From Candidatus Cloacimonadales bacterium (GTDB lineage: Bacteria; Cloacimonadota; Cloacimonadia; Cloacimonadales; JAIOQZ01), in contig CAXXTU010000002.1 in assembly GCA_963662655.2 (NCBI GenBank), positions 2,368,001-2,432,000 on the forward strand: a stretch of DNA of 64,000 nt. Direction: 5' to 3'. Each line of letters opens with the position of its first letter. Position 1 is the stretch's first letter. Below the pieces are notes generated by a model. The model had not been told where the DNA came from. It did no database searches and worked only from the letters and a program-made list of their open reading frames with translations. Below are positions 1-64,000 of the stretch, one piece after another. Both the position numbers and the translations under genes were made by a program.

Positions 1-923
1 AGCTCCCTGGCCAGCTTCAGAGATTCTTCGTAGCGATCTTCGAGAGGAAGCTCACGGTACCCATCTATCACACAAATCACCCAGGGGAACTTCTCTGCGA
101 GGTCATAGCCCCGAGTGGAATCGTAGTAGCTACGCACGAAAAGCTCGCTTCCCTCTTTCTGGTACCCCGTGATCAAACCCCACTCGGGAATGTCGATCAA
201 ATCGATCGCGATAACGGGATATCCGCCATTAATACCGTCTTGAATGAGCTCCAGCATCTCTTCTTTGGTGCGATATTCCACTTGCCCGTCGTCGCAACCC
301 TCTTCCGGGGCATTCTTCATCTCATCGAGCCAGTAAAACTTGTACCGGTATCCGAGGATGTCGAGAATCCTCTCGCCACAGTTGAAACCCGTTGTGGCGT
401 CGGGCGAGGATGGGCACCATCCATCGTAGAATTGCGTACGGAATCCATATCCCGAAAGCCCGACAATATCGGTATACGATATGCCTCTGCCGAATTTTTC
501 ATCCAGGCGGAACACTGTGCCCAGGAAGGAGTTTTCCATCCCCGTTTCCCAGCGCAGCGATTTGATTCCGTCGATTACCACGGCATCGTCGTCGATGGCA
601 TGCTCCGGTTTCCATTCCTTCAGGTAGACTCCGAGCTGCCCCCTGGGAACCTCAATCGACACCTGCTTGCCATCCCGCAACAGGACAACGTTAACCATGT
701 CGGACGCAACCCTCTCCTTGATCTCGTTTATCTCCTGAACGGAATGTACTGGGATCCCGTTGTAAGATACGATCTCATCGCCTGTCAGCGCTCCCGCATC
801 TTGAAGAGCGGAGTTTTCGGCAAATCCTGTTATTTCCACCTCGTTACCCTCCTTGATCTGATTCTGGCATGCTGCCAGCGTGAACAAAAGACAACAAACA
901 AGCAAAATCCTGATAAGCATCAT
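1..923 (-). CDS. Lipoprotein with N-terminal PDZ-like domain and uncharacterised C-terminal domain (partial, runs off window start; absent from ORF track)
   Basis: My translation from ATG 923/920 (GGAGGT RBS at 925-930) gives MLIRILLVCCLLFTLAAC (lipobox), then 'ENSALQDAGALTGDEIVSYNGIPVHSVQEI...VNVVLLRDGKQVSIEV' (PDZ-like). The frame is open to position 1. Confidence 0.7.
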   Translation of the reverse strand, partial: MMLIRILLVCCLLFTLAACQNQIKEGNEVEITGFAENSALQDAGALTGDEIVSYNGIPVHSVQEINEIKERVASDMVNVVLLRDGKQVSIEVPRGQLGVYLKEWKPEHAIDDDAVVIDGIKSLRWETGMENSFLGTVFRLDEKFGRGISYTDIVGLSGYGFRTQFYDGWCPSSPDATTGFNCGERILDILGYRYKFYWLDEMKNAPEEGCDDGQVEYRTKEEMLELIQDGINGGYPVIAIDLIDIPEWGLITGYQKEGSELFVRSYYDSTRGYDLAEKFPWVICVIDGYRELPLEDRYEESLKLARE

Positions 924-1152
924 TACCTCCCGGTTTCATTGAACACTGTTGTTTCCTGACACCGATAACCCATAGTTAATCAATAATATGCGAAGCATTC
1001 TGGCAAGAATTTTCTCTTCTGGATTCCCAATATCCGGTTCCGATGTAAATCAGTTAATTCCCGGCACTCAGCTGTCATGCTGATCTGTGGTTTTCGGATT
1101 TTGTCTGATCAATCGAGTAGAAGCCGAGACACCGCCCGACCCTTCGACTCCG

Positions 1153-1280
1153 CTCAGGGTGACATGGAGAAAGAGCTCAGAGTGACATGGAGAAAGAACT
1201 CAAGGTGACATGGAGAAAGAACTCAGGGTGTTATGGAGAAAGAACTCAGGGTGTCATAGAGAATGAGCTCAGGGGAACAT
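1153..1280. repeat. Tandem repeat, ~5.5 copies of a 23-bp unit (CTCAGGGTGACATGGAGAAAGAR)
   Basis: Units start at 1153, 1176, 1199, 1222, 1245 and 1268 with few substitutions and no spacers. The first unit is the end of CCCTTCGACTCCGCTCAGGGTGACA. Confidence 0.9.
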
Positions 1281-1570
1281 AGCGTGTTATGTTAATCTGA
1301 AATAGTTACTCTTTGATTCCCCATCCACCAAGTTGCAACAGGACCGGATATTGTCCTTTCATGAACAACGCAATTGGCTCTATTCGTTTCCTGAACGGCA
1401 TTCACGGCATGATTATTGGAATCTCATTTTTTGCAAAAAATGATCAAATCCGTAAGGGAAACGGTATGAAAAGTGCATTCATTGTAAATGTTCCATTAAA
1501 GCAATGATTCATTAAAATCATTCGAACATGTTCTTTGACTTTACTACACACTCGTGGCAGGAGGTACGTA

Positions 1571-4372
1571 ATGCGCATGAATTCGCGTATTGGTATCCTG
1601 TTTGTTATGGGGTTCTTGATGGGATCGATGCCTGCGATTTGCACCGCTGCGGATATCCTGATCTGGGATGATGATTTGGATAATACTCTTCCCATACCCG
1701 GAACGCCATACCATTATGGATACGAAGATGGAATTGAAGAAGCGCTGACGAATCTTGGATATGATTATGATACGGTCAGCGTATTACCTACCGATCTGTC
1801 TGATTACAATGTGATCTTCATCACATTAGGAGTATGGTGTACAGGATGCGGAAGCACACCACCCAGTGCGGTCGGCACTGCAGATCAGGCCAGATTGGTC
1901 GAGTTTTTGGACGATGGCAACGCCATCTACATTGAAGGAGTCGATGTTGGCTCCGATCACGTCGGAACGGAATTTTTCAATCACTTTGGAACAGAGTTTG
2001 TACACGATTATGACGGATTCATCTACACGGTGGATGGCGTCAGTCCCGGACTCATGAACAACCTTTACTATGAAATCAACACCAGCGACGCAGCCCATCA
2101 ACGCGTGGACGTTTTCGCTGCCGATGGTGGAATCGCTTATCAGGTCGCATCGACCGGCCATGTTAGCGGTGTTTACTACGATAGTCCGGAAGGCTACCGT
2201 ACAATCTGCTCCGCGTCGATGTTTATATCATTGATCGAGACCGAAGGCAACACCTGGGATGAATTGATGGCTCGATATATGTCGTTCTTGCTGTACGGCA
2301 ATATCCCCATCCTGGAGGTCAGTGACGAAAGCATCGATTACGAATATGTAAGCGTGGGATTTCCCGAAACAATCTTCTTTACCGTAACAAATGAAGGCGC
2401 GGACATGCTCGAGATCGGTAGTATTGTTACGTCGGACGGCGTTTTCACGGTAAGTGATGACGGCCCGATCAGCCTGGACATGCGTGAATCGATTACCATA
2501 GAGGTAACCTGCACGGCCACGCACCAGGAAGAGTACAATGAAACCCTCACCATCAACAGCAACGACCCCGATGGTCCTCTTGTCATCGACCTGCATGCCG
2601 AGTGCATCCAACCGCCGGGTCTCGTTATCACGCCCGACCACCTGAGCACGATCCTGCAACCCTGGGGTACCGATTCGAGCCAGGGCCTGACCCTGTTCAA
2701 CAACGGTAGCGGCGATCTGGATTTCTCCATCCAGTTGATCGACCTGGACAATCTGGGCGGCGATCGCGATCAGGGCGGTCCCGATGGATTTGGCTACCGC
2801 TGGATCGACAGCAACGATCCTGAAGGGCCTGAATACGTCTGGAATGATATTTCCGAGACCGGAACGCGCATCACCGGCTGGAACGCCTGCGATAACGGAT
2901 CTCCGTACGATGATGGCTACAAGGGACTCTCGATGGGATTCGATTTCCCGTTCTACGGCGAGACGTACAACTGGTTTTACCTCTCGACCAACGGATTTCT
3001 GAGCTTCAACTACGCCATGATTCACACCCTGGGGGCGGGAAACTTCTCTCTACCCTGCGAGTTCTATCTGGCAAATCTCATCGCTCCTTTCTGGGACGAT
3101 ATGGAAATCAGCGATGCCGACGTTTACATCCAGTATAATGAGAACGAAACCGTCATTCAGTATGATAACGCCACCTTCAACTACTTCCAGGATCACATCA
3201 ACATGCAGATGGTTCTGCGCCGTGGCGGCGGTATCGTGTTCTACTACGAAGAGCTCGACGGAAGCTCGAACAGCGCGACCATCGGAGTCGATAACCAGCC
3301 CGGTACGATTGGCCTGGAAGTATCCTACAATCAGGACTACATCCAGTCCGGCATGGCGATCGCCATCTCTTCCGGTCCCTGCTGGCTCGATCTCGACTCG
3401 ATGGGCGGAACGCTTTCACCCAGTGAGACGATGGACATCGGAGCGGTTATCTCCGCAACCGACCTGCCTGAAGGGACGTACAACGCTGCAATCAGGTTCA
3501 CGAGCAACGATGCGGAAAACCCGGTCATCGACATCCCCGTGACGATGCTGATCACCAGTCACGACCTGGTAACGGTCGATATCAATGTGTCCCTCAACAG
3601 CGAGGAATCTCCCGAAGGCGCGGCTGTCGTTCTCTCAAACCAGAGTGGCGACCCGAACTTCGTTTTCACAGCGGACATCCCCGAGAGCGGAACCGTTCAA
3701 TTCACCAATGTGGCCGATGGAACCTACGACCTTCAGGTAACGCTGAGTGGATACGAAGAATATTTGCAAACAGGGATCGCAATCGAAGAAGATGCGCAGC
3801 TCGACGTAGAACTGATCGAGGCGCTGGGCGCTCCGGTCAACCTCACCGTCTGGCAGGTTGACAGCGGCGTTCGGATGACATGGGACGCTCCGGGCAACCG
3901 AAGCCTGGAGAGCTTCAACGTCTATCTGGATGGTGACCTGCGAAGCAATACGGTCCACACACAGTACCTCTGGGCCGATGTTCCTGCTGGTGTTCACACG
4001 CTTGGTGTGACCTGCGTCTATACAACGGGCGAATCGGATCCGGTTGAAGTCGATTACGAATGGCTGTCTTCGGCCAGCACGGAAATTACTCCGGCGAACG
4101 ATACCTTCAGCGGAATCTACCCGAATCCCTTCAATCCTTCGACCACGCTGAAGTTCGGAATTGCAAACGACGAGCATGTCGTTCTCGATATATACAACCT
4201 GCGTGGGCAATTGGTGCGTACCCTGGATCAGGGAAAGATGAAAGCCGGATGGCACGAAGTAACCTGGAACGGCATGGATGGCGAAAATCATTCGGTCGGT
4301 TCGGGAATCTATCTCTTCCGGTTGAAAGCCGGAAGCTACTCGGCGATCAGGAAAGCGATGCTATTGAAATGA
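1571..4372 (+). CDS. Secreted multidomain surface protein (Ig-like/ASH, NIDO-like, carboxypeptidase-regulatory-like, FN3-like domains) with FlgD-Ig/T9SS-like C-terminal domain
   Basis: GGAGGT RBS before ATG 1571, signal peptide, 'GGPDGFGYRWIDS', 'MGFDFPFYG...STNGFLSF', 'IAPFWDD', C-terminal 'YPNPFNPSTT...IYNLRGQLVRTL...SGIYLFRL...KAMLLK'. Confidence 0.85.
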   Translation: MRMNSRIGILFVMGFLMGSMPAICTAADILIWDDDLDNTLPIPGTPYHYGYEDGIEEALTNLGYDYDTVSVLPTDLSDYNVIFITLGVWCTGCGSTPPSAVGTADQARLVEFLDDGNAIYIEGVDVGSDHVGTEFFNHFGTEFVHDYDGFIYTVDGVSPGLMNNLYYEINTSDAAHQRVDVFAADGGIAYQVASTGHVSGVYYDSPEGYRTICSASMFISLIETEGNTWDELMARYMSFLLYGNIPILEVSDESIDYEYVSVGFPETIFFTVTNEGADMLEIGSIVTSDGVFTVSDDGPISLDMRESITIEVTCTATHQEEYNETLTINSNDPDGPLVIDLHAECIQPPGLVITPDHLSTILQPWGTDSSQGLTLFNNGSGDLDFSIQLIDLDNLGGDRDQGGPDGFGYRWIDSNDPEGPEYVWNDISETGTRITGWNACDNGSPYDDGYKGLSMGFDFPFYGETYNWFYLSTNGFLSFNYAMIHTLGAGNFSLPCEFYLANLIAPFWDDMEISDADVYIQYNENETVIQYDNATFNYFQDHINMQMVLRRGGGIVFYYEELDGSSNSATIGVDNQPGTIGLEVSYNQDYIQSGMAIAISSGPCWLDLDSMGGTLSPSETMDIGAVISATDLPEGTYNAAIRFTSNDAENPVIDIPVTMLITSHDLVTVDINVSLNSEESPEGAAVVLSNQSGDPNFVFTADIPESGTVQFTNVADGTYDLQVTLSGYEEYLQTGIAIEEDAQLDVELIEALGAPVNLTVWQVDSGVRMTWDAPGNRSLESFNVYLDGDLRSNTVHTQYLWADVPAGVHTLGVTCVYTTGESDPVEVDYEWLSSASTEITPANDTFSGIYPNPFNPSTTLKFGIANDEHVVLDIYNLRGQLVRTLDQGKMKAGWHEVTWNGMDGENHSVGSGIYLFRLKAGSYSAIRKAMLLK

Positions 4373-4410
4373 TCCTCCTCGTGCTCATGTCAGAAAGCGC
4401 GTAGTATAAT

Positions 4411-4445
4411 GAAAGCCCGAGATATACAAGACATCTCGGGCTTTC
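4411..4445. terminator. Probable bidirectional intrinsic terminator
   Basis: GAAAGCCCGAGAT...ATCTCGGGCTTTC inverted repeat between convergent genes. Confidence 0.8.
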
Positions 4446-4462
4446 TTACTATCCAGAGGTTA

Positions 4463-7400
4463 TTATAGGTTTTTCTTTTGTCTGCGTGTCGTCAGGTAGT
4501 AGAATGACGGGATCACGATCAACGTAAGGAAGGTCGACACGATCAAACCGCCGATACTGACCACACCCATCGCCTGGCGGAATTCCTTACCGGCAGAACC
4601 GATACCCATCGCCATGGGAAGCATACCGAGCATGATCGCGAGGGACGACATAAGGATCGGTTTGAGCTTGGTGGGGCAAGCCTCGATCAACGCGTCATGC
4701 GGATTCTTGCCTTCCTTGCGGAGCTGGTTGGTATATTCCAGAAGCAAGATCGCATTGTTCACCACGATACCCACCAGCATAACGATCGCCATCATGGAGA
4801 ACATGTTCATGGTGAGTCCGGTCATGTAGAGCGCGCCGAAGACGCCGATCAACGCCAGCGGCAGGGTGCTGAGGATGAGCAATGGCTGCACGAAGCTTTC
4901 CAGGATCGCTGCCAGAAGCATGTAGGTAAGCAGGATCGCGAGGAGGAACGCCCTTCCGATATCCATGATCATGTCGTTCATCATCTCGACGTCGCCGCCC
5001 CAGTTGATGGTGTATCCGGAGGGGAGATCGATTTCGGCGATTCCTTGGTTGATGACGCTCACGACATCGCCCAGCGCAACGCCATTCGCGTTGGAGCCGG
5101 TAAGCTTGACTGTCTTGTACTTGTCCCTGTGGATCACCTTGTTGACACCAACCGAGAAATCGACATCGGCCAACTGCGAGATGCGATAGGTTCCCGTGGG
5201 GGTAACGACCGGGATATTCTTTACCTTTTCGGGAGAATCCACCGATTCGTCGGTCATGCAGATGCGAAGATCGTAGCTTTCACTGTTTTCTTTATACTCC
5301 GTCGCCACGATTCCTTCCACTGAAGCGCGGAGCGCCATGGCGATGTCGTAAACGGAGGCACCCGCGTCCATGAGCTTGCGCCTGTTAGGGACGATCGTAA
5401 TTTCCGGCTTGCCCGAGCGCAGGCTGCTATCGAAGTTGACGAGTCCGGGAACGCTCTTCATCTTTTCGATGATCTGGTCGTTCAGGTGGGAAAGCTCCTC
5501 GATCTCCTGTCCCTTCAAGTAGAACTCGATGGGAGGACCTCCCTGGTCTCCGGCTGAGGATACAGCCTGCAACTTGATGCGGGTGTTGGGGATCGTTGAA
5601 AGGTCCTTGATGAGGATGTCGTTGACCTGCGCGGTCGTCAGGGTTCTCAGCTCCGCATCGATCAGTTTGATGTTCGCGTAGGCGAGGTTCGTGCCAACGT
5701 CCGTGTCGGAGACTTTACCGATTGTTGTCAGGACGTGCTTCACCTCGGGGTGCGCGGTTATCGTCTTCTCGATCTGCTCCAGAACATCCGCTGTCTGAGA
5801 CAGGTTGTAACCCTGCGGAAGCTCGGCTTCCAGCTTGATGTTACCTTCGTCCATGAGCGGCATGAACTCGAAACCGATCTTACCGGCCAGCATGAAGCTT
5901 CCCACCAGGAGCGCGACGGTTCCAAGCATGAGGAACGCAGTGTAACGTTTCTTGCGGAACAGAACGGTTAGAAGTCTTCCATACCAGTGATCGATCGCGT
6001 CAAATTGCTTCTCGATCCAGGCGCCGAGCCTGCCCTTCTTCATTTGTACCGGCAGGAACCGGGAAGAGAGCATCGGGGTCATGGTAAAAGATATCAGCAG
6101 CGAAAAGATGGTTGCAAACGTAACCGTTAGTGCGAATTCGGTGAAGAACTGCCCCACGATCGAGCTCATCGATGCGATGGGCAGGAACACCACGACGTTG
6201 GTCATGGTAGAGGCGATAACAGCCACCGCTACTTCGGATGTACCGATCGCGGCCGACTCCATGCGCTTTTCGCCCAGGCGTTTGTGCCGGAAGATGTTTT
6301 CCAGCACCACCACGGAGTTTGTCACCAGCACACCCACCGAGACGGATAACCCCATCAGCGTCATGATGTTGATGGTGAAATCGAACGCCTGCATAAGCAT
6401 GAAGGTGGAGATGATCGACGTGGGCATGGCGAGCGCTACGATGAGAGTCGAACGCCAGTCGTGCAGGAAAATGAGCAGCACGATACCGGTGAAAATGATA
6501 CCGAGAATGATGTTGCTGAGCGTGTCTTCAACAGAACTCCTTATGAAGTTCGAGCTGTCGTCCACAAGGTTCAGTTCCAGCCCTTCTGGAAGCGCTTCTT
6601 CAATTTCCGGAAGCGCTTTGATCACTTCGTCGGCCACTTCCACCACGTTACCGTCCGAGCTCTTGAGGATACTGAGGCGGACGACATTGGGGTCTCTAAC
6701 TTTCTCGATGTTATTGAAGTAAACGCTGCGCTCTCTTATCTCGGCGCCCGTATCCACAACACTGGCGATCTGTTTGAGCTTTTTAATACCCTTGCTCGTC
6801 GCCACTTCCATATTGTTCAGTTGATCGACTGATTCAAACTCACCCTCCAGGCGTATCGAATACTCCTGATCTTTTTGCAGGAAATGTCCGCCGGGCATAT
6901 CGAGATTCTGTGCAGCCAGTATCTGTGCCATCTGCGAGAGAGAAATATTGTTCTCCATGACAACGCGATCGTTGAACTCTACTCGGACTTCGCGTTCCTG
7001 ACCGCCACTGATGTTCACACTGGCAACGCCCTCGATCTGCGAAAAGCGATCTTTGAGCTGCTTATCGGCTATTTCATATAACTCTATGGGCGTCTTGTCT
7101 CCACCCAGAACCAGTTCGACGATTGGGAATGCACCCATATCGAACTTGCTGATGACGGGCTTCTCCGCGTCATCCGGGAAATCGTTCAGGATCGCGTCGA
7201 TCTTGTCCTTCACTTCCTGGTTCGCGATATCGACATCCTTACCCATTTCGAAACGAACGATCACGTACCCCACGCTTTCCATAGAGTAGGATTCGATGTA
7301 ATCGATCTTGCTCACCGTGGAAACGGCGTCTTCAACCGGTTTGATGATCTGTGATTCAACTTCCAGCGGACTTGCGCCAGCGTAGATGAGCTGAACCGTA

Positions 7401-7534
7401 ACAACGGGGATATCCACGTCCGGCATCATGTTCAATGAAAGATCTATGTAGGCCAGGCCGCCAAACACGAGGAACACGAGGATCAGCATCGTGACGAGAA
7501 CCGGCCGTTTGATTGAAAGGTCTGATAAAAACAT
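4463..7534 (-). CDS. RND efflux transporter permease (AcrB/AcrD/AcrF family)
   Basis: 1023 aa, 'MFLSDLSIKRPV', two large periplasmic loops, 'GIVVNNAILL', 'KPILMSSLA'. Confidence 0.95.
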   Translation of the reverse strand: MFLSDLSIKRPVLVTMLILVFLVFGGLAYIDLSLNMMPDVDIPVVTVQLIYAGASPLEVESQIIKPVEDAVSTVSKIDYIESYSMESVGYVIVRFEMGKDVDIANQEVKDKIDAILNDFPDDAEKPVISKFDMGAFPIVELVLGGDKTPIELYEIADKQLKDRFSQIEGVASVNISGGQEREVRVEFNDRVVMENNISLSQMAQILAAQNLDMPGGHFLQKDQEYSIRLEGEFESVDQLNNMEVATSKGIKKLKQIASVVDTGAEIRERSVYFNNIEKVRDPNVVRLSILKSSDGNVVEVADEVIKALPEIEEALPEGLELNLVDDSSNFIRSSVEDTLSNIILGIIFTGIVLLIFLHDWRSTLIVALAMPTSIISTFMLMQAFDFTINIMTLMGLSVSVGVLVTNSVVVLENIFRHKRLGEKRMESAAIGTSEVAVAVIASTMTNVVVFLPIASMSSIVGQFFTEFALTVTFATIFSLLISFTMTPMLSSRFLPVQMKKGRLGAWIEKQFDAIDHWYGRLLTVLFRKKRYTAFLMLGTVALLVGSFMLAGKIGFEFMPLMDEGNIKLEAELPQGYNLSQTADVLEQIEKTITAHPEVKHVLTTIGKVSDTDVGTNLAYANIKLIDAELRTLTTAQVNDILIKDLSTIPNTRIKLQAVSSAGDQGGPPIEFYLKGQEIEELSHLNDQIIEKMKSVPGLVNFDSSLRSGKPEITIVPNRRKLMDAGASVYDIAMALRASVEGIVATEYKENSESYDLRICMTDESVDSPEKVKNIPVVTPTGTYRISQLADVDFSVGVNKVIHRDKYKTVKLTGSNANGVALGDVVSVINQGIAEIDLPSGYTINWGGDVEMMNDMIMDIGRAFLLAILLTYMLLAAILESFVQPLLILSTLPLALIGVFGALYMTGLTMNMFSMMAIVMLVGIVVNNAILLLEYTNQLRKEGKNPHDALIEACPTKLKPILMSSLAIMLGMLPMAMGIGSAGKEFRQAMGVVSIGGLIVSTFLTLIVIPSFYYLTTRRQKKNL

Positions 7535-7543
7535 GGCGACCCC

Positions 7544-8575
7544 TTAGTTAAGAACGTTCACTTTCTGGTTGTCCTGCAGCAGGTGCAGACTTTCGGTTAT
7601 CAGATGATCGCCGGGCTCGAGTCCCGAGACGATCTCTACATCGAGATTGTTGCCTTTTCCAACGGTCACGCGCGTTTTGTGCGCCTTGCCGCCGTTTTCG
7701 ACATACACGTAATTTCCTTGCGCATCGCTGAGAACGTTTTTCCGCGAAACAACGATCGTCTGAGGTTTTGAGTAGGTCTCGATCAAGACTTCCGCGGTAA
7801 CGCCGGTGTACTTGGCCTTGGAAGGATTATCGAACTCCATATCGACGGAAAACGCCTGGGTCGATGAATCCATCGCCAGCGATACGCGCGTAATCTTACC
7901 GTTCAGGGTCAGGTCTTCCCATACGGCCTGCACATTCATACCAGGCTGAAGCTGACGCATTTCGCTATCAGTGACCCATACTCTCGCTTTCATCTTGTTC
8001 ACGTTGGATATGGTGAAAAGGAGGTCTCCGGGGTCTACGTTGTCCGAGACCTTGATGTTGATCGCAGTGACGATACCGCTTATCGGAGCCTGTGCCATGA
8101 GCATTTTGCTCAGCGATTCCATCTGCGCGGAGTAGACCTTGTATTGGGTCTCGGCGTTATCCAGATCCTGCTGGGAAATCCCGCCAACCTCGAAAAGACG
8201 TTTCATGCGCTCGAACGTTGATTTCGCGTTCTCGAACATCGCTTTGACTTCGATGTACTGCGCTGCCGGGGTGTCTTCCGGGAAAGTAACCAGCACCTGA
8301 TCTTTCGTCACGTAATCGCCGATCTTGACTTTCACAGCCTCGACCTTTGCGGCAAAACTCGCGAATTCCGAAGTCTCTTCGATACCGTTCAGGGTCGCGT
8401 TATAGGTAAGTTGTTTCGAGAATGCTTTGTTCTCCAGCGTCTCAACTTTCACGGGCAAGCCGTTTTCGTTGTACAATTGTTCCATGTTTTTGGCCTGCGC
8501 TGCATCGTCTTTCGATGAACAGCCGGCAAGCAGCATCGCCACAGCGATGATCGCGATAAAAATAGTCCTGTACAT
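7544..8575 (-). CDS. RND efflux periplasmic adaptor (membrane fusion lipoprotein)
   Basis: Lipobox LAGC after ATG 8575 (GGAG RBS), lipoyl-like 'APISGIV' motif, lies between TolC and AcrB. Confidence 0.92.
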   Translation of the reverse strand: MYRTIFIAIIAVAMLLAGCSSKDDAAQAKNMEQLYNENGLPVKVETLENKAFSKQLTYNATLNGIEETSEFASFAAKVEAVKVKIGDYVTKDQVLVTFPEDTPAAQYIEVKAMFENAKSTFERMKRLFEVGGISQQDLDNAETQYKVYSAQMESLSKMLMAQAPISGIVTAINIKVSDNVDPGDLLFTISNVNKMKARVWVTDSEMRQLQPGMNVQAVWEDLTLNGKITRVSLAMDSSTQAFSVDMEFDNPSKAKYTGVTAEVLIETYSKPQTIVVSRKNVLSDAQGNYVYVENGGKAHKTRVTVGKGNNLDVEIVSGLEPGDHLITESLHLLQDNQKVNVLN

Positions 8576-8597
8576 ATTTATCTCCTGCAAACTCATT

Positions 8598-10010
8598 TTA
8601 TAGGTCTCTGCCAACTGCCTTCTTGAAGGCTTCCCATGACATAATTACATCGTAAACGGCGTTCAGATAGGAAAGTCGCGTTGAGCGAAGCTGTAACTGC
8701 GCGTCAAACACCTCCAACTGCGTACCCACCTGGTTCTGATATCTCGATTCGGCGATCTGCTCTCCGCGCTCGGCCAGTTCGACATTCTTGCGCTGGCTTC
8801 CCAGTTTTTCCAGGTCGCGATCCAGCTCGTAATATGTATTGCGTATCTGCAATTCGATTTTCGAGGTGAGGTCTTCATGCTCGATCATCGATTTACGGTA
8901 GTTGTGGCGAGCTTTCTTGATCTTCGCCGTGTTGGAGAATCCCGTGAAGAGCGGCATACTGAATCCGATGCCGACCGACCACGAGTCGCCGTAATCGTCC
9001 GATTCGATCTTGTAATCCTCGCCGGAACCGAAATACTGATACTCCGCGCTGATACCGATGTTGGGCAGGAAATTGCCTTTCTCGGTTGTCAGAAGGGTCT
9101 TCTGAATCTCGACACCGATATTCGAGAGGTCCATTTCAATGCGGTTTTTCAGACCTTCGTCGATGGAAGTCTGAAGGTCGTTGCGGTTCACCTCCGGCTC
9201 GGCAATTTCATCATCCAGGGTGACGTCTTCCTTCATATCGAGCTCGGATTTCAGCGATTCCATAGCAAGCTTGTACCGATTCTCCGCTTCCACCACATCC
9301 GGCTCGAGGCGGGAGACTTCCAGGTCTGCGCGAAGCTTGTCGTATTCGGAAACCAGGCCGTTTTCGTACATGTTGTTCACCTGATCGCGGTGCATCTGCG
9401 CCAGTTCCAGCGCTTGTCGCTGGATTTCCAGGAGGTCCCGGGCGAGCACGGCTCCGTAATACGCTTGGGTGATATTGTAAATCAGGTCCTGCTTCGCGAG
9501 CGCATACTGCTTGTCCTGAATGGTCATCGCCTTGTTGGCGACCTTCAGTCCGTTGATGAGCTTTCCGCCCATGAAAACAACCTGCTCCACCTTCACGCCG
9601 GCGTAGATCGAGGCGGTTTTCTCCGTCTCATCCGGGCGCATGCCACCCACGACATTGTCGAGGTAACTCGCGATCGTCTCGTCGTTTTCGATAAGCATCT
9701 CGTCGTTGTTCGGCACAGCATGGCTGCTGAGCGAGTCGGTTCCGTTTATCGAACTGCTGGCTGTCTGCCCCGCCTTCGTGGCCGATTCCGGGTAGTTCAT
9801 CTGTTCGAGCTGATATCCACCGGAAAGAGTCACCTGCGGGAAGAACGATCCCAACACATTGTTGTATTCCTGATCAACCGCCGCCTTGCTTTCCCATTGT
9901 TGCTTCAGCGTGCGATTGTTTTTAAGTGCGATGTCAAGCGCTTCATCCAGTGTCAATGCCTGCACAAGCAGAGGTAACAGCAGTAGAAGTGCGCAAAGTA
10001 AACGCTTCAT
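8598..10010 (-). CDS. TolC family outer membrane efflux protein
   Basis: Signal peptide, 'LTLDEALDIALKNN', duplicated OEP-like helical repeats, 'FSMPLFTGF'. Confidence 0.92.
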   Translation of the reverse strand: MKRLLCALLLLLPLLVQALTLDEALDIALKNNRTLKQQWESKAAVDQEYNNVLGSFFPQVTLSGGYQLEQMNYPESATKAGQTASSSINGTDSLSSHAVPNNDEMLIENDETIASYLDNVVGGMRPDETEKTASIYAGVKVEQVVFMGGKLINGLKVANKAMTIQDKQYALAKQDLIYNITQAYYGAVLARDLLEIQRQALELAQMHRDQVNNMYENGLVSEYDKLRADLEVSRLEPDVVEAENRYKLAMESLKSELDMKEDVTLDDEIAEPEVNRNDLQTSIDEGLKNRIEMDLSNIGVEIQKTLLTTEKGNFLPNIGISAEYQYFGSGEDYKIESDDYGDSWSVGIGFSMPLFTGFSNTAKIKKARHNYRKSMIEHEDLTSKIELQIRNTYYELDRDLEKLGSQRKNVELAERGEQIAESRYQNQVGTQLEVFDAQLQLRSTRLSYLNAVYDVIMSWEAFKKAVGRDL

Positions 10011-10615
10011 TTACACCCCCTCACGAGTATTCCATTCAGTATCAAGTCTGCCATGCATGTCATATCCTCCACGAAAGTAACATACATCGCTTTTGTTATC
10101 GTATAATGTAGATTATCGTCTCCGAGAAGGAACCATCTCTGGATGATGTCGCAAACCTTTTCGATATCAACATCTTTACGAATCTCTCCTGTGTCGAGTC
10201 CCTTTTGGAAGATTCCCATGATAATCGTTCGAGTCTCCTCGATATTCTTTTCCTTGAATTCCCGAACACGAGTCATGAATAAATTCGGCTCCTCGCTGAG
10301 AAGCCGCATATAGAGCTGACCCTTCTTGTTGATATACTCGAACGGCTTCACCATGATGGCCAGGATACGCTCCTTGGTGTTGATAGCCCTGTCCAGCTCC
10401 TTCCTGACCTGCTTGTTGATCCATTCCGATTGCTCTTTCACGATCTCGAGAAGGATGTCTTCTTTGGAATTGAAGTAGTAGTAGAACGTACCCTTACCCA
10501 ATCCTGCCTCTTTGGTAATATCGGAAATCGAGGTCTTTTGATAGCCGAAGTATTCGAAGAGCTTTTCCGCAGCCTGGATGAGCGCGTCTTTTTTCTCTTG
10601 AATCGCGTCGTTCAT
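10007..10615 (-). CDS. TetR/AcrR family transcriptional regulator
   Basis: HTH 'GYQKTSISDITKEAGLGKGTFYYYFNSKEDIL'; first gene of the efflux operon, 4-bp overlap with the TolC gene. Confidence 0.95.
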   Translation of the reverse strand: MNDAIQEKKDALIQAAEKLFEYFGYQKTSISDITKEAGLGKGTFYYYFNSKEDILLEIVKEQSEWINKQVRKELDRAINTKERILAIMVKPFEYINKKGQLYMRLLSEEPNLFMTRVREFKEKNIEETRTIIMGIFQKGLDTGEIRKDVDIEKVCDIIQRWFLLGDDNLHYTITKAMYVTFVEDMTCMADLILNGILVRGCK

Positions 10616-10673
10616 GTTCGCTCCTTATCCAATCATTTACTTTTCATATATCCATACATTATTCAATAATTCT

Positions 10674-10708
10674 TTTCGACCAAAATATTATTACGGTCGA
10701 AACGTCAA
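10674..10708 (-). promoter_or_regulatory. Probable TetR operator next to a -35 element
   Basis: TTTCGACC (10674-81) / GGTCGAAA (10695-702) inverted repeat adjacent to TTGACG on the - strand (10708-10703). Confidence 0.6.
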
Positions 10709-11039
10709 GAAAAATTTTCATGCCGTATACTGCATGGGATGTATCTTGTTGTTTATGAGCAGAATAGGATGATATAAAATCTTATATAAGGGCTGATTTT
10801 ATGGGAAAAATAATGTTTGATTCCCGGAATATGTCGACCATTTCTCCGATTCTGAGTTCAAAAAGGAAAGGGGATCGTGTGAACGATCCCCCAAAATTTG
10901 AATATGCCGGCGGCTCAATGTGTAGTATAATCCAAGCGCATTATTTGCATGAAAACAGATGAAGCACAGTGTTTGAATCAGCAAATCAAAAGAATCAGAT
11001 TATGTTACCTGCCTCCTTACGTAACAAACCAGGCGAGCC

Positions 11040-11312
11040 TCACTCAGCGGTTTCAAATTCCTCGATTACTCTTCCTTCAATGAAGAGCTTTTTAGGACGT
11101 GCCGGCATTCCGGTTTTCTTGATCTTGTCGCTATCGCCCTCTTCGACATGGCGCCAGATTTCCCACTGTTCCCCATCGCCATCGATGCAGAAAGTAACGC
11201 CTTTCCGCGTAAAGTCATCGATGATGAATTGAATGGAATCGAGCGGCTCTGCTTTCGTTACCGGGATGCAGAAATTCTTTTTGTCATAACAAAACCTCGA
11301 ATTCTTTTTCAT
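11040..11312 (-). CDS. Hypothetical protein (90 aa)
   Basis: GGAGGT RBS; last gene of the mreB-rodA run. Confidence 0.75.
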   Translation of the reverse strand: MKKNSRFCYDKKNFCIPVTKAEPLDSIQFIIDDFTRKGVTFCIDGDGEQWEIWRHVEEGDSDKIKKTGMPARPKKLFIEGRVIEEFETAE

Positions 11313-11324
11313 ATCACCTCCAGT

Positions 11325-11924
11325 TCATTCGTTAAATCGGAAAACCTGATAGCTACATACATCATCGACCCAGATCAGCCTGTCGGAGGTCGAGTTGATC
11401 GTTATAATAATTCTCGCAAATCGAGCGTAATTGTTGTAAACAGCCGAGCTGAACTCGACCTTCTGCCACTGATTGTCGATCGTGACATCGTGAATGTCCT
11501 GCTCCAGCTTCTTTCCATTTTCGTCAAAAACGATGAAGAAACACTCGATTCTATCGTCCGTGTCTCTGCTGGCACGCATTTGAAGCTTGTTGTAGTATGC
11601 GGTGAAGGGTTCGATTGGGAACGATTCGGAAATCAGGCTGACGGTATTCTTCTCTCCCTTGATTTTAATGCAGCGGGAGCCCTCAGCAGCGCCGGTGTCC
11701 ATCCAGTTGACTTCGGAGAGGCTCTGGTCACTACGCATAACCATCCAGTCGGCCGGTAAGGAATTGGGGTTATAAACGCCATAGACTCCGTTTTCGAAGC
11801 CGCCGTTGATCACGACGTTCTCTTTGCCTTCTGCGTCGGCTTCCGTAAAATTGAGCGTCGAGCCAAAGAAACATCCCGCCAGTAGCGAAACGGCACATAG
11901 TAGAACGATCAGGTTCTTCTTCAT
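11325..11924 (-). CDS. Lipoprotein with galactose-binding/CBM-like beta-sandwich domain
   Basis: Lipobox LAGC, 'NVVINGGFENG...W', 'IWVDDV'; GAGGAG RBS. Confidence 0.7.
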   Translation of the reverse strand: MKKNLIVLLCAVSLLAGCFFGSTLNFTEADAEGKENVVINGGFENGVYGVYNPNSLPADWMVMRSDQSLSEVNWMDTGAAEGSRCIKIKGEKNTVSLISESFPIEPFTAYYNKLQMRASRDTDDRIECFFIVFDENGKKLEQDIHDVTIDNQWQKVEFSSAVYNNYARFARIIITINSTSDRLIWVDDVCSYQVFRFNE

Positions 11925-11936
11925 CTACTCCCTCTT

Positions 11937-13142
11937 TTAAACCGTAAATACTCTTTCACCTGAAAACTTCAGAAAAAGCCCTATTCCCACTGAATTCACC
12001 AGCAGGCTGGACCCCCCGTAACTGATAAACGGTAATGGGATCCCCGTCGTGGGAAACAATCCCATATTCATACCTATATTGATAAAAATCTGGAAAAACA
12101 AATACGCCATGATGCCATAGCACGCGATCCGGTACTGCTTTCGCTTGATTCTTCCGGCCAGCGCCGCCATCCTGACCAGCAGCCAGACAAACAGCAGGAT
12201 CAGGATCATCGATCCGGCAAAGCCAAACTCCTCGCCAAGGACGGAGAACACGAAGTCCGTGTGTTTCTCGGGAAGGAATTCGAGGCTCTTCTGGGTGCCC
12301 ATCAGAAATCCCTTTCCGGTTATTCCGCCAGAGCCGATGGCGATCTTCGCCTGGATGATCTGATATCCGGCTCCGAGGGGATCGCGCGATGGATCGAGGA
12401 ACGTGAGAATCCGGGCTTGCTGATAGGCTTTGAGCCCGTTCCAGATCAATGGCATGATCATGTAAATGAAAACGTTCAACGCAATCACGATTCCCGTGTA
12501 AGGGATCGAGAACCTCTGCCGGTATAACACGAATAGAAGAATGAGAAGGAACACGATAAACAAGACGACGTTGATTCGGGTTATCAGCGTTATAACCGGG
12601 CTCACCATCAAAAGGAGATAAACCGGCGGAATACCGGCTGTATACAATACGATGAGCAGCGAGAACCAAAAAACCAGCGATGTTCCCAGATCTGGTTCGA
12701 GAAGCACGAGTATGGCTGGAATTCCAAAACCGGTCAATGATCTGAGAAACGTCTTCCATTCACTCATCCAGGGCTTGGCCAGGTGACGGGCCACAAAGAG
12801 CACCGTCGCCAGCTTGGCGATCTCGGAAGCCTGTATCTTGAAAAAACCAAATGAAATCCACCGATGAGAACCTGCTGTTGCAGGGAGGAACAAAACCACC
12901 GCAAGCATCAGGAGCGAAACGGCGTAAACCGGATCGATCAGCAAATCGATAATCTGGCTGGGGACTCTCAGAATGACGAAAACCGCCAGTATGGAAACCG
13001 CAATCCAGATGATCTGACGAATATAGAAATTCTGCACATGAACTTCATCCCCAATGCGTGTGGAAGCGGCAGAATAAATCATAAAAACGCCGACGATCAT
13101 CAAGATCAGCCAGATAGCCAGAAGCTGATAGTCCAATTTCAT
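11937..13142 (-). CDS. rodA: Rod shape-determining protein RodA (SEDS glycosyltransferase)
   Basis: 'EPDLGT', 'GYQIIQAKIAIGSGG', 'LPEKHTDFVF', 'PFISYGGSS'; downstream of the PBP2 gene. Confidence 0.95.
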   Translation of the reverse strand: MKLDYQLLAIWLILMIVGVFMIYSAASTRIGDEVHVQNFYIRQIIWIAVSILAVFVILRVPSQIIDLLIDPVYAVSLLMLAVVLFLPATAGSHRWISFGFFKIQASEIAKLATVLFVARHLAKPWMSEWKTFLRSLTGFGIPAILVLLEPDLGTSLVFWFSLLIVLYTAGIPPVYLLLMVSPVITLITRINVVLFIVFLLILLFVLYRQRFSIPYTGIVIALNVFIYMIMPLIWNGLKAYQQARILTFLDPSRDPLGAGYQIIQAKIAIGSGGITGKGFLMGTQKSLEFLPEKHTDFVFSVLGEEFGFAGSMILILLFVWLLVRMAALAGRIKRKQYRIACYGIMAYLFFQIFINIGMNMGLFPTTGIPLPFISYGGSSLLVNSVGIGLFLKFSGERVFTV

Positions 13143-13273
13143 GCTTTCTTCATTATCTCCTTCCTGAAAAAAAGTTGTCAAGTGTAAGTTCTGATATTTT
13201 CACCTTCAAACTTTATTCTCCGCACTTTCAACCAGGCAATCATGCCTTGTTTCCATAGGTTATCTCTAACAAA

Positions 13274-15049
13274 TCACTCCGATCTGTTATGATACTTTTC
13301 GTGGTAATATTCAATGATCTTCCCCGCGATGGGCGCGGCGACACTCCCCCCGTGCCCCGCATTTTCCAGAAACACCACAATTGCGATTTCCGGTTCGTCC
13401 CACTCGGCCCAGCCTGCGAACCATGCGTGGGTCATTTTCCCCAGATGATTCTCCGCGGATCCGGTTTTCCCATATACTTTCGCCACGGGATGGCTCGCGG
13501 TCTTACCCGTTCCCGTGGGGTGATTCACCACCTTGTACAACGCCGAACGGATAATCGACTTGGTGTCCTCGGACATCGGCAGGGACTTCTCAGCCGGCTT
13601 CACCCTGTAGCGTTCCGCGTCTTCGCCGATGAAGCGCTTCAGCAGGTGCGGTTGCCTCCATATACCGTCATTGGCAAGGGCTGCGTAGTAACAGCACGTC
13701 TGAAGCGGCGAACACAGGATTTCCCCCTGCCCGATGCTCAGATTCACCTTCATACCCTTTATGCTGACGTATTTTCCGTAATTGCTGACGTACCACTCTT
13801 CCGAAGGGAAAAACCCATCCCGCTCCTGCCCGATATCGATACCCGTGCGCGATACCAGATGATTATCGATGGTGTATTGCCGGAGATCGTCAAGGTCGAG
13901 GCGATCGGACAGGTCATAGAAATAGACGTCGCAGGACTGCGCAATCGCATCGACGACGTTCAGCCGGCCGTGCCCCCATTCGTTCCAGCAGCGAAAATAG
14001 CGCCTTCCCACCCAGTAGCCTCCATCGCAGAAAGCGAGCTTCTCGTCCGGTTGCACCACTTCCCGGTCCAGCGCAAGAGACGCCACCAGCGGTTTGTAAA
14101 CCGAGCCCGGGGGGTACGTTCCGTGAATGATGCGATCCATCAGCGGTCGGCCCGGGTCGTTGATCAGGGCGTTCCATTCGTCCGCGCTGATCCTCTTCAT
14201 GAAGATGTTGGGATCGTACTCGGGGTAGCTGATGTATGACAGGACGTCGCCATTGCGGACATCCATCACGACGACCGCGGCCCGGGAATCCTGCGGAAGC
14301 GCGTCGTTGATCGCTTTTTGCAGCTCCGTATCGATCGTCAGGATCATCTGCAAGCCGGGGAGAGGGTCCCGCTCGAGGTTATGCGTGAGGAAATTCAGGT
14401 TCCTTCCCCTGGCATCGACCTGGAGCACGCGGTATCCCGGGTAACCGCGCAGCACGGGCTCGTATTGCTTCTCGATACCGTTCTTCCCGATGTAATCATC
14501 CATGTAGTAGTCTTGATCTTTCAGGTTCTGATACTCTTTATCGCCAATCTTCCCCATGTAACCGGAGAAATGGTTGTCGAGCATGTATTTTCTCGAGTTC
14601 TCCGTCCTGAAGAGGAGAGAGGGGTAGTAGTTCAGAAACTCGGATGCGCAGATGAAATCGTCGTACTCGATGTTCTTCACCAGCGGGATTTCGTGATAGG
14701 TGCGGAAGCGGTTGTTATAAATGATATCGAGCACATTTGCACGCGAGATATCGAAGCGGCTGGAGACGAAATCCGCCAGCAGCTCCTTGTTCTTGATCTT
14801 GCCCGGAATGAACATCAGATTGATGGATGGCTCGTTCAGAACCAGGGGGCGGTAATCGCGATCGAAGATTTCACCCCGTGTCGGAGGCGTTCGTATCAGG
14901 CGGACATAGTTGTTTTCCGCGATCTGCGCGAACACTTCGCCCTGAAAAATCTGGTACCGGGCAAGGTTGAGCAGCAGAACGAAGAACGCCAGCAGGATGC
15001 TCAGCTGGAAGACGCGAGTCGTAACCTTGTCACTCTTCGTCTCGGACAT
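13274..15049 (-). CDS. mrdA: Penicillin-binding protein 2
   Basis: 'PTRGEIFDR', SxxK 'PGSVYK', 'QSCDVYFY', KTG 'YGKTGSA'; follows mreD. Confidence 0.95.
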   Translation of the reverse strand: MSETKSDKVTTRVFQLSILLAFFVLLLNLARYQIFQGEVFAQIAENNYVRLIRTPPTRGEIFDRDYRPLVLNEPSINLMFIPGKIKNKELLADFVSSRFDISRANVLDIIYNNRFRTYHEIPLVKNIEYDDFICASEFLNYYPSLLFRTENSRKYMLDNHFSGYMGKIGDKEYQNLKDQDYYMDDYIGKNGIEKQYEPVLRGYPGYRVLQVDARGRNLNFLTHNLERDPLPGLQMILTIDTELQKAINDALPQDSRAAVVVMDVRNGDVLSYISYPEYDPNIFMKRISADEWNALINDPGRPLMDRIIHGTYPPGSVYKPLVASLALDREVVQPDEKLAFCDGGYWVGRRYFRCWNEWGHGRLNVVDAIAQSCDVYFYDLSDRLDLDDLRQYTIDNHLVSRTGIDIGQERDGFFPSEEWYVSNYGKYVSIKGMKVNLSIGQGEILCSPLQTCCYYAALANDGIWRQPHLLKRFIGEDAERYRVKPAEKSLPMSEDTKSIIRSALYKVVNHPTGTGKTASHPVAKVYGKTGSAENHLGKMTHAWFAGWAEWDEPEIAIVVFLENAGHGGSVAAPIAGKIIEYYHEKYHNRSE

Positions 15050-15524
15050 AGAAACCCAGCCGGCTGAAAAATGCAAGAACCGAAACAATCACGAACGATA
15101 TGACGGAGTTGTAAATCAGGCTCAACGGAAACTTGAGCACGAGGAAACCAAAATCATGATACGCCACCAACTGATACAGCGAGAACAGAACGAAGAAGAC
15201 CAGGTTCATCAGAAGCACACCCAGCGCTACATAGGCCGGCTTCTCCTTGTTCAGGAGCGGATGGTAAACATTGACGAGTGCGGCGATGAGCACCAGCGCC
15301 ATGCTTCCAAGGCCCAAATGATAGGGATAGGTCAGATCGAAGGCGAGCCCGAACAGAAACGCGATAACAACGGAAGCGTTGAGCGATATGCGCGTGGACA
15401 TGAAGATAATGTAGCCCAGGAGGAGGTTCGGAACGACTCCCGCGATGGACAGGGAATCTCCCATCAGCATTTGCGCATACAGAAACACGATTCCGAGAAA
15501 GTAGTATCCCACCGCTTTCATCAT
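15030..15524 (-). CDS. mreD: Rod shape-determining protein MreD
   Basis: Hydrophobic 164-aa protein with 'VVPNL' and 'FGLAFDL'; between mreC and mrdA. Confidence 0.88.
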   Translation of the reverse strand: MMKAVGYYFLGIVFLYAQMLMGDSLSIAGVVPNLLLGYIIFMSTRISLNASVVIAFLFGLAFDLTYPYHLGLGSMALVLIAALVNVYHPLLNKEKPAYVALGVLLMNLVFFVLFSLYQLVAYHDFGFLVLKFPLSLIYNSVISFVIVSVLAFFSRLGFYVRDEE

Positions 15525-16312
15525 TGCCCCCGGCTCTCGTCCTCGATCAGGTCGTCGAAGTCGCTATCGCGTTTGTACAGCAGGACAATCACCTGCTCCA
15601 TGCTGGAGATATTCACGAAGGTCGACAATTCGGCTTTCTGATAACCCTCGCCGGGGATTTTCACGACCTTGCTGACGAAGCCCACGGGAAACCCGCGCGG
15701 GAAAATTCGGGAAAGATTCGACGTGATGATCGTATCGCCTACCGCGATAGCCGCGTCGGATGGAATCATCGACATGAACACCTTGCCCGATGCGCTCGAC
15801 TCGAGAAGGCCCTGCACACGCGTCTTGCGATCCAGAACGCCAAGCTTGAACTCGGGGTGCTGCACGGGAAGAATCACGCTGTGGTTCGCGGCGGTCAGGA
15901 TGATCTTTCCCACAACGCCGTTGCTGCATATCACCGGGTTATTGACTTCGATACCGGACAGATACCCCTGATCGATAATGATATTCCGGTTGCCGAACTC
16001 GCCGTGGAAGCCGACCAGGTTTGCCACCACGTAATTGATATCCGTTGCGGCATCCGGGATTTCCTGAAGCGTGAGGAGCTGCTCTTCAAGCGATCGGAGG
16101 CGAAGCTGTAGTTGCGCATTGTGTTGAAAAAGGGACAAATTCTGCTTCTTGAGCATGGATATGCCATCTAATATTTTAATGGATTGGATGAAAGGATAAT
16201 AGACTGTTTTTCCGATGGAATCCGCTCTGTGAATCCTCGCCTGGCGATCTCCAAGAAAGAGTGCGATCGAAACCACCAGCAAGACAACCGTGAGAGCGTA
16301 TTTTCTGATCAA
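15521..16312 (-). CDS. mreC: Rod shape-determining protein MreC
   Basis: N-terminal TM plus coiled coil, 'GVVGKI', 'GDTIITS...IFPRGFPVG'. Confidence 0.92.
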   Translation of the reverse strand: MIRKYALTVVLLVVSIALFLGDRQARIHRADSIGKTVYYPFIQSIKILDGISMLKKQNLSLFQHNAQLQLRLRSLEEQLLTLQEIPDAATDINYVVANLVGFHGEFGNRNIIIDQGYLSGIEVNNPVICSNGVVGKIILTAANHSVILPVQHPEFKLGVLDRKTRVQGLLESSASGKVFMSMIPSDAAIAVGDTIITSNLSRIFPRGFPVGFVSKVVKIPGEGYQKAELSTFVNISSMEQVIVLLYKRDSDFDDLIEDESRGQ

Positions 16313-16335
16313 TTTGTCACCTTGCCCGGCGAAGG

Positions 16336-17373
16336 TCAGTCATCGATTTTCTTGATGAGAACCTCGCGGAATTTTTCGAGATTGTCCAGAATGTTACCGC
16401 TGCCCTTTACGACGCATGTAAGCGCTTCGGGGAACACGTGAACCGGAAGATTCACCGTATCGCTGATGCGTTTGTCGAGACCCTTCAGCCTCGCTCCGCC
16501 GCCGGTCAGGACGATGCCGCGCTCGGCGATGTCCGCAGCTAGTTCCGGAGCGGTTTTCTCGAAGAGACGCTTGACGGCGTCGATCATCGAATCGACCGTC
16601 TCGGCGATCGCGTCGCGGATTTCTTCCGATGTAACCTCCACGGTGATGGGGTATCCCGTGATGATGTCCCGACCGCGGACTTCCATCTTCAATTCGTCCT
16701 CGAGCGGTACAGCCGAACCGATTTCCATCTTGATGCGCTCAGCTGTTTGGATACCGACGAAAATGTTGTTCTTCTTGCGAAGGTAATTTACGATGTCCAT
16801 GTCCATCTTGTCGCCACCAAGACGAATCGAGCTGTGCACGACGATATGGGAAAGCGAGATCACGGCGATTTCCGTGGTTCCACCGCCGATATCCATCACC
16901 AGATTACCGAACGGGCGATGGATGGGGAGGTCAGCGCCGATCGCTGCCGCGATGGGTTCCGATACCAGATGAACCTCACGGGCTCCGGCATGGAGGGCGC
17001 TATCGCGCACGGCACGTTTTTCCACTTCTGTAATACCGGAAGGCACGCAGACAATCACGCGCGGTTTGATCAGGAGGCGCTTGCGCTGCGCGCGGAGAAT
17101 CAAATCCCGAAGCATGATCTCCGTGATATGGAAATCGGCAATCACGCCATCTTTGAGCGGCTTGATCACCTTGACTTCATCGGGATTTTTTCCCAGCATT
17201 TCTTTCGCTTTCGCGCCAACTTCGAGCACCTTTTTCGTGTCGGTGGAAAGGGCGACAACGGATGGTTCGTTGATGACGATACCAGCGCCTTTACGGTACA
17301 CAAGTGTATTCGCCGTACCGAGATCGATCGCTATATCATTGGACAGAAGCCCAAAAAACTGATTCCAGAACAT
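16336..17373 (-). CDS. mreB: Actin-like rod shape-determining protein MreB
   Basis: 'IAIDLGTANTL', 'EPSVVA', 'DIGGGTTE', 'LTGGGA'. Confidence 0.98.
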   Translation of the reverse strand: MFWNQFFGLLSNDIAIDLGTANTLVYRKGAGIVINEPSVVALSTDTKKVLEVGAKAKEMLGKNPDEVKVIKPLKDGVIADFHITEIMLRDLILRAQRKRLLIKPRVIVCVPSGITEVEKRAVRDSALHAGAREVHLVSEPIAAAIGADLPIHRPFGNLVMDIGGGTTEIAVISLSHIVVHSSIRLGGDKMDMDIVNYLRKKNNIFVGIQTAERIKMEIGSAVPLEDELKMEVRGRDIITGYPITVEVTSEEIRDAIAETVDSMIDAVKRLFEKTAPELAADIAERGIVLTGGGARLKGLDKRISDTVNLPVHVFPEALTCVVKGSGNILDNLEKFREVLIKKIDD

Positions 17374-17635
17374 GTTACCTCCAGGAGATTACAACCTTGC
17401 AGGTTCGCTTTATATCAAAAACGAAATAGAATTAAAACCGTCAAGGAAAAACATATACTGAAACGCCCGTGTTTGGAATGAACCTTGTGATCAAACCGGC
17501 CTGATCAGGATATCTCCCGCGCATCTACCAATTCAGCGAGAGCCCCGCATGCTAACGTTTGAAAAAACTCTTTACCTTTGGAGACGGCAATTGATAATCT
17601 GGTATGGATGCTAAATCGTTAGCGAAGGATCGAAT

Positions 17636-18340
17636 ATGAACGCGAAAATTATCAATATACTCCTGACGATCGCCATCGTATTGACAATTACTAACTGCGG
17701 CGGCTCCGATGGAAACAAAGAAGGTGAGGACATGACCAAACTGCATCAACTTAAGACACCGATATTCTGGGCGGAAGGGCACCCGGGCGAACTGAATCGT
17801 GAAAATTGGAAGGTGGAAATTACCGGGCTTTGCGAGACTCCGACCACTTTCACATGGAACGAACTGACCGGGCTCCCCAAGACGATCGCCGACGCGCGTT
17901 TGACCAGCGTGACCAAATGGTCGGTGCGGGGCGATTGGGGCGGCGTGAAGCTTTCCGACCTTTTCGAGCTCGTGAAGCCGAAGGACAACGTGAGATACGT
18001 TCGTTTCTGGTCGGTAGGCCTCGATTACGACACCAGCATTCCGCTTGACATCGCCATGAAGGAGCGCACGCTGCTGGCGTGGGAGTTCGACGGCGAGTAC
18101 CTCGACGAAGACTACGGCGGACCCATGCGCATTTTCTGCCCCTACCTGTGGGGCTACAAATCGGCAAAAAGCGTCGTGAAGATCGAGCTGATGGACCACT
18201 ACGAGCCAGGCTTCTGGGAGCTGCGAGGTTATACGGATTCCGGGGAAATTGTCCCGAGCAAGGTGCGCGACATCAATGAAGGCGGCAAGGTGAAAACCAT
18301 CCCCGGTGGGGAAGTTAAGGGGTTTCTCGAAGACCGATAA
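17636..18340 (+). CDS. Molybdopterin-dependent oxidoreductase-like protein (sulfite oxidase/MsrP-YuiH superfamily)
   Basis: 'W..EITG', 'VTKWS....WGGV.L', 'LLAW..DGE.L...YGGP.R', 'GYKSAK', 'GFWELRGY'. Alternative start ATG 17732 has a GAGGA RBS. Confidence 0.8.
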   Translation: MNAKIINILLTIAIVLTITNCGGSDGNKEGEDMTKLHQLKTPIFWAEGHPGELNRENWKVEITGLCETPTTFTWNELTGLPKTIADARLTSVTKWSVRGDWGGVKLSDLFELVKPKDNVRYVRFWSVGLDYDTSIPLDIAMKERTLLAWEFDGEYLDEDYGGPMRIFCPYLWGYKSAKSVVKIELMDHYEPGFWELRGYTDSGEIVPSKVRDINEGGKVKTIPGGEVKGFLEDR

Positions 18341-18504
18341 TCGGTAATTTCTCTGAGAAACAGGCTGTAAAGTTTTTTTGGAATTTTTCTCGAAATTTTT
18401 CGTCGAAATTGATATTTGGGGTCACCTCCGCGTAGATTTTCTTGACATTATGAAAAACTTAAGGCAAAATGAATTTAATAATCATCTTCTCAAAAGGAGG
18501 CAAT

Positions 18505-19050
18505 ATGAGAACGATAGCGAAAATCGCCGCAATCATCATGATCGTTAGCTTGCTCGCTGCATGCGGTGGTGGCGGCCCAAAAGAAGCGAAGAGTGTGCAG
18601 AAAGTATATTTTCCTGAGTGGTGGCGCGTCCAGGACAGCCCCGAACATGTCAACACGTTCGGAACAGCCATAAAGGTTTCACAAACAATGTCTTATGACG
18701 CAGCATACTCGAACGCGATGAACGAAGCTGCCCAGTATGTGGAAGCCAAAGTCAAAGGCATGGTGAAGAACTTCGAACAGGAATCCGGCGTTGAGAATCC
18801 AGAACTTCTGGCGCTCTCGAGCAAGGTCGTGAAAGTCGTTTCCGAAGCAAAATTCTCTAACGCACTCGTGACAAAACAAGAAACCATCAGTCTCGAGAAC
18901 GGTCGTTTCCAAACCTATGTTCGCGTAGCGATTCCGCAGAAGACGATCAACAAGAACCTGGTTGATAATATCCGCAACGAAGAAGCGCTGTACAACGAAT
19001 TCAAAGCCTCTCAGGCTTTCAAGGAATTGGACGCAGAACTCGGGAATTAA
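18505..19050 (+). CDS. LPP20-like lipoprotein
   Basis: AGGAGG RBS, lipobox LAAC, 'PEWW', helical 'AYSNAMNEAAQYVEAKV'. Confidence 0.7.
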   Translation: MRTIAKIAAIIMIVSLLAACGGGGPKEAKSVQKVYFPEWWRVQDSPEHVNTFGTAIKVSQTMSYDAAYSNAMNEAAQYVEAKVKGMVKNFEQESGVENPELLALSSKVVKVVSEAKFSNALVTKQETISLENGRFQTYVRVAIPQKTINKNLVDNIRNEEALYNEFKASQAFKELDAELGN

Positions 19051-19070
19051 TCAAGACCGATTTTTTAGAG

Positions 19071-19103
19071 AAAGCCTGTGAATGGAAGTTTGCAGGCTTT
19101 TTT
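19071..19103 (+). terminator. Intrinsic terminator
   Basis: AAAGCCTGTGAA...TTTGCAGGCTTT followed by a T-run, after the lipoprotein gene. Confidence 0.7.
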
Positions 19104-19237
19104 CTGCATCAAATCCCGAAGAGTACCCATCCATTCGGCATCCTTTCAGCTTCAAGTAGTTTCGCATTAACAATCCAGATTGCCCTCCTGAAAAGATTGA
19201 CATCTTCCTCGAAATATGCGGTAAAGGTACTATCACG

Positions 19238-22200
19238 ATGGGGGAACTACGCATGATCCGTCACATACCGCCGTTCATTCTCCAGAACCACGAACAGAAT
19301 GCCTATTCTGGCAGCTTCAAGGGCTTCGCGCTGCTTTTCGACATCGCCGATTTCACGAAAATCGGGACATCGCTTCAGAAACAGGGCAAGAAGGGCGCCG
19401 AAGAGCTTAGCCGCTTTCTGGAAGAGGTTTTTCAGGCGCCGATTTCAGCGTGCGAGCGAAACGGCGGCTTCGTCAGCGTGTTTGCCGGCGACGCGGTGTG
19501 CGTGCTGTTTCCGGGTGGGAAACCGCAGAACGTGCTGCGTGCGGTGGTCGATATCCGCGATCATTTCAGGGATCACAACCGCTTCGAGACCGCATTCGGC
19601 AGCTTCGACGTGAAGGTTCGCCTGACGATCGTCACTGGCGAAATCCGCTGGAAAATATTCATCAACGACACCCAGAACGAGTACGTCTTCTTCGGGGAAA
19701 CCATCCGCGAGATGGCGGAACTTTCGGGCATGAAGGTCGACGTGATATTCTCCGACGATGCAGGAAAAGCTCTCGGCGAGGAGCATCTGGAAAGGCTCAC
19801 GACCGGCTACCGACTGATGGATAATCCCGTCGAAATCAATTGCAAACCTCGACCGCTCAGCTACGAGTATTCGCCCAAAACCATCGAAAGCTTTGTCCGC
19901 GCCTCCATCCGCAACGAGAGCCCCACGAGCGAGATACGCTCCGCCGCGTACTGCTTCGCCAATCTGGAAGGTGTTCCGGCTGACCGGCGCGAGAACGCCA
20001 TCGCCGCCATCGCACGTTTCGCCAATACCTACGGTGGCTTCGTCAACAAGCTTGACGCCACGGACAAGGGCCTGATCGCCATCCTTTTGTTCGGTCTGCC
20101 CAAAACGGAGGGAAAGACCCTCGAGCGGATATGCAGCTTCTCGCTGGAGGTAACTGCGCAAGTCTCGGGAATCGCGCTGGGAATCAGCTGCGGATCGGTT
20201 TTCGCCGGGTACACCGGCAACGGCGACACGAAGGAATATACCGCGCTCGGACACCCTATCAACCTTGCCGCAAGGCTCATGAGCAAGGCAAAGGCGGGAG
20301 AAGTCCTGACCGACCACTATTTGCAGAAAGAATTGCGCAAGACCTTTGACTTTGAGTCCATAGGCGAGATCAATCTGAAGGGCATCTCGTTTCCGATCCA
20401 ACATTTTCGGCTACTCGCAAGAACCACGCAGAAGCATACGCAGTATGCATCGGAGTTCGTCGGGCGGGAAACGGAGTCAGCACAGATCAAGGTTCTGATC
20501 GATCGAAATCACAAAGAAAAATCCAACCTCGCTTGTTACGTCGTGGGCGACGCCGGCGTTGGTAAATCGCGCCTGATCGGCGAGATCATGCACGCATTCG
20601 AGAACGACGATTTCCACGTCTTCCACCTGCACTGCGACGCCATTCTGCAGAAATCGTTGGAGGTGATCAGGCAGCTGCTTCGGCGCTACTTCCATTTCGA
20701 TCCGACCATCGGAAAATCCCGCGGGATCGAGTCTTTCAGGTCACAATGGGCATCCTTGGCCGATGACGACGCCGAGCTTGAGCGTATCGAGTCGATCGTT
20801 GCTTCGATGTTGGGCTACGAGTGGGAAGACTCGGTTTGGAGCGTGCTTCCAAGCAACGAAAAGCCCGTCCAGCTCAAGAACGCTTTTTCTCGCTTCATGC
20901 AGAAAATCGCCGGTCAAAAACCCGTCCTGATCCACCTCGACGACCCGCAGTGGATCGACGACAGCAGCAAGGAATATCTTCAGCACGTCGGCGAGAAGCG
21001 GATAGCGCCCATCGTCCTTCTTTGCGCCTGCCGCTACACGGAGGACGGCAAGATACCCGACCTGGATATCCCCAACCACGCATCCGAAACAATAGCGCTC
21101 TCCTCGCTCGACATCGCAGGCAGCCGCAACCTGATCGCGTCGATCCTCGGTCTGAACACAGTCCCCGAAGCGACGGTGGAAGCGATCGACCGCAAGGCAT
21201 CGGGTAATCCCTTCTTCATCGAACAACTCGTCGCCTGGCTTCAGGAAAACGACCGCTTCGACGCATCGGGCGGCCTCACGCAGGCAATCGACATGAGCGT
21301 GACGTTTAGCATCTCGGACGTGATCGGCAGTCGCGTCGATCGTCTCGCCGAGGCGGTTAGAGAATGCGTTTATCACGCGTCGGTTCTAGGCATGGAGTTC
21401 GATGTGCAGGTGCTCTCGAAGATGCTGAATCGAGAGGCACAACCTGCACTCGACGACGGGATGCGAAACCGCATCTGGAATATCCTGAACGAAATCCGCT
21501 ACATCTTCAGCCACATCCTCATCCGCGATATCGTATATCAGCGCATGATGAGCGAGCGGCTTCGTGAGCTGCACAAGATCGCCGCCGAAGCGATGGGAAC
21601 CGTCTACAAGGACAACGAGGATGCACTGAACGAATATGCGGAGGAAATCGCTGGGCATTATCTTGCGTGTGGCAACGAGATCAAAGCGGCGGATTTCTAT
21701 CACAGATCGGGAACCTGGCATGGTGACAACTACCGGTTGAAACTTGGGGAGGCGATTCTTACAAAGGCAGCGGAAATCAGGGAAAGGATATTGGGAGAAG
21801 ATCACCCAGCAACGGCAGATTCAAAAAGCAATCTTGCTGTTTTATGCGAGAAACAGGGGAAATTTACGAAAGCGGAATCGCTTCATTTGCGTTCTCTGGC
21901 GATTCGTGAGAAAGTTCTGGGACTGGAGCACCCGGACACGGCTTCTGCATACAACAATCTGGCAGCGCAATTTGAGAAACAAGGCAGATTTTTGGAGGGA
22001 ACTTCGATGCATTTGAAAGCGCTGGCGATACGAGAGAGCAAACTTGGTCCAGAGCACCCCCTAACCGCTGACTCGCTGAACAATCTGGCCATTATTTACA
22101 CTGATCAGGGCATATTTGATAAGGCGGAACCCCTGCATCTACGATCGTTGGCAATACGAGAGAAGGTGCTTGGCGCTGGACACCCGGCAACGGCTTCGTC

Positions 22201-22936
22201 GTACAACAACCTTGCAATCCTGTATCTAAATCAAGGCAGATACGAGGAAGCCGAATCCCTATATAAAAAAGCGCTCTCAATGCGCAAGGATATTTCCGCC
22301 TCAGGTCACCCCGATATTGCCGATACACTGAACAATCTGGCTGTTTTATACTACAATCAGAATAAGCTCGAAGAAGCTGAACCTCTTTATCTGCAAGGAA
22401 TGGAAATTAGAATGGCCATTCTGGGTCAGGAACATCCACTTGTAGCCGATTCACTGAATAACCTGGCAAGTTTGTACAACGATCAGGGCAATTATAAAGA
22501 TGCTGAAGCGCTTCACCTGCAAGCGCTATCGATACGAGAAAAAGTACTTGGGCCAGAGCACCCCGATACGGCATCATCGATTAACAATCTGGCACTGCTT
22601 AATGAGAATCTGGGTAACTTTGGCGAAGCCGAGCGCTTGCATATAAAAGCCCGGACGATAAAAGAAAAGGTTCTGGGGCCAGAGCACCCGGACACTGCTT
22701 TCTCTCTTTTCAATCTGGCATTGCTCTACAAAGACCAGAGGAGATATGAAGAAGCGGAACCTCTGTTATTACGGGCTATGACAATTTTGATTAAAACTCT
22801 TGGCGCAAGGCATCCCGACACGATTGCTACAATCGAGGTCATTGTCTCCCTCTACGAGCAAACCGGCAACGAAGGAAAAGTATCCCACTACCGCGCCATG
22901 CTGGTGCAGCGAAATGATGGGCAGAACGACACGTAA
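19238..22936 (+). CDS. Class III adenylate/guanylate cyclase (two cyclase domains) + STAND/AAA_16 ATPase + C-terminal 42-aa TPR array
   Basis: 'LFDIADFT', 'FAGDAV', 'INLAARLMS'; Walker A 'GDAGVGKS', Walker B 'IHLDDPQWID', 'GNPFFIEQL'; about nine 'LG.EHP.TA.S.NNLA.LY' repeats. Confidence 0.92.
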   Translation: MGELRMIRHIPPFILQNHEQNAYSGSFKGFALLFDIADFTKIGTSLQKQGKKGAEELSRFLEEVFQAPISACERNGGFVSVFAGDAVCVLFPGGKPQNVLRAVVDIRDHFRDHNRFETAFGSFDVKVRLTIVTGEIRWKIFINDTQNEYVFFGETIREMAELSGMKVDVIFSDDAGKALGEEHLERLTTGYRLMDNPVEINCKPRPLSYEYSPKTIESFVRASIRNESPTSEIRSAAYCFANLEGVPADRRENAIAAIARFANTYGGFVNKLDATDKGLIAILLFGLPKTEGKTLERICSFSLEVTAQVSGIALGISCGSVFAGYTGNGDTKEYTALGHPINLAARLMSKAKAGEVLTDHYLQKELRKTFDFESIGEINLKGISFPIQHFRLLARTTQKHTQYASEFVGRETESAQIKVLIDRNHKEKSNLACYVVGDAGVGKSRLIGEIMHAFENDDFHVFHLHCDAILQKSLEVIRQLLRRYFHFDPTIGKSRGIESFRSQWASLADDDAELERIESIVASMLGYEWEDSVWSVLPSNEKPVQLKNAFSRFMQKIAGQKPVLIHLDDPQWIDDSSKEYLQHVGEKRIAPIVLLCACRYTEDGKIPDLDIPNHASETIALSSLDIAGSRNLIASILGLNTVPEATVEAIDRKASGNPFFIEQLVAWLQENDRFDASGGLTQAIDMSVTFSISDVIGSRVDRLAEAVRECVYHASVLGMEFDVQVLSKMLNREAQPALDDGMRNRIWNILNEIRYIFSHILIRDIVYQRMMSERLRELHKIAAEAMGTVYKDNEDALNEYAEEIAGHYLACGNEIKAADFYHRSGTWHGDNYRLKLGEAILTKAAEIRERILGEDHPATADSKSNLAVLCEKQGKFTKAESLHLRSLAIREKVLGLEHPDTASAYNNLAAQFEKQGRFLEGTSMHLKALAIRESKLGPEHPLTADSLNNLAIIYTDQGIFDKAEPLHLRSLAIREKVLGAGHPATASSYNNLAILYLNQGRYEEAESLYKKALSMRKDISASGHPDIADTLNNLAVLYYNQNKLEEAEPLYLQGMEIRMAILGQEHPLVADSLNNLASLYNDQGNYKDAEALHLQALSIREKVLGPEHPDTASSINNLALLNENLGNFGEAERLHIKARTIKEKVLGPEHPDTAFSLFNLALLYKDQRRYEEAEPLLLRAMTILIKTLGARHPDTIATIEVIVSLYEQTGNEGKVSHYRAMLVQRNDGQNDT

Positions 22937-23826
22937 AAAATAACGCGCATCGAGGAGTGCTTCGCGTTGGGCCAAGCCGCCGGAAATTATTCACTCCGAC
23001 TTGTGCTCGACAAACATGAAACCATCGAGCAGACAATTCAAATTGTTGAAAACCAGGATAACGTTTGCTGGTGAAGGGGCAAGAGCTTTCCCGATCGAAC
23101 CGGATTCAGATGGTGCAAGTCGAAGCTGGTTGTTTTTTTCAAGCGGCAATCGCTGCATCAGTACCGATCCTCGCGGCCCCGATAACAGATTCCATTCATA
23201 CGTTTGTGTAGCACACCCGAAGGAAGGCCTTATCTGGCGGTTCAAAAATGATTTGAATGAGCACGAGAAATGCGATTCTTTCAGAAGCTCTGAAGCGTAC
23301 AGAGAGTTGGATGCCAGAACCAGTAAATGATTGTGAAGGGCCGACAATTAGAAAAGGATCCGGTCAGGCATCCTATCTGGGGGAGAGTGGAATAATGATT
23401 ACCACACCTGAGTTGGCGTGTATCAATGACTGACCGGATATGGGTATTCGAACTTGTCGAAAAAAAAGAAGGAGCAGTTCGGAACCGGGGTGAAGAGTTT
23501 CTACTGCCCCTTTTATAGGTCTTGCCCAGACCAAAATGTATAATTGACATTAATACAAAAACTACGATTAAGAACGAACACCAATATGTATAACAATACC
23601 TGTGCCAATTGCACCAATGCAATCTAAAGCACTGACCAGCATACCGTTGCAATTTTCTCTCAAAATCACGAGAACCCTCTAGTGAAGCATTCCCTGCATG
23701 AACTGCCTAAATTTCTACACTCCGCTCAAATCCGTGCATAAGCATTCGCGAAAAGCTCGCGGAACTTCATTGACTTTTTCGCTCCCCTTTTTAAATATGC
23801 ACAAATTGGTTCTGGCAGGAGTGAAT

Positions 23827-24726
23827 ATGAATATAGAGAATCCCATGATCTGGTGCGTCGGAGACCTCCACGGTAATCTCGACAGATACGAAGCCCTGTT
23901 TGCAGAAATTGAGAACGACCCGCCGGACGTCCTGTGCTTTGCCGGCGACCTTCTGCCCGGATGGCACAGTCCCTGGAACGGCGACGACTTCATCATCGAC
24001 TACATTGGCAAGCGCCTCGAAGACCTGAGAAGCAAATTCCCCGATCGCTTCCCGCTGATTTTCGCAATTTTGGGAAACGATGATCCTCGCATCAACGAGA
24101 GCAGCATGCAGGAGCTGGAGAAGCGCGGCATCTGGAAATACATCCACTTCACACACGATAAACAACGCTCTTTCGATCTATTCGGCTACAGCTATGTGCC
24201 GCCAACACCTTTCCGGCTCAAGGATTGGGAACGCTACGATGTTTCCCGCTTTGTCGATCCGGGCTGCGTATCTCCGGAGGAGGGATCGAGAACCGTTGAG
24301 GTCAATCCCATCGACGTCCGCTACGGAACCATACGCGACGATCTTGCTAAGCTGACGAAGGATTTTGAACCGGATCGAGCCGTAATGCTTTTCCACAGCC
24401 CGCCCTACAAAACCAGGCTCGACCGAGCCGCGCTGGACGGCATGATGATCGACTACGCTCCGCTGGACATCCATGTCGGCAGTATCGCGATCAAGGAGTT
24501 CATCATCAAAAGCCAGCCCCGCATCACATTCCACGGGCACGTCCACGAATCCTCCCGGCTCACGGGACACTGGCGAGAGAAGATCGGAACTACATGGAGC
24601 TTCAACGTTTCCACCGACACAAATGAATTGGCAATTGTCCGCGTGCCGTTTCTGCACCCTGAAGACGCTGAAAGAAAGTTGATTAGCATCAAGAAAATGA
24701 ACGATAATCACGTGGGCAATTTTTAA
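23827..24726 (+). CDS. Metallophosphoesterase (calcineurin-like, Icc-related)
   Basis: Motifs 'GDLHG', 'AGDL', 'LGNDD', 'FHSPP', 'HGHVHE'; GGAG RBS before ATG 23827. Confidence 0.9.
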   Translation: MNIENPMIWCVGDLHGNLDRYEALFAEIENDPPDVLCFAGDLLPGWHSPWNGDDFIIDYIGKRLEDLRSKFPDRFPLIFAILGNDDPRINESSMQELEKRGIWKYIHFTHDKQRSFDLFGYSYVPPTPFRLKDWERYDVSRFVDPGCVSPEEGSRTVEVNPIDVRYGTIRDDLAKLTKDFEPDRAVMLFHSPPYKTRLDRAALDGMMIDYAPLDIHVGSIAIKEFIIKSQPRITFHGHVHESSRLTGHWREKIGTTWSFNVSTDTNELAIVRVPFLHPEDAERKLISIKKMNDNHVGNF

Positions 24727-24984
24727 CCCGATTTCAAAAAAAACTGAGATTGCAAATCTAAACAAAAAAATTTTATTGTCCGTAAACCGTCACCCCAAAA
24801 GGGAATTTTGTAATTCCGAACCTCCCGCGGAAAGAGCAAAAATATTTCTGTCTTGACAGGAATCCTAACTCTTTCCATCTTAAGAATTAAGATTTCGAGT
24901 TATCCAATTCAGGAAATCTGCGTGCATATTCTTAAGTGACTGTAAAATATTAAGATAGTGTTTATTTATTCTCATGGGGGATTC

Positions 24985-27087
24985 ATGATTCAAAAAATTA
25001 GAAAACGTAATGCTCAGGTTGTACCTTTCGATTCCGAAAAGATCACAAACGCCATTATGAAAGCCGGGGAAGCATCCGGTGAATTTGATATAGACATCGC
25101 GAAAAAACTCACGCTTCGCGTGATGAACCTCACCCTGCAAGTCATTCACAACGACATCCCCACCGTCGAGCAGGTTCAGGACATCGTCGAAGACGTCCTG
25201 CTGGCCTCGCCGTACAAGCAAACGGCCAAGGCTTACATCATCTACCGCGATCAACACGCCAAGATTCGCGAGATCGTTTCCCGCTCCAACGTCAATCTGA
25301 TCGACCAGTATCTCGAAAAGCTGGACTGGCAGGTTCGCGAGAACAGCAACATGGCATACTCGCTCCAGGGATTGAATAACTACATCGCTTCCGATATCAG
25401 CAAGATGTACTGGCTCAACAAGGTCTACCCGCCGGAAATCAAGCGCTCGCACAACGAAGGCGATATACATATTCACGACCTTGGACAGATATCCGTGTAC
25501 TGTGTTGGCTGGGACCTTATGGACCTGCTTACGACCGGCTTCAAAGGCGCTACGGGTAAGGTCGAGAGTCGGCCCGCAAGGCATTTCAGAAGCGTGTTGG
25601 GGCAGATCGTCAACTTCTTCTACACCCTTCAAGGTGAAGCGGCCGGCGCGCAGGCGTTCTCGAGCTTCGACACTCTGCTCGCGCCATTCATTCGCTACGA
25701 CGACCTGACCTACGCGGAAGTCAAGCAGGCGATGCAGGAGTTCATTTTCAACATCAATGTTCCCACGCGCGTTGGATTCCAAACGCCGTTTACCAACATT
25801 ACCATGGATCTGACGCCCCCCAAGATGTACCGCGATCAGCCCGTCATCATCGGCGGAGTGCCGCAGGAAGAAACCTACGGCGAGTTCCAGATCGAGATGG
25901 ACATGATCAACAAAACCTTCCTCGAAGTGATGAGCGAAGGAGACGCGAAGGGCCGCGTGTTCACGTTCCCCATCCCAACATACAATATTACCAAGGACTT
26001 CGACTGGGATAGCGAGATCGTGCATTCCCTCTGGGAAGCGACGGCGAAGTATGGAATCCCCTACTTTTCGAATTTTATCAATTCGGACATGAATCCCGAG
26101 GACGCCCGTTCCATGTGCTGCCGTCTGCGCCTGGACACCCGCAAGCTCGAGGCCCGTGGCGGTGGATTGTTCGGCGCGAACCCACTCACCGGCTCGATCG
26201 GCGTGGTTACCATGAACATGCCGCGCATCGCTTACATTGCCAAGGACGAAAGCGAGTTTTTCGATATCCTCACGAGAAGGATGGATATTGCCAAGCAAAG
26301 CCTGGAGATCAAGCGCAAGGTGCTGGAGAAATTCACGCAGAACGGCTTGTATCCCTACACCAAATTCTACTTGGCGAAGGTCTATGAGCGCTTTGGCCAG
26401 TTCTGGAAAAACCATTTCTCCACGATCGGGCTCGTAGGAATGAACGAAGCCTGCCTGAATCTGAAGGGGATCGATATTGGAACCGACGAGGGAGTGGAAT
26501 TTACCACGCGCGTCATGGATTATATGCGCGATCGCCTGATTGAGTATCAGGAGGAAACAGGTAACAACTACAATCTGGAAGCGACCCCTGCGGAGGGAAC
26601 CAGCTATCGGCTGGCACGCATCGACAAGAAGAAGTTCGAGAACATCATCGTCGCCAACGAATCCGCCGTTATCAACGGGGCCGAGCCATTCTACACCAAT
26701 TCGACCCAGTTGCCGGTCAACTACTCCGACGACGTCTTTGAAGCGCTCGACAAGCAGGACGATATCCAGACCCGCTACACCGGCGGAACCGTGCTGCACA
26801 TCTTCGGCGGAGAGAGGCTTCACAACTACAAAACCGTCCGCAACCTTGTCGAGAAAATCTGCAACAACTACCGTCTCCCCTATTTCACGTTCACCCCAAC
26901 ATTCAGCGTTTGCTCGCAGCACGGCTACATCGCCGGCGAGCATTCCACCTGCCCGCAGTGCAACCGCGAGTGCGAAGTCTATTCCCGAGTTACCGGTTAC
27001 CTGCGTCCCGTTTCGCAATGGAACGACGGCAAGAAAGCCGAGTATCAGCTCCGCAAGACTTTCCACATCAAGGAAAAACAGGCATGA
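24985..27087 (+). CDS. nrdD: Anaerobic (class III) ribonucleoside-triphosphate reductase with N-terminal ATP-cone
   Basis: 'IRKRN...PFD..KI' ATP cone, 'MCCRL', 'EATPAEG', 'CSQHG...CPQC', glycyl radical loop 'YSRVTGYLRP'. Confidence 0.96.
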   Translation: MIQKIRKRNAQVVPFDSEKITNAIMKAGEASGEFDIDIAKKLTLRVMNLTLQVIHNDIPTVEQVQDIVEDVLLASPYKQTAKAYIIYRDQHAKIREIVSRSNVNLIDQYLEKLDWQVRENSNMAYSLQGLNNYIASDISKMYWLNKVYPPEIKRSHNEGDIHIHDLGQISVYCVGWDLMDLLTTGFKGATGKVESRPARHFRSVLGQIVNFFYTLQGEAAGAQAFSSFDTLLAPFIRYDDLTYAEVKQAMQEFIFNINVPTRVGFQTPFTNITMDLTPPKMYRDQPVIIGGVPQEETYGEFQIEMDMINKTFLEVMSEGDAKGRVFTFPIPTYNITKDFDWDSEIVHSLWEATAKYGIPYFSNFINSDMNPEDARSMCCRLRLDTRKLEARGGGLFGANPLTGSIGVVTMNMPRIAYIAKDESEFFDILTRRMDIAKQSLEIKRKVLEKFTQNGLYPYTKFYLAKVYERFGQFWKNHFSTIGLVGMNEACLNLKGIDIGTDEGVEFTTRVMDYMRDRLIEYQEETGNNYNLEATPAEGTSYRLARIDKKKFENIIVANESAVINGAEPFYTNSTQLPVNYSDDVFEALDKQDDIQTRYTGGTVLHIFGGERLHNYKTVRNLVEKICNNYRLPYFTFTPTFSVCSQHGYIAGEHSTCPQCNRECEVYSRVTGYLRPVSQWNDGKKAEYQLRKTFHIKEKQA

Positions 27088-27764
27088 TCGGGGGATTCCA
27101 AAGCTTTTCCATGCTCGATTACCAGGACAAGCTTTGTGCCATCGTCTTCACGCGCGGATGCAACTTCCGCTGCCCGTATTGCCATAATCCCGAGCTCGTC
27201 AACGGATGCCAACTGGTTACACCCTACAAGAACGAGGAAGTCCTCGCTCTCCTGGAGAAAAGGAAAGGCAAACTCGACGCGGTCGTTATCACCGGCGGGG
27301 AACCGACCCTGCATCCCGAACTCCCCGGATTCATAAAGCAAATCAAAGCGATGGGATTCTTTGTTAAACTGGATACCAACGGAACCAATCCCGGGATGAT
27401 CTACAAGCTTCTCGAACACGGGCTGATCGATTACATCGCCATGGACATCAAAGCGCCTTTCGACAAATACGAGCTTCTCACCGGCGCGAAGGTGGATATC
27501 GAAAAAATCAAGACCAGCGTTGATCTCATCCGTAACGCGAACGTCGATTACGAGTTCCGTACAACCGTCGTGGATTTCCTGCTCGATTCCGATGATGTGA
27601 AAAAGATCATCACCTCGCTGCAAGGCGTGAAGCGATACATCATTCAAAATTTCAACCCGTCTCAGACCCTCGACGACACCATCATGAAGCCTTTCGACGC
27701 GACATCCGTCAACCTGCTGCGCGAGTTCGGCGCGCAGCGCTTCGAAGAATTCATGATCCGTTGA
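27084..27764 (+). CDS. nrdG: Anaerobic RNR activating protein (radical SAM)
   Basis: 'GCNFRCPYCHNP', 'ITGGEPT', 'KLDTNG'; ATGA overlap with nrdD. Confidence 0.93.
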   Translation: MIGGFQSFSMLDYQDKLCAIVFTRGCNFRCPYCHNPELVNGCQLVTPYKNEEVLALLEKRKGKLDAVVITGGEPTLHPELPGFIKQIKAMGFFVKLDTNGTNPGMIYKLLEHGLIDYIAMDIKAPFDKYELLTGAKVDIEKIKTSVDLIRNANVDYEFRTTVVDFLLDSDDVKKIITSLQGVKRYIIQNFNPSQTLDDTIMKPFDATSVNLLREFGAQRFEEFMIR

Positions 27765-27779
27765 TTCAGGAAAATATCA

Positions 27780-28154
27780 ATGAAAAACAAATATCGGTTA
27801 GACATATCACTTCCGGTCGATCGGCTCTTCTTCGATCTGATCACGGCATTTGACAGCGCCCAGCTCGACAAAGAGATGTTCCAGAGAGCGCTCGAAGCAG
27901 AAGCAAAACTCCAGCCCCTCGATATCTGGATCGAGGAGAATCTCAAGAACATGCTGCTCGGCAATCGTTTCGGAGTCATTGAACCAACCCTGCCGCCATC
28001 TTTCCGCTTGGCGCCCAACGATACGGCTACCAGACAGGATTCGTATCCCGTGTTCCCCGAGTACGCCACTCGCTGGCTCACCAATCCCGACAGCCTCCAC
28101 GCCTCCATCGTGCAAGCGCTCGCAGACCACACCGAGGATATCGAACAAGCCTAA
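27780..28154 (+). CDS. Hypothetical protein (124 aa)
   Basis: ATG 15 bp after nrdG with AGGA RBS; codon usage matches neighbouring genes. Confidence 0.65.
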   Translation: MKNKYRLDISLPVDRLFFDLITAFDSAQLDKEMFQRALEAEAKLQPLDIWIEENLKNMLLGNRFGVIEPTLPPSFRLAPNDTATRQDSYPVFPEYATRWLTNPDSLHASIVQALADHTEDIEQA

Positions 28155-28170
28155 TAGTAACTCGATCGCG

Positions 28171-28328
28171 CTTCGTGAGTAGATTCGTTCAATCTGACGC
28201 GAAGACGTGGTGTTATACAGCGGAAAGCGTGTGCAATATCCAGAACCTCATATAAAACATCCGAGATACGCTTGCAGCTGTATTATATCCACGGCGTAGC
28301 GGCACGATCGAGCGAAGATGCCACGAAG
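28171..28328 (+). other. Structured rod-shaped intergenic element, copy A (homologous to 55037-55162)
   Basis: CTTCGTG/CACGAAG, TTCGTTC/GAGCGAA, CGTGG/CCACG, ATACAGC/GCTGTAT helices; shares four motifs with copy B. Confidence 0.6.
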
Positions 28329-28447
28329 AAACATCTCTGGACAATCGCATTCCTCGCTTTGTAACACACTCAATGGATTCTCGTTAATCAAATTGAAATG
28401 TATGGAAGAAATGATAAATCTCCACGCAACATACTTCAGGAGGAAAA

Positions 28448-28663
28448 ATGTATTCACAGAAGGAAAAGAATGGTTCCATGATCTGGGTGCGGGAAGACCT
28501 GTTCAATCGTCAAAAAGAGTTCTGCATGTGCTGGGATTGCTCGAAATTTGCGCCGGAACGCGATGACAAGGGATGCCCGATTATCAGGCAAGTCCTGGCG
28601 CTTGCCGCAGAAAAGAAAATCGTATTGCCGGTTTGGGAATGCGCTGAATTTATCGAGAAGTAA
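28448..28663 (+). CDS. Small Cys-rich hypothetical protein (CxCxxC...C...C)
   Basis: Strong AGGAGG RBS; 'EFCMCWDCSKF...GCPII...PVWEC'. Confidence 0.75.
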   Translation: MYSQKEKNGSMIWVREDLFNRQKEFCMCWDCSKFAPERDDKGCPIIRQVLALAAEKKIVLPVWECAEFIEK

Positions 28664-28692
28664 ACAATCAATGCGTTTTGAGCTGCTGGGGA

Positions 28693-29271
28693 TTACTGTT
28701 TCTCCGGCAGCTCCCGATCAATATACATATCGATATCGACGATCATCTCCAGAATTGCATGCTCGATGGCTGTCGTCAATTGCTGCTGCGATGTCTCGTC
28801 TCCTTCCACCGCGACCTTGAGATTGACCACGACCGGCTTCTGGAATTTCTTCGTGTGGTTCTGCACGGAGATTTCCGCGATGATCCCCAGTTGATATAGA
28901 AAATCGCGCGTCGCCTTGTTCAGGTTTTCCACCTTGCTCTTGAATGTCTTGATCTCGATGATAATCGTGCCGTCAGGAGGCGTGTTATCTCCGGTGAACT
29001 TGTAGTTCGCCCACTGCGTTAGCGTTGAATCGAGAGCTGTGAAAAAGGCGTATTCGTAGTAATGTCCACTGGGAGCTTGAATCGCAACAAGGTTGGCTTC
29101 CTTGTAGGGTTTCAGCGACACATCGTACTTCACATCGACTGTATTGAAAGTATCCAGAGCCTCCTGAGGCAATCCCGATTTGATCGACAATTGATATACC
29201 GTTGGCGGTATGAAAATCGCGCATCCGGCAATGATAATAGCGATCAATACAACTGGAAGAATCCATCTCAT
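28693..29271 (-). CDS. Hypothetical lipoprotein
   Basis: Lipobox IAGC; 4-bp overlap with the upstream gene. Confidence 0.7.
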   Translation of the reverse strand: MRWILPVVLIAIIIAGCAIFIPPTVYQLSIKSGLPQEALDTFNTVDVKYDVSLKPYKEANLVAIQAPSGHYYEYAFFTALDSTLTQWANYKFTGDNTPPDGTIIIEIKTFKSKVENLNKATRDFLYQLGIIAEISVQNHTKKFQKPVVVNLKVAVEGDETSQQQLTTAIEHAILEMIVDIDMYIDRELPEKQ

Positions 29272-30497
29272 GTTTTAAGCAACCTCTTCAATATCGAATG
29301 TACCTTTTTCGGTTCGCATTTTTCGATAATAATATGATTGCATTGGTTGAATCTGGCAAAATCTTTCATTGCAGCGACCAGCTCCTCGATATATCGATCA
29401 TCGATGGAAGCCGGATCCTCATGATGGACATTTCTCACGATCAACGTCTTTTCCCTGCGCTCCGCCTTGGAATCCATTCGCCCCGTAAACACTCCGTTCC
29501 AGAGAATCGGCGTCGTGAAGTAGCCGTATATCCGCTTCGCGGCAGGGACGTAGCACTCGAGCTTGTAATCAAAACCGAACAATTGAAGAATGCGATCCCG
29601 CAGGATAATGCTGTTGTCGAACGGGGAAAGAATCTTGCAAGCCGAAGGCGGTTCATTGATCAGGCTTTCGTTCTCGAGATCGGTCTTCCTCAAGAACCAC
29701 AAGGGCTTCTCCAGCGATTCAACCGAAACCGGAATGATTTCGCCATCCTCGAGCATAAGCTTGATGGCTTTTCGAATGATCGACTTGGACGTGATGGGCA
29801 GATGGTCGAACACATCCTTTTCAGTGCAGATTCCGTGCGCTCGCAGCGCCGTTCGGACAAGGAAGATGCCCAACTCGTTGTCCGACGGAACCGTAGTATC
29901 GACGCTCGATGGTAGAACGCGTTCGGTTAGGTCGTATACCCGTTGAAAGCCTTCGCGACTGGAGATCATCAATTCGCCGCCCCAAAAAAGGAGTTCCAGC
30001 GCTCTTTTCGCCGGTTTCCAGTCGCCCCAACCGCCCTCACGGGTGTTTCGCTCGTCTTCGAAATCCCTGGAAGCCAGCGCGCCTTCAGAGCGGATGCGGG
30101 TCCGTACTTCATCCATGATCTTATCATGCGTATCCAGACCGAGCCACTCACGGGCGCTTTTTCTGAATTTACGCTTCATAAGGGGAATGTAGAAGCGGTA
30201 ATCCCTCATGGGGAGAATGCTTGCTGCGTGTCCCCAGTACTCGAACACGGCACGATCGGTCTTCTGGAGCTCGTCCAGATCGCCGTGCAGATACCGGTTG
30301 TCTCTTGCCCACATCGTGTGATGATGAGCTCTTTCGATGACGGAAATCGTATCGATCTGCACGTAACCGAGATGCTCGATCAACGATTGCGTACGGCGCT
30401 TGCCTTCACCTTCCAGATAGGGGAACTGTCGGTTCAGGGCAAGATTCCGCGCAGCGTGAATATCAACTGTCGTCTTGGGTGTGAGCGTCAATTTCAC
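29268..30497 (-). CDS. YcaQ/AlkZ-family winged-helix DNA glycosylase (crosslink repair)
   Basis: 'LGYVQIDTISVIERAH', 'FEYWGHAAS', 'ILSPFDN', 'YKLECYVPAAKRIYGY'. Confidence 0.9.
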   Translation of the reverse strand: MKLTLTPKTTVDIHAARNLALNRQFPYLEGEGKRRTQSLIEHLGYVQIDTISVIERAHHHTMWARDNRYLHGDLDELQKTDRAVFEYWGHAASILPMRDYRFYIPLMKRKFRKSAREWLGLDTHDKIMDEVRTRIRSEGALASRDFEDERNTREGGWGDWKPAKRALELLFWGGELMISSREGFQRVYDLTERVLPSSVDTTVPSDNELGIFLVRTALRAHGICTEKDVFDHLPITSKSIIRKAIKLMLEDGEIIPVSVESLEKPLWFLRKTDLENESLINEPPSACKILSPFDNSIILRDRILQLFGFDYKLECYVPAAKRIYGYFTTPILWNGVFTGRMDSKAERREKTLIVRNVHHEDPASIDDRYIEELVAAMKDFARFNQCNHIIIEKCEPKKVHSILKRLLKT

Positions 30498-31731
30498 CGG
30501 CCTTGGTCAATGCTATTTTTGTAAGGATGGGACCAACGATTTCGAAGAAGATACACGTTGCCGTAACCGTTGTGATAACGATTGCACCGATGTGCTCGCC
30601 CCGCGTCATCTCCCCGGCGGCAGTCTGTATGGTTTTTCCGATGCCTGCAAACTCGTGTTTGACGATCAGCGACAGACCAATCGCGACACCGGCCTGAGAA
30701 AGTATTCCCATACCCGTGTATTTGCGTATTTTGCTCTCTACCTTACCCAGATAACCGCCGAGAACCGAGCCGCCCATCAATCCGACCGTGCGCGAAAGGA
30801 TATAGATAACACCCAGTAATCCGAGGGCCGGCAGATTGGAAAGGTGCAGATTGGCTCCCGCAAGGGTGAAGAAGAGCAGAAACAGAAGCGGCATAATGAA
30901 TGGAAGCCTGTCGTGAATCCTCTGAACAAGCGAATGCGGCTGCGTGTTTACCACCAGCATACCGAAAACCATATTGGTGAGGATGATGGACAGGTGCAGC
31001 ATATCGCACAATCCGGAAGAGAGAAAAACAAAACCGAAAAGCATCATGAGCACGTCGCTCGCGTTGTTCAGCCTGCGAGACATCAACGAGAATATCCAGC
31101 CTGACGCAATACCGACAGCGATGCTGAGAGATATCTCGATAATCGGACTCATGAGAAGCTGAAGCAAGCCGACCTCCGCGCCACCGCCTTCCTTGATCAG
31201 TATCATCTCGGCGAACGAAGCGGCGAATCCAAAAATGATGATTCCGAGACCGTCGTCGAATCCAACCACGGCATAGAGTGTTTTGGTCAGGCTTCCCCGA
31301 GCCTTGTATTCCTGGATAATGGCCACGGTGCCGGCTGGAGCGCTGGCCGGAGCAATCGCGCCGAAAATCAAAGCAAGCGGTAGATCGCCTGTGAAGAGAT
31401 AAAGCGCTCCAAACACTACGATGAACGCCCCGAAGGACTCCATCAGGATAATCCAGATGATACCCATTCCGAGCTTTTTCAGGCTGGAAATCTTCAGTTC
31501 CAGTCCGATACTCACCGCCACAAAGCTCAGGGCAATTTCCGTTATAAAACTGAGTTTGGTTTGAAGATGCTCCGTGAGTATTTCGAGGATGGAGGGTCCG
31601 AGCAGCACCCCCAGAATCATATACCCGATGATCGAAGGTAGCCGCAGGAAACGCATGTTTCTTCCTACGTGGAAGGCGAAAATGATGATCGCTCCGAGAA
31701 TTACGAATATCGAAAGTTCAAAAGGTATCAT
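30463..31731 (-). CDS. Cation:proton antiporter (CPA2/Kef-type)
   Basis: Multiple TM helices, 'ASAPAGT', 'VVGFDDGLG', 'SQAGVAIGL'. Confidence 0.9.
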   Translation of the reverse strand: MIPFELSIFVILGAIIIFAFHVGRNMRFLRLPSIIGYMILGVLLGPSILEILTEHLQTKLSFITEIALSFVAVSIGLELKISSLKKLGMGIIWIILMESFGAFIVVFGALYLFTGDLPLALIFGAIAPASAPAGTVAIIQEYKARGSLTKTLYAVVGFDDGLGIIIFGFAASFAEMILIKEGGGAEVGLLQLLMSPIIEISLSIAVGIASGWIFSLMSRRLNNASDVLMMLFGFVFLSSGLCDMLHLSIILTNMVFGMLVVNTQPHSLVQRIHDRLPFIMPLLFLLFFTLAGANLHLSNLPALGLLGVIYILSRTVGLMGGSVLGGYLGKVESKIRKYTGMGILSQAGVAIGLSLIVKHEFAGIGKTIQTAAGEMTRGEHIGAIVITTVTATCIFFEIVGPILTKIALTKAGEIDAHTQDDS

Positions 31732-31760
31732 TTAATTTCCTTTACAGTCATAAAAATAAG

Positions 31761-31793
31761 ATCCGGCTTGATGAACGCGTCGTCAAGCCGGAT
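31761..31793 (-). terminator. Hairpin/terminator between the two antiporter paralogs
   Basis: ATCCGGCTTGATGA/TCGTCAAGCCGGAT followed by CTTATTTTT on the - strand. Confidence 0.6.
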
Positions 31794-31798
31794 ATCAT

Positions 31799-33112
31799 TT
31801 ATTCATCGTCGTTATGTTTCGCGTAAGGATCGTACGTGATTTCCCCTGCTTTCTGCAGTGCGATTTTCGCCAGAATGGGGCCAATGATTCCGAAGATGAC
31901 GCTGGTAGCCGTAATCGTGGTAATCACCGATTCCCCGATCAACGCTCCGTGGTGGATCATCTCGCCGTCGAGTCCCTTCACCATAGCGCCCAATTCGCCA
32001 AACTCGTTCTTGATCACGAGTGAAAGGCCGATCGCCACACCCGCCTGGGCAAGAATTCCGAGTCCGGTATACTTCTTGATCTTGCTCTCGACCTTACCTA
32101 TGACTCCGCCCATGTAGGCACCACCGATCAAACCGGCGCTTCTTGCCAGCAGATAAACGATTCCCAGAATTCCGAGAGCTGGGAGCTGGCTTACCTGGAG
32201 ATTCGCACCGCCAAGCGTGAAGAAAAGCAGGAAAAGCAGCGGCATGATCAGCGGCAAACGATCGAAGATTTTGCTGACCAGCGCACGAGGCTGCGTATTG
32301 ACGATAACTGAACCGACAACCATGTTGGTAAGAATCACGGAGAGATGCAGCCATTCGCACAGCCCTGCCGACATGAACACGAAACCGAACAGGAGAAGCA
32401 GAACATCCCCGGCGTTCTTCATGCGTCGGGCAAGGATCGAGAAGAGCCAGCCCAGCGCTCCGCCGACGACGAAGCTGAGGATAACTTCTTTCAGCGGCTC
32501 CACCAGGAGGAGAACCATGTCCAGATCGCCGCCACCCGCTTCTTTCATCAGCAGCGTACGGCATATCGAAGCCGTGAAACCGAAGATGATGATTCCTACA
32601 CCGTCGTCGAGTCCCACAACCGCGTAAAGCGCTTTTGTCAGGCTTCCGCGAGCTTTGTACTCTTCAATAACCGCCACCGTTCCGGCAGGCGCGCTCGCAG
32701 GGGCGATTGAAGCGAAGATCAGCGAGAGAACCAGATCGCCCGTTAGCAGATAGAGTGCGCCGAATACGATCACGAAGGCGCCCACGCACTCGAGAAGGAT
32801 GATCCAGATGATCCCCGCACCCAATTTCTTCAGGCTGGAGAAGTTGAGCTCGAGTCCGATGCTGATCGCCACGAAGCTCAACGCAATGTTGGTGATGAAC
32901 TCCAGCTTGTCCTGAAGCGCGAACGGCAACAGGTTGAAAAGGGATGGTCCCAACAATACGCCGAGGATCATGTAGCCGATCAGAGCCGGCATCTTGAACC
33001 ATTTCATGTTCCTGCCGATATAGAAACCGACAACGATCACGAATCCAAGCGTCAATAAGACGGGTATATGAAATGTTTCCGGTAACATCGCTTCACCTAC
33101 AGGTTCAGCCAA
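31799..33112 (-). CDS. Cation:proton antiporter (CPA2), paralog of 30463..31731
   Basis: Same motifs: 'ASAPAGT', 'VGLDDGVG', 'AQAGVAIGL'. Confidence 0.9.
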   Translation of the reverse strand: MAEPVGEAMLPETFHIPVLLTLGFVIVVGFYIGRNMKWFKMPALIGYMILGVLLGPSLFNLLPFALQDKLEFITNIALSFVAISIGLELNFSSLKKLGAGIIWIILLECVGAFVIVFGALYLLTGDLVLSLIFASIAPASAPAGTVAVIEEYKARGSLTKALYAVVGLDDGVGIIIFGFTASICRTLLMKEAGGGDLDMVLLLVEPLKEVILSFVVGGALGWLFSILARRMKNAGDVLLLLFGFVFMSAGLCEWLHLSVILTNMVVGSVIVNTQPRALVSKIFDRLPLIMPLLFLLFFTLGGANLQVSQLPALGILGIVYLLARSAGLIGGAYMGGVIGKVESKIKKYTGLGILAQAGVAIGLSLVIKNEFGELGAMVKGLDGEMIHHGALIGESVITTITATSVIFGIIGPILAKIALQKAGEITYDPYAKHNDDE

Positions 33113-33909
33113 CCATTGCAGTACACGAGATTCTGAACGGTTAGCATGATTCCGCTATCCTGCGGCTGCGATTCGATGATCATGTTGATCTTGCGAATCA
33201 GGTCGTTGGACAGCGCTTTTTCGATTGTGGCTACGATTATACGGTGGAAGCCCCGCCGCTCTTCCGTCCAGAAGCTTGCAAACAACGGAAGCGCATGCAG
33301 ATACGCCTGAGCGTCGCTTGCCTCGAAGATCGACATACAGCAGTTGGGGGTTTCTGCCAGGAGTTCAAGCAGATCGACGAACGCGTCTTCGTTCTGAACA
33401 TGCAATTGAATAAGGTTGTATTCCTGGGATTTCTCGCTTCCTTTCGGCTTGGGGATGTGCTTCAGAAACAGCTTTATCAGCTCCGCGCCCGATGTTGATT
33501 TCACAAGCTCGTTGACCGCTTTCTTCTTGCGGAAAACGCTGGAAAGCGCGCTGAGAATCCGGATGTGTTCGTTACGTTTACTCGCAGGCGCGATAATATA
33601 AGCGATCAGGTTGACTTTCTCGTCGTCAATCGCTTTGAAATCGACACCACCTGCCACCGTGACGAAACCGATCACAAATTGATCGATGTCTTCGAACATG
33701 CAATGCGGAATTGCGATTCCATTGCCGAAGCCGGTAGAGCCCTGGTCTTCGCGAGCAGACAGTCTGGTAAATACTTCTTCCGCCGAGTGCCCGGCAAGAA
33801 TGGGGTTCTTGATCGCAAGACTGGCGATTTCTTTGAGAGCTTCCGTTTTTGTGGATGGTTTTACGTTGATTCCGATGCAATCGGGTAAGATTTTGTTGAA
33901 TTGCTCCAT
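33097..33909 (-). CDS. PTS EIIA (Fru/Ntr-type) domain protein with an extra C-terminal domain
   Basis: 'REDQGSTGFGNGIAIPHC' phospho-His motif, 'GVDFKAIDDEKV', 'HIRILSALS', then ~110 extra aa. Confidence 0.88.
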   Translation of the reverse strand: MEQFNKILPDCIGINVKPSTKTEALKEIASLAIKNPILAGHSAEEVFTRLSAREDQGSTGFGNGIAIPHCMFEDIDQFVIGFVTVAGGVDFKAIDDEKVNLIAYIIAPASKRNEHIRILSALSSVFRKKKAVNELVKSTSGAELIKLFLKHIPKPKGSEKSQEYNLIQLHVQNEDAFVDLLELLAETPNCCMSIFEASDAQAYLHALPLFASFWTEERRGFHRIIVATIEKALSNDLIRKINMIIESQPQDSGIMLTVQNLVYCNGWLNL

Positions 33910-34028
33910 ATTTCACCTCGTTCTTTTAAGGTATCAATACGAGAAAATTCACTCGTGTTTTTTTGTCAATTTAAGCTTTCTGCGCATTGTTCCAAAAATA
34001 ATACAGGGCCTTTAGGTATCCGCTAACC

Positions 34029-34326
34029 CCACTTCTCACATACTCGTAGGTATTCCAAACGGCGAGGCGATTCTACGAGTGATCTGCGCGCTGCCGCGGC
34101 GGGACGGCGCGTGCGCTCCGCGCACTGACAGGTTTTGAAATGTGTCATGGGGACATTTCAAAATCCTGCCGGAAGCCTCTTCCCAAGCCACGAACCATGC
34201 AATCGCAGCCGGATGGAATTCGGCGAGATGTATGCGTTTGTGGCAAGAGGCTTCCAGCGCCGTCCCGCCGCTGAGTCGGTGCACAAACTGAGAGGGTGTA
34301 GGATTTTTGCTATAAGAGAAAAGTGG
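34029..34326 (+). other. Multi-branched structured non-coding element (ncRNA or MITE-like)
   Basis: Perfect 15-bp helix 34096-110/34257-271 closing three nested hairpins; G-U pairs form in the + orientation. Confidence 0.55.
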
Positions 34327-34329
34327 TGA

Positions 34330-35301
34330 TTATATACCTAATTTGTTGCGGACAACCTGGCAGGTTTCAGCAAATCGCTTCGCTTCCTCCTGTCCGCGTG
34401 GAAACTTTGGGTAAATCCCTTCTGTTTTCAGAAAGCGCATGAACTCGCGAAGAACCTTACCTTCGTTCTCCGAGTAGTTTTGCTCCGGAGCGAGCTTCGC
34501 GTGAACGCCATCCGCGCCTGTCTCTGTCCAGTAGCGCCTCTTCATGTAGAGAGGCCTAAGCTTCAATGCGTAGAGAAGAAGGTTCGCGCCGGCAGTTGCC
34601 GACATTCCGTCGTACTTCTTCTTCTTGAACTCCATGTACTGCGAATACTCGATCGGATCGCTAACGCCTTCGTGCAGCAACCAGCCTGTCTCCGGGAAAA
34701 AGTGGTTGAAGTAGCCTCCAAACGTCAGACGGACGCCGTAGTCAGTGTCCTCCCAGGAGTATTGCCCGTAGTCGGTGCACCAGTACCCGAATTTCCGGAA
34801 AATCTCACCGCGTATCATCACGGCTCCACCGTATATCTCGGACTGGTTAGCCGGCGTGCTGACCTTCGTTCCGGAATCGAGAACGGTATCGAAAGTCTGC
34901 CTGTTCTCATGCTGGAAAAAATCGTAGGAAAGCGCTCCGAAATTGCTCCCCTGTGCGGCACCTACAATGCTCACCATGCGATCGAGCCAATCGGTATGAT
35001 GGACGACGATATCGTTGTCCATACGCAGGTAATAAGGAGTATCTTCCATATCCCATCCTGCGTTCGCAGCCGCTGCCAGACCGTAGTTCCTGTCCAGCAG
35101 AAGAAGGTTATCGATGCTTCCTTGCTCACGCTGCTCCAGCAACCATCGGCGCGTACCGTCCTCGCTGTTGTTATCGATGATCGTGAGGATGCAGGGGTAA
35201 TTCGTTTTGCTCCGAATGCTCTTCAGCGTCTCTTTCGTTCGTGCAAGCCGGTTGAAGGTGACAATAACGATATGAACCGCGTCGAGAGTCGCCCGACTCA
35301 T
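34330..35301 (-). CDS. Glycosyltransferase family 2
   Basis: 'IVIVTFNR', 'IIDNNSEDGT', 'N.GLAAAANAG', DxD 'MDND', 'WEDTDY'. Confidence 0.9.
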   Translation of the reverse strand: MSRATLDAVHIVIVTFNRLARTKETLKSIRSKTNYPCILTIIDNNSEDGTRRWLLEQREQGSIDNLLLLDRNYGLAAAANAGWDMEDTPYYLRMDNDIVVHHTDWLDRMVSIVGAAQGSNFGALSYDFFQHENRQTFDTVLDSGTKVSTPANQSEIYGGAVMIRGEIFRKFGYWCTDYGQYSWEDTDYGVRLTFGGYFNHFFPETGWLLHEGVSDPIEYSQYMEFKKKKYDGMSATAGANLLLYALKLRPLYMKRRYWTETGADGVHAKLAPEQNYSENEGKVLREFMRFLKTEGIYPKFPRGQEEAKRFAETCQVVRNKLGI

Positions 35302-36191
35302 GCCGTTTCCAGCTCCCGGATCTTCATGAGATATTTGCGAGCCGCCTGCAAGAAAGGCTCTTGCAGCTCCGGGGCGTCAAACTGATTGGCCACGCGCATG
35401 AAAGCGCTCACATAGTGGTTGTACAAGTTAAGCTCGGAATCGGAGTAATCGGGGCTGTGTACACTGGGCGAATGATTCTCGATCACGTACTCCATCAGGT
35501 GCAGCGTAGTTCTCAAGCGGGGAATCATGTTCTTGCAGATTTGCGCCTCATGGCTGCGCTTGAAGTAGTCCTGCAACTGATCCACCATCCGGAAGCGCAC
35601 GTTCAGCGCGTTCCGAACCACCCACGCGGTGTCGCCGAAATTCTCGAGCTCTCCATCGAAGTAACCGTGTGCCTCGAAAACTGCCTTCCGCACCAGGGCT
35701 CCTGTGTGTGGAATTCCGCCAATGGTGGTCTCCAGGAAAAGCTTTAGCAGGTTCTTCCGCTCGCTCAGACTGTAGTCGAGATAACGCCAGATCCGATTGG
35801 TTGGGGTCCCGTCTTCCTCAACGACAAGGAGTTTCTCCGGGTAGTAATAATCAAAATTGGGATTCGTCTCGATCGCTTCCATGCCACGTTCGAGGAATTT
35901 CGGTGATATGTAGTCATCGGAATCGATGTACATGATAAATTCGCCGCGGGATTCTTCCAACCCCCTGTTCTTCGTGTCCCAGCAACGCGTATGAGGTTTG
36001 GCAATCAATCGGATTCTTTCATCGTCAAACGAAGAAACGATCTCCGTGGTTCGATCCGTGGAGCCGTCATCGACCACCACGAGCTCCCAATCGGTGAAAC
36101 GCTGATTGACCACCGATTCAACTGCCCGTGCGATGTACTGCTCACGGTTGTAAACGGCAATAATCACACTTACTTTGGGCCTGTGTTTCAT
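35298..36191 (-). CDS. Glycosyltransferase family 2
   Basis: 'VSVIIAVYN', 'VVVDDGSTD', 'IDSDD'; ATG 36191 overlaps the upstream stop (ATGA). Confidence 0.92.
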   Translation of the reverse strand: MKHRPKVSVIIAVYNREQYIARAVESVVNQRFTDWELVVVDDGSTDRTTEIVSSFDDERIRLIAKPHTRCWDTKNRGLEESRGEFIMYIDSDDYISPKFLERGMEAIETNPNFDYYYPEKLLVVEEDGTPTNRIWRYLDYSLSERKNLLKLFLETTIGGIPHTGALVRKAVFEAHGYFDGELENFGDTAWVVRNALNVRFRMVDQLQDYFKRSHEAQICKNMIPRLRTTLHLMEYVIENHSPSVHSPDYSDSELNLYNHYVSAFMRVANQFDAPELQEPFLQAARKYLMKIRELETA

Positions 36192-36703
36192 CTCTCCTGA
36201 TTGCTTACCATTTGCCAGTATTCTTTCCATAGGTTCAAAAGCTCCTCTCGATTTGTTCCCAGCTTGCCGGCCACACCAAAGAGCGATACGGCTCCTTGCT
36301 GCACCAGACACCCGTCGCTTCTCGTAAGGCGCATGTTATCCCCGCTATCGAACCAGAAGGGATAAAGCCTGCAATAATAAGGTCGTGCGCTCTCACTCAG
36401 AAGGCAACCGCTTTCCGTGAGAAAAACGCATGCGCCATTGTTGATCAGAAGACGAGTGCGTGTGCCGTTTCTCAAAATCTCTGCCTGGGGAGGAAACCAG
36501 GTGAAGAGATATTGAACGAAATCGTGCCTCGGGACATCTTCGACCGTAAATTGGCCTGCATCCATGCCGGTGTCAAGAGAGATTCTCTCGACCTCCCCAG
36601 GAAGCAGTCCGAACATAAAGGTCTCATAGCCGGGCTCGATCCGGCAGCAGCCACCGCCATTCCCATGGCAGACAGCACATATCGAGGGGTTTGTTTCTTT
36701 CAT
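36188..36703 (-). CDS. YkgJ/FliB-like CxxCxxCC cysteine-cluster protein (possible flagellin lysine methylase)
   Basis: 'CAVC....GGCC', 'ACVFL...GC.L....RPYYCRLYPF'; directly downstream of the flagellins. Confidence 0.85.
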   Translation of the reverse strand: MKETNPSICAVCHGNGGGCCRIEPGYETFMFGLLPGEVERISLDTGMDAGQFTVEDVPRHDFVQYLFTWFPPQAEILRNGTRTRLLINNGACVFLTESGCLLSESARPYYCRLYPFWFDSGDNMRLTRSDGCLVQQGAVSLFGVAGKLGTNREELLNLWKEYWQMVSNQER

Positions 36704-36714
36704 ATGGTTTGAGG

Positions 36715-36744
36715 AAAAAGGCTGTAGGACGCTACAGCCTTTTC
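36715..36744 (-). terminator. Intrinsic terminator immediately before the YkgJ-like gene
   Basis: AAAAGGCTGTAG-GACG-CTACAGCCTTTT with T-runs in both orientations. Confidence 0.7.
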
Positions 36745-36845
36745 AATCTCTGTTCGCTCGTTGTCAGAATCTTGTGTGATGAGAATCCAGCTCATGCATC
36801 CGCCTGCTCGCGCATCTTCTTCCCTGAATCCGGCGGAGATGAGAT

Positions 36846-36876
36846 TTATAAAATGGGCGGAGCGTCCCCCGCCCAT
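36846..36876 (-). terminator. Intrinsic terminator ending the flagellin 3' structured region
   Basis: ATGGGCGG...CCGCCCAT followed by TTTAT on the - strand. Confidence 0.7.
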
Positions 36877-36879
36877 CTG

Positions 36880-37280
36880 GTTCGGTTAGCCTAGCACTCC
36901 CAATGCCGTTGCGAGTCGAACCCGCGTCGACATTGCCACAGCAGATTTGCCAAAATTAATCTACGTGTGTAGATATCGTTCGCTCTTGAGGTACTGTCTT
37001 TGTCACTGTTGACTGTTGATTACGAGAGACTGTTTTTCAAGTCAGTTGCCGGTAACTTAGTTACCAGAGTTTTTGCGAAAAAACTCCAGCTGTGGTTTGT
37101 GCAATAACCGACAACCAGAAACAGTTAACCGTGTTTTGACACACCTCTCAAACGTTTGGGAGTAAACTCCCCTTTTGAGTGCTTACGCAGCTCTTTGCGA
37201 GTGACATGCGGATAATGCGGTCTATGCGGCAACGCAATGAGTTTTTCTCGGCAAATACCCATCGCAGTTGCGATATTCTT
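36880..37280 (-). ncRNA. Candidate large structured RNA downstream of the flagellin cluster
   Basis: Nested long-range helices and many hairpins, with long-range G-U pairs favouring the - strand; no credible ORF; ends at a terminator. Confidence 0.5.
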
Positions 37281-37282
37281 TA

Positions 37283-38242
37283 TTATCCGATAAGGCTGAG
37301 AGCCATTTGCGGCAATGAATTAGCCTGTGCCAACATACTTACCGCAGACTGGGTCAGGATCTGATTTCTTACGAATTCCGTCATCTCAGTCGCCACGTCG
37401 ACGTCAGAGATACGGGATTCAGCAGCCTGGACATTTTCTGCCTGGATCGACAGGTTGGAAATGGTGTTCTCCAAACGGTTCTGAACTGCACCGAGTGCAG
37501 CACGAGCGTTTTCTTTACGCAACATCGCGGTGTTGATGGTCTCCAGCGCCATCTGTGCAGCGTGCTGTGTACTCACAGCAACGTCAGCCGCACCGATTCC
37601 AAGTGCACTGGTTCTCATATCACCGATTCTGATGAAGTAGTAGTCTTCCGCACGTGAGTTTTCAGGACCAAAGTGGATCTTCGCGCCACCGGTAATATTA
37701 CCGTTGGCATCAAAAGTACCATTAACTTCCTGCCAGCCGCTACTGTTGGTATACATACTTTCAGTTGCGGTCCAGGTATTGTTGGACGTCCAGGATCCAC
37801 CTGATCCGGCGATTGAGACGTTACCATTCAACAGCTTGACGCCGTTGAAATCGGTTGCGTTGGCGATACGGTCGATTTCCGCAGCCATGGCAGCAAACTC
37901 GGAATGGATGATCAAACGTTGTTCGTTTGTATACGTACCGGTTGCAGCCTGTTCCGCCAGTTCCTTCATACGGATCAGTTTTTCGTCGATAACAGCCATC
38001 GCGCCTTCGGCGGTCTGGATCATCGAGATACCATCTTGCGCATTACGCACACCCTGATTAAGGGATGCGATTTCCGCGCGCATTCCTTCACGAATCGCAA
38101 GTCCTGCTGCGTCGTCCGCAGCTGAATTGATACGCAATCCGGTGGAAAGCCTTTCCACGGAAGTTGCAAGATTACCATAAGCCGATGTAAGGTTCCTGGC
38201 AGTACTCATCGCCATCATGTTGTGGTTGATTACGAGTGACAT
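37283..38242 (-). CDS. fliC: Flagellin (319 aa), copy 1
   Basis: 'MSLVINHN...ERLSTGLRINSAADDAAGLAI', 'QNRLE...ESRISDVDVA.EM...QANSLPQMALSLIG'; AAGGAGG RBS. Confidence 0.97.
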   Translation of the reverse strand: MSLVINHNMMAMSTARNLTSAYGNLATSVERLSTGLRINSAADDAAGLAIREGMRAEIASLNQGVRNAQDGISMIQTAEGAMAVIDEKLIRMKELAEQAATGTYTNEQRLIIHSEFAAMAAEIDRIANATDFNGVKLLNGNVSIAGSGGSWTSNNTWTATESMYTNSSGWQEVNGTFDANGNITGGAKIHFGPENSRAEDYYFIRIGDMRTSALGIGAADVAVSTQHAAQMALETINTAMLRKENARAALGAVQNRLENTISNLSIQAENVQAAESRISDVDVATEMTEFVRNQILTQSAVSMLAQANSLPQMALSLIG

Positions 38243-38280
38243 CTTTTCCTCCTTGATTGGTTGTAGGGCATCCATGCTGC
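38243..38280 (-). promoter_or_regulatory. Dual CsrA-type site in the flagellin 1 leader
   Basis: mRNA sense: GC-ATGGA-TGC hairpin ... AAGGAGGA Shine-Dalgarno. Confidence 0.7.
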
Positions 38281-38380
38281 TCATAAGACATTTGTCTTAT
38301 ATAGCAGTGGTTTGGCAATCTGCTATATTACCTAGGGTTAACCAAACCAATCAAAAGAAAGGAGACTATAACATCGCTCG

Positions 38381-39340
38381 TTATCCAATCAGACTGAGAG
38401 CCATTTGCGGCAAAGAGTTAGCTTGAGCCAACATACTGACCGCAGACTGTGTCAGTATCTGATTCCTGACGAATTGCGTCATTTCAGTTGCCACGTCGAC
38501 ATCCGAAATGCGTGATTCGGCAGCTTGAACGTTCTCTGCCTGGATAGAAAGGTTCGAGATCGTGTTTTCCAAGCGGTTCTGTACTGCACCAAGCGCCGCA
38601 CGAGCGTTTTCCTTACGCAACATTGCGGTATTGATCGTTTCCAGAGCCATCTGTGCAGCGTGCTGGGTACTCACGGCCACATCTGCCGCGCCAACGCCGA
38701 GGGCGCTGGTGCGCATGTCGCCGATGCGAATGAAGTAGTAGTCTTCGGAGCGGTTGTTACCCGCGCCAAAGTGGATCTTCGCGCCACCGGTAATGTTACC
38801 GTTTGCGTCGAAGGTACCATTTACTTCTTCCCATCCACTGCTATTGGCCAACATTCCTTCGCTTGCTGTCCAGGTGTTGTTTGCGTTCCATGAACCACTA
38901 GATCCTGCGATTGAAACGTTACCGTTAAGAAGTTTAACTCCGTTGAAATCGGTAGCATTGGCAATACGGTCAATTTCCGCAGCCATTGCCGCAAACTCGG
39001 AATGGATAATCAAACGTTGTTCGTTTGTGTATGTTCCGGTTGCTGCCTGTTCTGCTAATTCCTTCATGCGGATCAGCTTCTCGTCGATAACCGCCATCGC
39101 TCCTTCTGCGGTCTGGATCATCGAAATACCATCCTGAGCGTTTCTGATTCCTTGATTCAACGTTGCAATTTCTGCACGCATACCTTCACGGATCGCAAGA
39201 CCCGCGGCATCGTCTGCAGCAGAGTTGATACGAAGACCAGTGGAAAGACGCTCAACAGATGTACTCAGATTTCCATATGCTGAAGTCAGATTTCTGGCCG
39301 TGTTCATCGCCATCATGTTATGGTTGATTACGAGTGACAT
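38381..39340 (-). CDS. fliC: Flagellin (319 aa), copy 2
   Basis: Same N- and C-terminal flagellin domains; AAGGAGG RBS. Confidence 0.97.
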   Translation of the reverse strand: MSLVINHNMMAMNTARNLTSAYGNLSTSVERLSTGLRINSAADDAAGLAIREGMRAEIATLNQGIRNAQDGISMIQTAEGAMAVIDEKLIRMKELAEQAATGTYTNEQRLIIHSEFAAMAAEIDRIANATDFNGVKLLNGNVSIAGSSGSWNANNTWTASEGMLANSSGWEEVNGTFDANGNITGGAKIHFGAGNNRSEDYYFIRIGDMRTSALGVGAADVAVSTQHAAQMALETINTAMLRKENARAALGAVQNRLENTISNLSIQAENVQAAESRISDVDVATEMTQFVRNQILTQSAVSMLAQANSLPQMALSLIG

Positions 39341-39378
39341 CATTCCTCCTTGATTGGTTCTAACGGGCATCCATGCGA
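39341..39378 (-). promoter_or_regulatory. Dual CsrA-type site in the flagellin 2 leader
   Basis: mRNA sense: GC-ATGGA-TGC ... AAGGAGGA. Confidence 0.7.
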
Positions 39379-39476
39379 TATAAGACAACCGTCCTATATT
39401 GCGCTACGTTAGCTTATCTGCTTGTGTGTGTTTCGGCTAAACCAAACCAATCTATGAGGCAAAATCAGTCTCCTAA

Positions 39477-40436
39477 TTAACCAATCAGACTTAGCGCCAT
39501 CTGCGGCAGCGAGTTGGCCTGTGCCAACATGCTGACTGCAGACTGAGTCAGAATCTGATTTCGGACGAATTCCGTCATCTCGGTCGCTACGTCAACGTCC
39601 GATATACGGGATTCGGAGGCTTGCAAGTTTTCCGCCTGGGTTTGCAGGTTGGTAATGGTATTTTCCAGACGGTTCTGTATTGCACCCAGCGCAGCACGCG
39701 CGTTCTCCTTGCGGATAAGCGCAGTATTGAGCTGTTCCAGTGCAAGCTGAGCAGAATGCTGGGTACTCACAGCGGCGTCCGCTGAACCTACGCCAAGGGC
39801 GCTGGTGCGGATATCGCCGATGCGGATGAAGTAGTAGTCTTCGGCGCGGCTGTTGCCTGTACCGAAATGGATTTTGATACCACCGACAACGTCGCCGTTG
39901 GCGTTGGCCCGTCCATCTACTTCCTGCCATCCACTGCTGTTTGTATACATACCTTCATCTGAAACCCAAGTGTTGCTTGTGCCCCACGCACCGTTCGTTC
40001 CACCAACGGATACGTTTCCATTTAGAAGTTTTACACCGTTGAAATCGGTTGCATTGGCGATACGGTCGATTTCCGCCGCCATTGCTGCAAACTCGGAATG
40101 GATAATCAAACGTTGTTCGTTTGTATATGTACCGGTTGCAGCCTGTTCTGCAAGTTCCTTCATACGGATCAACTTTTCGTCGATAACGGCCATGGCTCCT
40201 TCGGCTGTTTGAATCAGAGAAATGCCATCCTGGGCATTACGAACACCCTGATTCAAAGCAGCTATGTCGGATCTCATACTTTCACGGATGGCAAGACCGG
40301 CCGCGTCATCCGCGGCGGAATTGATCCGAAGGCCGGTCGAAAGTCGTTCGACCGAAGTAGCGAGATCCCCATATGCAGCCGTAAGGTTACGTGCCGTGTT
40401 CATCGACATGAGGTTATGGTTAATTACGAGTGACAT
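39477..40436 (-). CDS. fliC: Flagellin (319 aa), copy 3
   Basis: Same flagellin domains; AAGGAGG RBS. Confidence 0.97.
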   Translation of the reverse strand: MSLVINHNLMSMNTARNLTAAYGDLATSVERLSTGLRINSAADDAAGLAIRESMRSDIAALNQGVRNAQDGISLIQTAEGAMAVIDEKLIRMKELAEQAATGTYTNEQRLIIHSEFAAMAAEIDRIANATDFNGVKLLNGNVSVGGTNGAWGTSNTWVSDEGMYTNSSGWQEVDGRANANGDVVGGIKIHFGTGNSRAEDYYFIRIGDIRTSALGVGSADAAVSTQHSAQLALEQLNTALIRKENARAALGAIQNRLENTITNLQTQAENLQASESRISDVDVATEMTEFVRNQILTQSAVSMLAQANSLPQMALSLIG

Positions 40437-40474
40437 TATTTCCTCCTTGAAGATGCATTTTTCATCCTTGTGGC
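40437..40474 (-). promoter_or_regulatory. Dual CsrA-type site in the flagellin 3 leader
   Basis: mRNA sense: CAC-AAGGA-TG ... AAGGAGGA. Confidence 0.6.
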
Positions 40475-40500
40475 TACGATTAACCTTGGCCTGCTGTTGG

Positions 40501-40517
40501 AGCTGCTGTTGTGCCAG
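40501..40517 (-). promoter_or_regulatory. Possible sigma54 (-24/-12) promoter for flagellin 3
   Basis: TGGCACAACAGCAGC has exact GG-N10-GC spacing but lacks the TT of the TTGC consensus. Confidence 0.3.
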
Positions 40518-40620
40518 CTAACAAGTTTCTCATCACATTATGTTCTTGTGAAAGATCCTGGAATTCTCGAGCGAATTCGTTAAACGCTTTTGTTAAAGGT
40601 CGTGGGAGTTGCTTGCGACG

Positions 40621-40648
40621 TTATCGATCAATCTCTATTTTACTTACT
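40621..40648 (-). promoter_or_regulatory. Possible sigma28 (FliA) promoter upstream of flagellins 3-2-1
   Basis: TAAG-N14-ATCGATAA versus consensus TAAA-N15-GCCGATAA. Confidence 0.35.
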
Positions 40649-40668
40649 AATAAAACGGACCGATCAGG

Positions 40669-41631
40669 TTAACCCATCAGCTGCAGTGCCATCTGCGGAA
40701 GCGAGTTGGCCTGTGCGAGCATTGCGGTTGCAGCCTGTGTCAGTACCTGGTTTTTGACGAATTCGGACATTTCTGCCGCGATATCTACATCGGAGATATC
40801 GGATTCAGCAGCTTGCAGGTTTTCCGCCTGAGACGTCAGAGCGGTGATGGTGTTTTCAAGTCTCTGCATCATCGATCCAAGATGCGCGCGATGGTGCTCT
40901 TTCATGAGGATCGCCGAGTCAATCTGTTCCAGCGCTTGCTGTGCGAGGTGCTGGGTGGAGATTGATATCTTGGAGGCTGCTGAAGCAGTGGGGTCACCGA
41001 TTTCCTGGAACAGGCCGTTGGTCGACATGTCACCGATGTTGATGAAGTAGTAGTCTTCCAGACGGTTGTTGGTGAGTCCGAAGTGGATCTTGACACCGAC
41101 ATTGTTGGCATACTCGCCTTCAGCATCGTAGTTGTTGGCTGTCAAACTCGACGCACCTGATTGCAACCACCCACCCACGGTAATGTTGTTGTGGGCGTTG
41201 GTTGACAGATCACCGTTGAGGAGCTTGCGACCAGCGAATTCGGTTGCCGTAGCGATACGATCGATTTCCGCCGCCATTGCTGCAAATTCGGAATGCATAA
41301 TCTGACGCTGCTCGTGGGTGTAGGTACCCGTTGCAGCCTGTTCTGCGAGCTCTTTCATGCGGATGAGCTTCTCGTCGATAACCGCCATTGCTCCTTCGGC
41401 GGTTTCGAGCATGTTGATTGCCATTCCTGCATTCTCAATACCCTGATGCATCACACTGATATCTGCCCGCATTTTTTCACGTACCGCAAGGCCCGCAGCG
41501 TCGTCCTTAGCGGAATTGATTCTCAAACCAGTGGAAAGACGTTCGATGGAGGTTCCCATCTTGCTGTAATTGCTGTTCAGTGCGTTTGCAGAACGTACTG
41601 CAAACATATTGGTGTTAATTGAAAGTCCCAT
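40669..41631 (-). CDS. fliC: Flagellin (divergent copy 4)
   Basis: 'MGLSINTN...ERLSTGLRINSAKDDAAGLAV', 'QANSLPQMALQLMG'; start at 41631 or 41637. Confidence 0.96.
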   Translation of the reverse strand: MGLSINTNMFAVRSANALNSNYSKMGTSIERLSTGLRINSAKDDAAGLAVREKMRADISVMHQGIENAGMAINMLETAEGAMAVIDEKLIRMKELAEQAATGTYTHEQRQIMHSEFAAMAAEIDRIATATEFAGRKLLNGDLSTNAHNNITVGGWLQSGASSLTANNYDAEGEYANNVGVKIHFGLTNNRLEDYYFINIGDMSTNGLFQEIGDPTASAASKISISTQHLAQQALEQIDSAILMKEHHRAHLGSMMQRLENTITALTSQAENLQAAESDISDVDIAAEMSEFVKNQVLTQAATAMLAQANSLPQMALQLMG

Positions 41632-41637
41632 TTTCAT

Positions 41638-41670
41638 CCTCCTTGATGTTCATTAGGCATCCTTGCCTTG
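41638..41670 (-). promoter_or_regulatory. Dual CsrA-type site in the flagellin 4 leader
   Basis: mRNA sense: AGGC-AAGGA-TGCCT hairpin ... AAGGAGG. Confidence 0.7.
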
Positions 41671-41757
41671 GGTCTTTTTTTTTAAGGTAAAATTGATTGC
41701 TGCGTTAGGGGTAGGGTGATAAATTTGCGGTTGATACGAGAGGCGACTTCTCAGCCG

Positions 41758-42603
41758 TTACTTCGTCGTATCAATGTAATGTGAATCGGGCTTGATTGAT
41801 GCATATTTGGAAATGGCACGCATACCCGCGTTCCTTTTACCGAGCTCTACTCTTGCTTCTTCTTTCCGATTTTGCAGCTCCACGCTATTTTCGTTTTCCT
41901 TGTCAATGATCCGCCTGATTTTCAGGTTAATATCGGAAAGAATCGCGATTGCTTTAATCTTTTTTTGTGACTCGGAAGGAAGGCTGCGTAGGGTGTCGTA
42001 GTCTATCGCCGCGTGTATCTTGCTTATGTGGCTCAGAAGCTTCTTTTTTTGCGCCATCAAATTATTGAGACGATCGAGGTCCTCGATGTGGATCGCCTCG
42101 GATTCCCGCTCGGTTCTCTCGTAATATTTGCCATAGGCTATTTCGAGATTTCGCAGATGCCCGATGCTGAATTCGATGATGTCCTCGTCTTTTACGGTTT
42201 CCACCGGATGCCGGGTGTAATCGAGATTGGAAATCTGCTGCTCGATCTCGGCGATCCTGTTTTTCACCGTGTCAAGGTCCGGCCCGTGCACTTCGCTTTC
42301 GTTCTCGCTATCGGGTTCCGTTCCGGTGATGATCGATTCCGCGTAGAAAGATTGCTCGATGTTCTGCTTCTCGATGAGCAACCGCCCAAGCTCGATGGTG
42401 TAGAAGATGAGGTCGGGGTTACCTGCTTTCTCCTGATGGAGGATTTCCTGATGTTCCTCTTCCCGCGACTTCTGTTGTTGCTCGCCGGAGTGCTGTTCCT
42501 TCTGCTGTTGCTGAGAACCTGTCCGCTCGGCAATACGTATACCGTGGACTTCTCGAACTCCCGGAACACCGTTTTCATCGGAATACATCATTCTATCTCC
42601 CAC
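41758..42603 (-). CDS. Hypothetical helical protein with FlgN/FliT-like C-terminal half (possible flagellar chaperone)
   Basis: Gln/Glu-rich N-terminus; 'ESEAIHIEDLDRLNNLMAQKKKLLSHI' resembles FlgN/FliT; first gene of the flagellin cluster. Confidence 0.55.
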   Translation of the reverse strand: MGDRMMYSDENGVPGVREVHGIRIAERTGSQQQQKEQHSGEQQQKSREEEHQEILHQEKAGNPDLIFYTIELGRLLIEKQNIEQSFYAESIITGTEPDSENESEVHGPDLDTVKNRIAEIEQQISNLDYTRHPVETVKDEDIIEFSIGHLRNLEIAYGKYYERTERESEAIHIEDLDRLNNLMAQKKKLLSHISKIHAAIDYDTLRSLPSESQKKIKAIAILSDINLKIRRIIDKENENSVELQNRKEEARVELGKRNAGMRAISKYASIKPDSHYIDTTK

Positions 42604-42798
42604 AAAATTATCGTTCGCGATAATAATATCTTAAGAAATACCTACTGATTTTCATGGTTAATTGTGTATTTATTCTTTGTTTTCTGGCAAGATAAAAATC
42701 AGACACCCAGACACTTTCATAAAACTTTGTATATCAAGTAATTAACATCACCTGAACAATAATTACATTTTTTACCATACCTTGCCTAATTAACTACA

Positions 42799-42825
42799 TT
42801 ATCGGGAATTAGCCGAATATTTTTT
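42799..42825 (-). promoter_or_regulatory. Probable sigma28 (FliA) promoter at the head of the flagellin cluster
   Basis: AAAA-N15-CCCGATAA on the - strand. Confidence 0.5.
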
Positions 42826-42926
42826 CTCGAAATCATTTATTTGCTTGACAGATATCTTTTCATATCTGATTAGATATCCTGAGGGATGGTAAAGAGTCTG
42901 CGATCCCTGCGAACATGCGAGGCGCT

Positions 42927-43700
42927 ATGAAAAACTGTCTATTACTGATTATGTGCTGCTTCATTTTACTCTCGGCTTGCGCGGTTAACCAGGAAGTTCA
43001 AGTACTGCGCGAAAACGATGAGAAGCAGACGAACAAGATCGAAAAAAACGAGAAGGATATTGCATCGCTCTTCGTCCGGATGGACGAGGCGGACACCGGT
43101 TCACCTGCCAACCCGGAACTGAAACAGTATTATCAGGACAATCAGCAGCTCCTCCAGCAGATCAGACAGCTTAACATCAAGGTTGAGAACCTCCAAAACG
43201 ATGTCCGTCGCCTTACCGAGCAAGCGGTTCGGATGCAACGTATCGAAAGCGAAATCGAATCCATGAAGAATGCTCCGGCTCAAGCCCCGGTAACGGCAAC
43301 AACTCCCGCTCCGGTAGCGGCTACATCGAGCATGGAAGAATATCATTACCAGAAAGCGAGAGAAGCCTACGTCGCAAACGACGTCAACAAGGCGGCCGAA
43401 CAATTCAGAGAGTTTATCCGCAAGTATCCCGACCATCAACTCGCGGCAAATTCGCAGTACTGGCTGGGAGAATGCTACTACGCCATGGACAACTACACAG
43501 CGGCTCGCAACGAATTCCTGAAAGTCGTCGATTTCTATCCGAAATCCCCGAAGGTTCCGGACTCGCTTGTCAAGATCGCCCTCACCTACAAGCAGCAGGG
43601 ACAAATCGAGCAGGCGAAGACCGAGCTCAAGCGCTTGCAGAAGCTTTTCCCGAAATACGAGCGAATGGACCTGGTTCGTTCCCTGCTGAAGGAGATGTAA
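42927..43700 (+). CDS. CpoB/YbgF-like TPR lipoprotein
   Basis: Lipobox LSAC, coiled coil, 'F..FI.KYP...LAANSQYWLGECYY', 'YPKSPKVPDSLVK'. Confidence 0.85.
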   Translation: MKNCLLLIMCCFILLSACAVNQEVQVLRENDEKQTNKIEKNEKDIASLFVRMDEADTGSPANPELKQYYQDNQQLLQQIRQLNIKVENLQNDVRRLTEQAVRMQRIESEIESMKNAPAQAPVTATTPAPVAATSSMEEYHYQKAREAYVANDVNKAAEQFREFIRKYPDHQLAANSQYWLGECYYAMDNYTAARNEFLKVVDFYPKSPKVPDSLVKIALTYKQQGQIEQAKTELKRLQKLFPKYERMDLVRSLLKEM

Positions 43701-43702
43701 GC

Positions 43703-44914
43703 ATGAAATTCTCCTTTTCCGCCGAATTACAGAAAATTCCTGACTATATACAAGGCGTTGACCGGGTATCCGAGGTGCGCACCATTATCGCTTCCAACGA
43801 GAATTACCGCCAGGAAGCCAGGCGCAAGCTGGAGGAATTCCTTCTGAAGATGATCGAGGTCGAGGCGTCGGATATCGACCTCGGCGGCGAAGGCGCACAA
43901 AACAAAGTGTGGTACAGAATCTTCGGCGACAAACGCAGGCACCCCGATTACGATTACATCGCCAGAGACGATTCCACCGCGCTGATATGCAGCATCATGA
44001 CCGAGCGCCAGATGGACGGCATCATGATCAGCCACAACTCCGACTTCTCATACAGGATTTTCGTCGGAGACATGCAGTACCGTTATCGCGCGGACGCCTA
44101 CATCGATATGGGGCACCTGGCCATCAACTTCCGTCTGATCAATCCCACGCCGTTCGACATCTCGAACATCGGTTTCCCGGGCGTCATCGTGAACAAGTTC
44201 GATCTCCAATTCGAGAAGAAGGGCCTCATCCTCGTCACCGGAATCACCGGCTCGGGAAAGAGCACCACGCTGGACGCGATCATCAACATGAACAACATGA
44301 AGAATGAAGCGCATGTGGTGATCATCGGCTCGCCCATCGAGTATTTCCACAAATCGGCCAAGTGCATCGTGCGCCACCGCGAGGTGGGACGCGACACGAT
44401 ATCCTTCAAGGACGGAACCATCGAAGCCCTGCGCCAGGATCCCGACATCATCGTCATCGGCGAGATGCGCGATCCCGACACCATCATGACGGCGCTGGAG
44501 GTTACCGATAGCGGTCACAAGGTTTTCTCAACCCTTCATACCGGTTCCGCCGTGGAAAGCGTCCACCGTATCGTGGCGGAGTGTCCCACGGACGAACAGA
44601 ACCGCGTCCGTATGCGTCTTGGAGATGTGCTGAGCGTTGTCGTTTCGCAGAAACTCGTTCCCTCCGTCGATGGCAAACGCGTTCTCGCCAAGGAAATCCT
44701 GAATGTAACGCCATGGGTCTCCGCGGCGATCATGAACAACAACATATCGGAAATCTACCAGATGATCAACGAGGGAAAAGAATACGGAATGATCACGCTG
44801 GAGCAAGACCTGATGCGTCTGTATGTAACCAAGAAAATAACCAAGGAGACGGCAATCTCCCACGCAAACCAGAAAAAAAGAATTGTCGAATTGATGAACT
44901 ATTACAGGAAATAA
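43703..44914 (+). CDS. pilT: PilT/PilU family type IV pilus ATPase
   Basis: Walker A 'VTGITGSGKSTTL', 'ALRQDPDIIVIGEMRD', His box 'GHKVFSTLHT'; ATG 43703 with GGAG RBS. Confidence 0.88.
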   Translation: MKFSFSAELQKIPDYIQGVDRVSEVRTIIASNENYRQEARRKLEEFLLKMIEVEASDIDLGGEGAQNKVWYRIFGDKRRHPDYDYIARDDSTALICSIMTERQMDGIMISHNSDFSYRIFVGDMQYRYRADAYIDMGHLAINFRLINPTPFDISNIGFPGVIVNKFDLQFEKKGLILVTGITGSGKSTTLDAIINMNNMKNEAHVVIIGSPIEYFHKSAKCIVRHREVGRDTISFKDGTIEALRQDPDIIVIGEMRDPDTIMTALEVTDSGHKVFSTLHTGSAVESVHRIVAECPTDEQNRVRMRLGDVLSVVVSQKLVPSVDGKRVLAKEILNVTPWVSAAIMNNNISEIYQMINEGKEYGMITLEQDLMRLYVTKKITKETAISHANQKKRIVELMNYYRK

Positions 44915-44918
44915 CTGA

Positions 44919-47126
44919 ATGGCAACAACCAACAAGATTTTTGGCGTCTATCTCGATGGCGATGAGCTGAAGGTAGCGCTTCTCTCCTGCGAAAAGGAGA
45001 TCATAACGATCGAAACCCTTTTCAAGGAGAAGCTTGTTGCCCAGGATGATAAAAAATCCGATCGTGATTTCTACGGAGCGGACTTCGCGGAAACATTCAG
45101 CGACGGCACGCACGAGCCGCCGCCCGACAGCTTCGATTTTACTCCGATGGCGAAGGGCGAAGACCTCGAGTTCGAGGAAGTCGGGGAGTTCTTTGATGAA
45201 TCCGCCGACGAAAGCCATGTAGCTCTTTCGAGAGTCGCACACGCCGTTCAGTTCACCTCGGCCCCCCTCGCACTGAATCTCGATGTCTCCAACATCAGCT
45301 ACAAGAAGATCGTGATTTCGGCCAAGACCTCCGACAAGAAGATCCTCGACAAGATAAAACGCGCATTCTACACGCCGGACGCGGTCACTATGTCCGCTTA
45401 CTCATGGTTCCAGTCCGGAGAGGATGAAATCGTCGGTATCCGTCACGAAGGATCGATGGACCTTCTGGAAAACCTGGTAACGATCAACCAGAATGAATTC
45501 GAGAACCGCTTCCAGTTCAAAGGCATCCATCCCAACGAAGTCGCGTTGATCAACTCGGTGCGCTACAATTACGAGATATTCGGCCTGGACATGACCGCGA
45601 TTTTCTACATCGGCAACGACTTTTGTCGTATCACGCTGATGCAGGGGGAAGATTTCTACCTCGAGCTCCCGATTATCAATGAAGGCTACAAGAAAGAGAA
45701 CATCCTCAACACGATCTACTCCCGCTTCCTTCTGGAGAAGGCGCACCACGATATCCCGGCGCTGAACCGCATTTTCCTCGCCGGTAACAATATCACTCAG
45801 GAGAAGATCGACTTCATCAAGGAGAAGGAGCCGGATGCGATCGTCGAAACGCTGCTGCCGGTAAACATCCTTCCAAATCCCAACAGCCCGGACGAGTACT
45901 CCGACAAGGAGCTGACGGAATATATTATTCCCATCTCGCTCGCCGCGATGCATCTCCAGCCGAAATCGCCGAAGTTCCTGAAGTCCAATTTCCTACCCAG
46001 GCAGTTGAAACATCAAAACCTGTTCTCGCTGGGGCTCACCGGTATTTTCATGATCGCCGTGATCCTGGCGACTACATTCTTCTCGATCAGCAGCATCGTC
46101 GGCTGGAAAGACAAGAACAAGATGCTCATGGTGGAGAACTCCACCGTTAAATCGCGCATCGAGTCGAACAACATCCTCATCGACTCCCTGAACGTGATCA
46201 GAAAGCGCATTGAAAACTACGAAAACAACATTTCGTGGGTCAAAAAATATATTGGAGAAGATAATCAATGGCATTATATTCTTGAAGAGGTTTCCAGTAA
46301 TTTTCTCGACCATAGTTTAAGCTGGAGCACAAACATTCATAAAGAAGAAGACCGCTTCAAGCTTGAAGGTTCTACAACCAAAAGAACCAATATCGTGGGA
46401 TTCTCCCAGATGTTTCCTTTCGGCTCGATCGAGAAGGTCGAGGAACGCCAGGTGGAAAGCTACACGGTTTGGGATTACCAGATCCTGTTCAATATGCCGG
46501 ATCCTTTGACGACGAAGATTTCCGACTCACAAAAACCGGACAGCTATATAAAGAGGTATAAAGAGAAGGCCGAGGAAGTAGCCAAGCCAAAGAAGCAAGA
46601 GAAAAAAGCGGAGAAGCCCCGTGAAGAGGAAAAGAAGCAGGAAATGCCTCAACCTCAACCGAAGCCTGATCCTGAAGCCGAAAAACCCAAAGAAGTGAAA
46701 GCGACTCCCAAAGCCGCCCCCAAGCAGGAGGAGAAGAAAACGGCTCCGAAAGAAACGCCTGTTGGAAAAGCGCTATACGATGAAGCGGTGAAACTTCATT
46801 TCGGCGGCAAGCATGCCGAAGCCGCGGTGAAATTCAAGGAATACATTGACAAGTATCGCGACAACCTTACCGTCAATGCAACCTATTTCCTTGGAGAATG
46901 TAACTATAAACTCGGGAAGCGGGAAGACGCCGAACGATTGTTCGTTAGCGTGCTGGATACCGGCAAGGCGAAAGTACCCGAAACGCTTCTGATGCTGGGC
47001 ATCCTGAACCGGGAAGACGGCAAGCTCAACATCGCTCACGAATACTGGAACGATCTCGTGCAGAGATATCCCAATAGTACGTACGCGGACATTGCACGCA
47101 AGAAGATTGCGAAATATAAACGGTAA
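44919..47126 (+). CDS. PilM-like/PilN-like fused alignment protein with charged linker and C-terminal TPR
   Basis: Actin-like 'GVYLDG' / 'FYIGND' / 'IFLAG', then 'NFLP'-TM-coiled coil-PilN-like segment, K/E/P-rich linker and YbgF-like TPR. Confidence 0.6.
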   Translation: MATTNKIFGVYLDGDELKVALLSCEKEIITIETLFKEKLVAQDDKKSDRDFYGADFAETFSDGTHEPPPDSFDFTPMAKGEDLEFEEVGEFFDESADESHVALSRVAHAVQFTSAPLALNLDVSNISYKKIVISAKTSDKKILDKIKRAFYTPDAVTMSAYSWFQSGEDEIVGIRHEGSMDLLENLVTINQNEFENRFQFKGIHPNEVALINSVRYNYEIFGLDMTAIFYIGNDFCRITLMQGEDFYLELPIINEGYKKENILNTIYSRFLLEKAHHDIPALNRIFLAGNNITQEKIDFIKEKEPDAIVETLLPVNILPNPNSPDEYSDKELTEYIIPISLAAMHLQPKSPKFLKSNFLPRQLKHQNLFSLGLTGIFMIAVILATTFFSISSIVGWKDKNKMLMVENSTVKSRIESNNILIDSLNVIRKRIENYENNISWVKKYIGEDNQWHYILEEVSSNFLDHSLSWSTNIHKEEDRFKLEGSTTKRTNIVGFSQMFPFGSIEKVEERQVESYTVWDYQILFNMPDPLTTKISDSQKPDSYIKRYKEKAEEVAKPKKQEKKAEKPREEEKKQEMPQPQPKPDPEAEKPKEVKATPKAAPKQEEKKTAPKETPVGKALYDEAVKLHFGGKHAEAAVKFKEYIDKYRDNLTVNATYFLGECNYKLGKREDAERLFVSVLDTGKAKVPETLLMLGILNREDGKLNIAHEYWNDLVQRYPNSTYADIARKKIAKYKR

Positions 47127-47138
47127 CCGGACGATATT

Positions 47139-48155
47139 ATGTTAATGAAACTTCTGATTTTTGCCGTAGTTGTAGTCGTTGTGTTTCTCTTTCTGATGAT
47201 GCGTTCATCGAAGAAGAAAGGCGACGGAGGAGGAGCATCCTCACAGCCGGACGAATACATCATCGCATCATATCGTAGCGGCACGAACTACAAATTCCGT
47301 AATTTCATCATTCTCATCGTTATTTTACTCGCCGTGCTGGGCTGGTGGTTCTTCACCAACAAGAATCTCAAGAAGAACAACAAGGCCCTCACCGAAGAGA
47401 AAACAAAGCTCGAATCCGAACTGCAAGAGACGCATGGCGAGATCATGAAGAAACCGGAACTGGAAGCGCAACTCGACCGCATCCGCGAAGAGGTTTCTCT
47501 CAATAACAAGGTGATGCTCAAGGAAGATACTTCCACCAAGACGCTGGAGTACCTCTTCTACCTTGCGGATAAATACGGCGACTACATGCACTTCGATTTC
47601 GGACTCTCGGAATCGGGTGCGGACAAAGACGATCCTACGATCCGCTATAACAAGTATGTCCTCACAGGAAAGGCTTTCACCAACCAGATTTTCAGTTTTA
47701 TCGATCAATTGGAGCGGCAACCCCCGTTCTATGCTGTCGATGGGATCGCGCTGGAAGCCCTGCCGCCGGATCAGAAGGGGAAAGTGGATTTCTCCGTGGA
47801 ACTCACAGCGTATTTCACAGATAATGGAACGCCTCTCAACCGTATCGAGCTCTTCACCGGCAAATCGCGCCAGCTCGCCTACAATCCATTCTATCCACGC
47901 ATTCACTCGCCTGTCATCTCCGATGACGAAGAATTCATGCAACTCTTTGATCTGGATAACGGTACCGTTGTCGCGCTCAGCCCCGAACGCGTGTTCCTGC
48001 GCAATAACTCCTCGGGAATTATCCAGATATTCAATATTGGCGACCGCGTTCGCTATGGCTATCTCGAGAGCATCGACTGGGCAAACCAGCAGGCCGTTTT
48101 CCGGCTGAACCGTTACGGCGTTGCCGAGAGCATACGATTAGGGCTTAATCCATAA
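47139..48155 (+). CDS. PilO-like pilus/secretion assembly protein
   Basis: TM plus coiled coil, 'LTGKAFTNQIFSFIDQLE' (PilO-like); between the PilMN-like and secretin genes. Confidence 0.6.
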   Translation: MLMKLLIFAVVVVVVFLFLMMRSSKKKGDGGGASSQPDEYIIASYRSGTNYKFRNFIILIVILLAVLGWWFFTNKNLKKNNKALTEEKTKLESELQETHGEIMKKPELEAQLDRIREEVSLNNKVMLKEDTSTKTLEYLFYLADKYGDYMHFDFGLSESGADKDDPTIRYNKYVLTGKAFTNQIFSFIDQLERQPPFYAVDGIALEALPPDQKGKVDFSVELTAYFTDNGTPLNRIELFTGKSRQLAYNPFYPRIHSPVISDDEEFMQLFDLDNGTVVALSPERVFLRNNSSGIIQIFNIGDRVRYGYLESIDWANQQAVFRLNRYGVAESIRLGLNP

Positions 48156-48178
48156 TGAAAAGGAATAAAGGATATATC

Positions 48179-49372
48179 ATGAAATCCATGATTCAAGCAT
48201 TGATTGTGTTGAGTCTGCTGATGGTCATCATACCGGTCACAGCGCAAACAACGGGACAAACCGACGGCAAGGACCTCGTCAGCATGAGTTCCGATACCTC
48301 TTTCCAGCAAGCGCTCGGTATCCTGCAGGTTTACCTGATGCGAGAAGAAGGACGCATCTTCGTCGATCTCTCCAACACCAAGGGCGAGATCGGCATGAAG
48401 ATCGACAAGCTTCACTGGAAAGCGGCCATGATCAGCATTTTCACCGCCAAGGGATTGCTCTGGGAAGAAACATACAACGCCGTTTTGATCAGGAAACCCG
48501 ATGATTCGAAAGCCGGAGCACGTAAATCCGGTTCCGGCGCTACCGTTTCCGCGGCGCCCGTTGATGTGTCCAGGGACGAAGTGCTCATCGAAGTCACCTT
48601 CTTCGAAGCGGATCGCAACGCGCTCAGCGAAGTCGGTATCGATTGGACATCCCTTTCCGACGGCAAGGTCAACTTCTCCGCCAATCTGAACTCCTCGGAT
48701 CAGGTTACGGAAGACATCCTTTCCATCGCCGTCAACGAAACATGGAAAATCGGCTCTGGAACCATCGATCTGGTAACCCTTTTCGAGGTATTCGAAGCCA
48801 ACGACGAAGGCAGCGTGATATCACGCCAGCAGATAACGGTTACTTCCGGTGAAGAAGGCCAGGTGCTCGACGGCATGGAATTCTCCATCAAGTCGATTGA
48901 CGAATCCGGTAATACGACGGACAACTTCTACAAAGCCGGTACAATTGTAACCGTAACGCCAAACGTGCGAACGGAAGTTTCCGGCAACAAATTCATCGAG
49001 CTCGAAGTCAGCACGGAACGTAGCTCTGCCGAACCAGGCGCAGTCAGCACCATCGTCACGAAATCGAGCGCTAACACGAAGAAGATCCTTTACAACGGTG
49101 AAGAGGCCGTTATCGGCGGACTCACCAGCAAGGAGACTGCCGAAGTCCGCAAGGGTATCCCTTTCCTGAAGGACCTGCCGTGGTGGGTTCTCGGTATTCG
49201 CTACCTCACTGGCTACAACAGCCACCAGACCAAGACGAAGGAACTCCTGATCATCCTCAAGGCCACGATTATCCCCAACCTACAGGAACGCCAGGAAGCC
49301 AAGCCGGAGCTGAACGAAGACATCAACCGCATCAGAAAGGAAATTCCCAAGCTGGAAAAACAGCTTGAATAG
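48179..49372 (+). CDS. Type II/III secretion system / PilQ-like secretin (short)
   Basis: 'VLIEVTFFE....LSEVGIDW', 'GEEAVIGGL', 'GIPFLKDLP', 'ELLIILKATII'. Confidence 0.88.
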   Translation: MKSMIQALIVLSLLMVIIPVTAQTTGQTDGKDLVSMSSDTSFQQALGILQVYLMREEGRIFVDLSNTKGEIGMKIDKLHWKAAMISIFTAKGLLWEETYNAVLIRKPDDSKAGARKSGSGATVSAAPVDVSRDEVLIEVTFFEADRNALSEVGIDWTSLSDGKVNFSANLNSSDQVTEDILSIAVNETWKIGSGTIDLVTLFEVFEANDEGSVISRQQITVTSGEEGQVLDGMEFSIKSIDESGNTTDNFYKAGTIVTVTPNVRTEVSGNKFIELEVSTERSSAEPGAVSTIVTKSSANTKKILYNGEEAVIGGLTSKETAEVRKGIPFLKDLPWWVLGIRYLTGYNSHQTKTKELLIILKATIIPNLQERQEAKPELNEDINRIRKEIPKLEKQLE

Positions 49373-49389
49373 ATCGCTAAGATTATCAG

Positions 49390-49422
49390 AAAAGCCGGAT
49401 CGAGTGTCCGGCTTTTTTTTTT
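49390..49422 (+). terminator. Intrinsic terminator
   Basis: AAAAGCCGGA...TCCGGCTTTTTTTTTT after the secretin gene. Confidence 0.85.
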
Positions 49423-49429
49423 CTCTTGT

Positions 49430-49800
49430 CGACCAGTGCTTTAATGAATCTGCAATGTCCCCTTCGGACAGAATGTTATGAAAATGTAAGTGAATATCCG
49501 TTTATAATGCGGCTTTCCCCATCATTACTTTTCTTAGAATTTGCTTTGTGGACTTAGGAGTTATACACAAAAGTAATTTGTGAGAAGTTTCTCATAATCA
49601 ATTGCCCCAGTACAAGTTACGGATTCGGAAAATATTTCCGGCAAAGTTATCCACAGGTTATCCACACAGCGAATTCACGTATTTTCAGGCAGTTGGAAAA
49701 TTATCGGCCCTTCACACTATCCACACACTCTCGTGGATAAATCACGTGTTCTTCACATAAGTTTTTACAATCCGGGGAACGTCCTCGAAAGAAACGAAAT
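49430..49800. other. oriC: Candidate chromosomal replication origin (DnaA-box cluster)
   Basis: TTATACACA 49561, TTATCCACA 49647 and 49658, CTATCCACA 49717, CGTGGATAA 49732, TTCTTCACA 49749; AT-rich left flank; gene-free gap between convergent genes. Confidence 0.7.
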
Positions 49801-49803
49801 CCA

Positions 49804-50979
49804 CTAATCATCCGCGTGAAACTTCTCGAGGAACTGAAGCCAGCCACTTGAGCTAAAGTGAAGGTTCTCGTAGTCCGTCTTGAGATTATCGAGAATGACG
49901 GGATTGTCGGGGAACCATATCGTGCCGGTGGCCACGACGCTGTCCGGACAATTGTATTGATCGCTATGATAGAACAAATCGTCGATGTTCAGAAGGACCT
50001 CGTCGACATCCTGAATGAGGCCCGGAACGGTTGCCTGCTTTCTCAGTTCCGTGAAGAACTGCCTGATATCGATATCTTGCATCACCGAGCCGTACTCGTC
50101 GCAGCTCTCTCGTGCAAACATGAATGGCGCAGTGTTCGCGGAATCTATCCAGGTTTTGACAAACTGATTGATCCTGTATTTCAGTGTGTAGTAGTCTTCG
50201 TTGTAAGCTGCCGAGCACATGATTTTAAGATTGCTTCCTTCCTGGCTACCGCCCGGACGATACGAATCGACGTACTGGTCGACGATTGCCGAAGCGATGT
50301 CGCGGGAACTCGAATTGGAATTCCAGATTTCCAGGACTTCCTTGAATGGAAAGCCATCCCACGGGATTTCTTCTTCAGATCCGATGATGTAATCCGCTTT
50401 TCCGGCTGTCTCCCCGATCACCTCGACACCCTGCATCAGGCAGGCATCGAAAATGAGGATGTCCATCTTGTTCAACAGAGCTACCATCGCTCGTTCCAAG
50501 TCCCCGTTCCGGACGCCGATCTCGTTGTTGCTCTCATCATCGAAACAGATATCGCGCTGGGCCCCGTCACGGTACCAGGAATCTCCGTGCGACCAGATGA
50601 TCAGCGCGTAGTTCCTTGCAGGATAGCTTCGGATTGTAGAATTCACGAATCCACTCAGCTCGCCCCAATCTCCGCTATCGATCTCGCCGAGGGTGCTGAT
50701 CACATCCGATTTGATTTCCGGTGATTCATCATGTAGAATCCGGTATTTTTTTGCCCGTGAGTCTTCACTGTAAATACTCCAGTCCACGAGCGCGATGACT
50801 CGAACATCTTCCGTGAAAACGGCAGATTCCATCTCGTTGATATCGACAACTGCCTGCTCGGAGAGGTTGTTGTCCGCCGCCATGTATACCATGACAGTCC
50901 AATCGGAGACGCGCCTGTTGTCGTCATCGCATGCCGCGAGAAGAAGCAATACACACAGTAATATCAAAATCTGTTTCAC
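49804..50979 (-). CDS. Clostripain-family (C11) cysteine peptidase lipoprotein
   Basis: GTG start with GGAGGA RBS, lipobox LAAC, 'WTVMVYMAADNNL', 'LIIWSHG', 'FDACLM'. Confidence 0.9.
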   Translation of the reverse strand: MKQILILLCVLLLLAACDDDNRRVSDWTVMVYMAADNNLSEQAVVDINEMESAVFTEDVRVIALVDWSIYSEDSRAKKYRILHDESPEIKSDVISTLGEIDSGDWGELSGFVNSTIRSYPARNYALIIWSHGDSWYRDGAQRDICFDDESNNEIGVRNGDLERAMVALLNKMDILIFDACLMQGVEVIGETAGKADYIIGSEEEIPWDGFPFKEVLEIWNSNSSSRDIASAIVDQYVDSYRPGGSQEGSNLKIMCSAAYNEDYYTLKYRINQFVKTWIDSANTAPFMFARESCDEYGSVMQDIDIRQFFTELRKQATVPGLIQDVDEVLLNIDDLFYHSDQYNCPDSVVATGTIWFPDNPVILDNLKTDYENLHFSSSGWLQFLEKFHADD

Positions 50980-51152
50980 AGTTCCTCCATGAATTTCACA
51001 TTCAAGAATCCGCAAGCATGTGTCAAGAATTCATGTTAACGAACCTGTCAAATGAGCCGTACTCGCAAGATTAATTTGTTTTTTCCTTGTCAGGAGAAGC
51101 ATTATCGATGGTAATGTCAATAATGATACGCACCAGGATGGAAACAGATTAT

Positions 51153-52697
51153 ATGAATAAAGAATTGCGTGACTCGGCGTTAGAGGCTGTGAGAGATCAT
51201 CTTCTGACAGCTCGGAACTATAAAGGCAACAAGCAGTTCGACGATGCAATCCATGCATTCTCGCAAGCCTGGGAAATTGCTAAGAATAATCGGCTGTTCG
51301 ATGAAATGCAAGAGATGATTCCCTCTTTCGCTTCGGCGTATTACGAATCGAATCGCTTCGAGGATGCAATCGAATTTCACTACGAAGTTCTCCAGTTTGC
51401 TATCGAACAAGAAGACGTAAGCCTGCAAGCAAGGATGTACACCGGACTCGGAGCCCTTCACTGGCAATTGCGAGAGTTCGAGAAATCGTACGAAGTCCTT
51501 CTCAAAGGGAAAGAGGCATGCGAGGCCACAAACGATGACGAGATGCTGCTCAACGTCCTTTCCAACCTCGCGCTGGTTCAGGCTTCTATCAACAACTACG
51601 AGCAGAGTCTCGCATACTACCGGCAAGCGTTTGCGCTGGCTGAAAAACTGGACGATCCCGATATCATCATGACCGCCTGCCTCAACTTGCAGGGCTTGTA
51701 CTACAACATGGGAGATTACAAGCGATCGAGAGACTTTGGCGAAAAGGGATTGAAAATTGCCCGAAAAGAGAAGAATGAGACTGCGATTTCCGGATTCGTC
51801 AACAACATGGGAAACATACACACGAAGCTCGGAGAGCACGAAGATGCACTTATGTGCTACCAGGAAGCTCTTGCACTCCTGGATGAGCGATATTCCAAGA
51901 AAAACTGGCTTGCGAACTCCTATCTGAACGTCGGACTTGCTCTGGTCAATCTCAAACGGCACGATGAGGGCGAGCCATACCTCCTCAAGGCGATCCAGAT
52001 CAGCAAGCTGGAACCAAAGCTTTGCCAGGAATCTCTGGCGCGTGCCGAAGGGAACCTGACAGATATCTTCATCCACCGCAATCAATACGATGAGGCGGAG
52101 AAAATTCTCGAGAAACTCATTCCGAATCTGGACAACCTCGATCTGGGTAAGAACCGCCTGCACTTCATGCGCTCGTACGCCGAAATACTTTTGAAACAGA
52201 AGAAGTACGACAAAGCCTTCGAGATATACAACCTCGCTCTGGATAAGACCATCGAGCAGTATGACGAGAAGCTGGCAGAGGAATTGGCCAAAACACAGAT
52301 TCTGTTCGATCACGACATCAAGGTTCGAGAGGCGAATCTGCTACGCCAGAAGAACATGGAGCTCGAGAAGAAAAACAACGAGCTGGAAGAAGCCCTCGAA
52401 TCACTGAATAAAGCGCACGAAACGATCCGTGAGCTCGAGCGCAGGAACACGATTTACGCCATGTCCGTCACAACCAACCACGAACTCAGCCAACCCCTCA
52501 TGATCATCCGGGGAAACCTGGATATGCTGATCAACAGCGACGCATTGGATCCAAAGAAGCAACACCATTACATCAAAAGGATTTCGGAAGGAATCGAGCG
52601 AATCGAAAAAATCCTCTTGAAATACAGAACCGCCGAGCGCAGCACGATGGATCACTACAGCGAGAACACACCCATGGTGAAGTTCGAGGAGCCGTAG
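51153..52697 (+). CDS. TPR protein with C-terminal coiled coil and HisKA-like (DHp) helix pair, no HATPase domain
   Basis: MalT-like TPR repeats; 'TTNHELSQPL.II.GN'; ends ~60 aa later. Start uncertain (51087-51153). Confidence 0.75.
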   Translation: MNKELRDSALEAVRDHLLTARNYKGNKQFDDAIHAFSQAWEIAKNNRLFDEMQEMIPSFASAYYESNRFEDAIEFHYEVLQFAIEQEDVSLQARMYTGLGALHWQLREFEKSYEVLLKGKEACEATNDDEMLLNVLSNLALVQASINNYEQSLAYYRQAFALAEKLDDPDIIMTACLNLQGLYYNMGDYKRSRDFGEKGLKIARKEKNETAISGFVNNMGNIHTKLGEHEDALMCYQEALALLDERYSKKNWLANSYLNVGLALVNLKRHDEGEPYLLKAIQISKLEPKLCQESLARAEGNLTDIFIHRNQYDEAEKILEKLIPNLDNLDLGKNRLHFMRSYAEILLKQKKYDKAFEIYNLALDKTIEQYDEKLAEELAKTQILFDHDIKVREANLLRQKNMELEKKNNELEEALESLNKAHETIRELERRNTIYAMSVTTNHELSQPLMIIRGNLDMLINSDALDPKKQHHYIKRISEGIERIEKILLKYRTAERSTMDHYSENTPMVKFEEP

Positions 52698-52766
52698 ATT
52701 TATTCTTGAGTCATAATCATTTTATTGACACAATAAAGAGATAAACGTTTTTTATCAAAGAAAGAG

Positions 52767-53696
52767 GTGCATGTGATTTCAATACGTGATCTGACGAAAC
52801 GTTTTGGCGATATCACCGCTCTCGACGAGGTGACCCTCGAGATCGGGACCGGTGAAACATTCGGATTGCTGGGACCCAATGGAGCTGGAAAAACGACGCT
52901 CATCAATATACTGTGCGCTTATCTGTCGCAGGATTCCGGCGAGATATCGATCAACGGCCTGGGCCTTCCCGGCAGCGAAAGCAAGATCAAGCAGCTCCTG
53001 GGAATCGTTCCGCAGGAAGTCTCCCTGTACGAAGACCTCTCCGCGTACGAAAACCTGATCTTCTGGGGGAAGTTATACGGGCTTTCCAGGAATCCGCTTA
53101 AGGATCGCGCGGAGCAACTCCTGAAGGCAATGGGGCTTTGGGATCGCCGCAAAGACGCCGTCAAACGCTACTCGGGCGGAATGAAGCGAAGGATCAACAT
53201 CGCTGCGGGAATCATCCACGACCCTCCGATCATATTCTTCGACGAACCAACGGTGGGGGTCGATCCGCAGTCTCGCAATTTCATCTTCGAGATCATCGAA
53301 GAGATGCACAGGCAAGGCAAGACCATTATATACACCTCACATTACATGGAAGAAGTCGAGCGTCTCTGCACGCGCGTGGGCATCATCGACCACGGGAATC
53401 TGATCGCGCTCGGAACGCGCCAGGAGCTTTATAAAGAGCTTGGCGAAGACGACCACATCAAGATAAGGCTCAGGAATCCGATTTCTGCCGGCGATCTTGA
53501 AAACTCGCTGGGAATCAGCGTTTCAACCACTGGCGAGACGAACCTCCTGCTGCATGGAAAGAACCTGATCGGAAAGCTTTCGCTGATATTGAACACGCTT
53601 GAGCAGATGAACGCCGAGCTGGATGAAGTCAACATTGTTCAGCCCAATCTGGAGCAGGTTTTCCTGACTCTTACGGGAAGGGAGTTACGCGAATGA
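52767..53696 (+). CDS. ABC-2 type exporter ATP-binding protein
   Basis: 'GPNGAGKTT', 'YSGGMKRR', 'FFDEPTVGVD', 'TSHYMEE'. Confidence 0.95.
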   Translation: MHVISIRDLTKRFGDITALDEVTLEIGTGETFGLLGPNGAGKTTLINILCAYLSQDSGEISINGLGLPGSESKIKQLLGIVPQEVSLYEDLSAYENLIFWGKLYGLSRNPLKDRAEQLLKAMGLWDRRKDAVKRYSGGMKRRINIAAGIIHDPPIIFFDEPTVGVDPQSRNFIFEIIEEMHRQGKTIIYTSHYMEEVERLCTRVGIIDHGNLIALGTRQELYKELGEDDHIKIRLRNPISAGDLENSLGISVSTTGETNLLLHGKNLIGKLSLILNTLEQMNAELDEVNIVQPNLEQVFLTLTGRELRE

Positions 53697-55021
53697 GACT
53701 GTGGGCGCTGATTCAAAAAGACATCCGCATTTTCCTGAAGCATCCCGGAGCGCTGCTCCTCACGTTCATCGTTCCGATGGTTATCACGCTTATTTTCGGC
53801 ATGGTGTTCGGAGGCTTCGGCAGCAGTTCTTCCGGCATTAAAGGCATTCTGGTCGTTGGCGTTGACGAAGACCAGAGCGAGTACTCGAAGAAGCTGATGA
53901 AGTCGATTGGTGACCTGGAGGAAATCAGGCTGCAAACCGAGTACACCAAGAATGACTCCACTTTCTTTTACACAACCGATCTGATGAACGAGCATATCAA
54001 GAAAGGGAAGCGGCATATAGGTATACGGATCGCAAAGGGATTCCAGGACAGCATTAAAACTGGACTCAGGCCGCACGTCGTCATTCACTACGATCCAAAG
54101 TTTCCCATCGAGCAGGGAATCGTCAACGGGCTGTTGCAGAGAACCGTTTTCATGCAAATGCCCGACCTGATGCAGGAGCAGCTCTTCAAGCAAGCCGACG
54201 AATATCTGGGAGTCGAGCGCGGACAGGGATTTCGCACTGATCTGCTGAGCACCTTGCAAGATTACTTCGGAACGGAAGTGAGATCGCTTGAAATTCCCAC
54301 GACCAGCTCGTTCACCGAATCCGATTCTGCCGAGGCGGAAGGGGAAAGGTTCGGAATGGGAGATATCGCCCCCATACGGATCCGATCGCACCAGCTTCTG
54401 GGCGTGGATGTGGAAAACCCGATGTTTGCTCAATCTGTAGCCGGAGTGGCGGTCATGTTCCTGCTGTTCTCCGTTAGCGGGGCTGCGTCCTCGCTTCTGG
54501 CGGAGAAAAGCGACGGAACGATCAAGCGTCTGATGATCTCTCCCGCTCAAAGCAGTGAGATTCTCTGGAGCAAGGCCATCTTCATCATGCTGATCGGTAT
54601 ATTCCAATTGGTCGTTATGTTCCTCTTCGGATGGATCGTGTTCAAGCTGGATATCTTCAAGGATGTACCGGCCCTGCTGGTCATGATTTTCTCTACCGCG
54701 ATCTCCTGCTCAACGCTTGGAATGCTGCTTGCCGCAGCGTGCAAGAGTCAGAAGCAGGTCGACGAGCTTTCAACGCTCCTGATTCTGGGAATGAGCGCTC
54801 TGGGCGGATCGATGTTCCCGAGCTTCATCATCCCTTCCTACCTGCAAGTCATTGGAAGATTCACACTCAACCACTGGGCGATGGCAGGTTTTACCAATAT
54901 CTTCTGGCGCGATATGACGCTGGTCGACATCCTCCCGCAAGCTGGCGTTTTAATAGGAGCGTCCGTTGTCTTCCTCGCGATCGCACACTGGCTCTTCAAG
55001 AAGAAGCTGTTCACAGACTGA
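53693..55021 (+). CDS. ABC-2 type exporter permease
   Basis: N-terminal TM, large loop, 'EKSDGTIKRLMISP', 'LGGSMFP'. Confidence 0.92.
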   Translation: MRLWALIQKDIRIFLKHPGALLLTFIVPMVITLIFGMVFGGFGSSSSGIKGILVVGVDEDQSEYSKKLMKSIGDLEEIRLQTEYTKNDSTFFYTTDLMNEHIKKGKRHIGIRIAKGFQDSIKTGLRPHVVIHYDPKFPIEQGIVNGLLQRTVFMQMPDLMQEQLFKQADEYLGVERGQGFRTDLLSTLQDYFGTEVRSLEIPTTSSFTESDSAEAEGERFGMGDIAPIRIRSHQLLGVDVENPMFAQSVAGVAVMFLLFSVSGAASSLLAEKSDGTIKRLMISPAQSSEILWSKAIFIMLIGIFQLVVMFLFGWIVFKLDIFKDVPALLVMIFSTAISCSTLGMLLAAACKSQKQVDELSTLLILGMSALGGSMFPSFIIPSYLQVIGRFTLNHWAMAGFTNIFWRDMTLVDILPQAGVLIGASVVFLAIAHWLFKKKLFTD

Positions 55022-55036
55022 TAGCCTAAATGCTGA

Positions 55037-55162
55037 GGCGTGAGTAGATTGGTTTGATCGCTACTCCCAGCATGGTGTTACACGTCATTTTTTCGCGTTC
55101 GATAGTCCAGATGACGTGTTATATCCATGTTGGGAGTAGCGATCGAGCGAAGGTACCACGCC
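55037..55162 (+). other. Structured rod-shaped intergenic element, copy B (homologous to 28171-28328)
   Basis: GGCGTG/CACGCC, GATCGCTACTCCCAGCATGG/CCATGTTGGGAGTAGCGATC, ACACGTCAT/ATGACGTGT. Confidence 0.65.
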
Positions 55163-55185
55163 GGTCTGAAGCCGTTAGACAATAG

Positions 55186-55213
55186 AAAAACGGCAGCCCT
55201 GCGACTGCCGTTT
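55186..55213. terminator. Probable bidirectional terminator
   Basis: AAACGGCAG/CTGCCGTTT between convergent genes. Confidence 0.65.
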
Positions 55214-55232
55214 ATAACACCTGCTTGAAGTA

Positions 55233-56483
55233 TCATTTCATCAGAACCATTTTCCGGACAATCTGTTCCCCCCCGGTATTCATAACTGCGAAATAGACAC
55301 CGCTCGAGACCTTTGCTTCCCAAGTTATAGTGTGAGCGCCCATTTCTTTATGACCGTTAAATAGAGTCTCTACTTTCTGTCCGCGAATGTTGTAGATATC
55401 CAGTGTTACATGGCTATCGGATGCAAGCGTGAATGCGATATTCGTGGTTGGATTGAAGGGATTGGGATAAACGGAAACACGCGTCTCTACAACGGGGACA
55501 TCCCCGTCGTCAACAGCCGCGCCATAACCGTAGGTCAGCTTGATCGCAGGTTCCCAGCTCCTGCCATCGACCCATTCGTCCGAATAGACTTCGACAATGT
55601 TGTTGTGTTCATCGTAGTTATAGGTCGATTGATATGCGTCGTACCACGCAGTTCCATCCCAGTTTTTCTCGAGAGTTCCGGTTGGCACGCCGCCATCCCA
55701 GGTGTAGTATGTCAGCTCCTCATTGTTCCACGCACCTTCATGATAAATCTGGTACAGGCATTCGGTCATGTATCCGCCGGAGTATGTATAATCTTCCTGC
55801 TGAAAGTCGATCCACTGAGTGGTTCCCCATTCCCACTCTTCTTCAAGCCAATACGTCGGATTGGAACCATCGTACTGGACGGTCTCACGTGTCGTATTCT
55901 CCCAAACATCATCGATTATGCTTTCATACACGATCTGCGTGAGGTTGTCGCCCGACCAGGAGATGGTAGCGCGCTCCTCTTCCATCCAATCGGTAATGAC
56001 ATTGACTTCCATCAGCATGGAGACGATGTGGCCGTCTTCCCAAGTATAGAACTCGCGTGTGTTATCCATGGTCTGCTCCATCATGGTGATGGTGCTGGAC
56101 ATTCCAACGAGCATTTGATCCTGATGCTCGTAAGTGTATTCCATCGTTATCGTTTGCTCTTGCACGGTCATGGTCATCGTATAAACAAGTGGAACACCGC
56201 GGGAGTATGTTACCGTTGCCGAAGACACCTGCTGATATTCGCTGTTAACCGGATTCCAGCGATACTCCACCGTGTTGGTGTACTGAAGCTCTTTGGCGAC
56301 GTTGTACATACCAATCGTGTAAGGAAGATATTGGAAAAAGAGCATGTTGAAATCAGTCCGCTCCAAAACGGTTTGCTGCAAATTGCGCGCTGCTTGCTCG
56401 GCACAATCGTTGGCCTCTTGAATTGAGATTGCGTGTAACGAAAGCAATGCAAAAAGAAAGATGAGAATCGTAATTTTTTTCAT
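55233..56483 (-). CDS. Secreted Trp/Tyr/Asp-rich repeat protein with FlgD-Ig/T9SS-like C-terminal domain
   Basis: Signal peptide, ~27-aa repeats ('YTY.G...T..L.Q.W....W.N'), C-terminal 'YPNPFNPTT...KMVLMK'. Confidence 0.85.
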   Translation of the reverse strand: MKKITILIFLFALLSLHAISIQEANDCAEQAARNLQQTVLERTDFNMLFFQYLPYTIGMYNVAKELQYTNTVEYRWNPVNSEYQQVSSATVTYSRGVPLVYTMTMTVQEQTITMEYTYEHQDQMLVGMSSTITMMEQTMDNTREFYTWEDGHIVSMLMEVNVITDWMEEERATISWSGDNLTQIVYESIIDDVWENTTRETVQYDGSNPTYWLEEEWEWGTTQWIDFQQEDYTYSGGYMTECLYQIYHEGAWNNEELTYYTWDGGVPTGTLEKNWDGTAWYDAYQSTYNYDEHNNIVEVYSDEWVDGRSWEPAIKLTYGYGAAVDDGDVPVVETRVSVYPNPFNPTTNIAFTLASDSHVTLDIYNIRGQKVETLFNGHKEMGAHTITWEAKVSSGVYFAVMNTGGEQIVRKMVLMK

Positions 56484-56612
56484 GGTTTTCTCCTTGTTCT
56501 TATGTATGCTGATTAATTTTAACAGCTCATGAGCATGACAGTCAAGAAAAAAAATCTCAAACCCATTTAAATGAAATGATTTACAATTTTTGCGCCTTTT
56601 TGGGGGAAATCC

Positions 56613-57857
56613 CTATTTCATCAAAACCAGTTTTTTGGTCACCCGCTCGGTTCCCGAATTCAACACAACAAAGTAGACCCCGCTCGATGTCTTCGCATCC
56701 CAAGTCATGCTGTGGATTCCCGCTTTCATATACCCATCGTAGAGCTTCTCCACCTTCTGTCCGCGGATATTGTAAACATCCAGCGTGACACGGCTGTCTG
56801 ACGCGAGGGAAAAGCTGATGTTCGTGCTGGGATTGAATGGATTGGGATACACGGAAACATCTGTTTTCACCGCAGACACATCCTCGCCGTCAACTGCTTC
56901 GCCATAATGGTAGACATACTTCCCGGAATTCACCCATTCGCGACCTTCTATCCATACTTGCGAGATCACATAGCTCAGCTCATTATCCACGGCATAGTAC
57001 GTGACGTACATATCTTCGATCCAGACTGTTCCATCCCACTCATATTCCATGTGGTTGGAGGGCAAACCGTCAGCCCACTGGTATTCGACCCTGTAATCGT
57101 TCACCCACTGAGAATTGTCCCACATCTGACCAAGTTCCTCTGTCAGCGTATCGCCGGAATACGTGTACGCTTCCTGTTCGTCATTGCCCCAGCTCGCGCC
57201 ATCCCAATACTGCCTGGTGTAATGCATGGGGTCGGAACCAGAATATTCCCAGACCTCCAGACAGTCATTATCCCACTGCTCATCTGTATTCCAAGACTGC
57301 TCGAGCACCTGCGTCACATTGTCGCCAACCCAGGTCACATCCTGCTGGTAGTCATTCTCCCACTGGACAATGAGATTACCCTCCGCCAACAAATGAATCC
57401 AATGTTCGCCATCATAGGAGTACGTTTCCCGCAACATGTCCATCATCTGACCCGTCATATCGTGGCTTATCACCAGACCGGTCACTTTGTCACCCGTCGT
57501 CGTAAAGGTATACATCATGGTGAATTCCATACCCTGGATACTCATCGACTGGGTGAATACGGTTGGATAATCGCCATCGTAGTCGATGTTCAATTCACTG
57601 ATCAAGCTCCAGTCCGCGAGGTCCGTGTCCCATGCGTACTGCAACATCTGGGTGTAATGCATCTCACGGGCTTGATGGTAGAGCATCAATGTGTATGGAT
57701 AAACGTTGATAAACAAGTGGGTGTAATCGTTTCGAAACGACATTCCATCGACAAGCGCCTTCTGCGATTGTCGATAACATGCCTTCATCTCTTGCTGCGA
57801 TAACGCGCCCAGAAGCACTGTGCAAAGCAGTAAAACAAGCACAAATCCTCTCTTCAT
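56613..57857 (-). CDS. Paralogous secreted repeat protein with FlgD-Ig/T9SS-like C-terminal domain
   Basis: Same architecture and near-identical length to 55233..56483. Confidence 0.85.
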   Translation of the reverse strand: MKRGFVLVLLLCTVLLGALSQQEMKACYRQSQKALVDGMSFRNDYTHLFINVYPYTLMLYHQAREMHYTQMLQYAWDTDLADWSLISELNIDYDGDYPTVFTQSMSIQGMEFTMMYTFTTTGDKVTGLVISHDMTGQMMDMLRETYSYDGEHWIHLLAEGNLIVQWENDYQQDVTWVGDNVTQVLEQSWNTDEQWDNDCLEVWEYSGSDPMHYTRQYWDGASWGNDEQEAYTYSGDTLTEELGQMWDNSQWVNDYRVEYQWADGLPSNHMEYEWDGTVWIEDMYVTYYAVDNELSYVISQVWIEGREWVNSGKYVYHYGEAVDGEDVSAVKTDVSVYPNPFNPSTNISFSLASDSRVTLDVYNIRGQKVEKLYDGYMKAGIHSMTWDAKTSSGVYFVVLNSGTERVTKKLVLMK

Positions 57858-58172
57858 ACGATCTCCTTATGTTTGTATGCAGCGATAATGTAATCAATTC
57901 CGCGCGAAAGCGTCTTTTTTTATTGCATCCCATTCAGTTTTTTGCTGAGCATACTGCTACTTTTGAGATTGTATTGTTCTTCCATAGGATTGTTGTTTGC
58001 GTTTGTAGTACATCACCGGAAACGGGAAACTATTTTTTGCACGTCAGTTCCCATTTTCGTGTTCTGATTCTTCTCATTAGTCAAAAATAATGACAGCCAC
58101 ATATCTTACTATCATACGATTAGTTATAAACTGTTTGATATGCCAATGTTCTCTTACGAAAACAGAAAAAAC

Positions 58173-58208
58173 TTGCCAAAGGAAACTAACGATACTAAAA
58201 TAGTTTCC
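58173..58208 (+). promoter_or_regulatory. Sigma70 promoter overlapped by a probable TetR operator
   Basis: TTGCCA (58173)-N17-TAAAAT (58196); inverted repeat GGAAACTA (58181-88) / TAGTTTCC (58201-08). Confidence 0.7.
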
Positions 58209-58256
58209 GTATTCTTGATAACGTGATTTGCTTCAACAAAAAAATGGATTAGGATT

Positions 58257-58892
58257 ATGGTGAAAGACAGAATTATCCAGAGAGCCAAAGAGCTATTTCT
58301 CAAGTTTAATTACTCCCGCGTAACCGTGGACGAAATCTCGAACGACTTGGGAATCAGTAAGAAGACCCTGTATAAATATTTTCCGAGCAAAGAGAAGCTG
58401 TTGTTTCAGGTTCTTAACATGATGTTCAAGACCATCGAGAAGGAGGTTATGGATATTGTCGATAACAAGGACAAGGAATACCTCGACCGACTGATCGACA
58501 TCATGGCTTTCATGGGCGAGAAGACGACCCTCTTTCAATCACCGCTGGTGAAAGAGATACAGAAAAGGTTCCCCGACCTGTGGGCCGAAATCAATCGATT
58601 CCGAAAAGACAAAATACGCATATATATGGGAAAAATCCTTCAGGAGGGTATATGGAAAGGTGTTTTTCGCGAGGACACCAACATTGACCTCCTCATTCAC
58701 ATCTACTACAATCTTGCTTTAACGTCGATCAACCCGGAATTCCTGGCGGAACACGCCGTAACGGCCAACCAGGTATTTGATGAGATCATAACCATCCTTT
58801 TCGAAGGTGTTCTCACGGATGAGGGGAGAGAGCACGTGAAGGAGATTCGAAAGGGAATAACAAGCAGATTCAATATTGATAAGGAGATATAA
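58257..58892 (+). CDS. TetR/AcrR family transcriptional regulator
   Basis: 'VTVDEISNDLGISKKTLYKYFPSKEKLL'. Confidence 0.95.
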   Translation: MVKDRIIQRAKELFLKFNYSRVTVDEISNDLGISKKTLYKYFPSKEKLLFQVLNMMFKTIEKEVMDIVDNKDKEYLDRLIDIMAFMGEKTTLFQSPLVKEIQKRFPDLWAEINRFRKDKIRIYMGKILQEGIWKGVFREDTNIDLLIHIYYNLALTSINPEFLAEHAVTANQVFDEIITILFEGVLTDEGREHVKEIRKGITSRFNIDKEI

Positions 58893-58894
58893 TC

Positions 58895-60352
58895 ATGAGA
58901 TTCAGCGTTTCGGCAATCATAATATTAGCAATGTTATTGACAGCATTCGGCTGTAGCGACAGCAGCAGCGGAAGCAGTGGAGGATCGAGCGGCAACACCG
59001 ACCTGGTTGGGATGTGGAACATCACGTCCTATTCCGATGAAGACGGAGTGGGAGACTACTCCGGATGGATCGAGTTCGTGGACGATGGAACCTTCGAAAC
59101 CGAGCTCCTGGACGCGGACAATTACTACACGTACGTGATCAGCGGAACATGGAGCGCTTCGAGCACAAACCTTACCACCGTCATCGAAGAAAGTAACGAT
59201 CTCTGGATGCCTGAAGGAACCTACACCTGGAACTACACCATCAATAACAACACGCTCGCAATGGATATAACCGTTGACGGCGATCATATCGAGATGACCT
59301 TCATCGAAGACACCTCCAACGAAACCGGCTCGCTGACCGGCATCGTTTCGGAAGCTGCGCGCGATGGAATCGAGGGTGTGCTTGTGAGTGTCGTGAATTC
59401 CGGCAAAACAGCCACCACCGCCTCCGACGGGAGCTACACCGTTTCGGGAATCCCCATCGGCGCATACGACGTCACGTTCTCGAAATCCGGATGGGTTACC
59501 GTGACGGAACCGGGGATCCAGATCGTGAAAGACCAGTCCACAAATCTTGATGTGCAAATGCAGCAAGGAAGCAGTGGCGTGGGTAGTATGGAAGGTTACG
59601 TGATGGACGCCTCAAATCTCGTTGCCCTTGCAGGGGCAACCATTGAGCTGGATGGAACGTCTCTTTCAACAACCTCCGATGCGAACGGTTACTACCTGCT
59701 GAGCAATATCCCAGCAGGCGATTATCTTGCAGTATGCAGCAAAACCGGCTATAATACATCAGATACATACGTTTCTATCACTGACGGCGAGGAAACTACA
59801 ACCGATTTTACCATGATTGAAGAAGGAAACGAACCGTATGCAATCCTTTCAGGCAATATAACTTGCGCTGGACACGGCACGCCGATCAACAATGTCGTGA
59901 TAACTGTCGGGGAAGTCGGCGGCGGTATTACCGATGAAAACGGCGATTACGAAGCGATGGTTCTTGGCGAGGGGACGTACGATGTAACATTCTACAAGCT
60001 CGGGTTCGAGCCCTACACCGAAACCGGCGTAACATTTACCATCGGTGAAACGGTTGATCTGGACGTCCAACTGACCATGTACGAAGAAACCACGACGAAC
60101 AATTTCCAGGTATTCGTATCCAAAGACGACCTCACCCCCATCCAGGGCGCGACCGTTACCCTCGAAGGCACATCGTACACCGGCACCACCAACCTTCTTG
60201 GGCTCTGCACGTTCAATGATGTCCCCGTGGGCCCCTATCAGATTTCCGTCACCAAAACTGGATATCAATCGATCACCGGACGCTACGTCTATGTATATTC
60301 CTATCAAAGCACACCTGCAGCCGTTAACATTACACTGGAACCAAGTAGATAG
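58895..60352 (+). CDS. Lipoprotein with lipocalin-like domain and four carboxypeptidase-regulatory-like repeats
   Basis: Lipobox AFGC, 'LVGMWNI', repeats of 'G...G.V.......I.G..V.......T...G.Y....IP.G.Y.V..SK.G'. Confidence 0.8.
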   Translation: MRFSVSAIIILAMLLTAFGCSDSSSGSSGGSSGNTDLVGMWNITSYSDEDGVGDYSGWIEFVDDGTFETELLDADNYYTYVISGTWSASSTNLTTVIEESNDLWMPEGTYTWNYTINNNTLAMDITVDGDHIEMTFIEDTSNETGSLTGIVSEAARDGIEGVLVSVVNSGKTATTASDGSYTVSGIPIGAYDVTFSKSGWVTVTEPGIQIVKDQSTNLDVQMQQGSSGVGSMEGYVMDASNLVALAGATIELDGTSLSTTSDANGYYLLSNIPAGDYLAVCSKTGYNTSDTYVSITDGEETTTDFTMIEEGNEPYAILSGNITCAGHGTPINNVVITVGEVGGGITDENGDYEAMVLGEGTYDVTFYKLGFEPYTETGVTFTIGETVDLDVQLTMYEETTTNNFQVFVSKDDLTPIQGATVTLEGTSYTGTTNLLGLCTFNDVPVGPYQISVTKTGYQSITGRYVYVYSYQSTPAAVNITLEPSR

Positions 60353-60362
60353 ATTTTCCGAT

Positions 60363-60390
60363 TGAGCCGGTTGCGCTTGCTTCCGGCTCA
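60363..60390 (+). terminator. Intergenic hairpin (possible terminator or stabiliser)
   Basis: TGAGCCGG/CCGGCTCA with a weak U-tract. Confidence 0.45.
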
Positions 60391-60413
60391 CTTCGAACTT
60401 TAGGAGAAGAACC

Positions 60414-62537
60414 ATGATATCCACGCATACGATCATGACCCTTTTGTGCCTATTTTTAGCCCTGAATGCGATTCAGGGAATTGAAATCGATGGCCGCCTC
60501 AGGATGGAAATCCAGACGAAAGAGCAATTCAATCACAATGAGATCAGCCAGTTACCATCATTTATAAGTTCATCCAGAGATTCTGAAACCCAGGTGATCT
60601 ATCTTCACTTCATCGAGAAACCCTCGTCACAGCTTCGCAGTCAAATCGAGAGCGCCGGCGTGGAAATCCTGCCCCATCCCTGGATACCCCCGACATTAAA
60701 CCATCCCACCGGATTCCTGACGGCACGCATGTCCGCCAGAACGGATGTGCTGAATCGAATCGCGGAAATCCCCCAGATCCGGCGCATCAATTCGGCGGAG
60801 CGCATCTACAAATTCCAGAACGATCGTGCAGCCATCCATACCGGTTCGGCCGAAGTGTGGGAATCTCCTTGGAATACCACGGGTGAAGGCGTCAAAATCG
60901 CTGTCATCGATTCAGGTTTCCAGCTCGACAACGCCGATTTCAACGATCCGCTGATCGCCATCGACTACAGCGACTACCCCGACACGAATTTCACCGTCGA
61001 TAACAGCACCACCGGAACCGGGCACGGAACGCACGTGGCCGGAACCATCGTAGGCCAGGGAACCAACAGCGGTGGCGTATGGAAGGGAATGGCTCCCGGA
61101 GCGGACTGGATCGCGCTGAAGATCGGCGCGGAAAACACGGGCGCGATCCACGAAGAAGCATTGATTTATGCCATCTATGCCGCCGGATTCTACCACGATG
61201 CGGATTTCATCAACATGAGCCTCAGTGGCTGGGGAGAATACAACGACGGCAGCAGCGAGATCGATCAAGTCGTCGATCTGGTATGGGAAGAGACCGATTG
61301 CATCTCCGTATGCGCCATCGGCAACGAAGGCTACAAGAGATACCATTATTCCGGCTATCTGGCCGCTGGGCTGGAATCGGATTTCATCGCCGTCGACTAC
61401 GCGGATTCCTCCGACATGCGGGACTTCATCTACAACTACAACCTCGTGTGGTACGATGGCGAGGATATCGAGGTTCAAAAGGAAATGACGTTCGAGTTCT
61501 TCAACCACAACTACGATCCGCTCAACTTCCAGCAGATATGGGAGATGACGCAATCGCCCCGAGGAACCCAGTCCCGATTCGCAACGGCAACGGTACTCAC
61601 CAACAACGAATTTTACATCAAGGTGCACAACAACTCCGATGTCGGGCTTACGTACCACCTCTATTGCCTGTCGTCAAACGGTGAATTCGCAGTGGACGAT
61701 CCGTATTACACAGTGGGAAGCCCGGCGACTGCGGATCATGCTGTCGCTGTGGGGTCCTGGGTAACGCGCCGGGAATACATGAACTGGGAAGGTCTGATCG
61801 TAGGCAGCACCATCAATGTCGAGAACGAACTCGCGCCATACTCGAATCGCGGCCCACGCGTCGACGGAGCGCTCAAGCCCGATTTCTGTGCTCCGGGGAG
61901 TCAGCTCATTTCCGTTCGCGACGACGATGCCTGGGGCGGTCCACCATTCGGCCTCTACACGATCTTCGTCATCAGCAACTCCTATGCTACAGACCCCGGC
62001 GGATACGGCCAGCCCTGCGACTACATGGCGCTGGAAGGAACTTCCATGGCTACGCCGGCAGCTTGCGGTGCGATAGCGCTTCTCAAATCCTATGCTCCGG
62101 AACTGGGCAAGGAGGAGCTTCTCGATATCTTGTATAATTCAGCTCGCGACGACGAATACACAAGCGCCGTGCCCAACGACGATTGGGGCTACGGAAAAAT
62201 CGATGTAGAAGCGGCGGTGGAATCGATCGCTTCCGCAGATGATTCCGCAGTCGCGCCTGCTAACATAAAACTGCTCCCGAACTACCCGAATCCCTTCAAC
62301 CCGACGACAACGATCGAGTTCAGCATCCCGCAAGACGGCCACGCAGTACTGAAGATATACAACATTCGCGGACAGCACGTGAAAACGCTTCAGAACGCCA
62401 TGCTCGAAGCCGGTGAATACAGCATGGTCTGGAATGGAACGAATGAGCGGAACGTCCCCGTTTCCAGCGGGATATACTTCAGTCGCCTCGAAGCAGGCGA
62501 CTCGGTTCGCGTGCAAAAAATGGTACTGATGAAATAA
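60414..62537 (+). CDS. S8 (subtilisin-like) serine peptidase with internal insertion and FlgD-Ig/T9SS-like C-terminal domain
   Basis: Catalytic triad 'IAVIDSG', 'GHGTHVAG', 'GTSMATP'; oxyanion 'GNEG'; C-terminal 'YPNPFNPTT...KMVLMK'. Confidence 0.93.
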   Translation: MISTHTIMTLLCLFLALNAIQGIEIDGRLRMEIQTKEQFNHNEISQLPSFISSSRDSETQVIYLHFIEKPSSQLRSQIESAGVEILPHPWIPPTLNHPTGFLTARMSARTDVLNRIAEIPQIRRINSAERIYKFQNDRAAIHTGSAEVWESPWNTTGEGVKIAVIDSGFQLDNADFNDPLIAIDYSDYPDTNFTVDNSTTGTGHGTHVAGTIVGQGTNSGGVWKGMAPGADWIALKIGAENTGAIHEEALIYAIYAAGFYHDADFINMSLSGWGEYNDGSSEIDQVVDLVWEETDCISVCAIGNEGYKRYHYSGYLAAGLESDFIAVDYADSSDMRDFIYNYNLVWYDGEDIEVQKEMTFEFFNHNYDPLNFQQIWEMTQSPRGTQSRFATATVLTNNEFYIKVHNNSDVGLTYHLYCLSSNGEFAVDDPYYTVGSPATADHAVAVGSWVTRREYMNWEGLIVGSTINVENELAPYSNRGPRVDGALKPDFCAPGSQLISVRDDDAWGGPPFGLYTIFVISNSYATDPGGYGQPCDYMALEGTSMATPAACGAIALLKSYAPELGKEELLDILYNSARDDEYTSAVPNDDWGYGKIDVEAAVESIASADDSAVAPANIKLLPNYPNPFNPTTTIEFSIPQDGHAVLKIYNIRGQHVKTLQNAMLEAGEYSMVWNGTNERNVPVSSGIYFSRLEAGDSVRVQKMVLMK

Positions 62538-62548
62538 GTGGAGGACAA

Positions 62549-64000
62549 ATGAAACACACGATCAAATCAATGACAGTCTGCCTGCTGTTCGTTTTGTGCG
62601 CATTTCCACTTCTCGCACAAACCAACTATCTAATCGACAACACGGGTTCAGGAGATTTTCTCTCCTTCACTGAAGCCATCAACTTTCTGAACGGTCTCGA
62701 TTTCATTCCTGCGGGTGGTCTTCGATTCCAGGTCACTTCAGGTCAGGATTTTTACGAGAATCCGCCCATGATATTCAATATCGAAGGCACCTACGATAGC
62801 CCCGTGATCTTCTCCGCGACATCTGTCGGCGGTGGGAACCACCCAACGATATACATCAATGAAACCTTTGGTGTCGCATTACAGATCGCCAACAGCAGCT
62901 ACATCGAGATCAACGGGATTAAAATCGCCGATCCGATTCCGACTGACGAATTCAATTATCAAACCGGCATCTACATCCAGGACGAATCCGGAGAGGTGAG
63001 CACCAGCAACATTACCGTACGGAATTGCTTTATTTCAAATGCCGCCTTTGCCGGTATCTTCAACCGGGTACGAACCAGCGGAATCCTGATTCAGGACAAC
63101 TACGTCGAAATGACGGCCGACTACTATTATGCCCATGCAGGGTTGCAGGTGTGCGGTATCCGGCAAAGCGCATCGACAGCCTACAACGCAGTCATCGAGA
63201 GGAACACCATCTATCTGCCGCAGCCGAGTACGATATCGAATGCGCCTTCGGCCATCTACGTAGCATGCGGCTCCGTCGCCAACAACATGATCTACGCGTG
63301 GAACGAGAACGACATGAAGCGCGGAATCGAGGTCGGCGTGAATAACTCGACGTCCAGCGTCTATGTATACCACAACACGATCGTGTTGGCCGGTGGAAAC
63401 GCGACGGCCGGAAGCTACTGCCTCTACGCCTATATGGCGGCAGGATCGCATCTCACCGCTCGCAATAATATCTTCATCAACGATTGTCTGGATATGTCAG
63501 GAGCGTACAATCAGGCTGTCCGGATCAACGACCTGGACGCAACCTATGACCTGGATGAAAACATTTACTACTGCCGGAACGCATTGAGCGGCTTCTACGG
63601 CCAGTGGGGTCCCGACGAATACAACGATAAAATATACTCCTTCGCCACATGGCAATCCACAACCGGACAGGACGCGAATTCCTATTGTATGGATATTCCA
63701 CTCGTCGATGAAGAAGCCGGGGATCTTCACCTGACCCACGCCGCAGCTCTCATTCCCGAATTGCAAAGCGATTACTATAATTGCTCCGGCGACATGGATA
63801 TCAACATTCGCTTTGTCTATTACAAGGGCTGCGATGAATACTTTGACGTGCCATACGGTGGCGACCTTTACATCACTGAGGTATCGGACAATCGGTCGGG
63901 TGCGAACAGCGGTTCATCCTATCTCGAGTTGGCCAACATCCGGCCATTCTCTCTCGATCTGGGCAATCTCCAGATTCTTCGAGGCGTGGACAACGGCGGC
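62549..64000 (+). CDS. Secreted right-handed beta-helix protein with lamin-tail-like domain (partial, runs off window end; absent from ORF track)
   Basis: GGAGGA RBS and ATG 62549; my translation gives a signal peptide, 'GSGDFLSFTEAI', 'YIEINGIKI', 'NITVRNC.I', 'YHNTIV', 'RNNIF', 'GDLYITEVSDN...SYLELAN'. Confidence 0.75.
   Translation, partial: MKHTIKSMTVCLLFVLCAFPLLAQTNYLIDNTGSGDFLSFTEAINFLNGLDFIPAGGLRFQVTSGQDFYENPPMIFNIEGTYDSPVIFSATSVGGGNHPTIYINETFGVALQIANSSYIEINGIKIADPIPTDEFNYQTGIYIQDESGEVSTSNITVRNCFISNAAFAGIFNRVRTSGILIQDNYVEMTADYYYAHAGLQVCGIRQSASTAYNAVIERNTIYLPQPSTISNAPSAIYVACGSVANNMIYAWNENDMKRGIEVGVNNSTSSVYVYHNTIVLAGGNATAGSYCLYAYMAAGSHLTARNNIFINDCLDMSGAYNQAVRINDLDATYDLDENIYYCRNALSGFYGQWGPDEYNDKIYSFATWQSTTGQDANSYCMDIPLVDEEAGDLHLTHAAALIPELQSDYYNCSGDMDINIRFVYYKGCDEYFDVPYGGDLYITEVSDNRSGANSGSSYLELANIRPFSLDLGNLQILRGVDNGG

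Follow-up and report, generated by a model that had tools for sequence, protein, structure and literature searches.

The E. coli RNA FliX originates from the 3' end of fliC. FliX and its kin are described as UTR-derived, sigma28-dependent flagellar sRNAs, with FliX pairing within coding regions and acting on ribosomal protein mRNAs (PMC10578931). In Campylobacter, FlmE (CJnc230) and FlmR (CJnc170) are presented as flagellar sRNAs of the middle and late stages, which keep the hierarchy in balance; FlmE, which lies behind flgE and arises by processing of a flagellar mRNA 3' end, represses flgM and Cj1387c (PMC11187230). [quoted passage not shown] FlaX is also described as activating other flagellins by opening an RBS-blocking structure, with FlaY as a candidate sponge (10.64898/2026.08.28.747715). 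It is 265 nt long, exceeds 300 nt in V. parahaemolyticus, has a lineage-specific 5' extension, and has been proposed to order flagellins along the filament (PMC11879080; 10.64898/2026.08.28.747715).

Here we analyse an RNA encoded directly behind the stop codon of the last of four tandem flagellins in a Cloacimonadales genome, within a window of 64,000 nt (the whole stretch of DNA analysed). Like FlaX as described, it is long, lies in a flagellin 3' UTR and pairs through several sites with flagellin 5' UTRs, here as a computed and comparative result. Opening of an RBS-blocking structure is predicted here in 27 of 38 late flagellin leaders and is weak for the last flagellin. It differs from the published FlaX in several respects. 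It comes from another phylum; ProQ was not found in the window's genome (no PF04352 match in G000, 99% complete), nor Hfq in any of the four genomes of the genus. Its place is behind the final gene of a tandem array that itself supplies targets, and it pairs with the sigma54-type leader of a flgI...csrA...fliW operon. Its putative promoters are sigma28-like matches ahead of flagellins 1 and 2, whereas FlaX is described as co-transcribed from the sigma54 promoter of the major flagellin. An internal decoy is present here, and a short ORF in other lineages. We do not file it as FlaX, because ProQ was not found, because phylum, position and targets differ, and because the two were compared by features rather than by sequence. 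FliX and FlmE/FlmR are more distant analogues. FliX is alike in being a UTR-derived flagellar sRNA, its described targets being those given above; identity with FliX was rejected, as blastn of the RNA against E. coli genomes and plasmids gave no match and Hfq was found in 0/4 genus genomes. The described position and targets of FlmE are unlike those of the Cloacimonadales RNA. Binding to the strand that blocks a ribosome site is shared with DsrA and RprA, anti-antisense activators of rpoS that, unlike the present RNA, are Hfq-dependent and non-flagellar. A CsrB-type CsrA sponge was also rejected, the conserved arms being without repeated GGA loops. In literature searches on flagellin and noncoding RNA in Cloacimonadota, flgI-leader pairing by sRNAs, flagellin sponges made by early termination and CMfinder motifs behind flagellins, with supplements and most subscription journals outside their reach, no title or abstract opening described this RNA. 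The RNA family is real and apparently undescribed, and the covariation evidence for its targets is exceptionally clear; large RNA-motif catalogues held in supplements could bear on its novelty.

Setting, extent and distribution

The array comprises the divergent flagellin 1 (59%; 40669-41631), whose leader is without a target site, flagellin 2 (39477-40436), flagellin 3 (38381-39340) and flagellin 4, the last (37283-38242; PF00669 and PF00700). These genes, their leaders and promoter matches, and the parts of the RNA given below lie on the minus strand. The closest named relatives of the flagellins come from Candidatus Cloacimonadales/Cloacimonadota. Ahead of flagellins 1 and 2, only sequence matches resembling the sigma28 consensus were seen. 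The first lies at 41956-41931; the second (40621-40646) was picked by eye, the script pattern giving no match there, and near-consensus matches precede flagellin 2 in G022, G012, G199, G200, G016 and G038. The genome also encodes FlhA, FliA and an unlinked fifth flagellin (C2:95750), and carries, about 310 kb from the array, a flgI-flgJ-flgN-flgK-csrA-flgL-fliW operon in which flgL was named by its Flagellin_N match and position.

A preliminary description placed an RNA with no credible ORF directly behind the last flagellin stop, and both points were borne out: 36880-37280 holds no minus-strand ORF with a start and an SD. The fold of these 401 nt is better than that of dinucleotide-shuffled controls (z -5.0; 0/100 shuffles equally good). 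From sequence and comparison, the whole RNA probably extends from 37282 to 36716, that is, from the flagellin stop to a probable intrinsic terminator (about 565 nt; z -5.1 for the full length, folded as 571 nt). It had earlier been taken to end at a GC hairpin with a GACG loop (36876-36853), in which 7 of 12 pairs show double changes. We regard this hairpin as probably internal, because a covarying arm (arm D, below) and a hairpin with a U-tract were found 3' of it. The latter, at 36739-36716 (-15 kcal/mol), is the probable terminator; a script search finds a hairpin and U-tract 60-190 nt 3' of the GC hairpin in 17/20 genomes, and a stock terminator scan of the window listed neither structure. 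The first reading overlooked the flagellar targets as well as the 3' arm and the likely true terminator. Behind the terminator lie a gene for a cysteine-cluster protein without a Pfam match (36188-36703) and two family-2 glycosyltransferase genes (35298-36311 and 34330-35301), possibly flagellin modification genes; G005 and G006 have a similar downstream arrangement.

Rfam cmscan returned no family at gathering score over the window, only three sub-threshold matches (E<=10) outside the element, and with Rfam 15 none exceeded the gathering score in the window or in eight homologous loci. The earlier failure to match tmRNA, RNase P, SRP, 6S or introns agrees with the covariance models, none of which reached gathering score; tmRNA, RNase P, 6S and SRP each occupy their own locus elsewhere in the genome. 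ARAGORN reports a tRNA-like gene with an anticodon call of four bases at G000:C2:3266307-3266403.

The conserved core of the RNA tracks flagellin closely. It occurs in 20/232 genomes of the phylum and Flagellin_N in 23/232; all 20 are among the 23, and the core is found in 0/209 genomes without Flagellin_N. The exceptions are G140 (one match, without flgI), G201 (64% complete, with a FlgL-like match only) and G202, which has flagellins and flgI and whose flagellin array is interrupted by contig ends. The core model R1 gave no match in these three or in G008, and none that was credible on 60 Desulfovibrio-type flagellin loci, where the best (17.5 bits) fell within a flagellin end; the core pattern had no match in viral contigs. 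In 18/18 loci inspected the core stands behind a flagellin, with varying genes further downstream. Metagenome pattern matches, several of which duplicate the phylum genomes counted, lie behind a flagellin in 17/19 cases, the remaining two being unrelated sequence. Flagellin itself is patchy in Cloacimonadota: the 23/232 genomes belong chiefly to six families, and most carry an array of 4-6 genes together with one orphan.

The full length can be aligned only within the genus (84-86%) and the last ~105 nt across the order; only this ~105-nt core, a 3' arm and arm A recur beyond the genus. The 5' ~300 nt, alignable only within the genus, show a double change in just 4/126 predicted pairs and are replaced by ~50 nt in many genomes. 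They include a 9-nt hairpin loop (loop K, 37246-37254) and a genus-specific rod and multibranch domain (36988-37147), unalignable beyond the genus, which holds arm A (37013-37030); at 37089-37118 lies an internal decoy, a target-like copy able to pair arms B and C in cis. Further 3' come the near-invariant arm B (36936-36953), a spacer hairpin with a conserved base and variable top (36901-36935; 97.8% of cells paired), arm C with its invariant 14-nt block (36871-36900), the GC hairpin, and arm D (36844-36836, 36785-36775 and 36773-36765, within 36765-36844). Within the core the unpaired arms are near-invariant and two hairpins stay paired (98.5% of cells, 8 double-change pairs, 0/500 shuffles). 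Of the helices in the preliminary description, the four tested all exist as complementary strings. Two are predicted to be well populated, 37138-47/36988-98 (pairing probability ~1.0) and 36928-35/36901-08, in the spacer hairpin (~0.9); 37108-16/37044-52 is weak (0.14) and 37250-56/36945-51 is predicted not to form (0.00). Its short repeats (CCGCAU x3, ACAGU x4) are present, and its T-loop-like apex lies in a hairpin with a top that varies freely outside the genus. Homologs with covariation, which it had called for, do exist: two core hairpins and the pairings with the flgI and flagellin-2 leaders covary across relatives.

The GACG loop caps the GC hairpin in 16/17 aligned RNAs and, judged by eye, a hairpin in about 13/19 flgI leaders (L110, L148, L153-L157, L159, L161, L162, L232); among the 427 intergenic tetraloops of G000 it occurs just 5 times. 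The GACG-loop hairpin is a possible protein-binding site.

Pairing with flagellar leaders

Pairing between the RNA and flagellar leaders is strongly supported by the sequence comparisons, in which four sets of predicted RNA-RNA contacts are shown comparatively: with flagellins 3 onward, flagellin 2, the unlinked flagellin and the flgI operon. In the last case two segments, the 18-nt arm A (37030-37013) and 36885-36871 (the 3' end of arm C with the first strand of the GC hairpin), are perfect antisense to the flgI leader at G000:C2:2095415-2095432 and G000:C2:2095374-2095388, behind a motif resembling the sigma54 consensus. Over 2863 leaders, derived from our own gene calls, these helices rank 1 and 2 among 714 strict helices, and for arm A the flgI leader ranks 1 of the 2863. 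Arm A forms 11-21 nt runs in 10/10 genomes having both motif and leader, with matching arm and leader changes in G005, G006 and G007/G004; in short forms without arm A, a segment just 5' of arm C pairs instead (6/7 family-f6 leaders). The arm C site is present in 17/17 genomes with an intact flgI leader and in 19/19 after adding G200 and G005; flgI was not found in the G010 assembly.

Across 17 genomes, the 16-bp register of the flgI helix contains 260 Watson-Crick, 7 G-U and 5 unpaired cells, the unpaired ones all in two end columns. The permutation mean is 245 (0/20000; 26/100000 with one genome per genus); these and the permutation values below overstate significance in that the genomes are related rather than independent. 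Concerted changes of RNA and leader include AG/CU, AA/UU, GA/UC and GG/CC at one dinucleotide and C/G to U/A elsewhere. The held-out G200 and G005 match, and private changes of G005 in arms C and A are mirrored in its leader. Counted by eye on the branches of a FlgI tree, there are at least five separate compensatory changes, one of them in a held-out genome.

In the flgI leaders of G001, G002, G003 and G011 (L148, L101, L102, L161) the arm A target is present in two or three tandem copies, an arrangement that fits a sponge or cooperative binding. G003 carries the flgI operon twice (C3:9500-13600 and C4:53700-57800; L103, L102) with near-identical leaders, either a duplication or an assembly artefact. 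Folding took in 16 flgI leaders, leaving out G015 and G202; in 11 of these, a GC hairpin with 5-7 U in 8 nt lies within 14 nt behind the site. The same terminator-like hairpin was seen by eye in the flgI leaders of G015 and G005 and is absent from those of the window's genus and G006. A simple terminator/antiterminator switch was considered and is unsupported by equilibrium folding of the 16 leaders: no such switch is predicted, because blocking the site leaves the hairpin unaltered, and SD access changes in few genomes. Site and hairpin seem to lie too close together for control during transcription, and we therefore favour a short leader RNA as antagonist. In the RNA's GC hairpin, the 3' strand has its mimic in the flgI site, which could invade that hairpin. 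A further candidate is a kissing contact between loop K and a complementary hairpin loop in the flgI leader, found in 4/4 genus genomes. It is a weak one: loop K ranks only 90 of 2863 leaders and, being invariant in the genus, is without covariation.

Leaders of flagellins 3 onward carry a site A followed by a site B, the first complementary to arm C and the second to arm B, and the duplexes are predicted to form a three-way junction around the spacer hairpin. The flagellin 3 leader (39341-39452) holds site A at 39452-39435, site B at 39422-39409, a hairpin at 39377-39366 and an anti-SD stem; the flagellin 4 leader (38243-38352) holds site A at 38352-38336, site B at 38324-38311 and a GGA hairpin at 38278-38267, and its pre-SD and SD (38262-38243) pair back on site A. 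In late leaders generally, site A pairs in addition with the nucleotides immediately ahead of the SD, in a stem that covaries over 44 leaders (3/50000). These 44 late leaders bind the core with a median of -15.2 kcal/mol versus -6.9 for shuffled sequences; 28 beat all 15 shuffles and 16 do not. First-gene leaders bind at -5.9 kcal/mol (0/17 beat all shuffles) and second-gene leaders at -8.8 (4/19). Opening the SD costs 6.9 kcal/mol for late leaders and 3.3-3.6 for early ones; on binding, the late value drops to 4.1. The predicted duplex covers the SD itself in 6/44; of the other 38, 27 open by more than 1 kcal. For flagellin 3 here the cost falls from 8.2 to 5.4 kcal/mol. For the last flagellin of the genus, binding hardly lowers this cost (7.0 to 6.8 here; 9.5 to 8.8, 8.2 to 8.0 and 8.4 to 8.4 in its relatives of the genus), and in G007 and G004 the last flagellin leader stays unbound in the cofold. 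When duplexes are scored loosely over all 2863 leaders, the two late ones here reach only modest ranks, 68 and 790 for arm C and 357 and 202 for arm B. Because arms B and C are near-invariant, the case for late-leader pairing rests on conservation more than on covariation. Hairpins that we presume, from their consensus, to be of the CsrA-binding GGA type precede the flagellin SDs (38278-38267, 39377-39366 and homologous leaders), and the flgI operon, itself a target, includes csrA and fliW.

Arm D is antisense to a conserved motif in the flagellin-2 leader (40527-40557), behind the sigma28-like match. The helices are 7-20 bp long, and cognate pairs exceed permuted ones (0/100000) both in 19 genomes, with G002 and G003 scored on a shortened arm D region, and in a set of 12 with one per genus; the cognate leader ranks first in 10/19. 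Some 90-120 nt separate the site from the start codon, and the SD is open beforehand. The leader of the unlinked (orphan) flagellin, with which arm B also pairs, binds the core better than at least 59/60 shuffles in 12/13 genomes. Targets at the orphan flagellin and flgI mean that action in trans is required. A STAS-like gene, so labelled from reading of its sequence, has two good matches in its leader here; it was rejected as a target, since these are missing in 3/3 relatives.

Masking of the arms and traces in RNA libraries

The decoy of long forms beats at least 19/20 shuffles in 12/15 cases; in the window RNA, the alternative fold that uses it lies 3.9 kcal/mol above the MFE. In all 14 short forms (L012-L015, L017, L006, L116, L117, L190, L193, L198, L199, L201, L205) there is a strong SD, and an ORF of 28-35 codons runs across arm B and the hairpin, with the stop beside arm C; such an ORF over arm B is absent from the window genome. 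The reading frames differ, and thus the act of translation, rather than the peptide, may matter. We infer that decoy and short ORF both mask the arms in the primary transcript. The decoy resembles a flagellin-leader remnant in G010, G019 and L204, and in L009, L016 and L204 a whole late-flagellin leader without its gene stands directly behind the last flagellin stop. Such gene-less leaders suggest that the long 5' extensions derive from decayed flagellin duplicates. In G015 (L018:1355-1500) a sigma70-like promoter match lies in the UTR just ahead of the core, and the RNA of this genome may have its own transcription start.

Contigs of relatives in metatranscriptome X3 span 36935-37370, across the flagellin stop, and a contig in X11 covers 36799-37071, past the GC hairpin. 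These contigs lack strand and ends, and RNA libraries can hold DNA; expression is therefore only hinted at. Missing RNA-run cover over the downstream genes may reflect divergence and was not used as evidence.

Readings of the RNA and their meaning

The proposal of an undescribed flagellin-associated RNA that forms a system with the array is upheld by co-occurrence, the lack of an Rfam family and the covarying leader pairing. Very probably it is a base-pairing flagellar regulator. As a whole reading, we think it likely that this multi-arm RNA at the 3' end of the flagellin operon is an activator-timer that orders flagellar expression post-transcriptionally. Late flagellin leaders are predicted to fold so that site A covers SD-proximal bases, and arms C and B would bind sites A and B and free the SD, in an anti-antisense activation. 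Lying last on a unit presumably driven from sigma28-type promoters, the RNA would be transcribed last, then probably released, or else unmasked, by RNase E/G or RNase III (genes for both are present in 4/4 genus genomes) and would accumulate. An RNA made last and accumulating would mean that flagellins 1-2 come first and 3-4 later, and the delay would order flagellins along the filament. The flgI leader would most likely be a middle-stage antagonist that invades the GC hairpin from a toehold on arm C and titrates the RNA. The flagellin-2 and flgI contacts are proposed at the level of pairing, and their effect could have either sign.

The same pairings would also be seen if the RNA were never released and the 3' UTR of the intact polycistronic mRNA folded back on its own leaders, so that late flagellins would be translated only from finished transcripts. 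Arm D would join the two ends of the mRNA, arms B and C would unlock one late flagellin, and the flgI leader would act in trans. A single presumed transcript bears three of the four target types, arm D stands just before the terminator and its site near the presumed 5' end, and RNA contigs bridge the flagellin stop codon. However, one pair of arms could not serve 2-4 late leaders simultaneously, and the unlinked flagellin and flgI leaders require pairing in trans; we consider this explanation improbable. It is unlikelier still that the RNA is chiefly a repressor, its duplexes recruiting RNase III or blocking ribosome standby sites as negative feedback after the filament is built. RNase III is present, duplexes of 15-20 bp are plausible substrates, the reported repression of flaB by FlaX acts through three sites (PMC11879080), and the SD of the last flagellin here is predicted to open little. 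Against this, site A is the exact strand that sequesters SD-proximal bases, in a stem that covaries, and the median SD cost drops on binding. Repression of flagellin 2 and flgI may nevertheless occur.

Of the three functions first suggested for the RNA (regulator, scaffold or ribozyme), only the first is supported. The strong folding signal (z -5.0 and -5.1) would suit a large folded ribozyme or protein scaffold, but the 5' 300 nt are genus-specific, shrink to ~50 nt in many genomes and hold few covarying pairs, the distance from stop to arm C in metagenome relatives ranges from 112 to 678 nt, there is no Rfam match, and the invariant parts are unpaired arms. We give this very little credence. 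Least credible of all is an origin at the DNA level, through shared inverted protein-binding or promoter motifs or old duplications. Although the matches were first noticed as DNA similarity, cells within the flgI helix that depart from Watson-Crick pairing are, on the RNA strand, G-U pairs (7 G-U), partners follow lineage-private changes, and the order of sites differs between partners.

The activator-timer reading can be extended, tentatively and with more doubt than belief, to a filament-assembly timer that works without a chaperone: a self-masked RNA, held in check by an anti-RNA from the flgI leader, that later unlocks the late flagellins. Masking would be by the internal decoy in some lineages and by the translated short ORF in others. 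A short anti-RNA, arising from early termination in the sigma54 flgI-csrA-fliW leader, would keep the RNA below threshold. Once late transcription wins, the late flagellins would be unlocked, and flagellin 2 and the CsrA-FliW checkpoint retuned. Some protein may read the shared GACG-loop hairpins instead of Hfq or ProQ.

If the activator-timer reading is true, the logic of FlaX, in which an RNA from a flagellin 3' end orders several flagellins, would have an independent origin in a mostly uncultured phylum. It would work there apparently without Hfq or ProQ, wired directly to the operon that serves both CsrA-FliW and the junction of hook and filament. Covariation across an order reveals the RNA-RNA contacts, as is seldom the case for bacterial sRNAs, and the contacts specify exact compensatory mutations. 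Why bacteria maintain 4-6 near-identical flagellins, and in what way these are ordered, would become testable in a simple reporter system.
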